A stretch of DNA of 64,000 nucleotides from Gammaproteobacteria bacterium (GTDB lineage Bacteria > Pseudomonadota > Gammaproteobacteria > CBDBNL01 > JAAOII01), in the NCBI GenBank assembly GCA_965209035.1, contig OZ242372.1, positions 800,001-864,000 of the forward strand, read 5' to 3'. Of this stretch, positions 1-64,000 are shown one piece after another. Under the pieces are notes generated by a model that was given only the letters and a program-made list of their open reading frames with translations, did no database searches and was not told the DNA's origin. The stretch's first letter is position 1, and every line of letters begins with the position of its first letter. The translations under genes and the position numbers were made by a program.

Positions 1-153
1 TTGTGCAAACAATACTTCACAATTAATCCCCAATGCCAAACCGCCGGACACAGGCCGCAGCCTCTCCACTCTACCGGTCCCCGCAATCAGACCGCTAAAC
101 ATGATGCTTTGGATGTTCCGGGTGTTCGGGGTATCCCGGGATGCGCGACAAAT

Positions 154-2112
154 TCATCTGTATCTGTAATTGATATCACGCATGGAGTGGTGCAAAGAGA
201 CCGTCTCTACTTTACCCAAGCGCCATTCAAAAATAACCCAAGAATACAAAACTCTGCGAACATACTTGCGAGTCTCGCCGTAGGGGATGGTCTCAATCCA
301 TTCAATCGCGGGCTTGGAACCCCGTTCCGGTAGCCAAGACTTCACAGCCGTAGGACCCGCATTGTAAGAGGCTATGGTCAGAACCAGATGGCCTTGATAT
401 GTATCAAAAAGTTGGCGCAGATACAGACCGCCAATATCTAAAGAAACCTTGGGGTTTATCAAGCGCAGAGGCTGCGCATAATTATAGCGACGCTTAACCT
501 CTCTGGCTGTTGAGGGCAGGACCTGCAGCAATCCTACGGCACCCGCCCTGGAACGCACTTCCGGACGATAAGAACTTTCCGTCCGCATAATGGCGTATAA
601 CAAAGCGGGGTTTAAGTTATTGGCACGAGCCGTATTTTTTACCAACGAAGAATACGGCAAAGGATAACGCCGCTGTAAGTCATCCCAATATTCCGCTTCG
701 CTAAAGGCCCTTATGGCAAGATAATAATTATGTTGCTCATGGGCAAATCCCGCCAGTGCCAAGATTTGATTCTTTGATGCATGATCCAGCATGTTACTCC
801 ATTCTTTGTAAGCGTTGCCTCGCTGCCCCAGATAAACAAACTCCATAAAACGCAAAAACGGACGGGATTGCATAATACTCACTCCGATTTGCGTATTGGC
901 CGGCCTATGTTCAATCTTTTTGTTTTTACCGCGTATCTCCGCTGCCAAAAATCCGTAAAAATCGCGACTATCCGACGCCGACTCATAGTACATCGCCGCC
1001 TCCTGTTGTTTACCGAGTTTACTCAACGCATAGCCCTTCCAAAAAAGCCACGCGGATTCTTGTGCCAAGTCCGGCGGAAAAGAATCCATGATTTTTAGCA
1101 AGTTTTTCCAATCAGAAAACTTAATTGCACTGCGGACACGCCATTCGTGTTGTTTGTCATCCAACAAAAACTGCGGCTCAAGAGAAAGCATGGCTGCCAG
1201 CCCTTCGCTCTCACCGTTCAAAGTTAAATGCAATCCAAGGTAATAGCGGATCTGTGTGTGCTGTAAAGGGCTCAGTTTACATTTTCGGGCATATGTTTTA
1301 TAATCCTTATAGCCTTCGACGACATGCGCATCCGGATAGTGAGTCAGCGCATAGGTAATCAGATCGCAATGATGCGGCAAGTTTTTCAACAAAGAAGCGT
1401 ATCGTTTAATCTGCCGCGTATTGTGCCGAATTTTGAGTAAAATATCCAAAGTCGCTTTTTGTGAATCACTTAAATAATGCCGCAAAGATCTTGCCAATCC
1501 CCATTTTCTGTTTTCCAACGCCAATACCACCCGTTGCCAAACCAAGGTTGGGTCCGAATAAAAATCAAACCCGTTCTCACGCAAGATTTTCACACATCTG
1601 CCATCCAATTCCTTACCGCTATTCCAAATTTGCAACGCCCGTTTCCGCAGTTCCTCCCGATCACTTTGCTTTAATTTTGCCACAGAAGCGAAATGCAAAC
1701 AAGGCATAAAAGCAGGATCCGTCCGAGACAACACTTCTTGCCAATTTTCCAGGCGGTGCAATTCTTCCGCCAGCATCCTTCGCACCTTCGCCAAATAGGG
1801 AAAATAAGGATAACTTTCAATAAAAGAGCGAAGTTTTGGTGCGGAACGACGCACCGCATCCTCTTTCAAAATTTCTTCGTATTCCAAATAAGCAAATAAC
1901 GGATAATGGCGCAGTTGCTGCTTGTGATTCAAATATTGTCGCCACTGCTTTTTACGCAAATGATCCCGGGTTTCTTTGTAGATACGGCGTTCTTTTTCAA
2001 AATCCTTCTCTGCCGCCATTACCTTCTCGGTCGCCATTAAGTGTCCGATGAACAAAAAAAATAGCGTAAGGAAAATAAAGATACACCGCAGGGGGGTTTG
2101 TTTAAATAGCAT
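154..2112 (-). CDS. slt: Soluble lytic murein transglycosylase Slt70-like
   Basis: C-terminal SLT domain motifs (AIMRTESSY, GAVGLLQVLPSTA, ASYNAGP, IETIPYGETRKYVRRV) after a long helical region. Start placed at MLFKQ (2112) ahead of a hydrophobic signal segment; the ORF is open to 2169. Confidence 0.9.
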   Translation of the reverse strand: MLFKQTPLRCIFIFLTLFFLFIGHLMATEKVMAAEKDFEKERRIYKETRDHLRKKQWRQYLNHKQQLRHYPLFAYLEYEEILKEDAVRRSAPKLRSFIESYPYFPYLAKVRRMLAEELHRLENWQEVLSRTDPAFMPCLHFASVAKLKQSDREELRKRALQIWNSGKELDGRCVKILRENGFDFYSDPTLVWQRVVLALENRKWGLARSLRHYLSDSQKATLDILLKIRHNTRQIKRYASLLKNLPHHCDLITYALTHYPDAHVVEGYKDYKTYARKCKLSPLQHTQIRYYLGLHLTLNGESEGLAAMLSLEPQFLLDDKQHEWRVRSAIKFSDWKNLLKIMDSFPPDLAQESAWLFWKGYALSKLGKQQEAAMYYESASDSRDFYGFLAAEIRGKNKKIEHRPANTQIGVSIMQSRPFLRFMEFVYLGQRGNAYKEWSNMLDHASKNQILALAGFAHEQHNYYLAIRAFSEAEYWDDLQRRYPLPYSSLVKNTARANNLNPALLYAIMRTESSYRPEVRSRAGAVGLLQVLPSTAREVKRRYNYAQPLRLINPKVSLDIGGLYLRQLFDTYQGHLVLTIASYNAGPTAVKSWLPERGSKPAIEWIETIPYGETRKYVRRVLYSWVIFEWRLGKVETVSLHHSMRDINYRYR

Positions 2113-2134
2113 AACAAGTAACAGAATATTTTTA

Positions 2135-2346
2135 TTATACCGACCAAACCCCGACACAGAGCAAGTCATCTGTGCCCGTCTATAAAATAATATTTCTTCT
2201 GTGTTTGTTTAATGAACGATATGCAATACGAGATACAATAAAAGTACAATACATTATTAACCTTGAAGGACTATAAAAAAATTAAAATCTGTCTCTTTTT
2301 CCGTTTGGTTATTGGTTAAGTGTGTTCCCGCGAACCGCCCAATCAT
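2135..2346. repeat. 212-bp direct repeat, left copy (target-site duplication of IS1634)
   Basis: ttataccgaccaaacc...cgcccaatcat matches 4333..4544 and abuts the left terminal inverted repeat exactly. Confidence 0.95.
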
Positions 2347-4332
2347 CTTGACTTCGGAAAGAAATTATTATATTTTTAAAAAACCTTGTATTTTCAAGGT
2401 TTTTTTAGGATCTTTAATAGTGTATAATTAAAAGCATAATATGTATATTCGCGAATTCACTCGAAAAAACGGGCAGGTTCTGTCCGTGGTTTTTTCTTTT
2501 TATCGGTCCAAGCACAAGCAGCCGAACAATATGACTCTGTATACCAGCCAACCGGTGGAAGCCGACAGTGCGGAATATGCGGTGGTGCGGGCCGAGATGG
2601 AGCAACGCTGCCGCCGCTTGGAGAAGGAATTAAGACAAAGCACCTCACTGAATGCGTTTTTAACAAAACATCAAAAGGTGGTGGGCTGTGGTCGTGGCCA
2701 TGCTATCCGGCGCAACGACCGGGTGGATGACGATGGACCGGGGGCACTTTCGGCCTTAAGAACTTTAGGTGCGCGCAGTTACGGTCTGCCCTATGTCATG
2801 GAGAAATTATTTGCGTCCATGGGCTTGGATACGTTGGTGGCACCGCGGCGCCAACGGCTGAATGCCTGTTTGCGGGTGCTCAGTTGGGGGCGGCTGACGG
2901 CCGAGCGGATTAGTAAACGGCAATTGTCGCAGCTGTTGGAAGAAGAATATGGGATCCACTGGTCTGAGGACAGCATGTACAAAGCGATGGATCATTTGGA
3001 TGATGCCGAGATTGAGCGCATTCAGATGCGGGTGGCACGTTCCAATTTGGCATTACTTAACCAAAAGACGGTGCAGCTGTTGCTGTATGACACGACGACC
3101 TTTTATTTTGAATCGGTGCAGGCGGATGACTTCCGCTGCAGAGGTTGGTCCAAAGACGGCAAAGCCCATCGGACGCAGGTGGTCTTTGGGATGTGGATGA
3201 CGCCTTGTGGCTTGCCGTTGGGCTACAAACTATTTACCGGTAAGACCGCGGATGTGTCGACCTTGTTGCCGGCTTTGGACGAGATGCAGCGGCGGCTGGG
3301 GGCCCAAAAGACGGTGGTGATTGCTGACAACGGCCTCCTCAGTGAAGACAACTTGGCGGCGATTACGGCGGCCGGGCATGCGTTTGTCATGGCCTGTTCG
3401 CCACGCAAGTTACCCAAAGAGATCCGCACGGCGGTCTACAACTATGATTTTGAAGGCGGGGCCCGCATCTTTGAGATCGGCTTGCTACCACCCGCGCGCA
3501 CCCAACTTGCCGACAACGACCGCCCTCTGGTGGCACGCAATTATTATGCCAACTTCTCCTCCAAGCGCGCCCGCCGCGATCTCCATCAGCTGCATCTGGC
3601 CTTGAAGCGGGCCAAAAACAGTACCGGCCGCAACCACCAAGCTCTGCGGGGGATTGCCTGTCCCGATATCCGTAAGTTCTTATCCAACAACGGCATCACC
3701 ACACTGAACCCCACAGCCATCAACCGGGCGATGCAAGAAATCGGTCTCTATGGCGTGCAGGCCTCGCCCAATATTGACTACCAAACCGCCTACACTTACT
3801 ACAAACAACTGTATGCCATTGAACACGGCTTCCGGGATCTTAAAAGTGATCTGCAAATCCGCCCGACCTTCCATTGGAAACCCGAGCGCATCCGCGCCCA
3901 TTTCGCCCTCTGCTATCTGGCGTTTGCCGCCATCCGCCGCTTGCGGTATGTCCTCCGCCAACAAAAGCCCGCACCCACCACCGTGTGGACCACCGAAATG
4001 CTGCCGTTCACCGATCTAGATGCCCGACCGCAGCCGCCGCAAAAAAACAAGACCGAGGAAATCGTCACCACCAAGAAGATCCTCAAAGAACTGCGCAACT
4101 TCAAAGCAACTATCCAACGCAATCCCGTTGGCAACTATTACAGCAGCCCACACCAACTCACCCCGGGACAGCAACGCATTTTACAAGCCGTTCAACTAAA
4201 ACCCAAACAACCTGCTCTGTTGGATCACAAACACTAAGCGCAAGAAGCAAAGTCGCAAGGGCTCATAGTGTATAAAAACGGCCCGCAAACCCTTATAAAA
4301 ACAGGGTTTTTTAAGAAGTTTCCGAAGTCAAG
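2347..4332 (+). mobile_element. IS1634-family insertion sequence, apparently intact (1986 bp)
   Basis: Perfect 14-bp terminal inverted repeats CTTGACTTCGGAAA (2347..2360) and TTTCCGAAGTCAAG (4319..4332), a single DDE transposase, and a long flanking direct repeat. Confidence 0.93.
2441..4237 (+). CDS. IS1634-family DDE transposase
   Basis: Motifs YDTTTFYFES, GWSKDGK, GLPLGYKLFTGKTADVSTL, VVIADNGL, IEHGFRDLKSDLQIRPTFHWKPERIRAHFALCYLA. Confidence 0.93.
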   Translation: MYIREFTRKNGQVLSVVFSFYRSKHKQPNNMTLYTSQPVEADSAEYAVVRAEMEQRCRRLEKELRQSTSLNAFLTKHQKVVGCGRGHAIRRNDRVDDDGPGALSALRTLGARSYGLPYVMEKLFASMGLDTLVAPRRQRLNACLRVLSWGRLTAERISKRQLSQLLEEEYGIHWSEDSMYKAMDHLDDAEIERIQMRVARSNLALLNQKTVQLLLYDTTTFYFESVQADDFRCRGWSKDGKAHRTQVVFGMWMTPCGLPLGYKLFTGKTADVSTLLPALDEMQRRLGAQKTVVIADNGLLSEDNLAAITAAGHAFVMACSPRKLPKEIRTAVYNYDFEGGARIFEIGLLPPARTQLADNDRPLVARNYYANFSSKRARRDLHQLHLALKRAKNSTGRNHQALRGIACPDIRKFLSNNGITTLNPTAINRAMQEIGLYGVQASPNIDYQTAYTYYKQLYAIEHGFRDLKSDLQIRPTFHWKPERIRAHFALCYLAFAAIRRLRYVLRQQKPAPTTVWTTEMLPFTDLDARPQPPQKNKTEEIVTTKKILKELRNFKATIQRNPVGNYYSSPHQLTPGQQRILQAVQLKPKQPALLDHKH

Positions 4333-4544
4333 TTATACCGACCAAACCCCGACACAGAGCAAGTCATCTGTGCCCGTCTATAAAATAATATTTCTTCTGT
4401 GTTTGTTTAATGAACGATATGCAATACGAGATACAATAAAAGTACAATACATTATTAACCTTGAAGGACTATAAAAAAATTAAAATCTGTCTCTTTTTCC
4501 GTTTGGTTATTGGTTAAGTGTGTTCCCGCGAACCGCCCAATCAT
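4333..4544. repeat. 212-bp direct repeat, right copy
   Basis: Matches 2135..2346 and starts immediately after the right terminal inverted repeat. Confidence 0.95.
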
Positions 4545-4612
4545 TACATCTGCCGTTTTGAGATTTTGTCGCTATCTTCTGTCCGGGGTCTTGCCACCTG
4601 TCTTTTTATTCA

Positions 4613-5890
4613 ATGCAAATAAAACCGCAAATGAAACCGTTGATCCTAATAGATAAAAACCTTGCCGAAGCCGGCGGCAGGGATCTTTTTTCACCTCACG
4701 GGGCTACAATGGAGGCGGTGGAAGCGATGGAAACGGTAGAAACGGTGGAAACCGCCGATTTCCCGCCGCATCTTCTTGCCAAAGCCGACGCTCTCATCAT
4801 CCGCACCCAAACAAAGATTGATGCCGCATTGTTAAGGCACGCACCTCGCCTGTCATTTGTTGGCTCGGCCAGTGCCGGCTTCGATCATGTTAATATCCCC
4901 GCCCTGCGCGCACGCTCGGTTCGGTTCGCCTATGCTCCCGGCAGCAACGCCTTTGCCGTAGTTGACTATGTTCTATCCGCACTTGCGGCGACCGACAAAC
5001 TTGCCGAACTGTTACAGGGTCGTCTTTCTCTGGGAGTGATCGGCTTCGGGCACATCGGCCGTCACCTTGTCGTCCGGCTCCGCTCTCTGGCGGATATTTT
5101 GCAATGGCACCCGCGTATTCTCGTTTATGATCCGATCTTAAAACCGGCAGAAGCAAAAAAATATCGGACAACATTCGGCATAGAACTCGCTCCGCTCAAC
5201 CGGATACTTTCCGCCGATTGTATCTCTCTGCATTGCTCGCTGACACGCGACCATCTTGGCAGTGCGGGGATGATCGACACGGACATTCTCCGTTCTCTAA
5301 AAAAACATCAGATGCTCATCAACACTGCCAGAGGATCCGTTCTGGCGGACAGTATCGGGATAACCGCCGATAGCGATGCCGACAAAAAGCACAAAAAGGA
5401 CAAAAATCACCGGGAACAAACCACAAAAGCGACGCTGATTTTTGATGTATGGCATAAGCAAACCTCGCCGAGTTGGGTCCGTCTGTGCTTTGCGGCAACG
5501 CCGCATATTGCCGGCTATTCCCTTGAAGCCAAACAACGGGCCTTGCGGACTGTTTATGAGGATTTCTGTCAACATTTTCATTTGGCCGCCAAAGAAAAGA
5601 AACAGCCCGCCGACAACCCGCGAGTGCCACCGCCAAGATGCCCCAAACCGCTGACCGACGAAACCGTGATGTCCTATATCAAAAGACTCCTTTTGATAAA
5701 CTACGATATTGTCCGAGACAGCTTAAATGCCAAAAGAGCGGTCAACCGGGACAGCCGGCAACCGCCCGGTAAAACCCTGACCCGCTTAAGAAACATCTAT
5801 ACTTTGCGGCAACGCATTGCTGTTCCGCCCGAACGAAACGGCGACACCTCACCGCACTCGGCTTGTGCAAAAGCCCTGTTTGAATACTGA
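4613..5890 (+). CDS. pdxB: Erythronate-4-phosphate dehydrogenase (D-2-hydroxyacid dehydrogenase family)
   Basis: ADALIIRTQTKID, FVGSASAGFDHV, APGSNAFAVVDYV, GVIGFGHIG, LINTARG, TPHIAGYSLEAK. Confidence 0.85.
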   Translation: MQIKPQMKPLILIDKNLAEAGGRDLFSPHGATMEAVEAMETVETVETADFPPHLLAKADALIIRTQTKIDAALLRHAPRLSFVGSASAGFDHVNIPALRARSVRFAYAPGSNAFAVVDYVLSALAATDKLAELLQGRLSLGVIGFGHIGRHLVVRLRSLADILQWHPRILVYDPILKPAEAKKYRTTFGIELAPLNRILSADCISLHCSLTRDHLGSAGMIDTDILRSLKKHQMLINTARGSVLADSIGITADSDADKKHKKDKNHREQTTKATLIFDVWHKQTSPSWVRLCFAATPHIAGYSLEAKQRALRTVYEDFCQHFHLAAKEKKQPADNPRVPPPRCPKPLTDETVMSYIKRLLLINYDIVRDSLNAKRAVNRDSRQPPGKTLTRLRNIYTLRQRIAVPPERNGDTSPHSACAKALFEY

Positions 5891-5930
5891 GTCGCATCCC
5901 AAAAAGCATACCCCAAAAAACATAAACATA

Positions 5931-5954
5931 CCCCCCCCCCCCCCCAAAAAAAAA
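5931..5954. repeat. C15-A9 homopolymer run between pdxB and rpe
   Basis: 15 C (5931..5945) followed directly by 9 A (5946..5954). Confidence 0.9.
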
Positions 5955-6042
5955 GCAACCCTATGGCAAGCAACAAGTGATCCGGGATGGATGCCTTATA
6001 CTAAATTAAACTAATGCCTGATATCTCTATAATCAAAAACAG

Positions 6043-6744
6043 ATGACTCGCCAAACAACTCAAAAAGCCGGCAACCGTTGTAATTGCTTAATTGCGCCGT
6101 CTGTTTTAACCGCCGACTTCACAAACCTGGGCGAGCAAATCCGTGCGCTGGAACAAGGAGGAGCGGATTGGTTGCACTTGGATGTGATGGACGGGCACTT
6201 TGTCCCGGAAATCTCTTTTGGCGCATCCCTTGTTGCCGCTATGGACAGGATCACCAATCTGTTTTTGGATGTTCATTTAATGATCATGAGACCGGAAGAC
6301 GCCATCAACAAGATGCTTGAGGCGGGGGCGGACCAAATTACTTTTCATATTGAAGCCACGCAACATCCTCACAAACTACTGGAACAAATCCGCCGGGCAG
6401 GCAAACTGGCCGGCATTGCCCTGAATCCCGGCACCCCGCCGCAGGCGGTGCAAGAGCTGACCGAACTGGCGGACACGCTGGTGGTGATGACCGTCAATCC
6501 CGGCTATGGCGGCCAAAAACTGATTCCAACCCAACTCAACAAGATTGCCCGCCTGCGGGAGCTGTTAGAAAAAACAAAGAATCGGCGGACACGCATTATG
6601 GCGGACGGCGGGGTTAATCAAAAAACCGTGGCGGACTGTGTCCGGGCCGGCGCGGACACCCTGGTGGTCGGCTCGGCAATCCTGGGAACGACCGACTACA
6701 AAAAAGCCATCGACGAGATTCGCTCGCTGACCCAAAGTATCTAA
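6043..6744 (+). CDS. rpe: Ribulose-phosphate 3-epimerase
   Basis: IAPSVLTADF, HLDVMDGHFVP, DVHLM, MTVNPGYGGQ, DGGV, VVGSAI. Confidence 0.96.
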   Translation: MTRQTTQKAGNRCNCLIAPSVLTADFTNLGEQIRALEQGGADWLHLDVMDGHFVPEISFGASLVAAMDRITNLFLDVHLMIMRPEDAINKMLEAGADQITFHIEATQHPHKLLEQIRRAGKLAGIALNPGTPPQAVQELTELADTLVVMTVNPGYGGQKLIPTQLNKIARLRELLEKTKNRRTRIMADGGVNQKTVADCVRAGADTLVVGSAILGTTDYKKAIDEIRSLTQSI

Positions 6745-7211
6745 TAACTGCTGCCAATATCTGCCAACTGCTGCCAACCGCCGGCAATCGCTGCCAACCT
6801 CCGCCAGCCCCCGCAGGTCTCGCGAACGGGCGTATCAATCAAAAACAATCCAAAAATAACCCGGAAACAATCCAAACATCATCCGTTGATTGACAACGAT
6901 ATCAACAATGACAACAGTGTCAATGATGTCAATCATGCCACCGACGCCGCTTTGCTCTGTCCAAAAAGTTCAATCAGAGACCTGCGGAAGTTTTCGCAAA
7001 AATTTCCGAAGCCACGTTAGAGGTCCGGTTAGAAGCCAAGTGACCGGAAACACAGCCGGCGGGCTTGCCTTGCCGGATCAACCTCGCCCGATTGCAGGGT
7101 TTAACTTGTAGAAAAATCGGGCTTGTCCATACCCGCCGCATCGAGGGATGCCAAAACGATCTGTTTGGCTCGCCGAAGCAGCCAAACGAGATTTCAGTCT
7201 GCTTTAATTAT

Positions 7212-7704
7212 GGGAATTAGATACTTGACAACCCATCCGAAAATAAGGGACGGCTATAATGGGATTATGAGTAAAAAAAGAATAGAAAAAACGATCTCGG
7301 TGTTTGACTTCGTTAGGATGTTTCCAACGGAAGAGAAAGCCCGGGCATTTGTCGAGAAGGAGTTATGGCCGGAAGGAGCACAGTGTCCGCATTGTAATAG
7401 TCGTCGTGTCAGCGAGAAAGTGAGTATTGCGGGTTATCGGTGTAAGGATTGTCGGAAGAATTTTACAGTTCGGATTGGGACAGTCTTTGAAGATTCTCAT
7501 CTGCCACTGAAGACCTGGTTATATGCGATGTATTTGATTCAGCCAAGTCGTAAAAGTATCTCGTCGTTACAATTATCCAAAGAGCTGGGCGTGACCCAGA
7601 AGACGGCTTGGTTTTTAGGTCATCGCATCCGGGCGGCGAGTCACCAAAGCCATCGTTTATTAAGCGGTCTGGTTGAGATGGATGAATCCTGTGAAATCAA
7701 GTAA
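7212..7704 (+). mobile_element. IS1595-family element, 3'-truncated (left end plus N-terminal transposase, ATG 7267)
   Basis: End sequence GGGAATTAGATACTTGACAACCCATCC is shared with the copy ending at 35081. Zn-ribbon CPHC...CKDC, FTVRIGTVFEDSHLPL, ISSLQLSKELGVTQKTAW; breaks off just after VEMDE. Confidence 0.9.
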
Positions 7705-7717
7705 TTAGTGCAACACC

Positions 7718-7763
7718 GTGAAATGTTTCCTTGAATTTTGTAAAATTCAAGGAAACATTTCAC
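7718..7763. repeat. 46-bp hairpin palindrome (22-bp perfect arms, 2-nt loop)
   Basis: GTGAAATGTTTCCTTGAATTTT-GT-AAAATTCAAGGAAACATTTCAC. Confidence 0.92.
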
Positions 7764-7767
7764 AAAA

Positions 7768-8206
7768 ATACCGGTTCTGTTCCGTGCCATCGAACGTAAA
7801 CTTCCCAGCCCGTCTATTAACCCCAATTCCAACGCTCGCTCGCCGTTATAGATGTAGCCGGAAAAAATATCCGGGTCATCGCTGAGCCTATCACCCCGCC
7901 CTCGCTTGACATCCGCGACAAAGTTGTCATAAAGTGCATCCGGCACCTGTTGCCGGAAAGCTTCTTGGTCGAGTTTTACCGGCGCAAAGGGATCCAAAAA
8001 TGCTTTATTTTCACCTCTGGTGTAGAATCTTCTCTCCAACCCGAGTTTTTCAACCGCCTCTTCAAGCCCGAACCCGCCGGAAATGATGCCGATAGAACCA
8101 ATCAGACTGCTGTCATCCGCATAAATCTCATCCGTGGCGGATGCGATATGATAAGCGGCCGATGCCGCCAACTCATCAACCACCGCATAAACCTTCTTCG
8201 CCGGAT
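7768..8206 (-). pseudogene. Partial, slightly diverged duplicate of the sppA 3' half
   Basis: Translates to PAKKVYAVVDELAASAAYHIASATDEIYAD...DGLGSLRSMARNRTG, nearly identical to ~10131..10569; lacks both gene ends. Confidence 0.9.
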
Positions 8207-8313
8207 GTTCATACAAAAAACATTGCAAAAAACATTAAAGACCTGTTACTTTTTAATATGTGGTTTAAGTTTTACCACTGCAAAACCAAAAGACTTTTTA
8301 ATCCTTTACCGGA

Positions 8314-9228
8314 TTAGGAATCAGCCAATTCTTTGGCGGAAGTATTGAGGGCCGGGGAATCAAAAAGTGTCCCTTCAATAAAAGAACTTTTTGACTTCTT
8401 TGACTCTTCCGGATCCATTTTGATGTTTTTAAAACCGGGCTTCGTATTTGTTTGCATATGACGAATTCGCATTCTTGCCAACCGACAATATTTCTCACTG
8501 ATATCCATCCCAATATATTGCCTATCCAATAAAGAAGCCATTATTGCGGTAGAACCACTGCCTACCATAGGGTCCAACACCAGATCATTTTTATTGGTAA
8601 ATACGCTGATAAAATCATAAGGAATTTTGTCGGGATAAACGGCCGGGTGTTGGCGTTTAAGATGCACCTTGTCGCCGCCGTTACTATAATCCCATATGGT
8701 CCCGGGGCACTTGGTCGCATTAATTTTAATGCGACGTGAATTGACAGTCAGTCCGTCTTTGTTGCGATTAGCCCCCCCGTTCATCGTTTTTCCCGCATGT
8801 TTGCACGGCACTTTAACCGGTTCTTTATTAAAGGCTTTGGGTTTTTTACCCTTCAAAAAAATTGGCATATACTCATGGTCCACTCTGAATCGTTTGGACC
8901 ACCAGGCACCGTCTTTACTTTGCTTCTTATAAATGTTGCATTCAAAAAGACTAAAACCAATGTTTTCACACCAATCAACAATTGTTTTGAAGGAAGTGAG
9001 ACTCTTATGCCCATTAATAGTTTGATCTTGAATCACCATAACAACCATACCGCCATCCTTTGTTGTCCTATATAGTTCCAGACCCAGAGTATGCAGATCC
9101 AGTTGATAGCCGTTGTAATCCCGCAAGCCGTCATAAGGCGGAGAAAATACTGTCAGGTCAAAAAAATTCTCGTCAAACGCCGATAACAGAGTGAGGCAAT
9201 CACCTTGAAGTATTTTATTGGGTTTCAT
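8314..9228 (-). CDS. Site-specific DNA methyltransferase, beta class, probably N4-cytosine
   Basis: Motif IV SPPY near the N-terminus, HPAVYP, and motif I VLDPMVGSGST near the C-terminus; lower GC than the flanks. Confidence 0.9.
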   Translation of the reverse strand: MKPNKILQGDCLTLLSAFDENFFDLTVFSPPYDGLRDYNGYQLDLHTLGLELYRTTKDGGMVVMVIQDQTINGHKSLTSFKTIVDWCENIGFSLFECNIYKKQSKDGAWWSKRFRVDHEYMPIFLKGKKPKAFNKEPVKVPCKHAGKTMNGGANRNKDGLTVNSRRIKINATKCPGTIWDYSNGGDKVHLKRQHPAVYPDKIPYDFISVFTNKNDLVLDPMVGSGSTAIMASLLDRQYIGMDISEKYCRLARMRIRHMQTNTKPGFKNIKMDPEESKKSKSSFIEGTLFDSPALNTSAKELADS

Positions 9229-9972
9229 TTTTTCTTATAGTTGTCGGGGTTTCTTTGATCTTGCCGGGACATGTTACAGTTGCCACATCTCCAATCCAAA
9301 AATTGATGCGTATCCGGGTCATGATGCCGATGCCCGGCACCTTTCAGGTACCTTCCCAAACACGATTGCAAACGGAACATTTGTCACCGGAGCTCGGGCG
9401 GGGAGGCATTTTGTCTTTGTCTCGATCAAAAACTTTTTGTCTAATCTTGTCCGTTTGTTTTTGGCAACTTTTGCATAAAGCATTGGAGCGCATTAGGTAA
9501 CCCTTGCTCTCAACTCTTGTCTGATAATAAGAAAATTAATTCGCGGGAAGCATTTTTCCGCACTCGCGGCACTCTAATGGCTTTTGTGGGATTCCATGCG
9601 TTAATATAAAACTGATGGCGTTTGGTTTCTTCTTTTTGTAATTTTCCAACACAGTATTGTGCGTCTTAGAATTGGTAAGTAATTTACTTTTTATTAACTT
9701 CTCTATAAATATTAATACGTCCTTCCTCTTTATTTTTGGGAATTATATACAATACTCCCCAATTTGATCCATACTTTATTTCACTAAATCACAATACTTG
9801 ATCCGTTTGCCCCGAAGGGCAATACAAAGGGATTTCAATCGATCTAAGGTATCAATCGCACAATTTGTTTTTTCTTCTTGTCTTCATAGTGGTATGAATA
9901 CCATTATTATACTGTGAAATATTTACTTTTTAAGGTTGGGGAGTATTGTATATAATTCCCTTATTTTTTCAT
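9225..9972 (-). pseudogene. Degraded HNH/beta-beta-alpha-Me Zn-finger endonuclease (Hpy99I/EndoVII-like), putative cognate restriction enzyme
   Basis: Manual translation across frameshifts and stops gives CRECGK...LCKSC...PPRPSSGDKCSVC...HRHHDPDTHQF..WRCGNCN. Its TGA overlaps the methyltransferase ATG (ATGA), and the 5' end is interrupted by a MITE. Confidence 0.7.
9738..9960 (-). mobile_element. 223-bp MITE, internally deleted IS1595-family element
   Basis: Perfect 25-bp inverted repeats GGGAATTATATACAATACTCCCCAA; 8-bp target duplication TTATTTTT (9730..9737 and 9961..9968); minus-strand interior encodes an IS1595-like C-terminus (IDTLDRLKSLCIALRGKRIKYCDLVK*). Confidence 0.9.
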
Positions 9973-10012
9973 ATTAACGCATTAATAAGTTCGCCGCATA
10001 CGGTGTTTTCTT

Positions 10013-11113
10013 TTACCGAAAGGCAGGGCGCAAAATGCGGTCGTAGAAGCTGTGAGTCAGTTGTTGTGCCGTCCCATCCAAAAGACGATTCAGGTAATCC
10101 ACTTTAGGCGAATAGTCAATAAAATTGTCCATACCGGTTCTGTCCCGCGCCACCGAACGCAAACTCCCCAGCCCGTCTATTAACCCCAAGTCCAGCGCGC
10201 GCTCGCCGTTATAGATGTAGCCGGAAAAAATATCCGGGTCATCGCTGAGCCTATCACCCCGCCCTCGCTTGACATCCGCGACAAAGTTGTCATAAAGTGC
10301 ATCCAGCACCTGCTGCCAGAAAACTTCTTGGTCGGGTTTTACCGGCGCAAAGGGATCCAAAAATGCCTTGTTTTCGCCGCTGGTGTAGAGTCTTCTTTCC
10401 AACCCGAGTTTTTCAATCGCCTCTTCAAACCCGAACCCGCCGGAAATGATGCCGATAGAACCGACCAGACTGCTGTCATCCGCATAAATCTCATCCGTGG
10501 CGGATGCGATATGATAAGCGGCCGATGCCGCCAACTCGTCAACTACCGCATAAACTTTCTTCGCCGGATATTCCGCACGCAGACGCATCAGTTCGTCATA
10601 AATACGACCGGAATGCACCGGACTGCCGCCGGGGCTGCTGATGGACAGAAATATTGCCTTACTGTTCTTATTTTCAAAAGCACGCCGCAGGCTGTCGTTC
10701 ATGAGGCCGGAACTAATGAACCCGGCGGAACCTCCTCCGCTCGCGACAATACCTTTCATTTGAATCAATGCCAAATGCTCTCCTTGTTTTGGATAGAACT
10801 CCTTGTAAACATTGAACTCCAATTGCTGGCACCGGGCAATCAGAACCAGAACAGATAAAAAAATGAGTAAGTAAACCAAGCGAAAAAAGATCTTCCAGCG
10901 GCGTTCGCGCGCGCGTTCTCGCAGAGAATAGGTCAGAGTTTTTTCGATAACATCCCAAACATCACCGGTCTTCGCCGACGAACGGCCAAAACCGAATAAC
11001 TTTCTTTTGGAAGAAGAATCGCGCGGCGTTGTTTTTCTCTTCTCCCAAGGTCGCACCTTGGTCCCCTTGGCGGGGTTAGCGGACAAACCTTCTTTTGAAT
11101 TCTCTTCTTTCAT
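10013..11113 (-). CDS. sppA: S49 family signal peptide peptidase (36K type)
   Basis: TM segment after RRWKIFFRL; ISSPGGS, AASAAYHIAS, SLVGSIGI, TSGENKAFLDPF, GLIDGLG. Confidence 0.92.
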   Translation of the reverse strand: MKEENSKEGLSANPAKGTKVRPWEKRKTTPRDSSSKRKLFGFGRSSAKTGDVWDVIEKTLTYSLRERARERRWKIFFRLVYLLIFLSVLVLIARCQQLEFNVYKEFYPKQGEHLALIQMKGIVASGGGSAGFISSGLMNDSLRRAFENKNSKAIFLSISSPGGSPVHSGRIYDELMRLRAEYPAKKVYAVVDELAASAAYHIASATDEIYADDSSLVGSIGIISGGFGFEEAIEKLGLERRLYTSGENKAFLDPFAPVKPDQEVFWQQVLDALYDNFVADVKRGRGDRLSDDPDIFSGYIYNGERALDLGLIDGLGSLRSVARDRTGMDNFIDYSPKVDYLNRLLDGTAQQLTHSFYDRILRPAFR

Positions 11114-11147
11114 TTATATAACCAAAAATTTACGACAGATACAAAAA

Positions 11148-13808
11148 TCAAGCGGCAAGACGAGACAGCACATAAGATAATATACCGCCGTGCTTGTAAT
11201 ATTGAACTTCCTGCGGCGTGTCTATGCGCACCCGGGCATGAAAAGAGACGGTCGTGCCGTCCGGCGCAACCGCAAGCACCTCAACTTCTTTTGCCATGCC
11301 ACCGTCAATTCCGCGAATGGTATAGACTTCTTTGCCGGAAAGTTTCAGGGTCTCGGCACTTTCGCCGTCCCGGAATTGCAATGGCAAAATACCCATACCC
11401 ACCAAATTGGTGCGATGAATACGCTCAAAACTTTCGGCAATCACCGCGCGCACACCGAGTAGTTTCGGCCCTTTTGCCGCCCAGTCTCGGGAAGAGCCGG
11501 TGCCATATTCCTTACCCGCAATAATCAAACAGGGAACCTTCTCTTTTTGATAGAGCATGGCGGCATCGTAAATACTCGTATCCTTGCCATCGGGCAGATG
11601 CACCGTGACCCCGCCTTCGCTGCCGGGCAAAAGTTTGTTGCGCAATCGGATATTGGCAAAAGTGCCGCGCATCATCACCTCGTGATTGCCGCGCCGCGAA
11701 CCGTAAGAATTAAATTCTTCGAGCGGGACTCCCAGTGATTTCAGATAATCGCCGGCGGGACTTTCCTCTTTAATAGAGCCGGCGGGGGATATGTGATCTG
11801 TCGTCACCGAATCGCCCACAAAAGCGAGCACTCTGGCGTTCTCCACCGTTTCGCGCCTCGCGTTCTCATTTTCCCCGCCCGCGAAAAAAGGCGGCTTGCG
11901 CACATAACCGGATGCGTCATCCCACTGATAGTTCGCCGATTTCGCCACATCTAACTTCGCCCAGTTTTCTTCGCCGTCAAAAATCGTGCCGTAGGTTCTT
12001 GTAAATTGGTCGCGCATCACCGATTGACGAATCAACTCGTCCAACTCTTTGTTGGATGGCCAGATGTCTTTTAAGAAAACATCCTCGCCTGTCTTGCTCT
12101 TACCCAGCGGTTCGGTATACAGATCTATGTCCATTCGGCCGGCAAGCGCATATGCCACCACCAACGGCGGCGATGCCAGATAGTTCATTTTTACTTCCGG
12201 ATGCACTCGTCCTTCAAAGTTACGGTTTCCCGACAAAACGGCACAGGCGGCCAGGTCTTGCTCTTTTATTCCCCGGGATATTTCGGATGGCAAAGGGCCG
12301 GAATTGCCGATGCAGGTAGTACAACCATAGCCCACCAAATTAAAACCGAGTTCTTTTAGGTATGTGTCCAGACCGGATTTTGCAAGATACTCGGTTACGA
12401 CCCGAGAACCCGGCGCCAAGGATGTCTTGACCCAGGGGCAACTCTTCAAACCGAGTTCCGCCGCTTTCTTTGCCAGCAATCCGGCACCGAGCATCACGGA
12501 CGGATTGGATGTGTTCGTACAAGAAGTGATGGCGGCAATCACCACGGAGCCGTCGCGCAGTTCAAATTCCTTGCCGCTATTCTTGTCCGTGATACGCGCA
12601 ACCCCGTCGGATGCAAACTCTTTCAATGCCGTCAAAAAACTTTGCTTGGATTCGCGCAGCGGCACCCGATCCTGCGGGCGTTTGGGACCCGCCAAACTGG
12701 GTTCCACATCTGCCAGGTTCAGTTTCAAGTGCTCGCTGTAGTTTGTATGATTGTCCCGCTCCCCGTCACTACCGTGAAACATCCCCTGTGCCTTGTAGTA
12801 TGCTTTGGTCAACTTGACCAGTTCTTCGCTGCGGTTACTGATCCGCATATAATTCAATGTTTCTTCGTCTATCGGAAAGATGCCGCAGGTGGCTCCGTAT
12901 TCCGGCGCCATATTGCCAATCGTTGCCCGGTCCGCCGGCGACATATTCGCAAGCCCGCTGCCGTAAAACTCAACAAACTTACCAACCACACCGTGGTTGC
13001 GGAGCATCTCCACCACAGTCAACACAATATCCGTGGCGGTAACACCTTCGGCCGGTGCGCCGCTGATTTCAAACCCAACTACCTTGGGCACCAGCATAGA
13101 TATCGGCTGACCGAGCATCGCCGCCTCGGCCTCAATGCCACCGACCCCCCAACCCAGGACACCCAGGCCGTTAATCATCGTGGTGTGCGAATCCGTGCCC
13201 ACCAAAGTATCCGGATAAACATATCCGTCCTTAACAAACGCAATCCGAGCCAGATACTCCAAGTTAACTTGATGCACTATGCCGGCTCCGGGCGGCACAA
13301 CCTTAAAGTTGTTGAACGCTTCCTGCCCCCACTTAAGAAACTGATAACGCTCGCCGTTGCGCATATATTCCAATTTGGTATTAAACGCAAGGGCTTCGGC
13401 ACTGCCAAACTTATCCACCTGCACCGAGTGATCCACAACCAACTCAACCGGTTGCAGCGGATTAATCTTTTGCGGGTCCTTTCCTTTGTCTTTCATCGCA
13501 TCGCGCATGGCCGCCAGATCGACGATAGCGGGAACGCCTGTAAAATCTTGCAAGAGAACACGCGCCGGTCTGTAAGCGATTTCCACGCTCGGCTCCGCCA
13601 GCGCATCCCAGTTGCTGAGTTTTTCAATGTCGTCCTTGGTCACTGTCTCCCCGTCTTCAAAACGCAAAAGATTTTCCAAAAGAATTTTCAACGAAAAAGG
13701 AAGTTTCTCCGCACCCGGAACCTTATTAAGATCATAATATTTATAGGACTTTCCATCCGAATGCACTTCGCTCAATGCATCGTAGCTGTTTTTATTTTTA
13801 TGGTTCAT
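11148..13808 (-). CDS. acnA: Aconitate hydratase A
   Basis: [73 protein letters not shown]. Confidence 0.98.
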
Positions 13809-13980
13809 AGTTTTATATTTGTATCACTTTTATCTTACAATATTTTTTACCACTTTGGATATAAAGGATATAAAAATCGTTCTTTGTTCCACTTTTTGTC
13901 TTGACTTTTTAACCTCACAGTAGGCATACCCGACAGAGCGCATATTAATTTAATTGGACGGCTAAAAAGCATTTAATCGG

Positions 13981-15228
13981 CTAATCGGTCGCATCTTGCC
14001 GGATGGATCCCCGCACTTCTTTTAGATATTCCAGTCGCGCCGCACGGATGCGTTTGGCGATCGTTTTTTTGTCGCCCTGGCGGGCAATCTCCGTTACCGA
14101 AAACTGCCGAAGTTTTTCGGCAGTTTCTAGGAGTATTTCATCCTTGCCGTAAACAAAATCGGTACTCCTTCCCTCTATGCCGAGAGCATCCGCCTTTGCC
14201 ACCATCGCAAATTCTTTGATTCTGTTCGGGCGCCGCCACAGATCGAAGGCTTCGCATAACTTAAGCAGCGTTGTGTCCCGCAACTCGTTCACCCTATGAC
14301 AATGTGTGTGATATCGACAACTTAGCATCGCCAGATCGCGCATCTCTGTGGGGACACGCAGGCGTTCACACAGTTTCTCCGCCAACCGAACGCCGCGCTC
14401 CTCGTGTCCGTGGTGACTCGGCAAAATGTCTTTCGGTGTTGTGCCCTTGCCCAGATCATGACACAAAGCGGCGAACCGCACCGTCGCGCGCGCGCTGAGT
14501 TTTGCCGCCTGCTCCAAGACCATCATCGTATGTAGCCCGCAATCCACTTCCGGATGCCATTTTTCCGGTTGCGGCACACCGAACAGAGCGGCAATCTCCG
14601 GATACCAGGCATCCAGACCGCCGACTTCTTGCAGTGCGGTAAAAAAGATCCAAGGCGAATCGGTCTTCAATGCCTGTTCCGTCTCTCGCCATACTCGTTC
14701 GGCACTTAAGGTTGTCAGTTCATCGCCGGCTGTCATCTGCTTTAGCAAAGTTTCGGTTTCCTCCGCCAGACGGAATCCAAGCGAATGAAACCTTGCCAAA
14801 AAGCGCGCCGCCCGCAAGATCCTGAGCGGGTCCTCGGTAAATGCCGGCGATGTGTGTCGCAGCACCCTGTTATTCAAATCGCTTTGCCCGCCGTAAGGAT
14901 CTATGAGATTTCCGTTTTCGTCGGTTGCCATCGCATTGATCGTCAGATCGCGCCGCCTGAGATCTTCCTCCAGACTAACATCCGGTTGGGCATAAAATAC
15001 AAATCCTTTGTAGCCCTGTCCGTGTTTGCGTTCGGTACGCGCCAGCGCGTGCTCTTCTTTGGTTTTCGGATGCAAGAATACCGGAAAATCTTTGCCTACG
15101 GGTTGAAACCCTTCGGCAAGGAGGTCTTCCGGCTTGGCACCCACCACCACCCAATCTCTGTCTTTGACCTCCAGGCCGAGGAGTTTGTCTCGCACCGCAC
15201 CGCCGACAATGTAACGCTTTGCTTTCAT
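13981..15228 (-). CDS. cca: Multifunctional CCA-adding/repair enzyme
   Basis: [42 protein letters not shown] domain ALCHDLGKG. Confidence 0.97.
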
Positions 15229-15366
15229 TATGGTAACCGAATTAATCTATGACAATTAGGGCAACCTATGGCGGCGCCTCCCTTTCTTACAATGAAACGG
15301 ACAGAACGGTATGAACGAGAAAAAACGGGAGAAGCAAGCGATAACATCCTTATAAATTATAACCAT

Positions 15367-16143
15367 ATGGCAAACCGGACAAAACATCGCTTACATTACC
15401 CGGGCACACTGGGGCGGGATGCCGTCTTGACCCCGGATGCCGGACAGGGGCATTACCTGACAAGAGTTCTGCGGCTCGGAGCGGGCGACCGTCTGTGTCT
15501 GTTCAATGCAAAAGACGGGGAATGGTTGGCGGAAGTAATCGAAGCGGACCCGACGGGTTGCAAACTGTGTGTCCCGGAAAAGGTTGCAAACTATACAAGA
15601 AGCCCGTTACGGGTTTCTCCGGGTCAGGTGATCGCCCGTGGCAACCGGGCAGATTGGGCCATTGGCAAAGCCACCGAATTGGGAGTGAACGAAGTTTGGC
15701 CGCTGTTCAGCGAGAGATGTCAGGTGCATATCGCCCCACAATCCATCGGCGGCAAGCAACGCAGATGGCAAGAGATCGCCAACGAAAGTGCCTGCCGGTG
15801 TTTGCGGACGGATCCGCCGAAGGTGAGGCCGCCGCAGACACTTGGCACGTTTCTGACACAAGACGGTTGCGATGCCAAAATTGTGATGCATGAAAGTGCC
15901 GATGATTCGGCGCGGAGAATTAGCAAATTGCTTAACCCGGTTGCCCGGCAAAACCCGGCCGGGTTTTCATTGGCATTGCTTGTGGGACCGGAAGGGGGGT
16001 TTAGCGAAGGTGAAATTGAATCCGCCGCGGGTCTCGGTTTCCGTCCCTGGCAACTCGGTCCCCGTCTGTTCAGAACCGAAACCGCCGCGCCGACGGCTCT
16101 GGCGGTGTTGCAGTATTTATACGGAGATCTCGGCGAACAATAA
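15367..16143 (+). CDS. rsmE: 16S rRNA m3U1498 methyltransferase
   Basis: HYLTRVLRL, KATELGV, LLVGPEGGFS, LGPRLFRTETA. Start chosen at MANRTK; the ORF is open from 15268. Confidence 0.93.
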   Translation: MANRTKHRLHYPGTLGRDAVLTPDAGQGHYLTRVLRLGAGDRLCLFNAKDGEWLAEVIEADPTGCKLCVPEKVANYTRSPLRVSPGQVIARGNRADWAIGKATELGVNEVWPLFSERCQVHIAPQSIGGKQRRWQEIANESACRCLRTDPPKVRPPQTLGTFLTQDGCDAKIVMHESADDSARRISKLLNPVARQNPAGFSLALLVGPEGGFSEGEIESAAGLGFRPWQLGPRLFRTETAAPTALAVLQYLYGDLGEQ

Positions 16144-16155
16144 GGGGCATCTATG

Positions 16156-16203
16156 TTTTTGGGTTTTTAGGTTTTTGGGTTTTTGGGTTTTTGGGTTTTT
16201 AGG
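16156..16203. repeat. 8-bp tandem repeat (TTTTT-RGG)x6
   Basis: tttttggg/tttttagg units directly after the rsmE stop. Confidence 0.9.
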
Positions 16204-16349
16204 CAACTTGCTGTTAAGGTAAAAGTCGCCCGCTATCCCCGCCCGCAAGAAGCGGAGCGATAACCGGGAGCCTGTGATGACGCAGCCGCGGTTTGTTTTT
16301 TATGCTTCCTATCAGTAAGAAGGAAAAGAAAGACGGGGGCTTTTGATTT

Positions 16350-17381
16350 TCAGGGAATAAGATGTCGCACCGAGTCGCGCTCTTCCAATAATTCGGTCTG
16401 TGATTTCTCCATTCCGGCGCGACTGAACTCATTAATTTCCAGATCTTTAACGATCCTGTATTCGCCGTTGGCACATGTCACCGGATAGGAATAAAAAATG
16501 CCCTTACCCAGGTCATACTCGCCGTTGCCAAAAATTGCCATACTGGTCCAATCATCGGCACTATGATCTGCTAGGATGGCAGACATTTCGCCGCAGCTCC
16601 CATCATCAGTGGAGGTACCGAGTTGCCAGTCGCGCATAGCACAAAGTGCGGCATTGGCGGCACTGGCGGCACTGGATGCGCCGCGCGTTTGAATAACCTC
16701 TGTGCCGCGTTTTTGCACACGCGGGATCATCTCCTGTTGATACCAGGTGTTGTCAATCAATCCCAAAGCCGGTTTGTAGTCGATTGTCGCATGATGAATG
16801 TCGGGGAACTGCGTAACCGAGTGATTACCCCAAACAATGACACGCCGAACATCGGCGTTGAGATGTTCGCTCTTCATCGCAAGTTGGGCTTGAGTCCTAT
16901 TATGGTCAAGACGCATCATCGCGCTGAACCGGTTCGATGCCAGGTCCGGCGCATTGGACATAGCGATCAGCGCGTTGGTATTGGCGGGATTGCCAACTAC
17001 CAAAACTCGCACATCGCGGGCGGCCACTGCATTGATCGCCTTCCCCTGAACGGAAAAAATCTCGGCATTGGCGCCGAGTAAGTCTTTGCGCTCCATCCCG
17101 GCACTTCTGGGTCTGGCGCCGACCAAAAAAGCAAAATTGGCATCCGCAAATGCCACATTCGGGTCGGCGGTGCAGACCGTTTTATGCAATAGAGGGAACG
17201 CACAGTCGTCCAACTCCATCGCAACTCCCTTAAGCCCGTCAAGGGCTGCCGGAACTTCCAACAGATGCAAAATAACCGGCTGGTCCTTGCCTAACAATTG
17301 CCCGCTGGCAATCCGAAAAATAAGCGCATAACCGATCTGTCCGGCTCCGCCGGTGACCGTCACAATTTGAGGTTGTTTCAT
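16350..17381 (-). CDS. mdh: Malate dehydrogenase (type 2)
   Basis: [39 protein letters not shown]. Confidence 0.97.
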
Positions 17382-17513
17382 AATGCTTCTATTATACTTT
17401 TATGCTTTTACTTTAACCCGATGACGCTTAAGAAAAAAGAAGTTTCCTCATAATTGAAAACCGCGAAGGACCGGATACCGCGCCTGGCCCGCCCCGGATC
17501 GCGCACTTCCATT

Positions 17514-18641
17514 TCACTTATATTCCCCTTTATCTTCTCTCAGATTGGGGGCATTGATGAGCAAGCGGAGAAGTGGCCTATGAACATAATAATAAGATCT
17601 GGCATGATATTTGTTTTCTTCTACCATGCCTATTTCTTTTAGAATACCGATATACTTGATCGCAGTTAGAGGTGAAATCCTCAGCTCGGTTGTCAAGAGT
17701 TTGCGGGTGATGATCGGATATTGAAAGAGTGCATTGAGTAGATCCTGGCTGTAAATTTTCGTTTCGTTTCGCAATCGGTCTTTTTGCTCCCGCATCAGTT
17801 CCTTTATCTTGGATATGGTTTCCAGGGTTCCGCGCGCGGTGGTATCCGCCGCACGCAGGATGTATGCAATCCACTCGCGCCAGGTTTCGGCATCTTGTCG
17901 CAACCTCACTTTCTGCAAAAGTTCATAGTATTTGGCTTTGTTGTGCGTAATGTAGCGACTGAGATATAGGATAGGGCTATCCAGCAGACCGGCCATGATG
18001 AGATAAAGAATGCAGATCATCCGCCCTGTTCTGCCTTTGCCATCGTAAAAAGGGTGAACGCTCTCAAATTGATGATGAATCAACGCCATTCGGACCAAGG
18101 GATGCAGGTCGTCCAATTCGCCCTGCTTGGTATTAATGTATTCCAACAGGTTGTTGAGCAGGGAAAGAATTTCTTGCTCATCTTGCGGCGGTGTGTAAAC
18201 GATCTCGCCGCCGCTGTTCTTAAGCACCGTGCCGGGAAGTTTGCGAATGCCCGCATTATTGGCAAGCAGTTTTTCTTGTATGGCACAAAGGAGATCCAAC
18301 CTGAAATGCCCTTCTTCCTTTATTGTTTCGTATCCGTGAAGCATGGCGGGGATATAGTTGTGAACTTCCTTGGCGGCGGGATTTTGAGAACCCATTTTTG
18401 CTCGTGCCATAAACAGATCGTCGTGGGTCGTGATGATGTTTTCTATTTCGGAACTGTCCTTTGCCTCCTGTATGGGTAAAGTGGAAAGCAGTATACTTTT
18501 GTTGGGTATGGACTCGGCCATGCCCTTTAGTTCGGCAAGGCTACTGCGAGCGTCCCCCAATAACAGAGCCAGCCGTATATCCATTAATTTTAATGATAAC
18601 GGAAGGCACTCTATTTGGGCAACTTGAGTATTGATCGTCAT
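17514..18641 (-). CDS. Fic/DOC family protein (SoFic-like: N-terminal inhibitory helix, Fic domain, probable C-terminal winged HTH)
   Basis: EAKDSSEIENIITT (S/TxxxEG/N inhibition motif), HHQFESVHPFYDGKGRTGR, PILYLSRYI; the C-terminus (ITRKLLTTELRISPLTAIKYIGILKEIGMV) looks HTH-like. Confidence 0.92.
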   Translation of the reverse strand: MTINTQVAQIECLPLSLKLMDIRLALLLGDARSSLAELKGMAESIPNKSILLSTLPIQEAKDSSEIENIITTHDDLFMARAKMGSQNPAAKEVHNYIPAMLHGYETIKEEGHFRLDLLCAIQEKLLANNAGIRKLPGTVLKNSGGEIVYTPPQDEQEILSLLNNLLEYINTKQGELDDLHPLVRMALIHHQFESVHPFYDGKGRTGRMICILYLIMAGLLDSPILYLSRYITHNKAKYYELLQKVRLRQDAETWREWIAYILRAADTTARGTLETISKIKELMREQKDRLRNETKIYSQDLLNALFQYPIITRKLLTTELRISPLTAIKYIGILKEIGMVEENKYHARSYYYVHRPLLRLLINAPNLREDKGEYK

Positions 18642-18676
18642 AAGAGGTAATTGGTGTTGTTATACCAATAAGTATA

Positions 18677-19359
18677 CATAAAAAATGGTAAAAAGTATAT
18701 AACCTTCCAAAAGATTATATAAAAAATAGTAAAAAGTATATAAACCTTCAAAGGAATGTATAAAAAATAGCAAAAAGTATATAACCTTCTAAAAGATTAT
18801 ATAAAAAATAGTAAAAAATATATAAACCTTCAAAGGAATGTATAAAAAATAGCAAAAAGTATATAACCTTCCAAAAGATTATATAAAAAATGGTAAAAAG
18901 TATATAACCTTCCAAAAGATTATATAAAAAATGGTAAAAAGTATATAACCTTCCAAAAGATTATATAAAAAATAGCAAAAAGTATATAACCTTCTAAAAG
19001 ATTATATAAAAAATAGCAAAAAGTATATAACCTTCCAAAAGATTATATAAAAAATGGTAAAAAATTTATAGATATAGTATGAACTACAAACAAATAGCAT
19101 AAAAGTTTATAGATATAGTATGAACTACAAACAAATAGCATAAAAGTTTATAGATAAAGGACTATCTATAAAGAAATACCAAAAAAGTTTATAGATGAAG
19201 GACTATCTATAAAGAAATGCCGAAAAAGTTTATAGATGAAGGACTATCTATAAAGAAATGCCGAAAAAGTTTATAGATGAAGGACTATCTATAAAGAAAT
19301 GCCGAAAAAGTTTATAGATGAAGGACTATCTATAAAGAAATGCCGAAAAAGTTTATAGA
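18677..19359. repeat. Non-coding tandem array with exact 41-bp period (16 full units, three subfamilies)
   Basis: Unit anchors at 18695, 18736, 18777 ... 19351, always +41. Nine type-A units (GTATATAACCTTCCAAAAGATTATATAAAAAATGGTAAAAA and variants), two type-B (GTTTATAGATATAGTATGAACTACAAACAAATAGCATAAAA), five type-C (GTTTATAGATGAAGGACTATCTATAAAGAAATGCCGAAAAA). Confidence 0.96.
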
Positions 19360-19418
19360 CAAAAAAGCCTTTTCCGGTTCGGTAAACGCATGCATCCCGT
19401 CAATTGCAGACGGGTCTC

Positions 19419-19970
19419 CTATTTGTCGGGGACGGGCGAAAGTAACCCTGTCAGTTTGTTGACCGTTCGCCAATTTCTGGTAGTGGCGGACATCTTAAGT
19501 TTGGACTCAAAGAATGTATTGGATAGTCTGGTGCGCGCATAACCGGCCGGCAGGTAAAAGAACAGTTCGCGCCCGCACAGTCGCACCTCTTCGCCGGATA
19601 TCTTGACACGCTCAATTGCCGGCAGCGGCAGGGAAGCGGGTTCTTCGGACAGAAAGGTAACATAAATGATGTTGGTGCCATCCGTTGAGTTCACAAAGGG
19701 ACAAGCGGCAATTGTCTGTTGCCATTGTGCCGCCGTGCGAACAAACACTTTAATTTGCAACCCAAATGCCTTCTCTATTGTTCTTTCCAAAGAACCTTCC
19801 AATTGCTCGGCCGGCTGCCTGTGTGCGGTGAACACCACATTCCCGCTTTGAATATAGGTACTCACTTTTTTAAGCCCTGTCTCTTCGTAAACGGCCGCCA
19901 ATTCCTTCATACGGATAGGATTTCGCCCCGCCATATTGACACCGCGCAACAGAGAAACATAGGTTTCCAT
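19419..19970 (-). CDS. DUF1697 family protein
   Basis: YVSLLRGVNMAG, TYIQSGNVVF, TTRNWRTV. Confidence 0.9.
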   Translation of the reverse strand: METYVSLLRGVNMAGRNPIRMKELAAVYEETGLKKVSTYIQSGNVVFTAHRQPAEQLEGSLERTIEKAFGLQIKVFVRTAAQWQQTIAACPFVNSTDGTNIIYVTFLSEEPASLPLPAIERVKISGEEVRLCGRELFFYLPAGYARTRLSNTFFESKLKMSATTRNWRTVNKLTGLLSPVPDK

Positions 19971-20093
19971 TTCTCAAATTATACACAGAACAGCAATAGA
20001 GTAACCCGCTGCACTTCACACAAAAAAGAAAAGGTTGCCCGTATGATCGGCACACCACAGAATTTGTGGTATGAAAATGTATAAAATAAACCT

Positions 20094-21512
20094 ATGAACA
20101 TACGGGAAGAACTCAACTTCCTCGCAGACATTCTCGAACAACACTACGGACGGGACGGCCTGGCAACCCAACGCACAGAGCCTGTCGTGCGTATGGAGAG
20201 TATTCGCCAAATTATCCGGGAACTTGGCTCCGAAAAATGGATCCGCGAGGGCGGCTTGCACGGCAAGGCCATGGCGGATTTTTTACCTCTTTATCTTAAG
20301 TATTGCACCAAGATGCCGCATCCCGGCAATATGAACCATCAGGTGAGTGTGCCCAATCCGCTGAGCGGCATTGCCGGACTGATCGCGGGCACTGTTTCCA
20401 ATCCGATGAATATCTATGAGATGGGGCCGGCCGCGGCAGCCTTGGAGTTTTTTCTTATCAATCATTTTCTCACCAAGGTTGGCTGGACGCCACAGCCCTA
20501 TCCGGATGCACCACAACACATACCGTCCGGCGGCGGTCTTCTAACCCACGGCGGCACCTTGGCAACTCTTAACGCGATAGTGGCATCACGCAGCCGTGCC
20601 TTGCGGGAGAATCGTCTCAAAAATAAAACACCCGTTATTGTGTCTTCGGACACGGGGCATTTCGCTGTCGCACAGGCGGCACTCGTGATGGCCGCCGAAA
20701 ACATCACGGTTGTCACCGACGAAAACGGATCAATGATCCCGGCAGCATTAAGACAGACACTGCAAAAACACCGGGACAAGGGTGTGATTACCGTTGTTGC
20801 CAATTCCTGCAATACGCCGGTTGGGGCTTTTGACGATCTGCACTCTCTCGTCGCAATCTGTCGCGAATACGCGGTCCCGTTACATGTTGACGCGGCACAC
20901 GGAGGCAGTCTGCTGATGAGCAAAAAACTGCGCCACAGACTAAACGGCATAGAACTGGCGGATACGGTAGTCTGGGATGCGCACAAACTGATGCGCACAA
21001 ACGGGATATGCACGCTACTCTTGGCACGGGATCGCAAGGACTTGGATTTGGCTTTGCAACGCAACGCCAGTTACATTTTTCACGCAAAGGAGCAACCGGG
21101 ATTTGACTTCATGGGACGCACTCTGGAATGCACCAAAACATCTCTTGCGTTTAATCTTTTTCATTCGCTCGCCTATGCGGGCGAAGATGCCATTGGCAAT
21201 TATGTGGAGCAGGTCTGCGAACTAACCGAGACCGCATCGGAAATTCTGCGTCATGCCGGTCAAGTCTGCGCGGTGCCTCCCCAATGTAACATCTTGTGCT
21301 TTCGCCCGCCGCAATTGCATGACGACGCCATTACCCCATTAAGAGACAAACTGCGTAATGACCACAATTTTTTCCTCAGTTCCACCCTATTCAAAGGCAA
21401 ACGCTGGCTTAGATTGGTCATCATGAGCCCGCATACGCAGCAACAGGATATAGAAAAATTGGCATCTTGTTTGCGCGATACCTATTCAAAATCCCCTCAA
21501 AGATCGACGTAA
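20094..21512 (+). CDS. Group II PLP-dependent amino-acid decarboxylase, substrate unknown
   Basis: NPMNIYEMGPAA, GGTLATL, HFAV, LHVDAAHGG, WDAHKLM (PLP lysine), NILCFR. Confidence 0.88.
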   Translation: MNIREELNFLADILEQHYGRDGLATQRTEPVVRMESIRQIIRELGSEKWIREGGLHGKAMADFLPLYLKYCTKMPHPGNMNHQVSVPNPLSGIAGLIAGTVSNPMNIYEMGPAAAALEFFLINHFLTKVGWTPQPYPDAPQHIPSGGGLLTHGGTLATLNAIVASRSRALRENRLKNKTPVIVSSDTGHFAVAQAALVMAAENITVVTDENGSMIPAALRQTLQKHRDKGVITVVANSCNTPVGAFDDLHSLVAICREYAVPLHVDAAHGGSLLMSKKLRHRLNGIELADTVVWDAHKLMRTNGICTLLLARDRKDLDLALQRNASYIFHAKEQPGFDFMGRTLECTKTSLAFNLFHSLAYAGEDAIGNYVEQVCELTETASEILRHAGQVCAVPPQCNILCFRPPQLHDDAITPLRDKLRNDHNFFLSSTLFKGKRWLRLVIMSPHTQQQDIEKLASCLRDTYSKSPQRST

Positions 21513-21536
21513 GTTCTCGTAAAATAATCTTATCGG

Positions 21537-21619
21537 GCCGAGGTGGCGGAATAGGTAGACGCGCCGGTCTCAAAAACCGGTTCCTTTTGGGAGTGCGAGT
21601 TCAAGTCTCGCCCTCGGTA
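21537..21619 (+). tRNA. tRNA-Leu(CAA), CCA not encoded
   Basis: Acceptor stem GCCGAGG/CCTCGGT, D-loop GGAATAGGTAGAC, anticodon arm CCGGT-CTCAAAA-ACCGG, long variable arm, T-loop GTTCAAGTC. Confidence 0.95.
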
Positions 21620-21704
21620 TTGATAAAGTAACAAAAAGAACGCAACCGATCAACTGGCGCCGCAAGTGGCATTAAACAAAAAAATACCCCAAGAAAATAT
21701 AAAA

Positions 21705-22724
21705 ATGACTCCGACCGGGCCATCCGAACTACCGGGCGTATCCCGAGCAAGCGATTTTCATGTCCCGATATGTAGCGGTGAGCCGGCCGGGATCGGGCCC
21801 GACCTGTGTCTGACATTGCCGGAAAGCGAAAGGAGGGACGCCTTGATTGTCGGAGATCGCAACCTGCTGGAACAACGTGCCCGCCAATTGGGATTAACCC
21901 TAAAAATAACCGACGAATTCGCATCTCCGGCCAAAAATAAACTGCGCGTATTGCATGTTGGCATAAGGACCCCCGTTCATCCCGGCAAACCGAACCCGCA
22001 AAATGTCACTTATTTAACAGAAATCATTCGTAAAAGCGCGGACCTCGCACGCGCACATGGCACGGGCCTGGTAACATGCCCGACTGACAAAGCACTCATT
22101 GCCGGCACAGGGATTCCTTTCACAGGTCTGACCTCCTATCTGCGCGAACTATGCGGGGCTGCCGCCACTTTGAGTATGTTCGTCGGCAAGGTTTCCGCCA
22201 AGGAGACCCTACGCGTCTCTTTTGCAAGTATGCACATCCCCTTGGCAAAGGTGCCGACCAGCCTGAATGCCAATCTCATAAAAGAAACTGTGCGACAAAC
22301 CCGCGGGGTTCTCCGCCAACACTTCGGTATCCGCCAACCGAAGTTGGCGTTGTGCGGTCTCAATCCGCATGCGGGCGAAAACGGACTGCTCGGCAATGAA
22401 GAAGCCGAGTATCTAAACAACTGTGCGGATGAACTCAAAAAAGAAGGAGTTCGGCTGTCGGGGCCGCTGCCCGCGGATTCGCTGTTTGCCTCCGTCAATC
22501 GTTGCAAGTACGATTGCATTATTGCCCTGTTCCACGACCAGGGACTGACACCTTTCAAGGCTCTTACCTTTGGCAAAGGAGCCCAAATCACATTTGGGTT
22601 GCCGTTCATCCGAATCTCGCCGGATCACGGCACCGCCTACGCCTTGGCGGGAACAGGAAAGGCGGACTGCGGAAGTTTTGCATTTGCCTGTCGTCTTCTG
22701 CGTGAAATCCGGTCGCCGCAATAA
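21705..22724 (+). CDS. pdxA: 4-hydroxythreonine-4-phosphate dehydrogenase
   Basis: GEPAGIGPD, CGLNPHAGENG, GPLPADSLF, HDQGLTPFK, GLPFIRISPDHGTA. Confidence 0.95.
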   Translation: MTPTGPSELPGVSRASDFHVPICSGEPAGIGPDLCLTLPESERRDALIVGDRNLLEQRARQLGLTLKITDEFASPAKNKLRVLHVGIRTPVHPGKPNPQNVTYLTEIIRKSADLARAHGTGLVTCPTDKALIAGTGIPFTGLTSYLRELCGAAATLSMFVGKVSAKETLRVSFASMHIPLAKVPTSLNANLIKETVRQTRGVLRQHFGIRQPKLALCGLNPHAGENGLLGNEEAEYLNNCADELKKEGVRLSGPLPADSLFASVNRCKYDCIIALFHDQGLTPFKALTFGKGAQITFGLPFIRISPDHGTAYALAGTGKADCGSFAFACRLLREIRSPQ

Positions 22725-23535
22725 TTCACTCGGCAAAGGCAAGCCGCCGGCACGCAAGCATCTGGGGCAGCATTTTCTGACAAACCCGTTCTTCCTTGAA
22801 GCAATGTTGGAAAAAATTAATCCGCAAGATCACGAGTCTTTCGGCGAAATTGGCGCGGGGGACGGCATCCTAACCGTTCCTTTGGCAAGATCCTGTGCAA
22901 AATTGGTTGCCATAGAAGTGGACCCGCGTCTGTTCGCGCTCCTCAAAAAAAATACCGCTCAGCATGCCAATGTCACATTAATATTCGGCGATGCTCTCAC
23001 CGCGGACACGCGGTCGGTGCTGCCAACAAATGCCCGCCTTGTCGGTAATCTGCCTTATAATAGAAGCGTAGCAATTATAGAAAAATACCTTCAACGAGCG
23101 CAACGAGCGGATACCGCCAACACAGAGGACATGCACTTTTTAGTTCAACGAGAAATCGCCCAACGACTATTTGCCGAACCGGGCACCAAAGATTATGGCA
23201 GACTCAGTTTGTTGCGTCATTGGCATGCGACGGGAGAAACCCTGTTTGAGGTCCCGCCCGAGGCATTTAGCCCGCCGCCCAAAGTATGGTCCGGCTTCAT
23301 TCGCCTAAAAACGCATCACCGGGGGCCCGAACTGAAAAATGATCCGGAATTAAAAAAATTAATCCGTGCCGTGTTTCATCGCAAGCATCGCAAACTGGCA
23401 AATAACCTGGACGCCTATGCAAACGCAAAGGGTCTTTTGGACGAAATGGGCATCGCCGACAAACGCGCTTTGGATGTAACTCCGTCCGAAATCATAGAAC
23501 TATTTAAAAAAATAAAAAAGCAAAACACAAACTAA
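22702..23535 (+). CDS. rsmA: 16S rRNA m6,2A dimethyltransferase
   Basis: ARKHLGQHFL, EIGAGDG, VGNLPYN, YGRLS, VPPEAFSPPPKV. Probable GTG start overlapping the pdxA end (start uncertain). Confidence 0.93.
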   Translation: MKSGRRNNSLGKGKPPARKHLGQHFLTNPFFLEAMLEKINPQDHESFGEIGAGDGILTVPLARSCAKLVAIEVDPRLFALLKKNTAQHANVTLIFGDALTADTRSVLPTNARLVGNLPYNRSVAIIEKYLQRAQRADTANTEDMHFLVQREIAQRLFAEPGTKDYGRLSLLRHWHATGETLFEVPPEAFSPPPKVWSGFIRLKTHHRGPELKNDPELKKLIRAVFHRKHRKLANNLDAYANAKGLLDEMGIADKRALDVTPSEIIELFKKIKKQNTN

Positions 23536-23540
23536 AAACA

Positions 23541-23930
23541 ATGAAACAAACCCTTTCCAAAGGAAATAAATTTGAGATCCGAGTGGATGCCTATTTTGAC
23601 GAAGAGCATTCGCAAGTGGAGCAAGAGAAGTATGTGTACATCTACTCCATCCGCATCAAAAACCTCGGCAGGAAAAGTGCGCAGCTGCTTAAGCGCAAAT
23701 GGCTCATCACAAACGAAGACGGCGAATCCCTGATCGTGCGCGGGGACGGCGTGGTTGGAGAACAACCGGTGATTCTGCCCAACAATTCTTACCGGTATAC
23801 CAGCGGTGTTGTCTTGGAAACGGAAATAGGGACCATGGAAGGGGAATACACAATGCGGGATGAACGTGGCAAAGAATTCAAAATACCAATTAAAAAATTT
23901 ACCCTGTCCGTCCCCCGCCTGCTGCATTAA
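23541..23930 (+). CDS. apaG: ApaG protein
   Basis: YSIRIKN, QLLKRKWLI, VRGDGVVGEQP, YRYTSG, GTMEG; conserved operon position. Confidence 0.96.
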   Translation: MKQTLSKGNKFEIRVDAYFDEEHSQVEQEKYVYIYSIRIKNLGRKSAQLLKRKWLITNEDGESLIVRGDGVVGEQPVILPNNSYRYTSGVVLETEIGTMEGEYTMRDERGKEFKIPIKKFTLSVPRLLH

Positions 23931-24001
23931 TATTAATACGACTCGGGAAGTCCGGGAGTTTGGAAGCTTAGCCGGGAAATCGGACTTCTGTTAACAAAAA
24001 C

Positions 24002-24895
24002 ATGGCCACCTACGCCATAGGAGACATTCACGGCTGTTACCGCTCTTTGCGAGCATTACTGGAAAAAATAAACTACCGTCCGCAGACGGACATCCTTTGG
24101 TTCACCGGCGACCTGGTCGGCAAGGGCCCCGAACCCTTACGGGTCTTGCGACAAATAAAAAGCATGCACGAGGAGAATCCGCGCCTGCAAATTGTTTTGG
24201 GGAATCACGATCTGCATCTGATAGCGACGGCTCTTGCCGTTTTTGAACCGGCGGCGGAAGCAAAGCAGGACCCAACGCTTGCCGAGACGCTCGCCGCGGA
24301 TGCGAAGGACCCGACCCTGCTGGACTGGCTGAGGTGCCAGCCGCTGCTCTGTCATAGCCGCGAACATCACACGGTATTGACCCATGCCGGCATCCCGCAC
24401 ATTTGGACATTGAACACTGCGAAGCAACAGGCACGCACCATCGAAAAATTGCTGCGGCTCCCCCGACCGGAATTAAAAAAAGCCCTGCCTCTGCTCTATG
24501 GCAACCGCCCGAACGGTTGGTCGCAATGTGCCGATTTTTGGGACAGAGCGCGTTTGAGCGTGAACTATCTCACACGCATGCGGTTTTGTGACAACCGCGG
24601 CAGCTTGGATTTGGAACAAACGGGAAAAACACACCCGAATTCGGACTATGCCCCCTGGTTTTCCTACGAACCGCTTGTCACACAACGGCAAGTCTTTGGT
24701 CACTGGGCGGCATTACGCGGCAAAACCGGCAAGCCGGGTATTTGGGGGATGGATTACGGCTGTGTGTGGGGCGATACTCTGGCCGCTCGCAGCCCGGAGG
24801 ACGGCAGGTGTTATTTCGCCCCCTATGCCGAAAAAATATCATCCGAAAAAACATCACCAAAAAAAATGCCGCCCGACAAAGTAACCCCTCAATAA
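24002..24895 (+). CDS. apaH: Symmetrical bis(5'-nucleosyl)-tetraphosphatase
   Basis: MATYAIGDIHGC, TGDLVGKGP, VLGNHDLHL, HAGI, LTRMRF, FGHWAAL, GCVWG. Confidence 0.96.
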   Translation: MATYAIGDIHGCYRSLRALLEKINYRPQTDILWFTGDLVGKGPEPLRVLRQIKSMHEENPRLQIVLGNHDLHLIATALAVFEPAAEAKQDPTLAETLAADAKDPTLLDWLRCQPLLCHSREHHTVLTHAGIPHIWTLNTAKQQARTIEKLLRLPRPELKKALPLLYGNRPNGWSQCADFWDRARLSVNYLTRMRFCDNRGSLDLEQTGKTHPNSDYAPWFSYEPLVTQRQVFGHWAALRGKTGKPGIWGMDYGCVWGDTLAARSPEDGRCYFAPYAEKISSEKTSPKKMPPDKVTPQ

Positions 24896-24970
24896 TCCCA
24901 ACAATCCCAACAACCCCAACAATCCCAATAATCCCAACAACCCCAATAATCCCAACAACCCCAACAATCT
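24890..24970. repeat. 9-bp tandem repeat (CAAYAAYCC)x9
   Basis: caataatcc/caacaatcc/caacaaccc units starting at the apaH stop codon. Confidence 0.9.
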
Positions 24971-25233
24971 CTCAAAGAACTTTAATCTTTTTTAATGCTC
25001 CCGGATTTTTTGAGTGTTTGCCGTGGCAACGGATGACCGCCAAATAGCGGAAATACGGAAAGTAGTTACAAGAACCGCCGACGGCTTGAATCGTTTTTAG
25101 AACAACTTTAAAATAACCCCCGGTCCCCGCAAAGACTATGCACTGTTTATCGCCGCTCGTCGCTTTGCGCGGTGCTTACCCGCTTTTAAGACACTTCCAT
25201 ACCGGTCATAATCATTGCAACCGCGCGCGCAAT

Positions 25234-26322
25234 TTAAGGCATCAAACTCGCCTGCTGCAGACCGGTTGTTTCCTTGAGACCGAAAAGAATATTCATATTC
25301 TGCACCGCTTGACCGGCGGCACCCTTCACCAGGTTATCCAACACCGAGCAAACGATCACATAGTCCGACTGCGGCGGCGCAAAAACAGCCAGTTGGCAAT
25401 GATTACTGCCGCGCACCGACTTGACACGCGGTGCTATGCCCGCCGGGAGTATCCGCACAAACGGCTCTTCGGCATAAAACTCCGCATAGACGCGGCGAAT
25501 CCTGTCCGCGTTCTTCTCTTTTTTACCAAGTGGTAAATACACAGTCGCAAAAATACCGCGGGCGATCGGCAACAAATGCGGAACAAACCGCAACCTCAGC
25601 GGGTGCTGCCAGCTGCCGCCGTAAAGTTCCAAAAGATGATTTTCCATTTCCGGTTGGTGGCGATGGCCTGCGGCCGCATAACAAGTAAAATCCTCACTCG
25701 CTTCGCTGAGCGACAGATGGACTGCGCCTTTGCGCCCGGCACCGCTGGTACCGGACTTGGCATCCGCCACAAGTTCGCAGCCGTCAAAGACGGCATTGTA
25801 TTCTTTTGATGCGAGCAGCGGCAAAAGAGCCAGTTGAATTGCGGTCGCATAACAACCCGGATTGGCGACAAGTCGGGCCCGGACAATCTCCTTTCGGCCG
25901 GCTTCCGGCAAACCATAGACCGCTTCCTTCAACAGATGCTGACTCTCGTGCCGCATTGCATACTGTGTTTCCCAAAGAGCGGGATCTTTAATACGAAAAT
26001 CCGGCGACAAATCTATGACCTTAATGTTTTGTTCCAACATACCCGCCGCCGCGCGCATGGCAATACCGGCGGGAGTGGCAAAGAATACGCAATCGCATTC
26101 GCTCCAATCGGGAGTATCCGTTGAACTTAAAACAAGATCGCCCGCCTTTGTCATTAAAAAAGATTCGAGATGCGGATGCAGTTCCCGTAAATGTTTGCCG
26201 CTGTGAGCATGCGAGACGATACGCGTAACACGCACCCGCGGATGTGCCAAAAGAATTCTGAGCAGCTCGCCGGCCGTATAGCCGCTTGCCCCGTAAACTC
26301 CCGCCTTAATTTGATCTGTCAT
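25234..26322 (-). CDS. argC: N-acetyl-gamma-glutamyl-phosphate reductase
   Basis: GASGYTAGELLR, VIDLSPDFR, AVYGLPE, ANPGCYAT, SGTSGAGR, DNLVKGAAGQAVQ. Confidence 0.97.
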   Translation of the reverse strand: MTDQIKAGVYGASGYTAGELLRILLAHPRVRVTRIVSHAHSGKHLRELHPHLESFLMTKAGDLVLSSTDTPDWSECDCVFFATPAGIAMRAAAGMLEQNIKVIDLSPDFRIKDPALWETQYAMRHESQHLLKEAVYGLPEAGRKEIVRARLVANPGCYATAIQLALLPLLASKEYNAVFDGCELVADAKSGTSGAGRKGAVHLSLSEASEDFTCYAAAGHRHQPEMENHLLELYGGSWQHPLRLRFVPHLLPIARGIFATVYLPLGKKEKNADRIRRVYAEFYAEEPFVRILPAGIAPRVKSVRGSNHCQLAVFAPPQSDYVIVCSVLDNLVKGAAGQAVQNMNILFGLKETTGLQQASLMP

Positions 26323-26411
26323 TTTTCGTTGGTTTTATTTGTTGTTAATATTTTATAGTGCCAACAAGAAACGACACAAATATTAAAAAATGATCCTGCG
26401 GAAGTTGCCTC

Positions 26412-29400
26412 CTACCGACCCTGACCGGAACCGACTATACCACCGGGAACACAGGCAAGTGCCGGGTACTGGTCGACACCGCCCAGATCCCAGACAGGGA
26501 CAAAGGGGGCACCGGGGCCGCCGGCCGTCCTGTTTTCCCGGATCTCGAGACTATCCGGATCACACCAGAAGTTGCCCCAATCGGCATAGATACTGTCGGC
26601 AAAAGTGGTCGGGTCTTGCAATTCCGGCATCGTTTTGCCTTCGCCGCGGCTGCCGGGAGTGCCGGCACTGGTTGACTGTCCCGTGATTTCATTATCCCAA
26701 TAGGAGGCGATAACCGTTGGTGTGAGAGTGCTACGTAACACATTGGAGCCAAGTAACCCGCCGACGGCCCTGCCGCCCGAGACAGGAGTAGCCACATAGG
26801 AATAACGAATATCGGGCCCGCCACCGCCAACCAGACCACCGACCCGATTATTACCGAAAACGCGGCCGCCGACCACATAGGAATGATGAATAGTACTAAT
26901 ATCTCCGCTGCCAATCAAACCGCCGACTTGATTATTACCGGAAACATCTACGCCGGACACATAGGAATGATGAATCTCAACAGGCTGCACATTTGAAGTA
27001 CTGGGATCCAGACTTTCACCAGTCAGTCTTTCACCGACCATGCCACCGATATTGTTAGTACCGGTAACAGTGCCACCGAATACGGACACAGCACGAATCA
27101 TAGCATCATTCATCACTCCGACCAGGCCACCGACCCCCCGGCCGGTACCGGCAACAGTGACATTGAACACGGATACAGCACGAATCGTAGCCTCGTCCGC
27201 TTGACCAATCAGACCGCCTACGGATGCATCACCGGAAACAACAATATCGGATACATGGGAATCACGAATCTCAACGTGCGACCCGCTCGCGCTTTCCGCG
27301 TAACCGATCATCCCGCCCACTCGATTCCGCCCCGGACTCGTTATCGTTCCCCCAATCACCGACAGATTTTCATAACGAGCCGACCCCGACCCGGTAAAGC
27401 CCACGAGCAGGCCCACATTAGCGGCACCACCGCTAACATTCGCATTCAAGAGACGCAAATTTTGAATGCTACCATCTTGTAAAGAGGCAAATAACCCCAC
27501 TCCACTGACGGTATCCGCCGCCGCAATGAACAGATCGGCAATATGATAACCGCCGCCGTCAAAGGTTGCCGTATAACGGGCGTTGCAAGTATTCTCATTA
27601 GAACAGGAGCCAATCGGCACCCAGCCACTGCCGGCAGGATCCGTCCAGTCGTCCATATTAACGCTGCTCGCGTTATAGGAATCCGCATCGCTAAAATTCA
27701 ACGAGCGTGCCAGTTCGTAACCGGCACAGCCGGAACTCGGACAGCCCACAGAACCCACGGCGGTAATCCCGGTAATACGGCCATCATCCGCCCCATCGCC
27801 ATCCAGATCATCGCGTAGCCGCGCCAAGTCATCCAAAGTGTGAATCTCTATCAAGCCATTGTTATCATCGTCCGCATCATTTAAGCCAATCACATTGTCA
27901 CCGTCGGTATCCTCGCAAACATCCCCTATATTGTTTCTATTCTTATCGGTCTGCAGCGGATTAAACAGCATGGGACAATTATCCGTATCATCATTCACAT
28001 CATCATTGTCATCGTCCGGGTCCAAAAAGTCCGGCAACAAATCACCGTCCGTATTCCGACCTGTAATCACACTTGTATTTGTGGGTCCATATCTCCTTCC
28101 ATCCGCGGCGATCACAAACAAGGAAATATTATATTCGGTCTCATCCGCCAGATTCTCGAGCCGATAAAATGCCCGAACCGAAGAACGCAGTTCGTCCGTG
28201 CTCAGAACCGTCCTTGTCACCCCCGCACCCTGCCAGTTAATCTCAATGGCACGGGTCTCACCGCTCGGATTCATCCAACTCAGTAGCACGCCGCCGGCCA
28301 AAGGTGCCGCAACCAGATCCCGAACAGGTCCCTTTGCCACCGGCCGCCCCTGACCGCGACTCATCACTCCACCGGGAACACAGGTCAGTGCCGGGTACTG
28401 GTCGACATCGCCCAGATCCCAGGCGCGGTAAGCATCCGTCGTCAATTCAGTCGCATCGTCCGTTTCCGCAAAGGTCCCGGTGGACGGATCACACCAAAAG
28501 TTGCCCCAAGCCGCATAAATGCCGGTAAAGTTCGTCGGTTGTTGCAAGGCGGTGCCACTCAAACCCAGTGCACCGCTCGGCTGATCGCTCGGCAAAGCCC
28601 GCGTCAGTCCCGTCGCATCCGAATTCCAATAAGAATTTTCCGCAAAATTGGGTGCGGAGAGACTAGTCCCCAGAAAAGTACCGATTTGACCCCCATTACT
28701 CGTTTCTACAATCGGGCCGTTTAACGCATAAGAAGAAACGACTTCAATCGATGAACTCACATCGCCAAATTGCGGGTCACCTACAAAACCGCCCACTCGC
28801 GAATCACCAATCACCGCACCACCCAAAGTATAAGAAGCGACTATCCGTGGCGTCATCCTATTCCCGTTCAAAATACTGTCCCGCGATGCCCCCAATAAAC
28901 CGCCGACAGCCGTAGCCACCGAATTCACAGCCGGCACGGATACGTTCACATCACTCGTATAAGAAGCAACAATCTTAACACCTTGTGTCTCACCGCCGAA
29001 ACCGCCCAGGCGACCATAACTGTTAAGGTTACCGCGCACATTCGCATCAGCCACATAGGAAAAATTAATTGCCGTTCTTATGCCAAAACCCAGCAGACCG
29101 CCCAGAACTCCGCGCCCGGACACCCGACCATCTGTAAAAAACGACGAACGAATCACCGAGCCATCCGCATCCGTCCCCAGCAGACCGCCAACCCGGCTTT
29201 CGCCCAGCACACTTCCGCCGGTTACGGACGAGAAAAGAATCTCCGTGCCCGAACCATCACCCACCAAACCGCCAACCGAAGTCGCGTCCGGGCTCGCAAT
29301 ATCCGTCCCCACAACAGACACATTGTCCGCCACAAGTCCGCGACCATAGCCCGCCAGAGTGCCTATATCTCCTTCGCCACCCGCAATGGTCACATTTTTC

Positions 29401-32400
29401 AAGCGCAGATTACGCACAGTGCCACTCGCCGCACCAAACAACCCAACACCATACCTGTTGGCCGCAGCACGAATAGGCAAATTGGATAACTCGTTCCCGC
29501 CGCCGTCAAAGATCCCGGAATAAGGCACACAGTCGTCCGCCGCGGCGCAAAAGCCAATCGGTCGCCAGTCACCGCCGCTCCAATCGGCATAGTAGGTTAC
29601 CGGACTCCGATAGGCTGCCGGGTTCCGATAAGATGCCCTGTCTTGAAAGTCCAATGAGTGCACCAGTTCATAGCCGAAGCAACCACCGATCGGACAGCCG
29701 TTATCCCCCAATGCCTCAAAAGTGTCGGCCTGAGAGTTATCCTGGCCATCGCCGTCCCAATCGGCATTCAAGCTCTCCAGATCGTCCAAAAAGTAAATCT
29801 CTATCAGACCGTTGTTATCATCGTCTCTGTCCACTAAGTTTTCTTCAAAGTCCCCGTCACTGTCCTCACAAGCATCTCCCAGACCATTTCTATCCTCATC
29901 GGTCTGCAACGGATTAGGTACAAACTGACAACTATCGAGCGTATCATTCACACCATCATTATCATCATCCGGGTCCAAAAAGTTCGGCAGCAGATCGGAG
30001 TCAAAGTTGATACCTGTGACGACACTTCTACTGACAGGACCATATCGCCGCCCATCAACGCCAACCAAAATAACCGACACATTATAACGCACGCGGTTCT
30101 GCAAACGCCGAATAGCATAAGCAGCCGTGCCATCGGAATCAAGTTGGGTTCTTTTGGTAGCCATCCTTTCCCGTCCGCCACCGCTCCAATGAATTTCAAA
30201 TGCCTTGATCGCACCAAACGGATTAACCCAGTTCAACTCAATATTGGTACTACCCGGTTGCGCCCTCAGATTAAAGACGGAGCCTATCGCACTTTCGCGG
30301 CGGCCTTGTCCTCGACTCAATAACTTTTCGAAAACACAGGTGAGTGCCGGATACTGAGCGATATCGCCCAGATCCCAAGCACGCCGAATATCCTCCGTCA
30401 AGTCCGTAGCATCGTCCGTATCCGTAAAGGCTCCCGTGGCCGAATCACACCAAAAGTCTGCCCAATTGCCGTAAACTCCTTGAAAAAGAATCTCCCTTTG
30501 CAACGCCCCGGTTGTGAGACCCTCGCCGGGGGCCGCAGGATTACTGTCCTCTTGCCCCGTTCGTTGTACATCCCAATAAGAATTTTCAGCGGTAAAATCA
30601 TCGGTCCCCGCAAGACCACCGACAAAAGAAGAACCCGTTACGGGTCCGTTGGCCGCATAAGAAGAAACAATCCGCGCGGAAGGACTTGCCACAATGTAAC
30701 CCACCAGGCCGCCCACATAACTCTCGCCACTGACCGGACCGCCGACCGCATAAGAAGCAATAATGGAAGACGAACCCCCGCGCCCGAGCAAGCCACCCAC
30801 AGCTTCGCCCCCGGCACCGCCGCCAACCCTTTGGCCGGCCGCATAGGAGCCTCTGATCATCGCATTCGTCCCGTCTCCAATCAAGCCGCCAATATTTTGT
30901 GTCCTATCGCCACCGCGGATATCTCCGCCGGACATATAAGAATTGGTGATCATCGCATCTACTCCTTTGCCTATCAGTCCGCCAAGATCACGCGAGTTGT
31001 CACCGCCACTGACATTTGTGTCCGCCACATAGGACACATCAACCTCCGCATCGCGGCCGTTGCCGATCAAGCCGCCGACAGACGTCGCCTCTCCGGACGA
31101 GCCGACAGTACCCTCCGTAAAAGACGAAAACTGAACTCTTGCATCCTGACCCGATCCCGCCAGACCACCCACGGAATAGGCATTTTGACTCAATACATGG
31201 CCTTCAATGACCACATGTTCCGCAACAATGCCGTTGCCAAATCCCACAAGAACCCCGATATGTCCTTTGCCACCGGTGATGTTGGCGTCTATCAGCCGCA
31301 AATTCCGGACAGAACCGGAAGCGGCGCCAAACAAACCGACACCATAGTCATCGGCAGCGGCGCGAATACGGAGGTTGGCAATGGTATGATCGTTTCCTTC
31401 AAATACCCCCGCGTATGGAACACACGCAGAACCGGAAGAGCAAAAACCAATAGACACCCAATTAGCCGACAGAACCGCCATACTGCTGTTCGCATCCGCA
31501 TAGGAATCTGCCAAATTAAAATCCAAAGAACGCGCGAGTTCGTAACCAATGCACCCGTCCGAATGGCAGCCAATGCTTCCCGCCGCAGTCACATTATCAC
31601 CGGCATCGTCAAAACGATTGTCATCGTTTCCGTCACCATTGAGATCATCGCGCATACCGACAAGATCTTCAATCGCATCAATTTCTATTAGCCTATTATT
31701 GTCCCTGTCACTATCCAAAAGATCTATAATGCCGTCTCCGTCCAAATCTTCCCGATCACAAACATCACCAATTTCATCGTCATCCAGATCTCTTTGCATC
31801 GGGTTGAAATCCAACGGACAATTATCATCCGCATCCGCAACTCCGTCATCATCCGCATCCGCAATTCCGTCACCATCCGCATCCGCGTGATTGTCGTCAT
31901 TGTCATCCAAAGAATCCGGCAAACTGTCATTATCCGCATTCGGACCGGGCCGACGGATAATAGCAACGGAAGAATACGCTTGACCGTCCGTGGCAACCAC
32001 AACAACCGAAATTGTATAATTGCGCGCGTTATCCAAGTTCTCTACTGCGTATGCGGCCAACGCGTGCGAAGCACGCTCGGTTCGCTTAACAACACTTCCG
32101 CGCGAACCCAAAGTCTGCCAGGTAATGTTAAACAATTCTGTTTCACCATGCGGATTTTGCCAACTCAATCGGATACTATTATTCGCCGGAATACCCGCAA
32201 GATCGCGCACGGGCGCCGCAGCCGGAAAATACTGCACGGCACGCGCATTGGAAATACAATTCAAATACGGATAACGATGCGCCTCACCGGCACGCCAGGC
32301 AATGTTAGCCGATTGGGCAATCGCATGACTCGCATCCGTCGTGAATATGCCGGCAGTCGCATCACACCAAGCATTACTCCAGTTCGAATAAATGCTACTG

Positions 32401-34244
32401 CCGATTTGAGCGGTTTGTAATTCCTCACCGAATTGACCCAAACCACCGCCCGAACTCTCGCTTTGATTCGTCGTGCGATTATCCCAGTAAGAACCCCCAA
32501 TTGTCGCGGCGTCCCCAACGCCAGCCAATCCGCCCACCAAACGAGTGCCACTTACCAAACCACCGGCAACATAAGACTGACGCACCCGCGCCCGCGGCGC
32601 ATGACCCAACAAACCGCCAACCGCAACATCACCGCTAACGGACTCCCGCCGCGCATAAGTGGCAACAAAATCGGCAGCCGAACCATCACCGGCCAAACCC
32701 CCTACCGCATAGTGACCCAACACCGCAGCACCGCTTGCAAAAGACGCGGCAACAGCCGACATACTGCCGTTACCTACCAGACCGCCAACAGCTCTTTCGC
32801 CTCGCACCGGACCATCAAATGCAAACGAAGCAACCATGCCGGCCCCGCGCCCGTCACCAACCAAGCCGCCAACCCGATTCCTTCCGTTAATCAGAGTTAA
32901 AGCGGAAAATGAAAAGTTAATCTGCGCATCCCGGCCATCGCCAATCAAACCGCCAACAGCATCCCCACCGCGCACCGAACCGGCAGCCGCGGATGCAAAG
33001 CGAACCGTCGCATTTTGTGCATCGCCCAACAAGCCGCCAACACCCACGGAACCCACGGCCCCAAATACGCTCCCTTGCACCGAAACATTGGCAACGAATG
33101 CCCCCCGAGCATAACCGGCAAAAATACCAACCGCCGACAAACCTTCGCGAATTTCGGCATCCGGCACCCGCAGATTTTTCAACTCACCCGAAACCGCACC
33201 AAACAAACCCACACCAATCTGTTGGACACCGGCATTTACGAACAAACCACTAAGCCGATGACCATTACCATCAAAAACAGCCGCATAAGGACTACAAGTA
33301 TCCGCAGACGAACAAAAACCAATCGGCACCCAGTCGCCACCACTCCAGCCGGCATAATTGGTAGCCGGATCCCGATAGGATGTCCTGTTTTTAAAATCCA
33401 AAGAACGCACCAATTCATAGCCAACGCAGCCCGCGGGCAGACAACCTTCGCTCCCCAAGGTCACCACATTATCCGCAGGACCATTAAAACGATTATCGTC
33501 CTCGCCATCCCCGTCAAGATCATCGCGCAACGATGCCAGATCTTCCAAAGTGTAAATCTCTATGAGAGCATTGCCGTCCCGATCACGGTCATCAATGTCC
33601 GTCACATTATCATCATCCGCATCACCGCAAGCATCGCCGAGCGCATCCGTCTCACTGTTAAAGTTCGCCTGATCCGGGTTGGATACCAACCGGCAGTTAT
33701 CATCCGCATCCGCAATTCCGTCACCATCCGCATCCGCAATTCCGTCATCATCCGCAATTCCGTCATCATCCGCATCCGTGTGATTGTCATCATTGTCATC
33801 CAAAGAATCCGGCAAACTGTCATTATCCGCATTCGAACCGGGCCGACGGATAATAGCAACGGAAGGATACGCTTGACCGTCCGAAGTCTGCAGCAATACG
33901 ACAATGGTGTAATTGAAAGCATTATCCAGATTAATGATGTTATAAGATGCCGACAGCTGAGATGAAATTTCGTCCGTCTTCATGGCAGAACTTGAGCCAC
34001 CGCCGCCCATTCCCTGCCAAGTGATATTAAAAAAGGCTATACGGCCGAACGGATTACGCCACATCAGTCGTATCGACTTGTCCGCGGGAATACCACTAAG
34101 ATTGGATACAGCTTCGCTGGCCGCCAACTGTTGTCGGATGCCGAATGTAGTACCTCGGTTACTCGCATTCTCGCAAGCGACGAGAAGTAAAACAAACACT
34201 AAGAGAGTAGGAAAAAACCCGCAGGCTTTTTTAATAATCATCAT
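26412..34244 (-). CDS. Giant (2610 aa) acidic surface lipoprotein/adhesin with four ~650-aa modules (FN3-like, thrombospondin type-3 Ca-binding repeats, GLUG-type Gly-rich repeats)
   Basis: Lipobox LLVA-C; recurring W.NP FN3-like strand, DNCP..FNP.Q.D.D..GD.C, DNNGLIEI..L.DL, GC.GYEL.RSLDF, many VGGL.G repeats, and module end W..G....YP.L.C. Confidence 0.8.
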   Translation of the reverse strand: MMIIKKACGFFPTLLVFVLLLVACENASNRGTTFGIRQQLAASEAVSNLSGIPADKSIRLMWRNPFGRIAFFNITWQGMGGGGSSSAMKTDEISSQLSASYNIINLDNAFNYTIVVLLQTSDGQAYPSVAIIRRPGSNADNDSLPDSLDDNDDNHTDADDDGIADDDGIADADGDGIADADDNCRLVSNPDQANFNSETDALGDACGDADDDNVTDIDDRDRDGNALIEIYTLEDLASLRDDLDGDGEDDNRFNGPADNVVTLGSEGCLPAGCVGYELVRSLDFKNRTSYRDPATNYAGWSGGDWVPIGFCSSADTCSPYAAVFDGNGHRLSGLFVNAGVQQIGVGLFGAVSGELKNLRVPDAEIREGLSAVGIFAGYARGAFVANVSVQGSVFGAVGSVGVGGLLGDAQNATVRFASAAAGSVRGGDAVGGLIGDGRDAQINFSFSALTLINGRNRVGGLVGDGRGAGMVASFAFDGPVRGERAVGGLVGNGSMSAVAASFASGAAVLGHYAVGGLAGDGSAADFVATYARRESVSGDVAVGGLLGHAPRARVRQSYVAGGLVSGTRLVGGLAGVGDAATIGGSYWDNRTTNQSESSGGGLGQFGEELQTAQIGSSIYSNWSNAWCDATAGIFTTDASHAIAQSANIAWRAGEAHRYPYLNCISNARAVQYFPAAAPVRDLAGIPANNSIRLSWQNPHGETELFNITWQTLGSRGSVVKRTERASHALAAYAVENLDNARNYTISVVVVATDGQAYSSVAIIRRPGPNADNDSLPDSLDDNDDNHADADGDGIADADDDGVADADDNCPLDFNPMQRDLDDDEIGDVCDREDLDGDGIIDLLDSDRDNNRLIEIDAIEDLVGMRDDLNGDGNDDNRFDDAGDNVTAAGSIGCHSDGCIGYELARSLDFNLADSYADANSSMAVLSANWVSIGFCSSGSACVPYAGVFEGNDHTIANLRIRAAADDYGVGLFGAASGSVRNLRLIDANITGGKGHIGVLVGFGNGIVAEHVVIEGHVLSQNAYSVGGLAGSGQDARVQFSSFTEGTVGSSGEATSVGGLIGNGRDAEVDVSYVADTNVSGGDNSRDLGGLIGKGVDAMITNSYMSGGDIRGGDRTQNIGGLIGDGTNAMIRGSYAAGQRVGGGAGGEAVGGLLGRGGSSSIIASYAVGGPVSGESYVGGLVGYIVASPSARIVSSYAANGPVTGSSFVGGLAGTDDFTAENSYWDVQRTGQEDSNPAAPGEGLTTGALQREILFQGVYGNWADFWCDSATGAFTDTDDATDLTEDIRRAWDLGDIAQYPALTCVFEKLLSRGQGRRESAIGSVFNLRAQPGSTNIELNWVNPFGAIKAFEIHWSGGGRERMATKRTQLDSDGTAAYAIRRLQNRVRYNVSVILVGVDGRRYGPVSRSVVTGINFDSDLLPNFLDPDDDNDGVNDTLDSCQFVPNPLQTDEDRNGLGDACEDSDGDFEENLVDRDDDNNGLIEIYFLDDLESLNADWDGDGQDNSQADTFEALGDNGCPIGGCFGYELVHSLDFQDRASYRNPAAYRSPVTYYADWSGGDWRPIGFCAAADDCVPYSGIFDGGGNELSNLPIRAAANRYGVGLFGAASGTVRNLRLKNVTIAGGEGDIGTLAGYGRGLVADNVSVVGTDIASPDATSVGGLVGDGSGTEILFSSVTGGSVLGESRVGGLLGTDADGSVIRSSFFTDGRVSGRGVLGGLLGFGIRTAINFSYVADANVRGNLNSYGRLGGFGGETQGVKIVASYTSDVNVSVPAVNSVATAVGGLLGASRDSILNGNRMTPRIVASYTLGGAVIGDSRVGGFVGDPQFGDVSSSIEVVSSYALNGPIVETSNGGQIGTFLGTSLSAPNFAENSYWNSDATGLTRALPSDQPSGALGLSGTALQQPTNFTGIYAAWGNFWCDPSTGTFAETDDATELTTDAYRAWDLGDVDQYPALTCVPGGVMSRGQGRPVAKGPVRDLVAAPLAGGVLLSWMNPSGETRAIEINWQGAGVTRTVLSTDELRSSVRAFYRLENLADETEYNISLFVIAADGRRYGPTNTSVITGRNTDGDLLPDFLDPDDDNDDVNDDTDNCPMLFNPLQTDKNRNNIGDVCEDTDGDNVIGLNDADDDNNGLIEIHTLDDLARLRDDLDGDGADDGRITGITAVGSVGCPSSGCAGYELARSLNFSDADSYNASSVNMDDWTDPAGSGWVPIGSCSNENTCNARYTATFDGGGYHIADLFIAAADTVSGVGLFASLQDGSIQNLRLLNANVSGGAANVGLLVGFTGSGSARYENLSVIGGTITSPGRNRVGGMIGYAESASGSHVEIRDSHVSDIVVSGDASVGGLIGQADEATIRAVSVFNVTVAGTGRGVGGLVGVMNDAMIRAVSVFGGTVTGTNNIGGMVGERLTGESLDPSTSNVQPVEIHHSYVSGVDVSGNNQVGGLIGSGDISTIHHSYVVGGRVFGNNRVGGLVGGGGPDIRYSYVATPVSGGRAVGGLLGSNVLRSTLTPTVIASYWDNEITGQSTSAGTPGSRGEGKTMPELQDPTTFADSIYADWGNFWCDPDSLEIRENRTAGGPGAPFVPVWDLGGVDQYPALACVPGGIVGSGQGR

Positions 34245-34287
34245 GAGTATAGTTATATGATCACCGGACCTTCCTCTCTAATCTAAC

Positions 34288-35081
34288 TCAGAAGAGCAAT
34301 GACCACCTCCCGATGATCTTCTGATAAGTCAAGCACATCCCGCGCACATTCGCCGGCAAGCAACTGATCCGAGCCATCTTATCCGTCTCACAATTGCCCT
34401 CATTCAAACGAAATGTAAACTCGCTCAGATAGAGAGCCGGATGCTGCTTAGAAAAATGGTGAAACGTGCCATGATACCCGAGCTTCAACACCGCCTTAAC
34501 CGCACCCCCGCGCTCGCGCAGCCCAACCACCGCAACCTTCGTCTGCGCACTACGTCCCGGTACACCGGCTACGCGCTGATCGCGATGCTTATTCTTTTGC
34601 AAACCACCGATATAGGTCTTATCCGCCTCTACCAGACCGCTTAATAAACGACGACTTTGGTCACTCGCCGCCCGGATGCGATGACCTAAAAACCAAGCCG
34701 TCTTTTGGGTCCCTCCGGTTCCTTGGATAATTGTAACGACGAGATACTTTTGCGACTCGTCTGAATCAAATACATCGCATACAGCCGGGTCTTAAATGGC
34801 AGATGGGTATCTTCAAAAACCGTCCCAATCCGAACTGTAAAGTTCTTCCGACAATCCTTACACCGATAACCCGCCATACTCGCTGACACGACGACTAGCA
34901 CAATGAGGACACTGTGCACCTCCCGGCCATAACTCCTTCGCGACAAAGGCCGGACATTTTCCTCCGTTGAAAACATCTGAACGAGGTCAAACATCGAGAT
35001 CGTTTTTGCTAACCTTTTTTCTCTCATAACTCCATTATAACACCCAATATTGCCGGATGAGTTGACAAGTGTGTAATTCCC
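34288..35081 (-). mobile_element. Degenerate IS1595-family element (frameshifted, internally deleted transposase)
   Basis: Left end GGGAATTACACACTTGTCAACTCATCC at 35081; fragments YRCKDCRKNFTVRIGTVFEDTHLP, VAVVGLRERGG, GYHGTFHHFSKQH, YLSEFTFRLNEG in different frames. Right inverted repeat not recognised. Confidence 0.88.
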
Positions 35082-35414
35082 ATTTTTATTTGTTTAGAGT
35101 TTAAATGACAAATCTGTGAGAATACGAAACGATACGCGTAACACGAGCCTGCGGGTGGTGCCCCCCATCCGGGCCGGCGTCGATTGTGAGAGAAATTGTT
35201 TGAGCACACTTTTTTATACTAAAATTCAATCTCGCATAATCTCAGCAAGGTGTTGGATTCTAAGTTTGGTATAATTTCGAACACCCCTATCATGCTCACA
35301 AACAACTCTCGCCGATCCAATTCTGACAAAAACACGAAGAGTCCAAGACCGGATGGGATGATACAAATCTTTACGGACACACAAAAAAGTGCTGTTACTA
35401 TCCCGTCCCGCAAG

Positions 35415-38400
35415 ATGAACGACTTTTTTATTATTGAAGGGAAGTCTCTAAACAATTCCCCCCGGCTTTCGCAACTACTCAAGAGACTTAAACAGTCGGA
35501 AGAAACGGAGTTCGTCTTGAATGCCCGGGAAATTTTCTTATCGCAGTTTGCAACATCCGCCTTATCACGAAAAAAATTGGCAAGTATCCCGGGCGCAGAC
35601 GAACAACTTTCAAAAAAACGAAACTCACCCATCCGAAGATTCTACGTCTTGCCGCGGCGCGGCACCCGATCTCCTTGGTCCAGCAAGACCGGCGATATAC
35701 TCAAAGATGTCCTTCTGCCGGATGCTCGCCCGACACATATTGAAAAAGGAGTTCTTTATGCAACGAACCTCCCGCCCTCTCTGTTCCGCCTTGTCCGACA
35801 AGAATTGTGTGACAAGATGACCCAAGAGATTTTCGAAGAAAAAGAATTGCCATCTTACTTTGCGGAGAGCGGGCAACGCAGTAAGCTGCTTTTTGCCGAA
35901 GCGCGCGAAATACGAATCCTGAAAAGAATGAATCTTGAACGGGGATGGGCACTCGATGAATCGGAACTTGTATATATTAACTGCCTTTACAAAAAACTCG
36001 ACAGGAAGGCGACCGAGGCCGAACTGACTGTGTTTGCCCAGTTAAACTCGGAGCATTGTCGCCATAAAATTTTTAATGCCTCCCTGATGACGGAGAAAAA
36101 AGAGCGTCTCACCGGACTCTTTGAAATGATCCAACAAACTTCCAAGGCAGCTCTCGCGTCGCATGACATTTTGTCCGCTTATAAGGACAATGCCACTGTT
36201 TTCTCTCGGCGGACTTCCTCGCATTTTTTTGCCCCCGGCCGCACTTATGGTTACCAAAAGAAGGTGCGACATTTAATACTTAAGGCCGAAACCCACAATC
36301 ATCCCACATTTGTTTCTCCCTATCCGGGGGCGGCTACGGGAGTGGGCGGTGAGATTCGCGACGAACTGGCAAGCGGGCGAGGCGGGGAAACGAAAGCGGG
36401 ATTTACGGGGTATGCGGTTTCCGATCTGTTGCTGCCCGAAATGCAATTACCTTGGGAACAAAATTTTGGCAAAAATAATCGCAATGCCGACAGCAAACAG
36501 GTGATGCTACGGGCACCAATGGGAGGAACCAACTATGGCAATGAGTTTGGCAGACCCGGACTGGCGGGATTTTTTCGCACACTTTCCTGTGAAAAAGACG
36601 GCATCCGTTACGGCTACCACAAACCTATCATGCTTGCCGGTGGTTGGGGAGAAATTCATACAAAACAAGTGCACAAAATAACCGACCTGCCCGCTGCCGG
36701 CGGCACTCGTCTTATGTTATTGGGCGAGCCGGCTCTGCGGATTGGGCTGGGCGGCAGTGCTATGTCTTCGCAATCTTCGTCTCACGCGGAAAGCAAACAC
36801 GAACTGGACTTTGCCTCGGTGCAGAGAGATAACGCCGAGATGGAAAGACGCTGCGCCGATGTTATCGTAACTTGCGCCCAACTCGGCACCAAAAACCCGA
36901 TTCTGTTTGTGCATGATCTGGGTGCCGGCGGACTGGGCAACGCTCTGGCCGAGTTACTTAAGGACTGCGATTGCGGCGGGGTCATTAATATGAACAACAT
37001 CCCCGTTGCCGACAACACGATGTCGCCGACCGAAGTTCTCGTCAACGAATCCCAAGAACGGTTTTTGTTGGCCGTAGATGCCAAAAAGTTAAAAACTTTC
37101 AAAGAAATCTGCCGAAGAGAAAATGTCCGTTACGCCGATATCGGTACAACAAACCGCTCAAAGAAGATCTGTGTCAGAACCGATGACAACACAGCCGCCA
37201 TCGATCTGCCGGTAGCCGCTCTTTTTCCCAAACAAAAAAAATCCGTCACCGTCGCCGCGGAACGAGTTCAACACAAAACCGAAAAAGAAATCTTGCCCCC
37301 CAAGACAGACCTGAAAAAACATGCGACCGATGTTCTGCGTTTACCCTCCGTAGCATGCAAATCTTTTCTCATCACCATCGGCGACAGATCTGTCGGCGGG
37401 TTAACTGTGCGCGAGCAGATGATTGGTCGCCGCCAAATACCGGTCGGCGACTACGCCGCCACCCTGTCGGATTATCGCGGCCATAGCGGCGAGGTTTTTG
37501 CTCTGGGCGAGCGCATGCCGGTCGCCGTCGTCGATGCGGAAGCATCCGTTTCCCTGGCATTGGGCGAAGTGATTTCCAATCTGGCGGCAAGCGGTGTCCA
37601 AAACATACGCGACATCAAACTTTGTGCCAACTGGATGGCGGCCGTCAACGCGGACGGGCAGATGTCCGCGTTACAAAAAGCCGTCCGGCATCTCACACAG
37701 GATCTGTGCATACGATTGGGGATGGCAATACCCGTGGGAAAAGATTCGCTGTTTATGCGCGCGTCACTTCACAAGAACAACAAACAAACCGAAACCATTG
37801 CGCCCGTATCCTTGGTGCTTGCCGGATTGGCACCGGTCAAGGATCTGCGGCTCGGACGCACCCCCGAGCCGGCGACCGCCGGGGACATTTGGTGGATACA
37901 CCCGCACCGCGAACATGAGATCCGTTTGGGAGGATCCGCATTGACTCATATTACAAACGCCCGATCTGTTAAGCCCCCCGTCCTATCGGCCGAGCAGATT
38001 GGCACTTTTTTTAACGGAGTCAGTGCGGCAGTCCGCATGGGGAAAATTTTAGCCTACCACGATCTGTCAGACGGCGGTCTCTGGACAACAGTTTGCGAAA
38101 TGGCATTTGCGGGTAATCGCGGTCTTAACCTAAACCTGGATGCCACCCGGCCGGAGGACATCCGACGGGTTCTCTTCGGCGAAGAGATCGGCGCGGTCAT
38201 TCAGGTCGCGCAAGAGGACGAAGAGTTTGTTCAAAAACTGACGGAACAGCATCGTCTTAGGATGGTGCGCCTCGGCAGTTTCTCCGACGAGGATTGGATT
38301 TCGGTCCGTCGTTCGGACGGAGTTTGCCTGGAAGAGAAAATGACGACATTACGCGGTATCTGGGGAGAAGTCAGTTGGCGAATGAGCCGGCGCAGAGATC

Positions 38401-39308
38401 ACCCGGACTGTGCCGACGCCGAACACCGGCATCTTTGCTCCTTTAAAGCGGGCGGACTGTTTGAAAAACCTGTTTTTGATTCGCACAAACTCACCCCCGT
38501 TGTGTCTGCCGGAACGCGACCGCGCGTGGCAATTTTGCGTTGCCAAGGGACAAACGGGGCGCGCGAAATGGCGGCGGCATTTGATGCGGCCGGATTTGAG
38601 GCAACAGATGTCGCCATGCAAGATTTTAAAACAGCCGAACGGACTATTAACATGCAAGACTTTAAAGGGGTGGCATTTTGCGGAGGCTTCAGTTACGGTG
38701 ATGCCTTGGGCGCGGGCGCGGGTTGGGCGACAGTGATTATGCAAGACAACCGATTGCGTGATCTGTTCGCCGAGTTCTTCGCCCGAACGGATACCTTCGC
38801 CCTGGGCGTATGCAACGGATGCCAGGTATTGGCAAGAATCTCCGAACTGATCCCGGATGCCGACTGGGATTGCCGCTTTCTTCCCAACAGGTCGCAACGC
38901 TACGAGGCGCGCACCGTCATGACACGGATCTGCGATTCGCCAAGCATCTTCTACCGCGGCATGGCGGGGAGTTTGCTGCCGATTGTTTCCGCACATGCCG
39001 AAGGCAGAACCGCTTTTGGCAAAAAGGAAACCGCCAAACGAATGGAGCGGGAAAACAAGGTGGCGATGGTATATGCGGACGATATCGGTCGGGCAACCAT
39101 GACCTACCCGTTAAATCCAAGCGGTGCGGAAAATGCGATTGCCGCCCTGACTTCCGCAAGCGGCAGGGTGACCATCACGATGCCACATCCGGAACGCATA
39201 TTTAGAGGTCTTACCCAAACTTGGAAACACCCTGCGGGCAATACCGAAGCGACCGAATACAGTCCATGGCTGGCAATGTTTTGCAACGCACGCAACTGGG
39301 TTAATTAA
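35415..39308 (+). CDS. purL: Phosphoribosylformylglycinamidine synthase (large PurL)
   Basis: SPWSSK, FAQLNSEHCRHKIFNA, KAETHNHPT, HDLGAGG, NESQER, GGFSYGDALGAG, LGVCNGCQ, MPHPER. Start chosen at MNDFF; the ORF is open from 35250. Confidence 0.96.
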   Translation: MNDFFIIEGKSLNNSPRLSQLLKRLKQSEETEFVLNAREIFLSQFATSALSRKKLASIPGADEQLSKKRNSPIRRFYVLPRRGTRSPWSSKTGDILKDVLLPDARPTHIEKGVLYATNLPPSLFRLVRQELCDKMTQEIFEEKELPSYFAESGQRSKLLFAEAREIRILKRMNLERGWALDESELVYINCLYKKLDRKATEAELTVFAQLNSEHCRHKIFNASLMTEKKERLTGLFEMIQQTSKAALASHDILSAYKDNATVFSRRTSSHFFAPGRTYGYQKKVRHLILKAETHNHPTFVSPYPGAATGVGGEIRDELASGRGGETKAGFTGYAVSDLLLPEMQLPWEQNFGKNNRNADSKQVMLRAPMGGTNYGNEFGRPGLAGFFRTLSCEKDGIRYGYHKPIMLAGGWGEIHTKQVHKITDLPAAGGTRLMLLGEPALRIGLGGSAMSSQSSSHAESKHELDFASVQRDNAEMERRCADVIVTCAQLGTKNPILFVHDLGAGGLGNALAELLKDCDCGGVINMNNIPVADNTMSPTEVLVNESQERFLLAVDAKKLKTFKEICRRENVRYADIGTTNRSKKICVRTDDNTAAIDLPVAALFPKQKKSVTVAAERVQHKTEKEILPPKTDLKKHATDVLRLPSVACKSFLITIGDRSVGGLTVREQMIGRRQIPVGDYAATLSDYRGHSGEVFALGERMPVAVVDAEASVSLALGEVISNLAASGVQNIRDIKLCANWMAAVNADGQMSALQKAVRHLTQDLCIRLGMAIPVGKDSLFMRASLHKNNKQTETIAPVSLVLAGLAPVKDLRLGRTPEPATAGDIWWIHPHREHEIRLGGSALTHITNARSVKPPVLSAEQIGTFFNGVSAAVRMGKILAYHDLSDGGLWTTVCEMAFAGNRGLNLNLDATRPEDIRRVLFGEEIGAVIQVAQEDEEFVQKLTEQHRLRMVRLGSFSDEDWISVRRSDGVCLEEKMTTLRGIWGEVSWRMSRRRDHPDCADAEHRHLCSFKAGGLFEKPVFDSHKLTPVVSAGTRPRVAILRCQGTNGAREMAAAFDAAGFEATDVAMQDFKTAERTINMQDFKGVAFCGGFSYGDALGAGAGWATVIMQDNRLRDLFAEFFARTDTFALGVCNGCQVLARISELIPDADWDCRFLPNRSQRYEARTVMTRICDSPSIFYRGMAGSLLPIVSAHAEGRTAFGKKETAKRMERENKVAMVYADDIGRATMTYPLNPSGAENAIAALTSASGRVTITMPHPERIFRGLTQTWKHPAGNTEATEYSPWLAMFCNARNWVN

Positions 39309-39332
39309 GGAAACGACTTTTACTTTTTTGCA

Positions 39333-40148
39333 ATGAGCTCCCTTACAACCCGAAGAGAATTCTTTCTGTTTTCCGGCTTTCTGGCAGCTATGTTCTTTCT
39401 TTTCGTTGCCGTAGGGGCCACACAAACCAACCGGGAGATCTTTCTCATCACCAACCGCCTTGCTTCCGCCCTGCCGTCCGGGGTTTGGGCGCATCTGAGT
39501 CTCCTCGCCGATGCGACCGCGGCCATAGCTGTTCTGAGTTTGTTTGTCTTTAAATACCCTAACTTTGCGGTTATTTCAATTTGGGGAGGGGCTCTGTTGG
39601 GAATTTTTGGACAGATCATCAAGAGGACAGCGGATATCAAACGCCCGGCGGCAATCTTGCCCGACACGGATTTTCAAATCATTGGTGATCCCTTGTTTGC
39701 GCATGCTTTTCCTTCGGGACATTCTTTGACCGCACTTCTGTTTGCATCCTGTGTGATTTTTTATTTTCGCCCCCGACTCGCATTTTCCGTTGCAATTGCG
39801 ACAGCCGGTATGCTGATTGCAAGTTCGCGCATCGCGGTTGGAGCACACTGGCCGCTGGATGTCCTTGCCGGCGGTATGATCGGCTGGACGGGCGGTTACT
39901 TATTGATGACTCTCCTGCGTCAAAAAGAATTTGGAATATTTGCCAAAGGAATCACGCTGGCCCTTTGCTGCGCCGCTGTTCTAATTCTTCCGTTTACGGA
40001 CACCAACCTGCCGCAAACCGGGTTCTTTGTTTACATCGCTTCCGCCTTATTAGGTATCTCGGCTTTCTTCAAGATCTGCAAGATCTGTGCCACTTGGCGG
40101 CGAAAACAAAAAATGAACCGGAAAAAAACGCCGCAACCGCCAAAATAA
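39333..40148 (+). CDS. PAP2 family membrane phosphatase
   Basis: KRTADIKRP, FPSGHS, SRIAVGAHWPLDV; multiple TM segments. Confidence 0.9.
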   Translation: MSSLTTRREFFLFSGFLAAMFFLFVAVGATQTNREIFLITNRLASALPSGVWAHLSLLADATAAIAVLSLFVFKYPNFAVISIWGGALLGIFGQIIKRTADIKRPAAILPDTDFQIIGDPLFAHAFPSGHSLTALLFASCVIFYFRPRLAFSVAIATAGMLIASSRIAVGAHWPLDVLAGGMIGWTGGYLLMTLLRQKEFGIFAKGITLALCCAAVLILPFTDTNLPQTGFFVYIASALLGISAFFKICKICATWRRKQKMNRKKTPQPPK

Positions 40149-40295
40149 GATCGTCGCCGCCACGCGCGATATCCGGCACGGAAGTTGCATAATAAATACT
40201 CGATAAATACTTGGTGGGGCGACAGCAAAAGCCTGTTTAATGCGATGTCGGTTGTTTGAGTTGTGTTTGGGTTGTGTTTAATTGGGGCAAGAAAT

Positions 40296-40368
40296 TGGGC
40301 CCGGTAGGATTTGAACCTACGACCAAAAGATTATGAGTCTTCTGCTCTAACCCCTGAGCTACAGGCCC
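40296..40368 (-). tRNA. tRNA with CAT anticodon, most likely tRNA-Ile2 (lysidine); CCA not encoded
   Basis: GGGCCTGTAGCTCAGGGGTTAGAGCAGAAGACTCATAATCTTTTGGTCGTAGGTTCAAATCCTACCGGGCCCA; ileX-like sequence in the usual position downstream of rpoD. Confidence 0.92.
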
Positions 40369-42272
40369 TTCTCGGATTCGGCCTCCTTCTCCTTCTCCTT
40401 CTCCTTAACCAAACCCAGTAATTCCCGCCATTGGTCGACATTTTCGTTCGCCTTTAACTTACGCAAGGCGCGTTGTTCCGCTTGGCGCACCTGGGCTTTG
40501 GTTAAATTAAGGCGCGTGCCGATTTCTTCCGGACTATATTCACGCAACTCGCCTATGCCGAAACGCATTTGCAAAATTTCCGCGTCCAGGCGCGGCAAAT
40601 TTTGCAACATTTTCAACACATTTTGGGAGACATTGACTTTGAATGCTTCGTCATAAGGAGACACGGCATTTGTATCTTCGATAAAATCCTTCAAACTCAC
40701 ATCTTCCTCTTCACCGAGTGATGTCTCAGTGGAAATAGTTTCCTTGCCAATTTTGAGCATACGTTGAATCTTCTCCTCCGGCAATTCCATCGCATCCGCC
40801 AGTTCGTCGGTCTGCACCTCACGGCCGTGTTTTTGCATCATTGACCGTTGCGTCTTGCTAAGACGGTTCATGCTCTCTATCATATGAACCGGTATGCGAA
40901 TGGTGCGCGCCTGATCCGCAATAGAACGGGTGACTGCCTGCCTCACCCACCAGGTTGCATAGGTGGAAAACTTAAAGCCGCGCTTATATTCAAACTTGTC
41001 CACCGCCTTCATTAGTCCCATATTCCCTTCCTGAATCAAATCCAGCAGTTGCAAACCGCGATTGGCATATTTTTTTGCAATAGAGATCACCAATCTTAAA
41101 TTGGCCTCCACCATACGCCTCTTGGCAAGCTTGGCCTCGATATCGCATCGCTTGATATTTTTTGCCAAATCCGCTATCTTTTCAAAAGACAAGCCGTGGA
41201 GTTCGCGGTTCTCTCTTAGAACCTTAACCGCTTTCAAAATCTTGGGCATCCGGTTCTTAATAACACGCCCCTTGTCATCCCGACGCGCGACAAGACTGTG
41301 ATAGTATTCTTCCTCAAAAAGATGCTTTTCTATGGTCGCCGCCCGGTAACCCGCCTCTTTGACAGCGAACTTATAAATTGTTGATTTGGCGGCAATAATA
41401 TCCGAATTCACTCCCAGCACATATTCAACCAGATGATCATAATACTGCGGCTGCAGTTTCATCAACGAAAATTGTTTGCTGAGATTTCTTTGTTTTGCCT
41501 GCGTTTTCTTATCGCCTCTTCCGTGCTTCTCGATGGATTTGTGAACACTCGTAAGTGCACGGTGCAACTCCTCAATCCAGCCGTCCATCTCTTTTCGCAG
41601 TTTGGTCATGCGCTCGCTAATATTACTGCGTTTTTTTCTTTGAGTGGCGCCCGTATTAATACTTTGTTTGACCTTGGCGATTTGTCTTTCCATGTCCACC
41701 TCACCTTCCATATACAACGCAACGCACACCTCGTTGACCTTGTTCTTTTCCCGGCGTGCTATAAGATGAGACACAATAATCTGTTGGACTGCCGGATGAA
41801 ACAGAGAAACATTGCGCATCACTTTCCGCATATTGTTTTCAATCGATCTTGCCAACTGAATTTCCACACTGCGCTCCAAAAGTTTATGGCTACCCATCTG
41901 ACGCATATACATCTTAATTGGAACCTTAAATAAATTCCGCATTCCCGCTTCGCCGACCCCGGATAACAGGATACGCCCGTCATCCCCGCTATAGTCGCCG
42001 TCTCGATCGGCCGGTGCGTTCGGATCTCTTCCCGCTGCAAAAGAGCTTTCATCGTCCCTGGCATCTCCGTAGGCGGAGGAATTTCCTTCCACTACTTCTA
42101 TCCCCTTTTTTTCGATGAGCACCATAATATTTGGCAGCTCATCAATCGCATCCGGGGTGTCTTCCAAACATTCGCTGATCTCCTCGTAGGTTAATGAACC
42201 TCCTTTCTTGCCTTTCTTAATCAGGCGTTCCAATTTTGTCTTATTGACAGACTCTTTGCAATAGTCGCTCAT
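40359..42272 (-). CDS. rpoD: RNA polymerase primary sigma factor
   Basis: Regions 1.1/1.2 and 2 ([58 protein letters not shown]); follows dnaG. Confidence 0.96.
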
Positions 42273-42339
42273 TTTTCTATCTTTCTTACCGAGAAATAAT
42301 AATCAATACTTTTAATAATATGCATGCATTTTATAAACA

Positions 42340-44190
42340 TTACCGCGGCCGAGTGATCTGCTCGCCCTCCATACGATGCATTATACGAGACATTTTTTGC
42401 TTCACCGCGGGAATGTAGTCTTTCTTGAGCCGTTCCAACTTGTCTTTTTCGCTCTTTTTTGTGGCTACGACAAGTTCGCTCTTATAGGTTTCTAACAGGA
42501 GACTGCCAACATCCTTAAAAATCCAGTCTCTGCCGAGCGGCGGTTTTCCTTGCCAGGGTCCCAAATAAGCATCACACCCCTTTAACCAACCGTAAAGATA
42601 ATCACCGCCATGATCGGCCGCCTCAAAAAGACGCATCACCTTATGCAGCATCTCCGTATCCGAGCAAGAAGCCGCTGTTTTCAATTCCTTTGCCCAATAT
42701 AATTGCGTCTCTTTTGCCAACTTCCTATCCGCCAGAAATAACAATGCCATTCTGTGCAGTCTGTGTGGCATCGGCTCCGCGGAGACGGACTTTGGAGACC
42801 GCCCGGCGGAAAATTTTCGTTTAACCGGTTTTGCCTCGGACAGCAGGATGGAAATACCCGCCAGTTCTTCGGCATCCTTGTGAATAAGCGTCTTACGATA
42901 GGACACGGGCATCAGAGCCAAACGCTCCGCCAACATCTTAATGGCGCGTGTTTTTGCATCTGTCCCGGCGGCGGACCGTAATTCTTGCAGCAAAAACTCC
43001 TCCAAAGAAACTGATTTTAATTGCTCCCAACCTTGTATGCCGTCTTTAAGCAACAGGCTATTCGGGTCATCACCGGGCGGCAAAAAAAGAAGCGAAAGAT
43101 TTCTGTCGTCGTCAACAAAAGGTAAACACCGAACAACCGCTTTCAGGGCGGCCGCCGAGCCGGCATCGTCTCCGTCAAACGCAACCACAATATTTGCGGT
43201 ATAACGAAATAACTTTTGAGCATGCTCTGCGGTAAACGCCGTTCCCAGACATGCCAGGACCCGTTTTTGCATCCCAAATGCCAAGACATCCGTATAGCCT
43301 TCCACCAAAATCATCTCATCCTTGGGGTCTTTAATTTCCAATGCCTGCGGCTGCCCGTAAAACTCTTTGCTCTTGCTAAAAATGATGCTCTCCGCGGAAT
43401 TGATGTATTTTGGCCCTTCGTCACCCAACCGACGACCGCCAAATCCGATGGGTCGGTTTCTTTGATCATGGATGGGAAACATCACTCTGTTGCGAAAAAA
43501 ATCATACACATCACCCCCCTCGTTCTGTCTGACAAGTTCCAGTTTCAAAGCCACCTTGCGTATTCGATCCTTGTCCAAGGATCTTAAGAGTGCCGCTTTG
43601 CCGGTCGGGGAAAGTTTCGCCGCCAAGGCGGCCGCTCGTATTTTGTCTTCGGTCAAGGACTGCCAGAGTGCCGTACCGCTTGCCGGGGCCACACCCAATT
43701 CATAAAAGCGGGCTGTTTCCTCGGCAATACCCCGTTCCCGCAAGTCATCCGCCAGACCGCTCTTGTCGGCGCGCAATTGCTCCTTGTAAAAGTCCGTGGT
43801 GTGACGCAACAAGGCATAGGCGACATCCGTATCTGACAGCCGCTTTTGCCCTTGGGTACTTTCCTCCCCCGCGGCATAGACAATCGGCACCCCCTGTATT
43901 TCCGCCAAACGCTCCACAGCCGGTAAAAAATCTAACAACTCCGTCCGCCGTAAAAAATGAACGGCATTTCCGCTCTCTTGACACCCAAAACAATAAAACA
44001 AATTCTTCTCGGGGTCAACCGTAAAAGAAGGCGTTTTTTCTTGATGAAAGGGACAAAGACCGACATAACTTCTGCCGGCTCGTTTGAGTTTTACCTTGGT
44101 GCCGACAATACTCACCAGATCGGCGTTTGCCACCAACCCTTCCACAAACCCTTGGTCAATGGGCCTGTTTGAACTTTGCGAAGAAGACAC
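42340..44190 (-). CDS. dnaG: DNA primase
   Basis: CPFHQEKTPSF...CFGC Zn finger, FRNRVMFPI, GFGGR, PKYINS, TOPRIM VEGYTDV and FDGDDAG. Confidence 0.96.
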   Translation of the reverse strand: MSSSQSSNRPIDQGFVEGLVANADLVSIVGTKVKLKRAGRSYVGLCPFHQEKTPSFTVDPEKNLFYCFGCQESGNAVHFLRRTELLDFLPAVERLAEIQGVPIVYAAGEESTQGQKRLSDTDVAYALLRHTTDFYKEQLRADKSGLADDLRERGIAEETARFYELGVAPASGTALWQSLTEDKIRAAALAAKLSPTGKAALLRSLDKDRIRKVALKLELVRQNEGGDVYDFFRNRVMFPIHDQRNRPIGFGGRRLGDEGPKYINSAESIIFSKSKEFYGQPQALEIKDPKDEMILVEGYTDVLAFGMQKRVLACLGTAFTAEHAQKLFRYTANIVVAFDGDDAGSAAALKAVVRCLPFVDDDRNLSLLFLPPGDDPNSLLLKDGIQGWEQLKSVSLEEFLLQELRSAAGTDAKTRAIKMLAERLALMPVSYRKTLIHKDAEELAGISILLSEAKPVKRKFSAGRSPKSVSAEPMPHRLHRMALLFLADRKLAKETQLYWAKELKTAASCSDTEMLHKVMRLFEAADHGGDYLYGWLKGCDAYLGPWQGKPPLGRDWIFKDVGSLLLETYKSELVVATKKSEKDKLERLKKDYIPAVKQKMSRIMHRMEGEQITRPR

Positions 44191-44208
44191 CGATATATGT
44201 ATGTTTGT

Positions 44209-44784
44209 TTATTTTGTCGCCGGGATATCTCCCGCAACTTGCTCCGAGTCCCGCCCGGAATCCTGCCCGGAAACTTGCCTAGAAGTTTGCATAGCCTCTT
44301 TTATCTGATCGTAAGAAAACCCGCGCCCCGCCAAAAAACGCTGTTGGCCGGCTCTGGCGGCCGGGTCCGGCGCCACCTTGCCGTATTTTTTTTGAAACAA
44401 TTCGTATGCCCGGTCGTTCCAAAATCTCTCATCATACGCTTCCAAACAGTTTTGAATATGTGTGTCCGCAACACCTTTGCTTCTCAGATAATGAACGATT
44501 TTGACCTTCCCCCATCCTTTTTCCAAACTCAGGCGAATGTAAGATTTTGTAAAACGCACTTCATCCAGAAACCCCTCACGCGTCAGTTTGTCCAATACCG
44601 CATCTATGCGCGACGCCGCCCGATTCGTTCCGCGCACCCGCAAGAGAAGTTTGTTCTTTAATTCACCCCCGGAATGCTCTCTGCGCGCCAGCAACCGCAA
44701 CGCGGCATTCCATAAAAAATTGTCCGTTGCCGAATTGTCGCTGTCGTCAAACATTTCTCCTTCCGCCGCCGCGACACAGGTCAT
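44209..44784 (-). CDS. recX: Regulatory protein RecX
   Basis: ALRLLARREHS, GFLDEVRF, RFLAGRGFS; directly downstream of recA. Confidence 0.9.
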   Translation of the reverse strand: MTCVAAAEGEMFDDSDNSATDNFLWNAALRLLARREHSGGELKNKLLLRVRGTNRAASRIDAVLDKLTREGFLDEVRFTKSYIRLSLEKGWGKVKIVHYLRSKGVADTHIQNCLEAYDERFWNDRAYELFQKKYGKVAPDPAARAGQQRFLAGRGFSYDQIKEAMQTSRQVSGQDSGRDSEQVAGDIPATK

Positions 44785-44802
44785 GTTCTTGCCATGCGGT
44801 CT

Positions 44803-45882
44803 TTATGTTCCGGCTTCCGGCAGGATTGGGGCATTTGTTTTCTCGGCTTTGTCCGTTTTCTCCATGATCGCCGCTTTCTTTGCCGGCACACTGTCGGGCA
44901 TCAGTATCTCCCGCAATTTTTGTTCCAGTATTTGTGCAACTTCCGGCGTCTCTTTAAGGAAAGTAATGGCACTTGCCTTGCCCTGGCCGATCTTTCGTCC
45001 TTCGTAACTATACCAGGCACCGGCTTTTTCTACCAGATTATTCTGAACTCCCAGATCAACCAATTCGCCAAGACGATTGATCCCCGCGCCATATATAATT
45101 TCAAACTCCACCTGGCGAAACGGCGGCGCAAGTTTGTTCTTAACAACCTTGACGCGCGTTGCATTCCCTTTAATGGTGTCGCCTTCCTTAATTGCGCCTA
45201 TGCGCCGGATATCCAAACGCACCGAAGCGTAAAACTTGAGCGCGTTTCCGCCGGATGTTGTTTCGGGATTACCGAACATGACGCCAATCTTCATTCGTAT
45301 TTGATTAATGAAAATAATCAGCGTATTGGAGCGTTTGACATTGCCGGTGATCTTACGCAACGCCTGACTCATCAAGCGGGCTTGCAACCCCATATGCGCG
45401 TCTCCCATGTCGCCCTCTATTTCGGCGCGGGGAGTGAGTGCGGCAACCGAATCCACTACCAACAGATCCACCCCGCCGGAACGCACCAACATATCGCAAA
45501 TCTCCAATGCTTGCTCGCCCGTATCCGGTTGAGAAATAATGAGGTCGTCCACATTGACCCCCAGTTTCTTGGCATATGAGACATCCAAGGCATGCTCGGC
45601 ATCAACAAAGGCCGCACTGCCGCCCTGCTTATGGCACTCGGCAATCGCTTGCAGGGAAAGTGTTGTCTTACCGGAAGCCTCGGGGCCGTAAATCTCAACG
45701 ATTCGGCCGCGCGGCAAGCCGCCGATACCAAGGGCGATATCCAAACCGAGTGAACCGGTCGGAATCACCGGCACATTCATCTGTTTTTCAGAATCTCCCA
45801 TTTGCATAATTGAGCCCTTGCCAAACTGTTTCTCAATTTGAGCCATTGCGGCTTCCAGTGCTTTTTCTTTTTCTTTTGTCAT
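44803..45882 (-). CDS. recA: Recombinase RecA
   Basis: [56 protein letters not shown]. Confidence 0.99.
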
Positions 45883-45940
45883 GTTTTGTTGTTCCTCCTT
45901 TAATTAATAAATAAATAAAAAAATAAAAATCATTAAACTG

Positions 45941-46489
45941 TTAATTCTCTCCTTGCCGGCCCCGCCGGCCCGCGTTCTTTTTCAACAGGACATACAAAGC
46001 ACCGGTTCCGCCGTCTTGCGGTTTGGCACTGACATATGCCAAAACTTCCGGCACTTCCTTTAACCATGCGGTAATCCTATTTTTCAGTAACACCGGCTGC
46101 GAAGAATTTTTTCCCTTACCGTGAATAATCAACACGGCTTCCGCCCGCCCGCCCGCAAGCACTTCGGATAAAAATTCTTGCAGTTTTTGCCGAGCTCCGA
46201 CCCCGGTTTCACCGTGAATATCCAAGCAAAAGTCCGTATTCATTTTACCGCGTCTTAGCGATTCCAGTTTGCCAACCTGCAACCCCGGCCTCCGATATTC
46301 AACCGCATCTGTGCCGGCATCACCGTCCGCTTGCCCGCGATCCTCTATACGAACCTCTGTCTGCTTGCCGGTGACCCGTACGGAATCTGTCCCCGGCAGC
46401 GGCATGTATTTCGTTTTTTTCATCGCATCCTTAAATTCCGCAACTTCCGATTCGGTGATGTATGATTTATGTTCTTTCACTTTTTGCAA
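45941..46489 (-). CDS. Smr domain endonuclease (SmrA-like)
   Basis: LDIHG, LIIHGKG, DGGTGALYVLLK. Confidence 0.88.
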   Translation of the reverse strand: MQKVKEHKSYITESEVAEFKDAMKKTKYMPLPGTDSVRVTGKQTEVRIEDRGQADGDAGTDAVEYRRPGLQVGKLESLRRGKMNTDFCLDIHGETGVGARQKLQEFLSEVLAGGRAEAVLIIHGKGKNSSQPVLLKNRITAWLKEVPEVLAYVSAKPQDGGTGALYVLLKKNAGRRGRQGEN

Positions 46490-46538
46490 CTTTAATCAAG
46501 CAATCATCAATCAATCATTAAAAGGATAAAAGGGTGTC

Positions 46539-47945
46539 CTAAAGGATGTACTTGCTCAGATCCTTGTCCTGTTGAATACCTCTCAGCCGAGATTCCACCA
46601 TTTTATCGTCCACAACAAGCGGGTTATCCTTGGAATGTTTGGTGGCGAGTTTCTCGGCTTTAAAGGATATATCTTCCAGCAATTTTTCCATCAGGGTGTA
46701 TAACCGTCTGGCACCAATATTCTCGGTATTTTCATTAACTTGCCAGGCAATGTTGGCGATGCTTACGATCGCGGAATCGGAAAACTTCAGACACAGCCCC
46801 TCTGTCGCCAGCAATTCTTGATACTGCAAAATCAAAGAGTTATCCGGCTCTCTGAGGATGCGCTCCAGATCATTCGGTTGCAGAGAACTCAAGTTCACTC
46901 GCACCGGCAATCTTCCTTGCAGCTCCGGGATCATATCGGCGGGAGTGCTCAGATGAAATGCCCCGGAAGCGACGAACAGGATATGATCGGTTTTGATCAT
47001 GCCGTAACGAGTTTTCACCGAAGACCCTTCAATGATTGGCAAGAGATCACGTTGCACTCCTTCGCGCGAAATACCGCCGGCACTTAATCGCCCGTCGCCG
47101 GATTGCGTGATCTTGTCCACTTCGTCCAAAAAGACAATACCGTTTTCTTCAACAGAACGCACCGTGAGTGTTCTTATTTCTTCCTCGTTGATGTTCTCAT
47201 CGATGATCTCTTCGGTCAGGACACGCCTTGCTTCGCTAATTTTGAGTTTCCGTTTGGTCTCCTTGCCGCCGCGCGAATTTTTGAACAGGGATTGCAGTTG
47301 ATTGGAAATCTCTTCCATACCCGGCGGGCCCATAATTTCCACCCCGACGGCCGGAGTATTTGCGCTGATCTCAATCACCTTGTCTTCCAGTTCTTTTTTA
47401 CGCAGTTTGGCGCGAAACCTTTTACGTGCCGGTGAATCACCGTCCGGGGAAAAAGAAGGTTCTTCCGCCGAACTATCCAATTCGCCCAATTCGCCCATAC
47501 CGGCGTGAGGGTTCTCTTTTGAAGACGGCACCAGCGCATTCAAAAGGCGTTCTTCCACTTCTTCCCGGACCGCTTCTTTAATCTCCGCCCGCATCTCATC
47601 GCGCAGCATGTTGGCCGCCACATTGGCGAGATCCCGAATGATGGACTCCACATCGCGCCCCACATAACCCACTTCGGTGAACTTGGTTGCTTCAACCTTA
47701 ATAAACGGCGCGGACACCATATCCGCCAAACGCCTGGCGATTTCTGTCTTACCCACCCCGGTCGGCCCAATCATTAAGATGTTTTTGGGTGTCACCTCGC
47801 GTTGCATCTTCGGTGAAAGCTGCATACGCCGCCAACGACTGCGTAACGCCAGGGCTACCGAACGCTTGGCATCGTTTTGACCGATAATATATTTATCCAA
47901 TTGTCGGATAATCTCTTTCGCCGACAGTTCTTTTTTTTCAATCAT
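46539..47945 (-). CDS. hslU: ATP-dependent protease ATPase subunit
   Basis: [59 protein letters not shown]. Confidence 0.98.
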
Positions 47946-48504
47946 ACTTCAATATCTCCATAGTAAACCTGTGATTTGTATAGATACAAATATCCGCGGC
48001 AATCGCCATCGCCTTCTTGCCAATTTCTTTGACGGACAAATCGGTTTCGTTCAGCAGGGCCCGGGCCGCCGCCTTGGCATAGGTGCCGCCGGATCCGATG
48101 GCAATCAGATCATCCTGTGCTTCTATCACATCCCCGCTACCCGTAATGACGAGAGAATTTTTGTTATCCGCCACTATGAGAAGTGCTTCCAGACGGCGCA
48201 GATATCGGTCTGTTCGCCAGTCTTTCGCCAATTCCACCGCAGAGCGGACAAGCATTCCCTGATGTTTGGAAAGTTTGCCCTCAAATCGTTCAAACAGAGT
48301 AAACGCATCGGCGGTGCCGCCGGCAAAGCCGGCAAGAACCTTGTCATCATATAGTCGCCGCACCTTGCGCGCATTGGGCTTCATAACGGTATGCCCCATA
48401 GAAACCTGGCCATCGCCGATCATGATGACTTCGTTTTTCTTCCGAACGGACAAGATAGTCGTTCCCCTGAGCCCGGTGAGATTGGAAGCGGAATATTCTG
48501 TCAT
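47938..48504 (-). CDS. hslV: ATP-dependent protease subunit
   Basis: [51 protein letters not shown]. Confidence 0.98.
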
Positions 48505-48721
48505 TGTCTTACTTATTGTATGTCATGTTCTAAAATTGCTTTGGATACTCGGATACAAGTGTCCCGTCAAAATACAAGTAATCGTTTTGAATTGATACAT
48601 AGCCTTAAACACTATAATAAGAAACAAAAGACACTTTTTCAAGGTTACCGGACGGGTTTTGAGAGTAAAGCATTAAAATTTATGAAAACTTGCGGTTATG
48701 CATTAAAAATCTTAAAAACCC

Positions 48722-48750
48722 TTGCAATCGTCGCTTACCTTGTTTATAAT
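48722..48750 (+). promoter_or_regulatory. Putative sigma70 promoter of the rpsF operon
   Basis: TTGCAA-17 bp-TATAAT, ~85 bp upstream of the rpsF ATG. Confidence 0.65.
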
Positions 48751-48836
48751 TGAATTATATTTGCTGTCGCCTCGTTCTGTTTTATTATTTTTAAGGCGAT
48801 GGCTGTAAGTCCAAAAAAAACGAAATATTAAAAAGT

Positions 48837-49604
48837 ATGGAAAAAAGACACTATGAAGTTTTGTTGATTCTTCGCCCGACCGAAGACGAAAAGATCGCCG
48901 GGCTGGTTGACGAGTATGTGCGTATTCTTAAAGAAGACGGCGAAATAGAGCGTATGGAGCAATGGGGGTTACGCCGGCTTGCCTATGCCATCAAAGATCA
49001 CCGGCGCGGCTTTTATGTTCTGATAAACACCTGTTGCCGGTCTTCCGCCATAGAAAAATTGGAAGAACGGTTCCGATTTGAAGACAATATTTTGCGTTTT
49101 ATGATCATGCGGCAACGAAAAGCACAAACCGGAGAATCACCGGTTGTCCTATCCGCAAAAAATTCAAGGGACAGAGACGGGGACAGGGACAGAGACGGGG
49201 ACAGAAACAGAGACGGGGACAGGAACAGAAACAGAAACAGGAACAGAGATACCGGTTATCAAAAAACCGATACAAGTCCTCCCAAAGAATTGCCGAAAGC
49301 CGCAGAACGCGCGGAAGATTGGAGCGGCGAAAATGTGGACCCGGACGCAACGGACATAACACAACCCAAGTCGGACGATACCGATACTACGCCGGAGAAT
49401 CCCAAAAAAGAATCCGAGTCGAACCCCGTCCGGCAAGACAGCGATCCCGAATCGCCCACACCCGAAATAACGGGCGAAGCATCGGATGCTTCTCTTAAGG
49501 GTAAAGAAGAAACAAGCGAGCAATCGGACAAGCCCGGCAACCCCGACAACGACAATCAAGATAATACCGAAGAAGATAACACCAAAGAAGAAAAGAAAAA
49601 ATAA
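48837..49604 (+). CDS. rpsF: 30S ribosomal protein S6 with a ~150-aa low-complexity acidic C-terminal extension
   Basis: [34 protein letters not shown]; first gene of rpsF-rpsR-rplI. Confidence 0.92.
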
Positions 49605-49852
49605 TGAAACAAACCAAAAGAGCCTTTACACCTTTCCGAAAGAAGAAATGTTTCTTCACCGAAAAAGGCTATACCGACATTGACTATAAAGATACGGACC
49701 TGTTGAAAAAGTACATTGAAGCCGGCGGCAAAATTGTGCCCTCTTATTTCACCGGCACCAGAACCTTTTATCAGCGCAAACTGACCGCGGCAATCAAACG
49801 TGCCCGGTATATGGCACTTTTACCCTACACGGATAATCATAAAAAGAAATAA
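49604..49852 (+). CDS. rpsR: 30S ribosomal protein S18
   Basis: [33 protein letters not shown]. Confidence 0.96.
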
Positions 49853-49854
49853 TC

Positions 49855-50310
49855 ATGCAAATTATTTTGTTAGACAATATTGACAATCTGGGCAAACTCG
49901 GCGAACTTCGCAATGTTCGTCCCGGTTATGCCCGCAACTACCTCTTCCCGCAGGGAAAAGCCTTGCCGGCAACGGAAGAGAGTAAAAGAATTTATGAAGC
50001 ACGACGGGAAGAACTGGAAAAAGAAGTGCTTGCCAATATGGAAAAAACCGCACAACAGGCGGAAAAAGTAAAGGAATTGGTTATTCGGTTTAGCAGGCGC
50101 GCAAGTGACGAAGGCAAACTTTACGGATCCGTTAGTCTGGACGATGTTGTCAATGAATTAGCCCGGGCGGACATCGCTGTGGAAAAGCGTCAAATTATCA
50201 TGCCAAACGGCACCTTGCGCCACACCGGCGAATACGCAATTCAGTTGCGGTTCGATGCGGAAAATGTGGCGGATATCCCGCTTGAGATCAACCCGGAAAC
50301 AGGAGGATAA
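49855..50310 (+). CDS. rplI: 50S ribosomal protein L9
   Basis: MQIILL, LGKLG, VRPGYARNYLFPQGKA, GKLYGSV. Confidence 0.97.
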   Translation: MQIILLDNIDNLGKLGELRNVRPGYARNYLFPQGKALPATEESKRIYEARREELEKEVLANMEKTAQQAEKVKELVIRFSRRASDEGKLYGSVSLDDVVNELARADIAVEKRQIIMPNGTLRHTGEYAIQLRFDAENVADIPLEINPETGG

Positions 50311-50313
50311 CCC

Positions 50314-50691
50314 ATGCCGAATATTCAATCCGCAAAAAAACGAGCCCGTCAAAATATTAAACTGCGTTTGGCGAAAGGAAGTCAAAGAAATCAAGTCATT
50401 ACAGCCGTTAAGAAAGTGATTCGCCAAACAACCGAAAACAAACAAACAGAATCTCGTGAAAGTTTTGTTAAAGCACAAAAACTGATGGACGGCTCCGTCA
50501 ACAAAAAACTATTTCACAAGAATAAGATCTCGCGTCTCAAAGCGCGTCTCAATCGTCGCATCAAAGCAATTACGGGGAATGCCCCCGCATCCCCGGAATC
50601 CGAAAGCCGCAACAAAGAGGCATCTCCGGCACCATCCCCCGAATCCCAAACAGAAAGCAGTACGGATACAAAAAACGAGAATACCTCGTAA
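50314..50691 (+). CDS. rpsT: 30S ribosomal protein S20 with C-terminal extension
   Basis: MPNIQSAKKRARQ, HKNKISRLKARL. Confidence 0.93.
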   Translation: MPNIQSAKKRARQNIKLRLAKGSQRNQVITAVKKVIRQTTENKQTESRESFVKAQKLMDGSVNKKLFHKNKISRLKARLNRRIKAITGNAPASPESESRNKEASPAPSPESQTESSTDTKNENTS

Positions 50692-50790
50692 AACACTTTT
50701 GGGATTGTCCTGAGAATTATTTGGAGATGGCTTGAAAATACCGCGTAGCGGATCTTCAATCACATCGGCTCACCCAAACGATAACCCGCC

Positions 50791-50887
50791 GAGGATCCTC
50801 CAAAAAAGGATCCTCGCGCAAAGAATATTCGAAAAAATATTCTTGCCCCATTATTGCCCCGCCTCTGTCACAAGTATGTGACAGGAG
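50791..50887. terminator. Cluster of three short inverted repeats between convergent rpsT and ssb (possible terminator region)
   Basis: GAGGATCCT..AGGATCCTC, AAGAATATT..AATATTCTT, CTGTCACA..TGTGACAG; no clear U-tract. Confidence 0.35.
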
Positions 50888-50918
50888 GACGCTCAAAGCA
50901 AGGCCTTAAGCCGCCCGA

Positions 50919-51440
50919 TTAAAACGGAATATCGTCGTCCGGATTTTCGGCCTGCTCGGCGGAACTCGCCGACTGCTGACCGCCGCCTGTCTTTTGTTCT
51001 CCGCGGGCACCCTGTTCGGAACGCTCGGAACGAGGAGCATTGCCCGTATTATCCTTCTGTGCTTCGGGATACCCGTCCTCATAAGGAGGAGCACTGTCAT
51101 CCCCTCCTCTGCCGCCGAGCATCTGCATCTCCTGGGCAATGATATCGGTGGAATATCTTTTCACGCCGTCCTTTTCCCAACTGTTGGTTCGTAACTCGCC
51201 TTCAACATAAAGTTGCGAGCCCCTTTTCAAATATTGGGACGCGACATCCGCCAAACGATTAAAAAAGACAACCTTGTGCCAATCGGTCCTCCGTTGTTCT
51301 TCACCGTTGCTATCTTTCCATATTTTGTTTGTGGCAATGCTGCATCTTGTCACACCGATTCCGTTAGCGGACTGACGATACTCCGGATCGGAGCCCAAAT
51401 GTCCAACAAGAATCACTTTGTTTACGCCTCTGTTAGCCAT
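50919..51440 (-). CDS. ssb: Single-stranded DNA-binding protein
   Basis: RGVNKVILVGHLGSDPE, YVEGELRT, C-terminal DDDIPF. Confidence 0.98.
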   Translation of the reverse strand: MANRGVNKVILVGHLGSDPEYRQSANGIGVTRCSIATNKIWKDSNGEEQRRTDWHKVVFFNRLADVASQYLKRGSQLYVEGELRTNSWEKDGVKRYSTDIIAQEMQMLGGRGGDDSAPPYEDGYPEAQKDNTGNAPRSERSEQGARGEQKTGGGQQSASSAEQAENPDDDIPF

Positions 51441-51685
51441 AATGATATAAATGTTATGATGTTTATTTTTAATAATAATTATCCGTTCATTATACTTTAA
51501 TCACTTGCATAAATTCGTCAAAATAAACGGATATTTTCACAAAACCGGTCCAATCTCTCATCGCCGGATATTGGACGCCCCCCTTTTTGCAGATCCAAAT
51601 GTTTGACGACTTCTATTGGCAACCAATCAATGATTCAATACAGGCCCGGACGGCACCTCCGCAATTCCCTAAAATATCTGGCATA

Positions 51686-52501
51686 ATGTTTCGCATAAAG
51701 TTTCTCCGCTTCCTTTCATCTCTTGCCGGTTTTTTAACAGATTGCAAACAGCCGGCGATCAAGAACCTTCTCATTCGTCTTTTCGTGTTTCTCTATAAAC
51801 CCAATTTATCCGAAGCCCTCTATAAGAATCCGAAAGACTATGCGACATTTAACGAGTTTTTTACGCGTCCGTTAAAAAGCGGTTTGCGCCCTTTGGCAAG
51901 CACCGACCTGATTTCTCCCGCGGACAGCAGATTAATCAATTCGGGAGCACTGACAAACGGAAAAATACCAACCATTAAAGGACACCATTACGGTCTTGAC
52001 ACATTACTGGGGGTCACCGGCAAAGATGCCGAGGGCATCCGCCAAACATTTGCATCCGGTTTTTTTGCTCTGTTTTACCTGTCGCCAAAGGACTACCATC
52101 GCGTCCACTGCCCCTGCGCGGGCCAACTCACACATATTCGGTTTATACCCGGGAAACTTTTACCGGTGAATGATTTTGTTGCCCGGCGCAGGCCTCTTCT
52201 TTATGCCGAAAATCAGCGAGCCGTCTTCTCGTTTGACACTGAAAAAGGAAAAATGATTCTGGTGATGGTAGCCGCCCTGTTTGTTTCATCCGTTGAAACC
52301 GTTTGGTCGGGGCGGCACTCCGCTCTTTCGCCGAAACTGGAACAGACACCGAATGTCCGCTTAAAAAAAGGAGAGCAGCTCGGAAAGTTTTTAATGGGTT
52401 CCTCGGTACTCCTGATAACCGAGAGACCGGCAGATTCCCGGGCAGTGGCCCCGCCTGCCGGCACACCGGTTCGTGTCGGTCAGCCTCTCATTAATCTGTA
52501 A
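51686..52501 (+). CDS. psd: Phosphatidylserine decarboxylase proenzyme
   Basis: FNEFFTRPLK, SPAD, YLSPKDYHRVH, F.MGSS cleavage motif; start approximate. Confidence 0.92.
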   Translation: MFRIKFLRFLSSLAGFLTDCKQPAIKNLLIRLFVFLYKPNLSEALYKNPKDYATFNEFFTRPLKSGLRPLASTDLISPADSRLINSGALTNGKIPTIKGHHYGLDTLLGVTGKDAEGIRQTFASGFFALFYLSPKDYHRVHCPCAGQLTHIRFIPGKLLPVNDFVARRRPLLYAENQRAVFSFDTEKGKMILVMVAALFVSSVETVWSGRHSALSPKLEQTPNVRLKKGEQLGKFLMGSSVLLITERPADSRAVAPPAGTPVRVGQPLINL

Positions 52502-52758
52502 CTATGGAACTACATTCTCCAAATGCGGCGGCAGCCCGGATCCCGGAAAAATGCGACACTCTTTTTTTCGCGTCGGCATCCGGCAGGGACGGAAGGAATG
52601 ACACCGGGAAACAGGTGCGAACCAAAAATGCCAAACCGAGTGCATACAGGCACCGAAGACGCCCTTGCTTCATACTATAATAATTAATACACGAAAATGA
52701 GAATGTATCACAAACTGGTCATGGAAGAAAACATCCGGCTACGGAGGCAGCCTCTCGC

Positions 52759-55023
52759 ATGCTAAACAGAGAATTACGTCGCTCTCTTAAGGAAGCGGAA
52801 AAAATTGCCAACGACCACAGACACTCCTATGTGACTCTGGAGCATCTTTTATACACTCTTTGTTTGACCGAAGATGTGCGCGCCACCCTGGTCAGTTGCG
52901 GTGTCCGGACAGAAGTTCTCCGCAGAGAACTATTCGTCATCATGAACAGTCATCGCTCCGCGGCGGATATCATTGCAGACGGACAATCGGCAAAACCGAA
53001 TAATTCCGTCCGCCGTGTCCTCAGACGCGCGGCCGTCCTCTCCCAAGCGGAAGACGAAAGCGGGCAGCCCGATGTCTGCGGCAACGATGTGCTTCTTTGT
53101 CTTTTTAATGAAGAGGACAGTCATGCGGTTTATCTGCTGCACAAACAAGGGCTGTTTCGTTCGGATGTCCTGTCCTATCTGTCGCAGAACTCGGGCAAAG
53201 TCAATCCGAATCCTTCGTCGCCCGAAGAAGAATTCGGTGAAAGAGAAATACGCATCAGACCGCGCCCTAAAAAGAGTGCGCTGCAACGATTTACTCTAAA
53301 TCTTAATACCATGGCGGAAAACAACCTCCTGGACCCCTTGATAGAACGCGAACAAGAATTGGAATCCGTAATGCACGTTCTTGCCAGACACCGAAAAAAT
53401 AATCCGCTGCTCCTCGGCGACCCCGGCACCGGCAAGACGGCAATCGTACACGGTCTAACCAATGCTCTCCGCAAGGATGCGCCGGAATGGATACGGGGCT
53501 TTCACATGTTCGCCCTGGATGTGGGCGGACTCCTGGCCGGCACCCGTTATCGGGGTGATTTTGAAAAGCGAATGAAAGCATTAATTGACGAATTGGAAAG
53601 CATCGAGAACAGTATCCTGTTCATAGACGAAATTCACACACTGGTAGGGGCCGGTGCCACGAGTTATAACAAAATAGACGCTTCCAATCTGCTCAAGCCC
53701 GCCTTTGCCGGCGGCAATATTCGTTTCATCGGAGCCACCACCTACGAGGAATATCGCACATCCTTCGAGAATGACAAGGCCCTCAATCGCCGATTTCAGC
53801 CGATTCACATCAAAGAACTGGACACCGAAAAAACCGTCAAAGTTCTGGAAGGACTCAAAGGCCAAATTGAAAAATTTCATTCGGTCTCTTTTACCGGGGC
53901 CGCCATCCGGGCCGCCGCAGATCTTTCCGAAGTCCATATCAAAGAAAGACACCAGCCGGACAAGGCTTTGGATGTTCTCGACGAGGCGGGTGCATCATAC
54001 AAAATGCGTCTCAAAAATAAGAAAAATCGCCCCATCGATGTTAAGGACATTCATGCCACTGTAGCCCGAATAACCTCTCTGCCGGTGGAAACGCTCGGCA
54101 GAGACACGCGCACTGTTCTGCGCACCCTGGAACAAAAACTGCGGGCGGAGTTGTTCGGTCAAGAAAATGCCGTCGAACAATTAGTGGCATCCTTAAAACT
54201 GGCAAGATCCGGCCTAACCCCGCCGACACGCCCCCAAGGATCTTATCTTCTGACAGGTCCCACCGGAGTCGGAAAAACCGAAATGTGTCGGCAGCTATCC
54301 GCTCTGACCGGCATCCCCCTCACCAGATTTGACATGTCCGAATATGCCGAAGGACACAGTATCTCGCGTCTTGTCGGCGCGCCGCCGGGCTATATCGGTT
54401 TTGACAAAGGCGGGCTGCTCACCAACGCGGTCCGCAAATCCCCGCACTGTATTGTCTTGTTTGACGAAATAGAAAAAGCACACCCCGACCTCAGTAATAT
54501 CCTGCTTCAGGTAATGGATTACGGCAACCTGACGGACAGTAACGGGGTGCGGACAGACTTCTGCCATAGCATCCTGATTGCAACCACAAATGTCGGCGCC
54601 GAAGCACTCGCAAAAAATAAGGTCGGATTCTCCCGAGCATCCGCCATAGGCGAAGATCGGGCATCCATTAAACAGGCATTCCGACCGGAATTCTTAAATC
54701 GTCTGGACGCCATCATTGACTTTTCACCCTTGTCGTTTGAAGCAATGCTCGGCATTGTTCGCAAGAAAATTAATGTTTTGAGCGAGACCGCCGCAAAACA
54801 AAACATTTGTCTTAAATTCACACCGGGCGTCATAAAATGGCTGGCACGCCGGGGCCACGATAACGCCAACGGAGCCAGGCCATTGGCGCGCCTGATCACA
54901 ACTAAAATTGAAGTCCCTCTTGCCGATATGATCCTATTTGGCGCATTAAAAAACAACAAAGGCGGAACAATTTGGATTGAACTAAAGCAAGATGATATTC
55001 GCTTGAGAGCCGGGGCTGACTAA
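52759..55023 (+). CDS. clpA: ATP-dependent Clp protease ATP-binding subunit
   Basis: [61 protein letters not shown]; 754 aa with no ClpB middle domain. Confidence 0.93.
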   Translation: MLNRELRRSLKEAEKIANDHRHSYVTLEHLLYTLCLTEDVRATLVSCGVRTEVLRRELFVIMNSHRSAADIIADGQSAKPNNSVRRVLRRAAVLSQAEDESGQPDVCGNDVLLCLFNEEDSHAVYLLHKQGLFRSDVLSYLSQNSGKVNPNPSSPEEEFGEREIRIRPRPKKSALQRFTLNLNTMAENNLLDPLIEREQELESVMHVLARHRKNNPLLLGDPGTGKTAIVHGLTNALRKDAPEWIRGFHMFALDVGGLLAGTRYRGDFEKRMKALIDELESIENSILFIDEIHTLVGAGATSYNKIDASNLLKPAFAGGNIRFIGATTYEEYRTSFENDKALNRRFQPIHIKELDTEKTVKVLEGLKGQIEKFHSVSFTGAAIRAAADLSEVHIKERHQPDKALDVLDEAGASYKMRLKNKKNRPIDVKDIHATVARITSLPVETLGRDTRTVLRTLEQKLRAELFGQENAVEQLVASLKLARSGLTPPTRPQGSYLLTGPTGVGKTEMCRQLSALTGIPLTRFDMSEYAEGHSISRLVGAPPGYIGFDKGGLLTNAVRKSPHCIVLFDEIEKAHPDLSNILLQVMDYGNLTDSNGVRTDFCHSILIATTNVGAEALAKNKVGFSRASAIGEDRASIKQAFRPEFLNRLDAIIDFSPLSFEAMLGIVRKKINVLSETAAKQNICLKFTPGVIKWLARRGHDNANGARPLARLITTKIEVPLADMILFGALKNNKGGTIWIELKQDDIRLRAGAD

Positions 55024-55101
55024 TTAACCACACCGAATCTCCGAACGGCACTATTTCTTTTAACTTCTTTTTCACCCTTTCTTTTTCTTCACCTGTCTTT
55101 C

Positions 55102-56289
55102 ATGCCTGATATCAAAATCAAATTCATGGCACAGGCTTTGGAACTGGCGAAGCGCGGTCTCTTTTCCGCGGACCCTAATCCGCGTGTCGGCTGCATCATT
55201 GTTAAAGAGGATCAAGTCATCGGCAAGGGATATCATCCGCGAGCCGGCGCGCAGCACGCGGAACAGATGGCATTGGCGGCAGCCGGGGCGGGGGCTAAAA
55301 ACTCCGATGTTTATATCACTCTGGAACCCTGTGCCCACCAAGGGCGCACAGAATCTTGCACAAAACTTCTGATCCAAGCCGGGGTGCGAACAGTCTGTGT
55401 GGCCACCGCGGATCCGAATCCTTTGGTGGCGGGAAAAGGACTGGCTATGTTACGGCAAGCGGGCATTAAAGTGGAAACCGGTATTATGGATAAGCCGGCG
55501 CGCGAACTGAATATTGGTTTCATCAACCGCCATCAATTCGGGCGTCCCTGGGTCCGATGCAAAATAGCCATGAGCCTGGACGGAGCCACCTCTCATCCGC
55601 ATACCGCCAATACAAAAAAAGATACACAAAAAGATGCAAGAAAAGACACAAGAAAAGAGAAATGGATCACCGCGCAAGAAGCGCGTTTGAATGTGCATTT
55701 TTGGCGTGCCCGCAGTTCGGCTGTGATTAGTTCCGCCAAAAGTGTGGCGGCGGATCACTCGCGCCTCAATGCGCGACTGCCGTTAACCGATTCCGAACGG
55801 CTGCATCAGCCGCTAAGAATCGTCTTGGACAGCCGGTTTGAACTGCCTCCCAATGCGCTTTTTTTTAAAACTCCCGGCGCAAAACTTTGGGTCGGCGCGG
55901 AAGACACACCGCTACCGCCTCGGGTTCCGGCGGAAACCGAGATGATTCGCCTCCCGACCGAAACAAGCAAAACACAACATATTTCCCTGTCGGCCCTGCT
56001 CAAAGAATTAACCGCGCGCGAAATCAACGAAGTGCTTGTCGAATCCGGGAAAACACTCATTGCTTCTTTTTTCCGGCAGAATTTGGCGGACGAGTTCATC
56101 CTTTATATGGCACCTCATTTTTGGGGTCTGGAGGGTTTTGGAGGGACAGAACAACAAAATATAAACGGGCAATCGTCGCACTCCTCGTCCGGATTCCCGA
56201 TATTTGAATGGAACGACATTCGTTTTTGGGGAAAAGATCTCCGTTTGACCTTGCGTCCCCGGCGCGCAGAAATAACAACGGCAACATGA
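55102..56289 (+). CDS. ribD: Riboflavin biosynthesis deaminase/reductase
   Basis: PNPRVGC, HAE, TLEPCAHQGRT..C, KIAMSLDG, VLVESG. Confidence 0.95.
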   Translation: MPDIKIKFMAQALELAKRGLFSADPNPRVGCIIVKEDQVIGKGYHPRAGAQHAEQMALAAAGAGAKNSDVYITLEPCAHQGRTESCTKLLIQAGVRTVCVATADPNPLVAGKGLAMLRQAGIKVETGIMDKPARELNIGFINRHQFGRPWVRCKIAMSLDGATSHPHTANTKKDTQKDARKDTRKEKWITAQEARLNVHFWRARSSAVISSAKSVAADHSRLNARLPLTDSERLHQPLRIVLDSRFELPPNALFFKTPGAKLWVGAEDTPLPPRVPAETEMIRLPTETSKTQHISLSALLKELTAREINEVLVESGKTLIASFFRQNLADEFILYMAPHFWGLEGFGGTEQQNINGQSSHSSSGFPIFEWNDIRFWGKDLRLTLRPRRAEITTAT

Positions 56290-58391
56290 TACCCGGCCCG
56301 CACCGCCGCAGACACTCCGTCTGTTTTCTCGCGATTCTCTTTGTTCTTCTGACCCTTGCCGGTTGTGCGACAAAGCCCAAGCAGCCGGATACCGACAAGC
56401 CGGTTATCACCAAAGAACAAAGAAAGAAGCAGGACAGTCTGTTGGTTCAGTTGGAAACTTCTCTGGCGGAAGAGAACACCGCCCGTGCCAAGAGGTTGAT
56501 TGCACAATTGAAAACGAATATCCTCAATAACGAGCAAAAAATTCGCCGTCAGATTGCCATTGCCCAATATTATATTCTTACGAACAATCCACGGATGGCT
56601 ATTCCCATTATGCAAGCGGTGGACGATCCCTTCTTGGCAACAATAAAACGCGAACTCCAAATAAAATGGTTTTTTACCTATGCGGATGTCCTTGATGCCA
56701 ACGACGACCGACGCGGCGCAATCAGAATGCGTCTTCTCACGGATGAGAGATTAAGCCTCGGCGAAAGCGCACCAAATCACCGGCAACTCCGGGCTCTTGC
56801 GGAAAACATCGACATCCGGGAACTGCTAAAAGAAGCCGGCAGGGCCCCGGATTTATACATGCGCGGCTGGTATGATTTTTTTATACTCAAGCACCTGGCA
56901 CCCCGATACGGCAGAGATAATGTAAGAGAATTATGGCAAAAAACATATCACCGCCATCCGGCAAATCGTTACTTGGCAAGAACACCAAAACAACTACCCG
57001 GAAATCCAAAAGAACAGATCACACGGGTAGCATTTCTGCTCCCGTTTAGCGGCATCCTCGCCCCCTATTCCGAGGCAGTATTGCGCGGCTATTCGGACGC
57101 CGCCGCTGAAAATGACCCAACTATTCTCGCCAACCGGTACGACACGGAAAGCGAAGTCAGCATCAACACACTGGCCCGACAGATTCGCGGAGACAACAAT
57201 CAAGCGATTATCGGTCCGCTAAGGCCGCAAATGATCGACCGATTCGCCGCCGCGAATATTGACGAAACATCGCCCGTGTTTCTTCTAAACGAACTGCCGG
57301 TCCGAATGAGGCACCGCAAAAACATACATAGCCTGGCATCGACAGTTGAAAAGAGCATTGCCTTTGCGGCCGGGATGGCTTATGATGACGGCTGTCGGCA
57401 TAATCTGCTCATTGCCGAAGATACAATTCTTGGCGACAGAATGCGAGCCGCCTTGCAAGATGAATGGAGTCTGCAACCGGATGTCACCCGAGTGAAAGAT
57501 ATCACCCTAAGCGAAGACACACCGATTAATCAACAAATATCCGATTTTCTTGAAGTGAACAATGCGGAAGTCGCCGCGACAAAAGATATTTACCGACGTT
57601 ACCTGTTAATTTTGAGCAGGATCGGAGAAAACGAACAAAAACTTGACAACGCTATTCCGGAACACAGGGGAGACGTTGTGCGTATTCCAAACATACTGCC
57701 GGTTGAAAGCAAAAAACTTCTTTTAAGTAAAACGGAGATTGCCTTCCTCGCCCGGGAATATTACGCAAAAAATGAACTTGCCCTTAAAAAAGAAAATAAA
57801 AATGCCAAGAACGCAGATACCGCCGAGATCGAAAAAACGGATGAATATTACAGTAAGTTGACACCGGCAGAACTACTGAATGAGTTTACACACAAAATGG
57901 AAAATTCTTACGATCGCGTCGCCGCCGAATGCATCTTTTTGGCAACGGACAGAGCCACGGCGACAAAAATTCGCCCCTATCTTTCGTTTTACCTGGCAAA
58001 CGACATGCGTGTTTACGGAACTTTTTTGTTGTATGACAGCCGACCGGGCAGCAGCCTTTATGAAGATCTAAATCAGGTGTATTACGGAGAAATGCCGGGA
58101 GTGACGGAAGCATTGGACGAAATCAAAACAAAAGGCGGGGACACTTCCAAACTTCCCGCAAAAGATGCTTATGGCTTGCGTTTTTATGCCCTTGGTCGCG
58201 ATCTTTTTTCAATTGTCAAAGCACAAAATCAACTTTCCTCTCAAAAACCGGCGGATCAACAGCCTATCCACATTATGGGGGAAAGCGGCATCTTGACTTT
58301 GGACGGTCAAAATATTAATTTTCTCGTTCGCCCTTCCGTCTTTGTCCATGGCACGCCTGTCGCACGGCCCGGCAAGAGTGTTTTTCAATAA
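56286..58391 (+). CDS. lpoA: Penicillin-binding protein activator LpoA-like lipoprotein
   Basis: Lipobox LAGC; W...Y..HPA, FLLPFSG, IIGPL, LRFYALGRD; immediately upstream of yraN. Confidence 0.75.
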   Translation: MIPGPHRRRHSVCFLAILFVLLTLAGCATKPKQPDTDKPVITKEQRKKQDSLLVQLETSLAEENTARAKRLIAQLKTNILNNEQKIRRQIAIAQYYILTNNPRMAIPIMQAVDDPFLATIKRELQIKWFFTYADVLDANDDRRGAIRMRLLTDERLSLGESAPNHRQLRALAENIDIRELLKEAGRAPDLYMRGWYDFFILKHLAPRYGRDNVRELWQKTYHRHPANRYLARTPKQLPGNPKEQITRVAFLLPFSGILAPYSEAVLRGYSDAAAENDPTILANRYDTESEVSINTLARQIRGDNNQAIIGPLRPQMIDRFAAANIDETSPVFLLNELPVRMRHRKNIHSLASTVEKSIAFAAGMAYDDGCRHNLLIAEDTILGDRMRAALQDEWSLQPDVTRVKDITLSEDTPINQQISDFLEVNNAEVAATKDIYRRYLLILSRIGENEQKLDNAIPEHRGDVVRIPNILPVESKKLLLSKTEIAFLAREYYAKNELALKKENKNAKNADTAEIEKTDEYYSKLTPAELLNEFTHKMENSYDRVAAECIFLATDRATATKIRPYLSFYLANDMRVYGTFLLYDSRPGSSLYEDLNQVYYGEMPGVTEALDEIKTKGGDTSKLPAKDAYGLRFYALGRDLFSIVKAQNQLSSQKPADQQPIHIMGESGILTLDGQNINFLVRPSVFVHGTPVARPGKSVFQ

Positions 58392-58414
58392 TTAAGAGAT
58401 TATCCGGGCATCTT

Positions 58415-58789
58415 ATGAAACTTGCTTTCAATCCCGTAAGAGCCGGTCACCTGGCCGAAGAAACAGCTTCTAATCGCCTTCAAAAAACGGGTCTGCGTCT
58501 TCTCGCGCGCAATTACCGTTGCAGATACGGTGAAACGGATTTGATTATGCGGGACGGGGAAACGCTTGTCTTCATAGAAGTGCGTAAAAGAAGTTCCGAT
58601 GCCTACGGCAGTGCGGCCGCCAGTATTGACAAAGCAAAAATGAAAAAACTGGTTCGCTGTGCCGGCCATTATCTTTCCGTCCATTACGGCGACAACCAGC
58701 CGTTCTGTCGCTTTGATGCGGTCGTTTTGGACGGAAGCGATTTCAACTGGATCAAGAACATCTGCCCGGAAACAGGGGAATTTATTTGA
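58415..58789 (+). CDS. yraN: YraN family (UPF0102) protein
   Basis: RNYRCRYGETDLIM, LVFIEVR, CRFDAV. Confidence 0.92.
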   Translation: MKLAFNPVRAGHLAEETASNRLQKTGLRLLARNYRCRYGETDLIMRDGETLVFIEVRKRSSDAYGSAAASIDKAKMKKLVRCAGHYLSVHYGDNQPFCRFDAVVLDGSDFNWIKNICPETGEFI

Positions 58790-58796
58790 CTGCCGG

Positions 58797-59375
58797 ATGA
58801 CCGTTACCACCAATATTGCCGCCAATTTCTCCGTCTTGTTGCGAAAAAACAGTGGGCTCGCGCTTTGCATTCTCTTGATCGGATGTGCGGGCGTTAGCAA
58901 TCTGCAAGATCCCGCGGTGCGCTCCGGCGGGGTCACTGTTGACGACCGGGCATCCGAATCTCTCTTACGGCGTCATATCATCGCCGAAGGCGACAAACAC
59001 CCCTTGCGCGTGAAAGTCAAGGTGTTTAATCGTTATATTCTCCTTGTCGGCGAAACGGAAACCCTTGCCGTATCGGAAAGTTTGGAAGTCAAAGCGGCCC
59101 AGTTAAAAGGAGTGCGCCGTATTTTTAACCGATTAAAAGTGGAAAATCCGCTACCGAATTACAAAGGCTTTGAAGATCTTATTCTCAATACTCGGGTAGG
59201 CTTCTCCATCAAGAGTATTCAAGAACTGGACGGAGTTCAAATTGAATACATCACGGATCGGAACAGAATTTACCTCATGGGTTTGGTGACGCCCGAGCAA
59301 GCGAACATCACAACAAATGCTCTTAGTAAAATAAAAGGCGTCCAAGAAGTGATCACCCTGTTTGAATATCTGTGA
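58797..59375 (+). CDS. Dual-BON domain lipoprotein (DolP/YraP-like)
   Basis: Lipobox LIGC, LLVGE, IYLMGLVT, GVQEVITLFEY; yraN-yraP synteny. Confidence 0.82.
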   Translation: MTVTTNIAANFSVLLRKNSGLALCILLIGCAGVSNLQDPAVRSGGVTVDDRASESLLRRHIIAEGDKHPLRVKVKVFNRYILLVGETETLAVSESLEVKAAQLKGVRRIFNRLKVENPLPNYKGFEDLILNTRVGFSIKSIQELDGVQIEYITDRNRIYLMGLVTPEQANITTNALSKIKGVQEVITLFEYL

Positions 59376-59394
59376 GATCGGCAATCGCCGACAG

Positions 59395-59777
59395 ACCGAT
59401 TGTTTATCCTTGCTTTAGAATTTCCATTTAATATTGCAGCCACCGGAAGGTTTTTGCTCCTTCGCCGGCTGCCGACCGCATAACAATGCGTCCAAAGATG
59501 CCCGCAGATCGCGACCGGTCACCGGGATATGATTGCCGGGACGAGAATCATCCAACTGCCCGCGATAAGCGCACTTAAGATCACCGGCAAAAACATAAAA
59601 ACCCGGCGTGCATGCCACCGGATAGGCGCGTGCCACCTCTTGGGTTTCGTCATACAAATAAGGGAAAGAATAGCCCCGTTCTTTGGCTCGCTCCCTCATT
59701 TTTTCCGGCGCGTCTTCGGGAGACTTGCTCACATCATTCGCGCTAATTGCTATGCATGCCACTCCCCTTTTTTGATA
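59395..59777 (-). pseudogene. 5'-truncated duplicate of the thioredoxin-family gene (copy of 60331..60713)
   Basis: About 95% identical by eye over 383 bp, including the stop codon and 20 nt downstream; lacks the CNHC motif. Confidence 0.9.
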
Positions 59778-59790
59778 AGGAAGACAGCAC

Positions 59791-60246
59791 CTATTGCAAG
59801 TCTTGTAAAAGGGTCTTGAGGGTTTTGGATGAGAAATGGCCAACCAGGGTCATTTCCGGCCTGTACATACCTTGTTTGTCTATGAAGTAAACGCTCGGCG
59901 GCCCCAGGACATCAAAGTGTGCCATGAGTTGTCGGCTGTCGGCATTATTTTTTGTTACATCCGCTTTGATCAAGTTTAACGCATTGAGATCTTCGGCCAG
60001 TTGCCGATTGCCAAATACCCTCTTTTCCAATCTCTTGCAAGTAACACACCACTTGGCTGAGTAGTAAACGAGAGTCGGTTTGCCATTTTTCCGAGATCCT
60101 TGCAGTGTGTTCCGGAAGGTTGCATAGTCGCTGACTTCGGTAAACATCGACAGAGAATCCGCTTTCGCCAAATGGTAATAACCGAAACCCACCGTCAGAG
60201 CAAGACAACAGGCGGCGACAAGGGTTGGTCTGAGTCGCATTAACAC
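59791..60246 (-). CDS. Membrane-anchored thioredoxin-like protein (DsbD gamma-domain-like)
   Basis: N-terminal hydrophobic helix, YSAKWCVTCK, KADVT, FDVLGPP. Confidence 0.82.
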   Translation of the reverse strand: MLMRLRPTLVAACCLALTVGFGYYHLAKADSLSMFTEVSDYATFRNTLQGSRKNGKPTLVYYSAKWCVTCKRLEKRVFGNRQLAEDLNALNLIKADVTKNNADSRQLMAHFDVLGPPSVYFIDKQGMYRPEMTLVGHFSSKTLKTLLQDLQ

Positions 60247-60350
60247 ACTCTTTGCGTCCTTATTATTAACCCATTAAATAGCCGCAAGAATAACATACGG
60301 GCCGCTGTCAGTGCGAATAAACGATACACAACCGATTGTTTATCCTTGCT

Positions 60351-60908
60351 TTAGAATTTCCATTTAATATTGCAGCCACCGGAAGGTTTTTGCTCCTTCG
60401 CCGGCTGCCGACCGCTTAACAATGCGTCCAAAGATGCCCGCAGATCGCGACCGGTCACCGGGATATGATTGCCGGGACGAGAATCATCCAACTGCCCGCG
60501 ATAAGCGCACTTAAGATCACCATCAAAAACATAAAAATCCGGCGTGCATGCCGCCAGATAGGCGCGTGCCACCTCTTGGGTTTCGTCATATAAATAAGGG
60601 AACGCATAGCCCCGTTCTTTGGCTCGCTCCCGCATCTTTTCCGGCGCGTCTTCGGGATGACTGCTCACATCATTCGCACTAATTGCTATGAATGCCACTC
60701 CCTGTTTTTGATATTGTTTGGCAATGTTGACCAATTCCTCTTCAATATGAATCACAAAAGGACAGTGATTACAAATAAACATCATCACCGTCGCCTGCGG
60801 CGAACAAAGTTCTGCCAGGCTCTTCGTCTCGCCGGTGACCGTATCCGGCAAAGTGAATGCGGGTGCCTTTGTCTCAAGTGGCATCATTGCGGAAAGTGTC
60901 AAACTCAT
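60351..60908 (-). CDS. Thioredoxin family protein (AhpC/TSA redoxin-like)
   Basis: APAFTLPD, FICNHCPFV, FPYLYDETQEVA, ACTPDF, YRGQLDDSRP, GCNIKWK. Confidence 0.92.
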   Translation of the reverse strand: MSLTLSAMMPLETKAPAFTLPDTVTGETKSLAELCSPQATVMMFICNHCPFVIHIEEELVNIAKQYQKQGVAFIAISANDVSSHPEDAPEKMRERAKERGYAFPYLYDETQEVARAYLAACTPDFYVFDGDLKCAYRGQLDDSRPGNHIPVTGRDLRASLDALLSGRQPAKEQKPSGGCNIKWKF

Positions 60909-61024
60909 ACTATGTATTTTACTTTATTTTGTTTTGCTTTGCCTTGTTTTGCTTTGTTTTATAGCTTAATAAAGCAAGCCCGACTTCGGATACTTTTAGT
61001 TAAACAGAATTTCTGCGGGTACAC

Positions 61025-62278
61025 TTACTCTTGCAAAAACCGAAACATTGCGCACCGGACCGCATGCATACCCGGCAACCAAGTATGCAGATGCACATGC
61101 CTGCTCCAAGAAATCGGTAACAGATTAAGAACACGCGCCACGAACTCGCTTTTTTCAAAGTCTCGGGCGGAAACGGTTAACAACTCGGTTCCTTCTTTTT
61201 CAATTAAAAAGTCCGGCTGCGCGCCGGCACGGATCACATAGCCATCGCCCTCTTTTGTCCAATCGGAAAAATCAAAACTTATTGCGTCCCGTTGTCCCTG
61301 CTCGCTTAATTGCTTCTTTAATAAAATCCGCTGACGCGTTCTTTCGCCCACACCCGCAACAGCCAACCAGGGGGTTTTGTTTTCACGCAGAAGTTGCAAT
61401 TTCTGTCTGTATTCAAATCCCTGCCGCAAAAAAATATCCAACAGATCCGATTTCAAGCCAACGCTATTTTGCCAGCCAACGCGATCTTGCCAGCCAACGC
61501 GATCTTGCCAGCCAACGCGATCTTGATAGTCTCGCAGCATTCTTAAAACCTCCGACGACCAGTTATCTCGCCGCCAAAGGTCCGTTTCACAAATCGTCTG
61601 ATCCGGCAACAGATGATACGCCGCCGGGACTAATTGCAACGGCCGGCGATGCGCATGCAATCCGCACAGCATCTGCCAAACAATTTCGGAGCTGCCCGCA
61701 AAGGGTGAGCCAAGCGTGACGACCTTATTAATATTGCCGGCACATTGCGGTCGCCAACCTTCCTTTCTTCTCGCGGATGCAAGATAGCCGGCGGCAAGCA
61801 GCCCGCCCATGGAATGACCGACAAGATTCACCCGATCGGCAACCGAATTCGGGCGAGTTGGAGTTGCATCCTTGTTTCCATTGGCACGCATGTCGTCGCG
61901 ATGCACGCCGCCGCCGCCCAACCGAGTATCTTGCAAAACCGCCTTTATAAAGTCATCCAGTTTGCGCTCTGTCTGTTCCAACGGCATACGCCAATCATAG
62001 GGAAACGGATAAACACCCGTGAGATACCGCAAGTTTACAAACAACTTTCGGTAAACAGCCGGGATAACGGAAAGTGGCAGGATCCTCCCGTCATGCCCGT
62101 CGTTCCCATTATTGCCCCGCAAGTTTAAATACTCGCCCGGATGCGGAATAATCGCCTCCATTTCCGCCGGCTTTGGCTTGAAAAAACTGCGCAGTTCCCA
62201 AATCACTTTTGGCGGCACCTCGTATCTTTGTGCCAAGACAGATGTGGGAAAGCCCGGCAAAATGATCGTAGGGAACAT
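61025..62278 (-). CDS. Alpha/beta hydrolase, LCAT/PGAP1-like lipase or acyltransferase
   Basis: IILPGF, FPYDWR, VGHSMGGL, TLGSPFAGS, GDGYV. Confidence 0.82.
   Translation of the reverse strand: MFPTIILPGFPTSVLAQRYEVPPKVIWELRSFFKPKPAEMEAIIPHPGEYLNLRGNNGNDGHDGRILPLSVIPAVYRKLFVNLRYLTGVYPFPYDWRMPLEQTERKLDDFIKAVLQDTRLGGGGVHRDDMRANGNKDATPTRPNSVADRVNLVGHSMGGLLAAGYLASARRKEGWRPQCAGNINKVVTLGSPFAGSSEIVWQMLCGLHAHRRPLQLVPAAYHLLPDQTICETDLWRRDNWSSEVLRMLRDYQDRVGWQDRVGWQDRVGWQNSVGLKSDLLDIFLRQGFEYRQKLQLLRENKTPWLAVAGVGERTRQRILLKKQLSEQGQRDAISFDFSDWTKEGDGYVIRAGAQPDFLIEKEGTELLTVSARDFEKSEFVARVLNLLPISWSRHVHLHTWLPGMHAVRCAMFRFLQE
61469..61525. repeat. In-frame 18-bp tandem repeat x3 (QDRVGW) in the hydrolase
   Basis: ttgccagccaacgcgatc repeated three times. 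Confidence 0.9.
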
Positions 62279-62303
62279 TAGGCCGGGTTTAATCTTAGGT
62301 TTG

Positions 62304-62906
62304 TCAAACCGGGTTCTCGGACCTTAAGAGACCAAAATGTGTCTGTCCGTGTCGCCCGGTTTTGAGTGAACAAAGAGAATGACCCGCTTGGTCGGTTAGC
62401 CGGGAGATATCCGGCGGCTCGGCCGCTTCATAGTAAACAAGTCCGCCATCTCTTAAAAGACTCTTGTCCCAAAGAAGTTTCAATGCCGGCTCCAAAAGAT
62501 GATCGGCATAAGGGGGATCCAAAAAAATCAGATCATAATGATGGTTGTGCCGACTGTTCGGTCTCGCTCTACTTAGCCAAGCACGAACATCCGCACAAAA
62601 AACCGATGTGACACGAGAGACGGACAAAACATCCGCCTGCCGCCGCAGCCCGGCACAAAAAGCCGGCGATTTCTCCACCAGCACAAGTTTTTCCGCACCG
62701 CGCGACAATGCCTCCCAGGATAAAGCACCGCTGCCGGCAAACAGATCAAGACAGTGAAACCCGCTTACATCATTGTGTAGCCAATTAAAAAGAGTTTCCC
62801 GCACAATGCTCTGCGTCGGTCGGACAGCATAACGTGCCTTAACCGCCAGCAAACGGCGACCCTTGTGTGAACCACCGGTCAACCGAATGACGGCATCATT
62901 GGGCAT
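62304..62906 (-). CDS. rsmD: 16S rRNA m2G966 methyltransferase
   Basis: RPTQSIVRETLFNWL, LDLFAGSGAL, EALSRGA, IFLDPPY. Confidence 0.95.
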   Translation of the reverse strand: MPNDAVIRLTGGSHKGRRLLAVKARYAVRPTQSIVRETLFNWLHNDVSGFHCLDLFAGSGALSWEALSRGAEKLVLVEKSPAFCAGLRRQADVLSVSRVTSVFCADVRAWLSRARPNSRHNHHYDLIFLDPPYADHLLEPALKLLWDKSLLRDGGLVYYEAAEPPDISRLTDQAGHSLCSLKTGRHGQTHFGLLRSENPV

Positions 62907-63056
62907 TAAAAAACCGGTATCCGCCCGAAGGGCGCCTCAAAAGACGCCTCAACTCAAAAGTGCCTCAAAGGTTGCCTCAAAAGCACCTCAAAGGCCCGGG
63001 GATACAAGTATTGCACAACCGCACTCAACAAAGAGTGCGGATGTACAAATCAATGC

Positions 63057-63512
63057 TCAATAAGAAAGAACAACCGAACGGCGATTCTTCGCCCAGGCAT
63101 CCTCATTGGAAGCGGGATCAGCGGGTCTTAGTTCACCGTAACTTACGGTGGCAAGATTTTCCGCAGGGACACCGCGGACACGCAAATAACGACTGACCGC
63201 TTCGGCCCGTCTGTTACCCAACGCCTGGTTATAGTCTTCCGAGCCACGTTCATCGCAATGACCTTCTACTGTGACCAGCAGGCTCGAGTCTTCTCCTATT
63301 TTGGCTTGAATTGCTTCGGCATGCTGATCCAATGTTGCGAAGTCCGCAGGATCAATATCCGACTTATCAAACTCAAAATAAAAAGTATCTGTCTCCGGAC
63401 CGATCGGTTCTTCTTCCTCCACAGCAACAGGCGAACTTGTGCTGGCACAAGATGCAAGAAAAGCTGCCAAGACCAAAAGTATGAACGGCGCGATAGATTT
63501 AATGTTTTTCAT
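63057..63512 (-). CDS. pal: Peptidoglycan-associated lipoprotein
   Basis: Lipobox LASC, YFEFDKS, VEGHCDERGSEDYNQALGNRRA, VSYGE, AKNRR. Confidence 0.92.
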   Translation of the reverse strand: MKNIKSIAPFILLVLAAFLASCASTSSPVAVEEEEPIGPETDTFYFEFDKSDIDPADFATLDQHAEAIQAKIGEDSSLLVTVEGHCDERGSEDYNQALGNRRAEAVSRYLRVRGVPAENLATVSYGELRPADPASNEDAWAKNRRSVVLSY

Positions 63513-63554
63513 TGTAGTTACCTCTGTTTTTGATAAAAATAATATTAAAAATTG

Positions 63555-64000
63555 TTACTGATTGGTATATTTTATTTCCACTCTTCTGTTTTCCGCCCAC
63601 CTAATCTCACCGCTCCCGGAGGAAATTGGGCGCGACTCGCCATAACTGACGGTCTGCAGGGTTCTCCTTGCAATCCCTTTTGTACTAAAATATCTGGAAA
63701 CCGCACTGGCACGCCGCTGCCCGAGTGCCAAATTATAAGCATCACTGCCGCGCTCATCCGTATGCCCTTCCACGCGAACCACGATATTTTGATTGCCTTT
63801 TTTCTCCAATTCTTCTTTAATCTTCTCTATCGTATTGTCCAAAGCCGTCCGACCGTCCAATGCAAGATAAGCACTGTTATAATCAAAGTAAATGGTCGTA
63901 TCCGCATTGCTTTTCTTGCCAACATACCTACCAACCACGCTATTTTGTGCGGCATCGCCGAAAACATCTTCAAAACCTTCAAAGTCCTCCAATTCCTTGG
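63555..64000 (-). CDS. Second Pal/OmpA-C family protein, 5' end probably outside the window
   Basis: IYFDYNS, VEGHTDERGSDAYNLALGQRRA, VSYGE, ENRRVEI; the frame is open to the window edge. Confidence 0.85.
   Translation of the reverse strand, partial: KELEDFEGFEDVFGDAAQNSVVGRYVGKKSNADTTIYFDYNSAYLALDGRTALDNTIEKIKEELEKKGNQNIVVRVEGHTDERGSDAYNLALGQRRASAVSRYFSTKGIARRTLQTVSYGESRPISSGSGEIRWAENRRVEIKYTNQ

Follow-up and report, generated by a model that had tools for sequence, protein, structure and literature searches.

A 41-bp phased palindrome array beside a SoFic-family gene, probably its amplified autoregulatory operator

The Fic gene and its surroundings

The window, i.e., the whole stretch of 64,000 nucleotides that we analysed, encodes a class II Fic protein of the SoFic family, and directly upstream of this gene lies a long tandem array of 41-bp units (Table 1). 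The reading frame of the gene is unbroken across its 375 aa. Pfam matched the domains Fic_N (2.2e-26), Fic (9.1e-16) and SoFic-like_C (PF21248, 1.3e-06), the last of which, a winged helix, passed narrowly (29 bits for a cut-off of 27). The PADLOC model for SoFic matched with 2.1e-103 (positions 14-358 of 361), and the NCBIfam SoFic equivalog gave 304 bits, under its cut-off of 550. Among the solved structures, the closest chains were 9vjc_A (2.4e-68) and 3eqx_A of SoFic (1.2e-63), and the match to SoFic chains spans residues 12-362.

Table 1. Coordinates of the features of the locus, in window positions.
Feature	Position	Strand	Description or basis
SoFic-family class II Fic gene, 375 aa	17514..18641	-	Pfam, PADLOC and PDB matches
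Short leader, unit 0 to fic ATG	18642..18659	-	Read from the sequence
Unit 0 (degenerate, gene-proximal)	18660..18700		27-30 of 41 positions as in type A
Nine type A units, 41 bp each	18701..19069		Palindrome TATATAA-N12-TTATATA; phased A-tracts; weak sigma-70-like hexamer pair towards fic
Two type B units (10-11), mutually identical	19070..19151		Palindrome GTTTATAG...CTACAAAC
Five type C units (12-16; four identical) plus 3 bp	19152..19359		Palindrome TTTATAGA-N10-TCTATAAA

The sequence of the protein is atypical in several respects. The inhibitory motif (S/T)xxxE(G/N) is present as SSEIEN, common to 41 of the 83 aligned sequences. The catalytic motif, for which the consensus HxFx(D/E)(A/G)N(G/K)R has been given (PMC10628234), is not matched: the window Fic reads HPFYDGKGRTGR, with a Lys (N202K) where all 82 other aligned homologues have the motif Asn. 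The lack of this otherwise invariant Asn of the motif weakens the label of "toxin". The protein deviates at 12 of 100 highly conserved columns, and its winged helix is altered at six near-invariant positions (Y310I, T311I, K312T, R324P, L331I, N354H). Given these six departures and the 29-bit score of SoFic-like_C, the protein might bind DNA differently or not at all.

The neighbours of fic in the window encode a malate dehydrogenase, a DUF1697 protein and a PLP decarboxylase. The list of open reading frames and Pfam matches of the window contains no rep, par or integrase gene next to the locus. In relatives, cca adjoins mdh, with neither Fic nor DUF1697 within 1.5 kb, and in the sister genus fic is found in another context, upstream of a YggS-like gene. 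We abandoned the delimitation of an insertion by synteny because mdh, at about 60% identity, is too distant.

Architecture of the array

Seventeen tandem units, each of exactly 41 bp and with zero indels, occupy positions 18660-19359 (in rows of 41 bp starting at 18660), which bears out the invariant 41-bp period that the first-pass annotation had noticed beside the Fic gene. Tandem Repeats Finder reported the array as 18678-19070 (period 41, 9.6 copies, 89% matches, score 621) and 19046-19359 (period 41, 7.7 copies, 93% matches, 0% indels, score 404). The ATG of fic lies 36 bp from position 18678 and 18 nt from the end of the nearest unit (unit 0). The type A units 1-9 are identical to one another at 31-41 of 41 positions, among them a pair of identical A' variants (18742 and 18824), and the type C units at 38-41 of 41, whereas types A and C share merely 19-21 of 41 positions. 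The blocks of identical units indicate recent copying. All units keep exactly 41 bp although types A and C differ at about half of their positions. The two palindrome arms are altered in concert among types A, B and C.

The register of the palindromes is unbroken: 16 of them follow one another from 18696 to 19311, every step being exactly 41 bp. The type A palindrome has nine start positions in the array when up to two substitutions are allowed, and that of type C has seven. The centres of the half-sites are 19 and 22 bp apart in type A and 18 and 23 bp apart in type C, close to the alternation of about 20 and 21 bp that had been proposed at first. The array is AT-rich (21.6% GC, for 49.8% in the window and 46.4% in the Fic gene). 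The power of its A-tracts is maximal at the fourth harmonic, 10.25 bp (9.9 vs 4.4-5.5 for the adjacent harmonics), and only the type A units carry several A-tracts each. A CRISPR array was ruled out, since the units stand head to tail and unique spacers are absent.

The scan for promoters listed 14 promoter-like sites in 17300-19600, with 11 on the minus strand within 18694-19051; shuffled sequences gave 7.1 (sd 2.7). The positions of these minus-strand sites are those of the type A units and of the edge of unit 0. Just before the leader, TGGTATAAC (18667 to 18659, minus strand) reads like an extended -10 element; it went unlisted by the scan because the -35 hexamer is absent. No terminator-like site was found between the array and fic in the promoter and terminator scan of the locus.

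Uniqueness and genomic background

The sequence of the array matches its own 2.24-Mb genome once, at itself, so the same array does not recur in this genome unlinked to a Fic gene. All genome-wide matches of the type C palindrome (7/7) and of the type A palindrome (7/7) fall inside the array, as do seven of eight and six of six matches of their "outer" versions. Palindromes that are private to the Fic locus fit a local autoregulatory role.

Contigs from three runs of one sample, probably the source of the assembly, end at the array. There, the piece made of unit C has about four times the depth of its flanks (82.8 vs 17-20, and 110.2 vs 27-32), which is compatible with four to five identical C units. 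The reads of four runs over the locus revealed no joints and no copy-number variants. A second sample bearing the same species label yielded 13 reads with 90-99% likeness, none covering the array, and no close relative was found in metagenomes, just two loci at 45-46% identity.

Tandem repeats are frequent in this genome (440 rows of Tandem Repeats Finder with a score of at least 80 in 2.24 Mb, as a raw count), and one of them is an AT-rich 40-bp array that adjoins a restriction-modification pair devoid of Fic. The amplification may therefore be a genome-wide mutational habit.

Phased sites beside homologous Fic genes

The first-pass annotation had taken the array and the Fic gene to belong together, a view that would suffer if homologous genes lacked phased repeats. 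The linkage recurs across homologous loci. We analysed periodicity in 77 of them, from many phyla and with 46-52% identity, the locus survey being that of the best 80 of at least 592. The mean autocorrelation upstream of fic was 0.333 at lag 41 and 0.300 at lag 82, for an all-lag mean of 0.276 (sd 0.009), and no comparable peak at lag 41 was found downstream, 800 bp further upstream, or within the gene in these 77 loci. A stringent per-locus test at lags 40-42 was passed by 14 of the 77 upstream regions and by six of the 77 downstream regions; at seven other lag triplets it was passed by none of the 77. Inverted-repeat centres were enriched at spacings of 20-22 bp (42/77 loci), 40-42 bp (34), 60-62 bp (26) and 81-83 bp (25), with 12-25 of the 77 loci at nine other spacings.

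The usual form in homologues consists of three palindromes, TGTAWAGAAAA-N-TTTTCTWTACA, in a 41-bp register, with the last one abutting the start codon. Matches to the half-site motif numbered 116 in about 16.4 kb of upstream flank, 30 in the downstream flank, and seven in 60.2 kb of distant control. In five Bacteroidota loci the last palindrome arm ends 1-3 nt from the ATG. The window array differs in this respect, since about 18 nt separate its last half-site from the ATG. Plasmids often carry homologous Fic genes (701 matching records). Among eight named plasmid loci, the top upstream lag was 40-42 in five; downstream, one had lag 41 and one had lags 83, 42 and 41; and one of the eight had no periodic lag, yet contained two motif matches.

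Some of the sites lie in places other than the promoter of fic. Six of the 77 homologous loci have sites downstream of the gene. We inspected eight loci with downstream sites, and in two of them (L056, L081) these occupy a convergent intergenic region, where a promoter is not expected. Promoter control is thus not the sole role of such sites. Genes like hsdM or hsdR adjoin fic in 18 of the 80 homologous loci surveyed (the best 80 of at least 592), and these 18 lie within Type I restriction operons. In several of them, sites of the same kind precede hsdR or hsdM.

Across homologues, the half-site sequence and the recognition helix in the DNA-binding domain vary together. Periodicity and co-variation of the core with this domain, the two features proposed for checking at the outset, were both seen. 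At least two motif matches were present in 38 of the 61 loci where I, L, V or M follows the "SR" of the helix, in three of the 19 with another residue at this place, and in none of the six with a "KH" variant. The one "KH" locus that we inspected (L102) has related but different half-sites, TGATAAG/TGTTAAG. The helix of the window Fic is off consensus (R324P), and so are the half-sites of its array.

Amplified arrays in one bacterial family

Seven or more palindromes were found in all three assembled loci of the bacterial family to which this genome belongs, and in none of the 80 other loci (the best 80 of at least 592), where the maximum was 3.5 copies. Compared with the usual arrangement, the window array is enlarged about fivefold. 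One relative (G002) has 11 palindromes with successive spacings of 30, 40, 30, 41, 41, 30, 40, 41, 41 and 30 bp, i.e., differing by one helical turn. The catalytic motif is canonical in this relative and in the third member (G003), whose arrays are nonetheless amplified.

Of 83 proteins, the three that have amplified arrays beside their genes diverge most, and their branches in the tree are long. A quick tree groups the window Fic with the other two (SH-aLRT 94), a grouping for which long-branch attraction is a known hazard. Two departures that these proteins share, M162L and D180H, speak tentatively for common descent rather than for an independent origin of the amplified arrays in two genera.

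Comparison with known systems

The locus had been presented initially as a candidate undescribed toxin/array system, which overstated its novelty. Autoregulation of Fic proteins with a winged helix through promoter palindromes is already published (PMC9755527; 10.64898/2026.07.09.737422). The CccR protein of Yersinia pseudotuberculosis, a Fic-HTH dimer that represses the promoter of its own gene, leaves its footprint on AGATAATCAT-N26-ATGATAATCT (PMC9755527). The presumed likeness is that of a Fic protein with a C-terminal HTH which acts as a dimer on an inverted repeat of its own promoter and represses it, its regulatory and enzymatic activities being separable. However, CccR has one site with two 10-bp arms 26 bp apart, whereas the window has 16-17, phased at 41 bp and composed of different half-sites. 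Furthermore, CccR is a secreted T6SS effector, and the comparison drawn here is with its published description. The half-site centres of the window are 18-23 bp apart, i.e., about 61-78 Å, for 70.2 Å between the helices of CccR and 36 bp between the centres of its site, which makes the geometric fit loose.

A second comparison is with SoFic of Shewanella oneidensis and the SoFic family of anti-phage defence proteins. The SoFic dimer, and not the monomer, binds the first 100 bp before its own start codon (10.64898/2026.07.09.737422), i.e., AT-rich DNA directly upstream of its own gene, and the window Fic has the identical domain order together with strong HMM and PDB sequence matches. In the portion of the SoFic report available, neither a binding motif nor a 41-bp phasing is described. 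The window Fic also differs by falling below the NCBIfam equivalog cut-off, by the Lys in place of the motif Asn, and by its roughly fivefold array. CbFic2 of Coxiella burnetii is likewise a class II Fic protein with a winged helix, and DNA alters its oligomeric state and enzymatic mode: in the presence of DNA the protein dimerises, its deAMPylation is enhanced and its auto-AMPylation ceases (PMC10628234). Yet that protein is described as a host-directed effector, its binding was studied with random DNA, and the available text describes no operator array.

EcSofic-AS1 resembles the window locus in that a SoFic-family toxin needs a neutralising partner encoded beside it, but AS1 is a protein of 47 aa and is encoded downstream (PMC12249575). 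We considered whether AS1 could be a downstream array in disguise, and dropped this idea because the one E. coli fic locus analysed, that of strain S10, where the gene is frameshifted, has repeats with a 70-bp period upstream and neither array nor periodicity downstream. The literature on phased repeats at Fic genes provided CccR, SoFic, CbFic2 and AS1, but no 41-bp operator in the texts covered; supplements, e.g., on the SoFic promoter fragments, may bear on this.

Role of the array

In our view the array probably serves the adjacent SoFic-family gene as its autoregulatory operator, which has grown from the three phased palindromes typical of the family to 16-17. The winged helix of Fic is the most likely binder of these palindromes, given the comparison of homologues and the published work on CccR and SoFic. 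Fic homodimers, joined by their N-terminal helices, would present two winged helices, with one palindrome per dimer. A step of 41 bp corresponds to four helical turns, which would place all dimers on one face of the DNA, where they might bind cooperatively. With the promoter-proximal units occupied, an AMPylase that is potentially toxic would be transcribed only at a low level. Types A, B and C plausibly derive from three ancestral units, each multiplied locally by unequal recombination or slippage. This differs from the platform of some 30 sites that was first imagined, as the ancestral element has about three units. The amplification itself may be adaptive, e.g., as a sink for the enzyme, or may result from repeat drift.

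In an adaptive version, which we regard as unlikely, the array would be a sink or sensor favoured by selection. About 17 dimer sites per chromosome would hold most of the Fic protein DNA-bound and harmless, and loss of the DNA, damage, or competition, e.g., upon phage attack, would free the enzyme and lead to abortive infection or addiction. The match to the PADLOC defence model, the HsdM- and HsdR-like neighbours in the surveyed loci, the sites of some homologues in promoterless places, and the confinement of seven or more palindromes to this family are consistent with it, as is the effect of DNA on the dimerisation and enzymatic mode of CbFic2 (PMC10628234). However, SoFic requires the dimer for AMPylation (10.64898/2026.07.09.737422), so that DNA-bound dimers need not be the safe state, and with a Lys for the Asn that 82 of 82 homologues keep, the window Fic may not be an active toxin.

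The same substitution could also be read as a sign of decay. The operator would then have grown as a neutral minisatellite beside a gene that lost its enzymatic, and perhaps its DNA-binding, function, leaving the array idle now. The departures at highly conserved columns, the long branches of the proteins with amplified arrays, the ongoing copying seen in the blocks of identical units and the many further tandem arrays in the genome point in this direction. Yet the frame is intact, the 17 units keep exactly 41 bp without indel in spite of the divergence between types A and C, the palindrome arms changed together, and two relatives retain a canonical motif despite their amplified arrays. We find a decaying locus distinctly improbable.

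Multi-site operators, plasmid iterons and centromere repeats also have many phased protein sites with cooperative loading on one DNA face. The array might accordingly serve another factor, as the iterons or centromere of a former mobile element, or act on the promoter purely as curved DNA. Its AT-richness and helically phased A-tracts, the abundance of Fic homologues on plasmids and the different context of fic in the sister genus would suit such a role. This is very unlikely, since the window has no replication, partition or integrase gene beside fic, the partner conserved across phyla is the Fic gene itself, whose product is an enzyme that carries a DNA-binding tail, the half-site follows the Fic recognition helix, and several A-tracts per unit are confined to type A.

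Type III toxin-antitoxin systems such as ToxIN also have short tandem repeats directly upstream of the toxin gene; their repeats work as RNA and their toxin is an endoribonuclease. A transcribed element folding into hairpins, e.g., an antitoxin-like RNA that neutralises Fic, would be in line with this layout of repeats of about 41 nt, the occurrence of sites either upstream or downstream of fic in homologues, and the two of four segments that fold better than shuffles (z = -4.7 and -3.1), but it is the least credible reading, since a Fic protein is not an endoribonuclease, the arm mismatches have no wobble bias (106 G:T, 120 A:C and 375 others in 385 palindromes), both strands of three-unit pieces fold, which palindromic sequence entails in any case, and do so by nested pairings over long distances instead of a separate hairpin for each unit, no terminator-like site separates array and gene, Rfam gives just a chance-level miRNA match (E = 0.65), and the half-site co-varies with a DNA-reading helix. 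This co-variation and the lack of wobble bias point to palindromes of double-stranded DNA.

Implications for the SoFic family

How SoFic-type defence enzymes are silenced and released is an open question (PMC12249575; 10.64898/2026.07.09.737422). There is some chance, albeit a small one, that these enzymes are under the control of a DNA platform of their own, phased with the helix and enlarged in this lineage into a chromosomal store of most of the enzyme as dimers on 16-17 sites. Whether the enzyme is free would then depend on its DNA being intact, degraded or out-competed by DNA that enters the cell. If true, this would be a way for a defence or addiction module of one gene to be triggered by DNA integrity. 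The sites in front of hsdR or hsdM hint at control of neighbouring genes too, and judging from their position Fic may control the Type I restriction system in these loci. For the family as a whole, the phased sites offer a candidate and testable cis element, with a defined half-site, a phasing of 41 bp (or 30/40 bp), a position over the start codon, and co-variation with the recognition helix. The natural extremes with 7, 11 and 16 palindromes could show whether the number of sites tunes repression or sequesters the enzyme.

Array and Fic protein of the window

The array upstream of the window Fic gene consists of 17 units that fall into a single register when set in rows of 41 bp. From the gene outward we found one degenerate unit, nine of type A, two identical units of type B and five of type C. 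Types A and C are identical at just 19-21 of 41 positions. A palindrome is present in each full unit: TATATAA-N12-TTATATA has nine starts in the array and TTTATAGA-N10-TCTATAAA has seven, and all 16 array palindromes are spaced by exactly 41 bp. The array has a GC content of 21.6% (vs 49.8% for the window), an A-tract signal peaking at the 10.25-bp harmonic, and an end 36 bp from the Fic ATG. A search of the whole 2.24-Mb genome found no second occurrence of the array or its palindromes. Assembly contigs stop at the array in three runs, all of one sample, and read depth over the unit-C piece is consistent with 4-5 copies.

The Fic gene (minus strand, 375 aa) encodes Fic_N, Fic and SoFic-like_C domains. 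The protein matches the PADLOC SoFic model (2.1e-103) and solved SoFic chains (~1e-63 to 1e-68), with an NCBIfam equivalog score of 304 bits, under the cut-off of 550. As Lys replaces the catalytic-motif Asn found in 82 of 82 other aligned sequences, it may be enzymatically altered or dead. Its recognition helix (the DNA-reading helix of the winged helix), SPLTAIKY, is deviant, with Pro where Arg is near-invariant, and so are the half-sites (palindrome arms) of the window.

Array, Fic gene and further repeats in the window, the source genome (contig G000:C1) and homologous loci (L-numbers)
Feature	Coordinates or locus	Details
Fic gene	window 17514-18641	
41-bp tandem array	window 18660-19359	17 units
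TRF row 1	window 18678-19070	9.6 copies, 89% matches; overlaps row 2
TRF row 2	window 19046-19359	7.7 copies, 93% matches, 0 indels
8-bp unit GTTTTTGG x 5.8	window 16155-16200	between 3' ends of rsmE-like gene and mdh
Short-period tandem repeats (9, 24, 18 bp)	window 24890-24969, 31824-31886, 33701-33778, 49167-49249, 61456-61525	probably inside coding regions
40-bp x 11.7 array	G000:C1:882216-882654	GC 0.46; 18 kb beyond window end
AT-rich 40-bp x 2.3 repeat	G000:C1:1258848-1258941 (L026 2849-2942)	outside window; ends 64 bp before ATG of second Fic paralogue
AT-rich 40-bp x 3.6 array	G000:C1:1809672-1809817 (L023 3173-3318)	outside window; AAACTT...AAGTTT inverted repeat
Two long CRISPR-like arrays	G000:C1:1956421-1963216	outside window; repeat end AATTTCTACTGTTGTAGAT, presumably the Cas12a type of CRISPR repeat
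Array between fic and hsdR	L028, L036, L041, L085	
Array before hsdM	L076	
Array before GNAT gene	L063	
fic between hsdM and hsdS	L121	

The second Fic paralogue of the source genome (Fic_N, Fic and HTH_13) is 28% identical. The 3.6-copy array is flanked by secG and by a DNA methylase and DpnII-like nuclease pair, with no adjacent Fic gene; the 11.7-copy array, whose sequence shows no relation to that of the Fic array, adjoins a TSP3- and GLUG-repeat protein.

Phased sites at homologous Fic genes

A one-genome-per-species scan gave 592 Fic relatives, of which we retained the best 80 (46-52% identity, many phyla). Among these best 80 of 592, repeats of 40/41 bp in 2-3.5 copies abut Fic in 11 loci (TRF, score 50). 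Mean autocorrelation over 77 upstream regions reaches 0.333 at lag 41 and 0.300 at lag 82 (baseline 0.276, sd 0.009), and no peak at these lags was found in downstream, distant and intragenic controls. Of the 77 upstream regions, 14 passed a stringent per-locus test at 40-42 bp, as did six of the 77 downstream regions; none of the 77 passed it at any of seven other lag triplets. Centres of inverted repeats cluster at multiples of ~20.5 bp, and the same periodic pattern recurs at eight named plasmid loci. At one E. coli fic locus the upstream palindromes extend to the ATG, and their centres are separated by 30 and 70 bp. Among 5426 complete E. coli genomes, 278 carry a fic of the SoFic type; the copy on the chromosome of strain S10 (L110) has a frameshift in its annotation, and a second gene of the Fic family comes after it.

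The typical locus carries three TGTAWAGAAAA-N-TTTTCTWTACA palindromes in a 41-bp register; in the five Bacteroidota loci shown, 1-3 nt separate the last arm from the ATG. In this phylum, the linker preceding the last palindrome is TAnnTTTG, which we take to be the -7 promoter box of Bacteroidota. The half-site motif has 116 matches in ~16.4 kb of upstream sequence vs 7 in 60.2 kb of control, and is ~60 times denser upstream of Fic genes than 600-1000 bp away. Its occurrence varies with the residue following the conserved "SR" of the recognition helix: at least two matches were found in 38 of 61 loci with I, L, V or M at this position, and in 3 of 19 with another residue. With R, Q, K or A, the palindromes have other sequences, i.e., ACGTGG, CCGTGA, ATGTTAG and TGTTCAC. 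Six "KH" helix variants have no match to the motif; the sole one inspected (L102) has related but different half-sites. Half-site sequence thus tracks the recognition helix.

The published results on three Fic proteins with a winged helix or HTH agree with the Fic winged helix as reader of the sites. CccR is a Fic-HTH dimer that represses its own promoter, where its footprint covers a palindrome, and its DNA-reading helices are separated by 70.2 Å (PMC9755527). For SoFic, binding to the 100 bp that immediately precede its own start codon is reported for the dimer and not for the monomer (preprint 10.64898/2026.07.09.737422), and for CbFic2, DNA is reported to induce dimers and shift the enzyme towards deAMPylation (PMC10628234).

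In several homologous loci, phased palindromes lie downstream of fic, directly before a Type I restriction gene, and HsdM- or HsdR-like neighbours flank 18 of 80 loci. The Fic protein might control the restriction operon in such loci.

Amplification in the family of the source genome

Two other genomes of the family, G002 and G003, have a close Fic homologue with an assembled upstream region; the contig of G004 terminates within the Fic gene, which places its upstream region outside this count, and no close homologue was found in G001. Both arrays lie directly before the Fic start codon. That of G003 has seven clear palindromes spaced by 40 bp (TRF, 8.2 copies), and that of G002 has 11, at spacings of 30, 40, 30, 41, 41, 30, 40, 41, 41 and 30 bp. 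In the genus of G002 and G003 the Fic gene lies upstream of a YggS-like gene and does not adjoin mdh. Gene context thus differs from that of the window, so gene and array stay together across surroundings. The Fic frame of G002 (L007 571-2589) continues stop-free through a TTDTNPPP-type repeat into a YggS-like domain (672 aa); this could reflect a genuine fusion or a misassembly. In G003 the two genes are separate and overlapping.

The A-B-C order suggests that each of three ancestral units was copied locally, and recently, since blocks of units are identical. The period is exactly 41 bp although half of the bases differ between unit types, and the spacings in G002 differ by one helical turn; from this we infer that the helical phase is under constraint. 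The large array may have been selected as a tighter switch or holding platform: all three assembled loci of the family have at least seven palindromes, as against none of 80 others, and the homologues L056 and L081 retain sites where a promoter is not expected. It may also be drift: TRF reports 440 rows for the genome (score at least 80), with other 40-bp arrays, one of them 64 bp before the second Fic paralogue and another beside a restriction-modification pair, and among 83 proteins those with amplified arrays are the three that diverge most. Action at the RNA level is not supported, as the palindrome arms have no wobble bias (G:T 106 vs A:C 120), and neither a terminator between array and Fic gene nor an Rfam family for the array was found.

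The array is probably, in kind, an autoregulatory operator of the Fic-wHTH protein, to which the window protein would bind. Such an operator is an already known kind of element. In the literature searched, to which promoter sequences in supplementary files may add, we found no earlier account of a family-wide set of three phased sites over the start codon, of site co-variation with the reading helix, or of a 16-17-site version. The family-wide phased three-site design, its co-variation with the reading helix and the 16-17 sites here are therefore apparently new.
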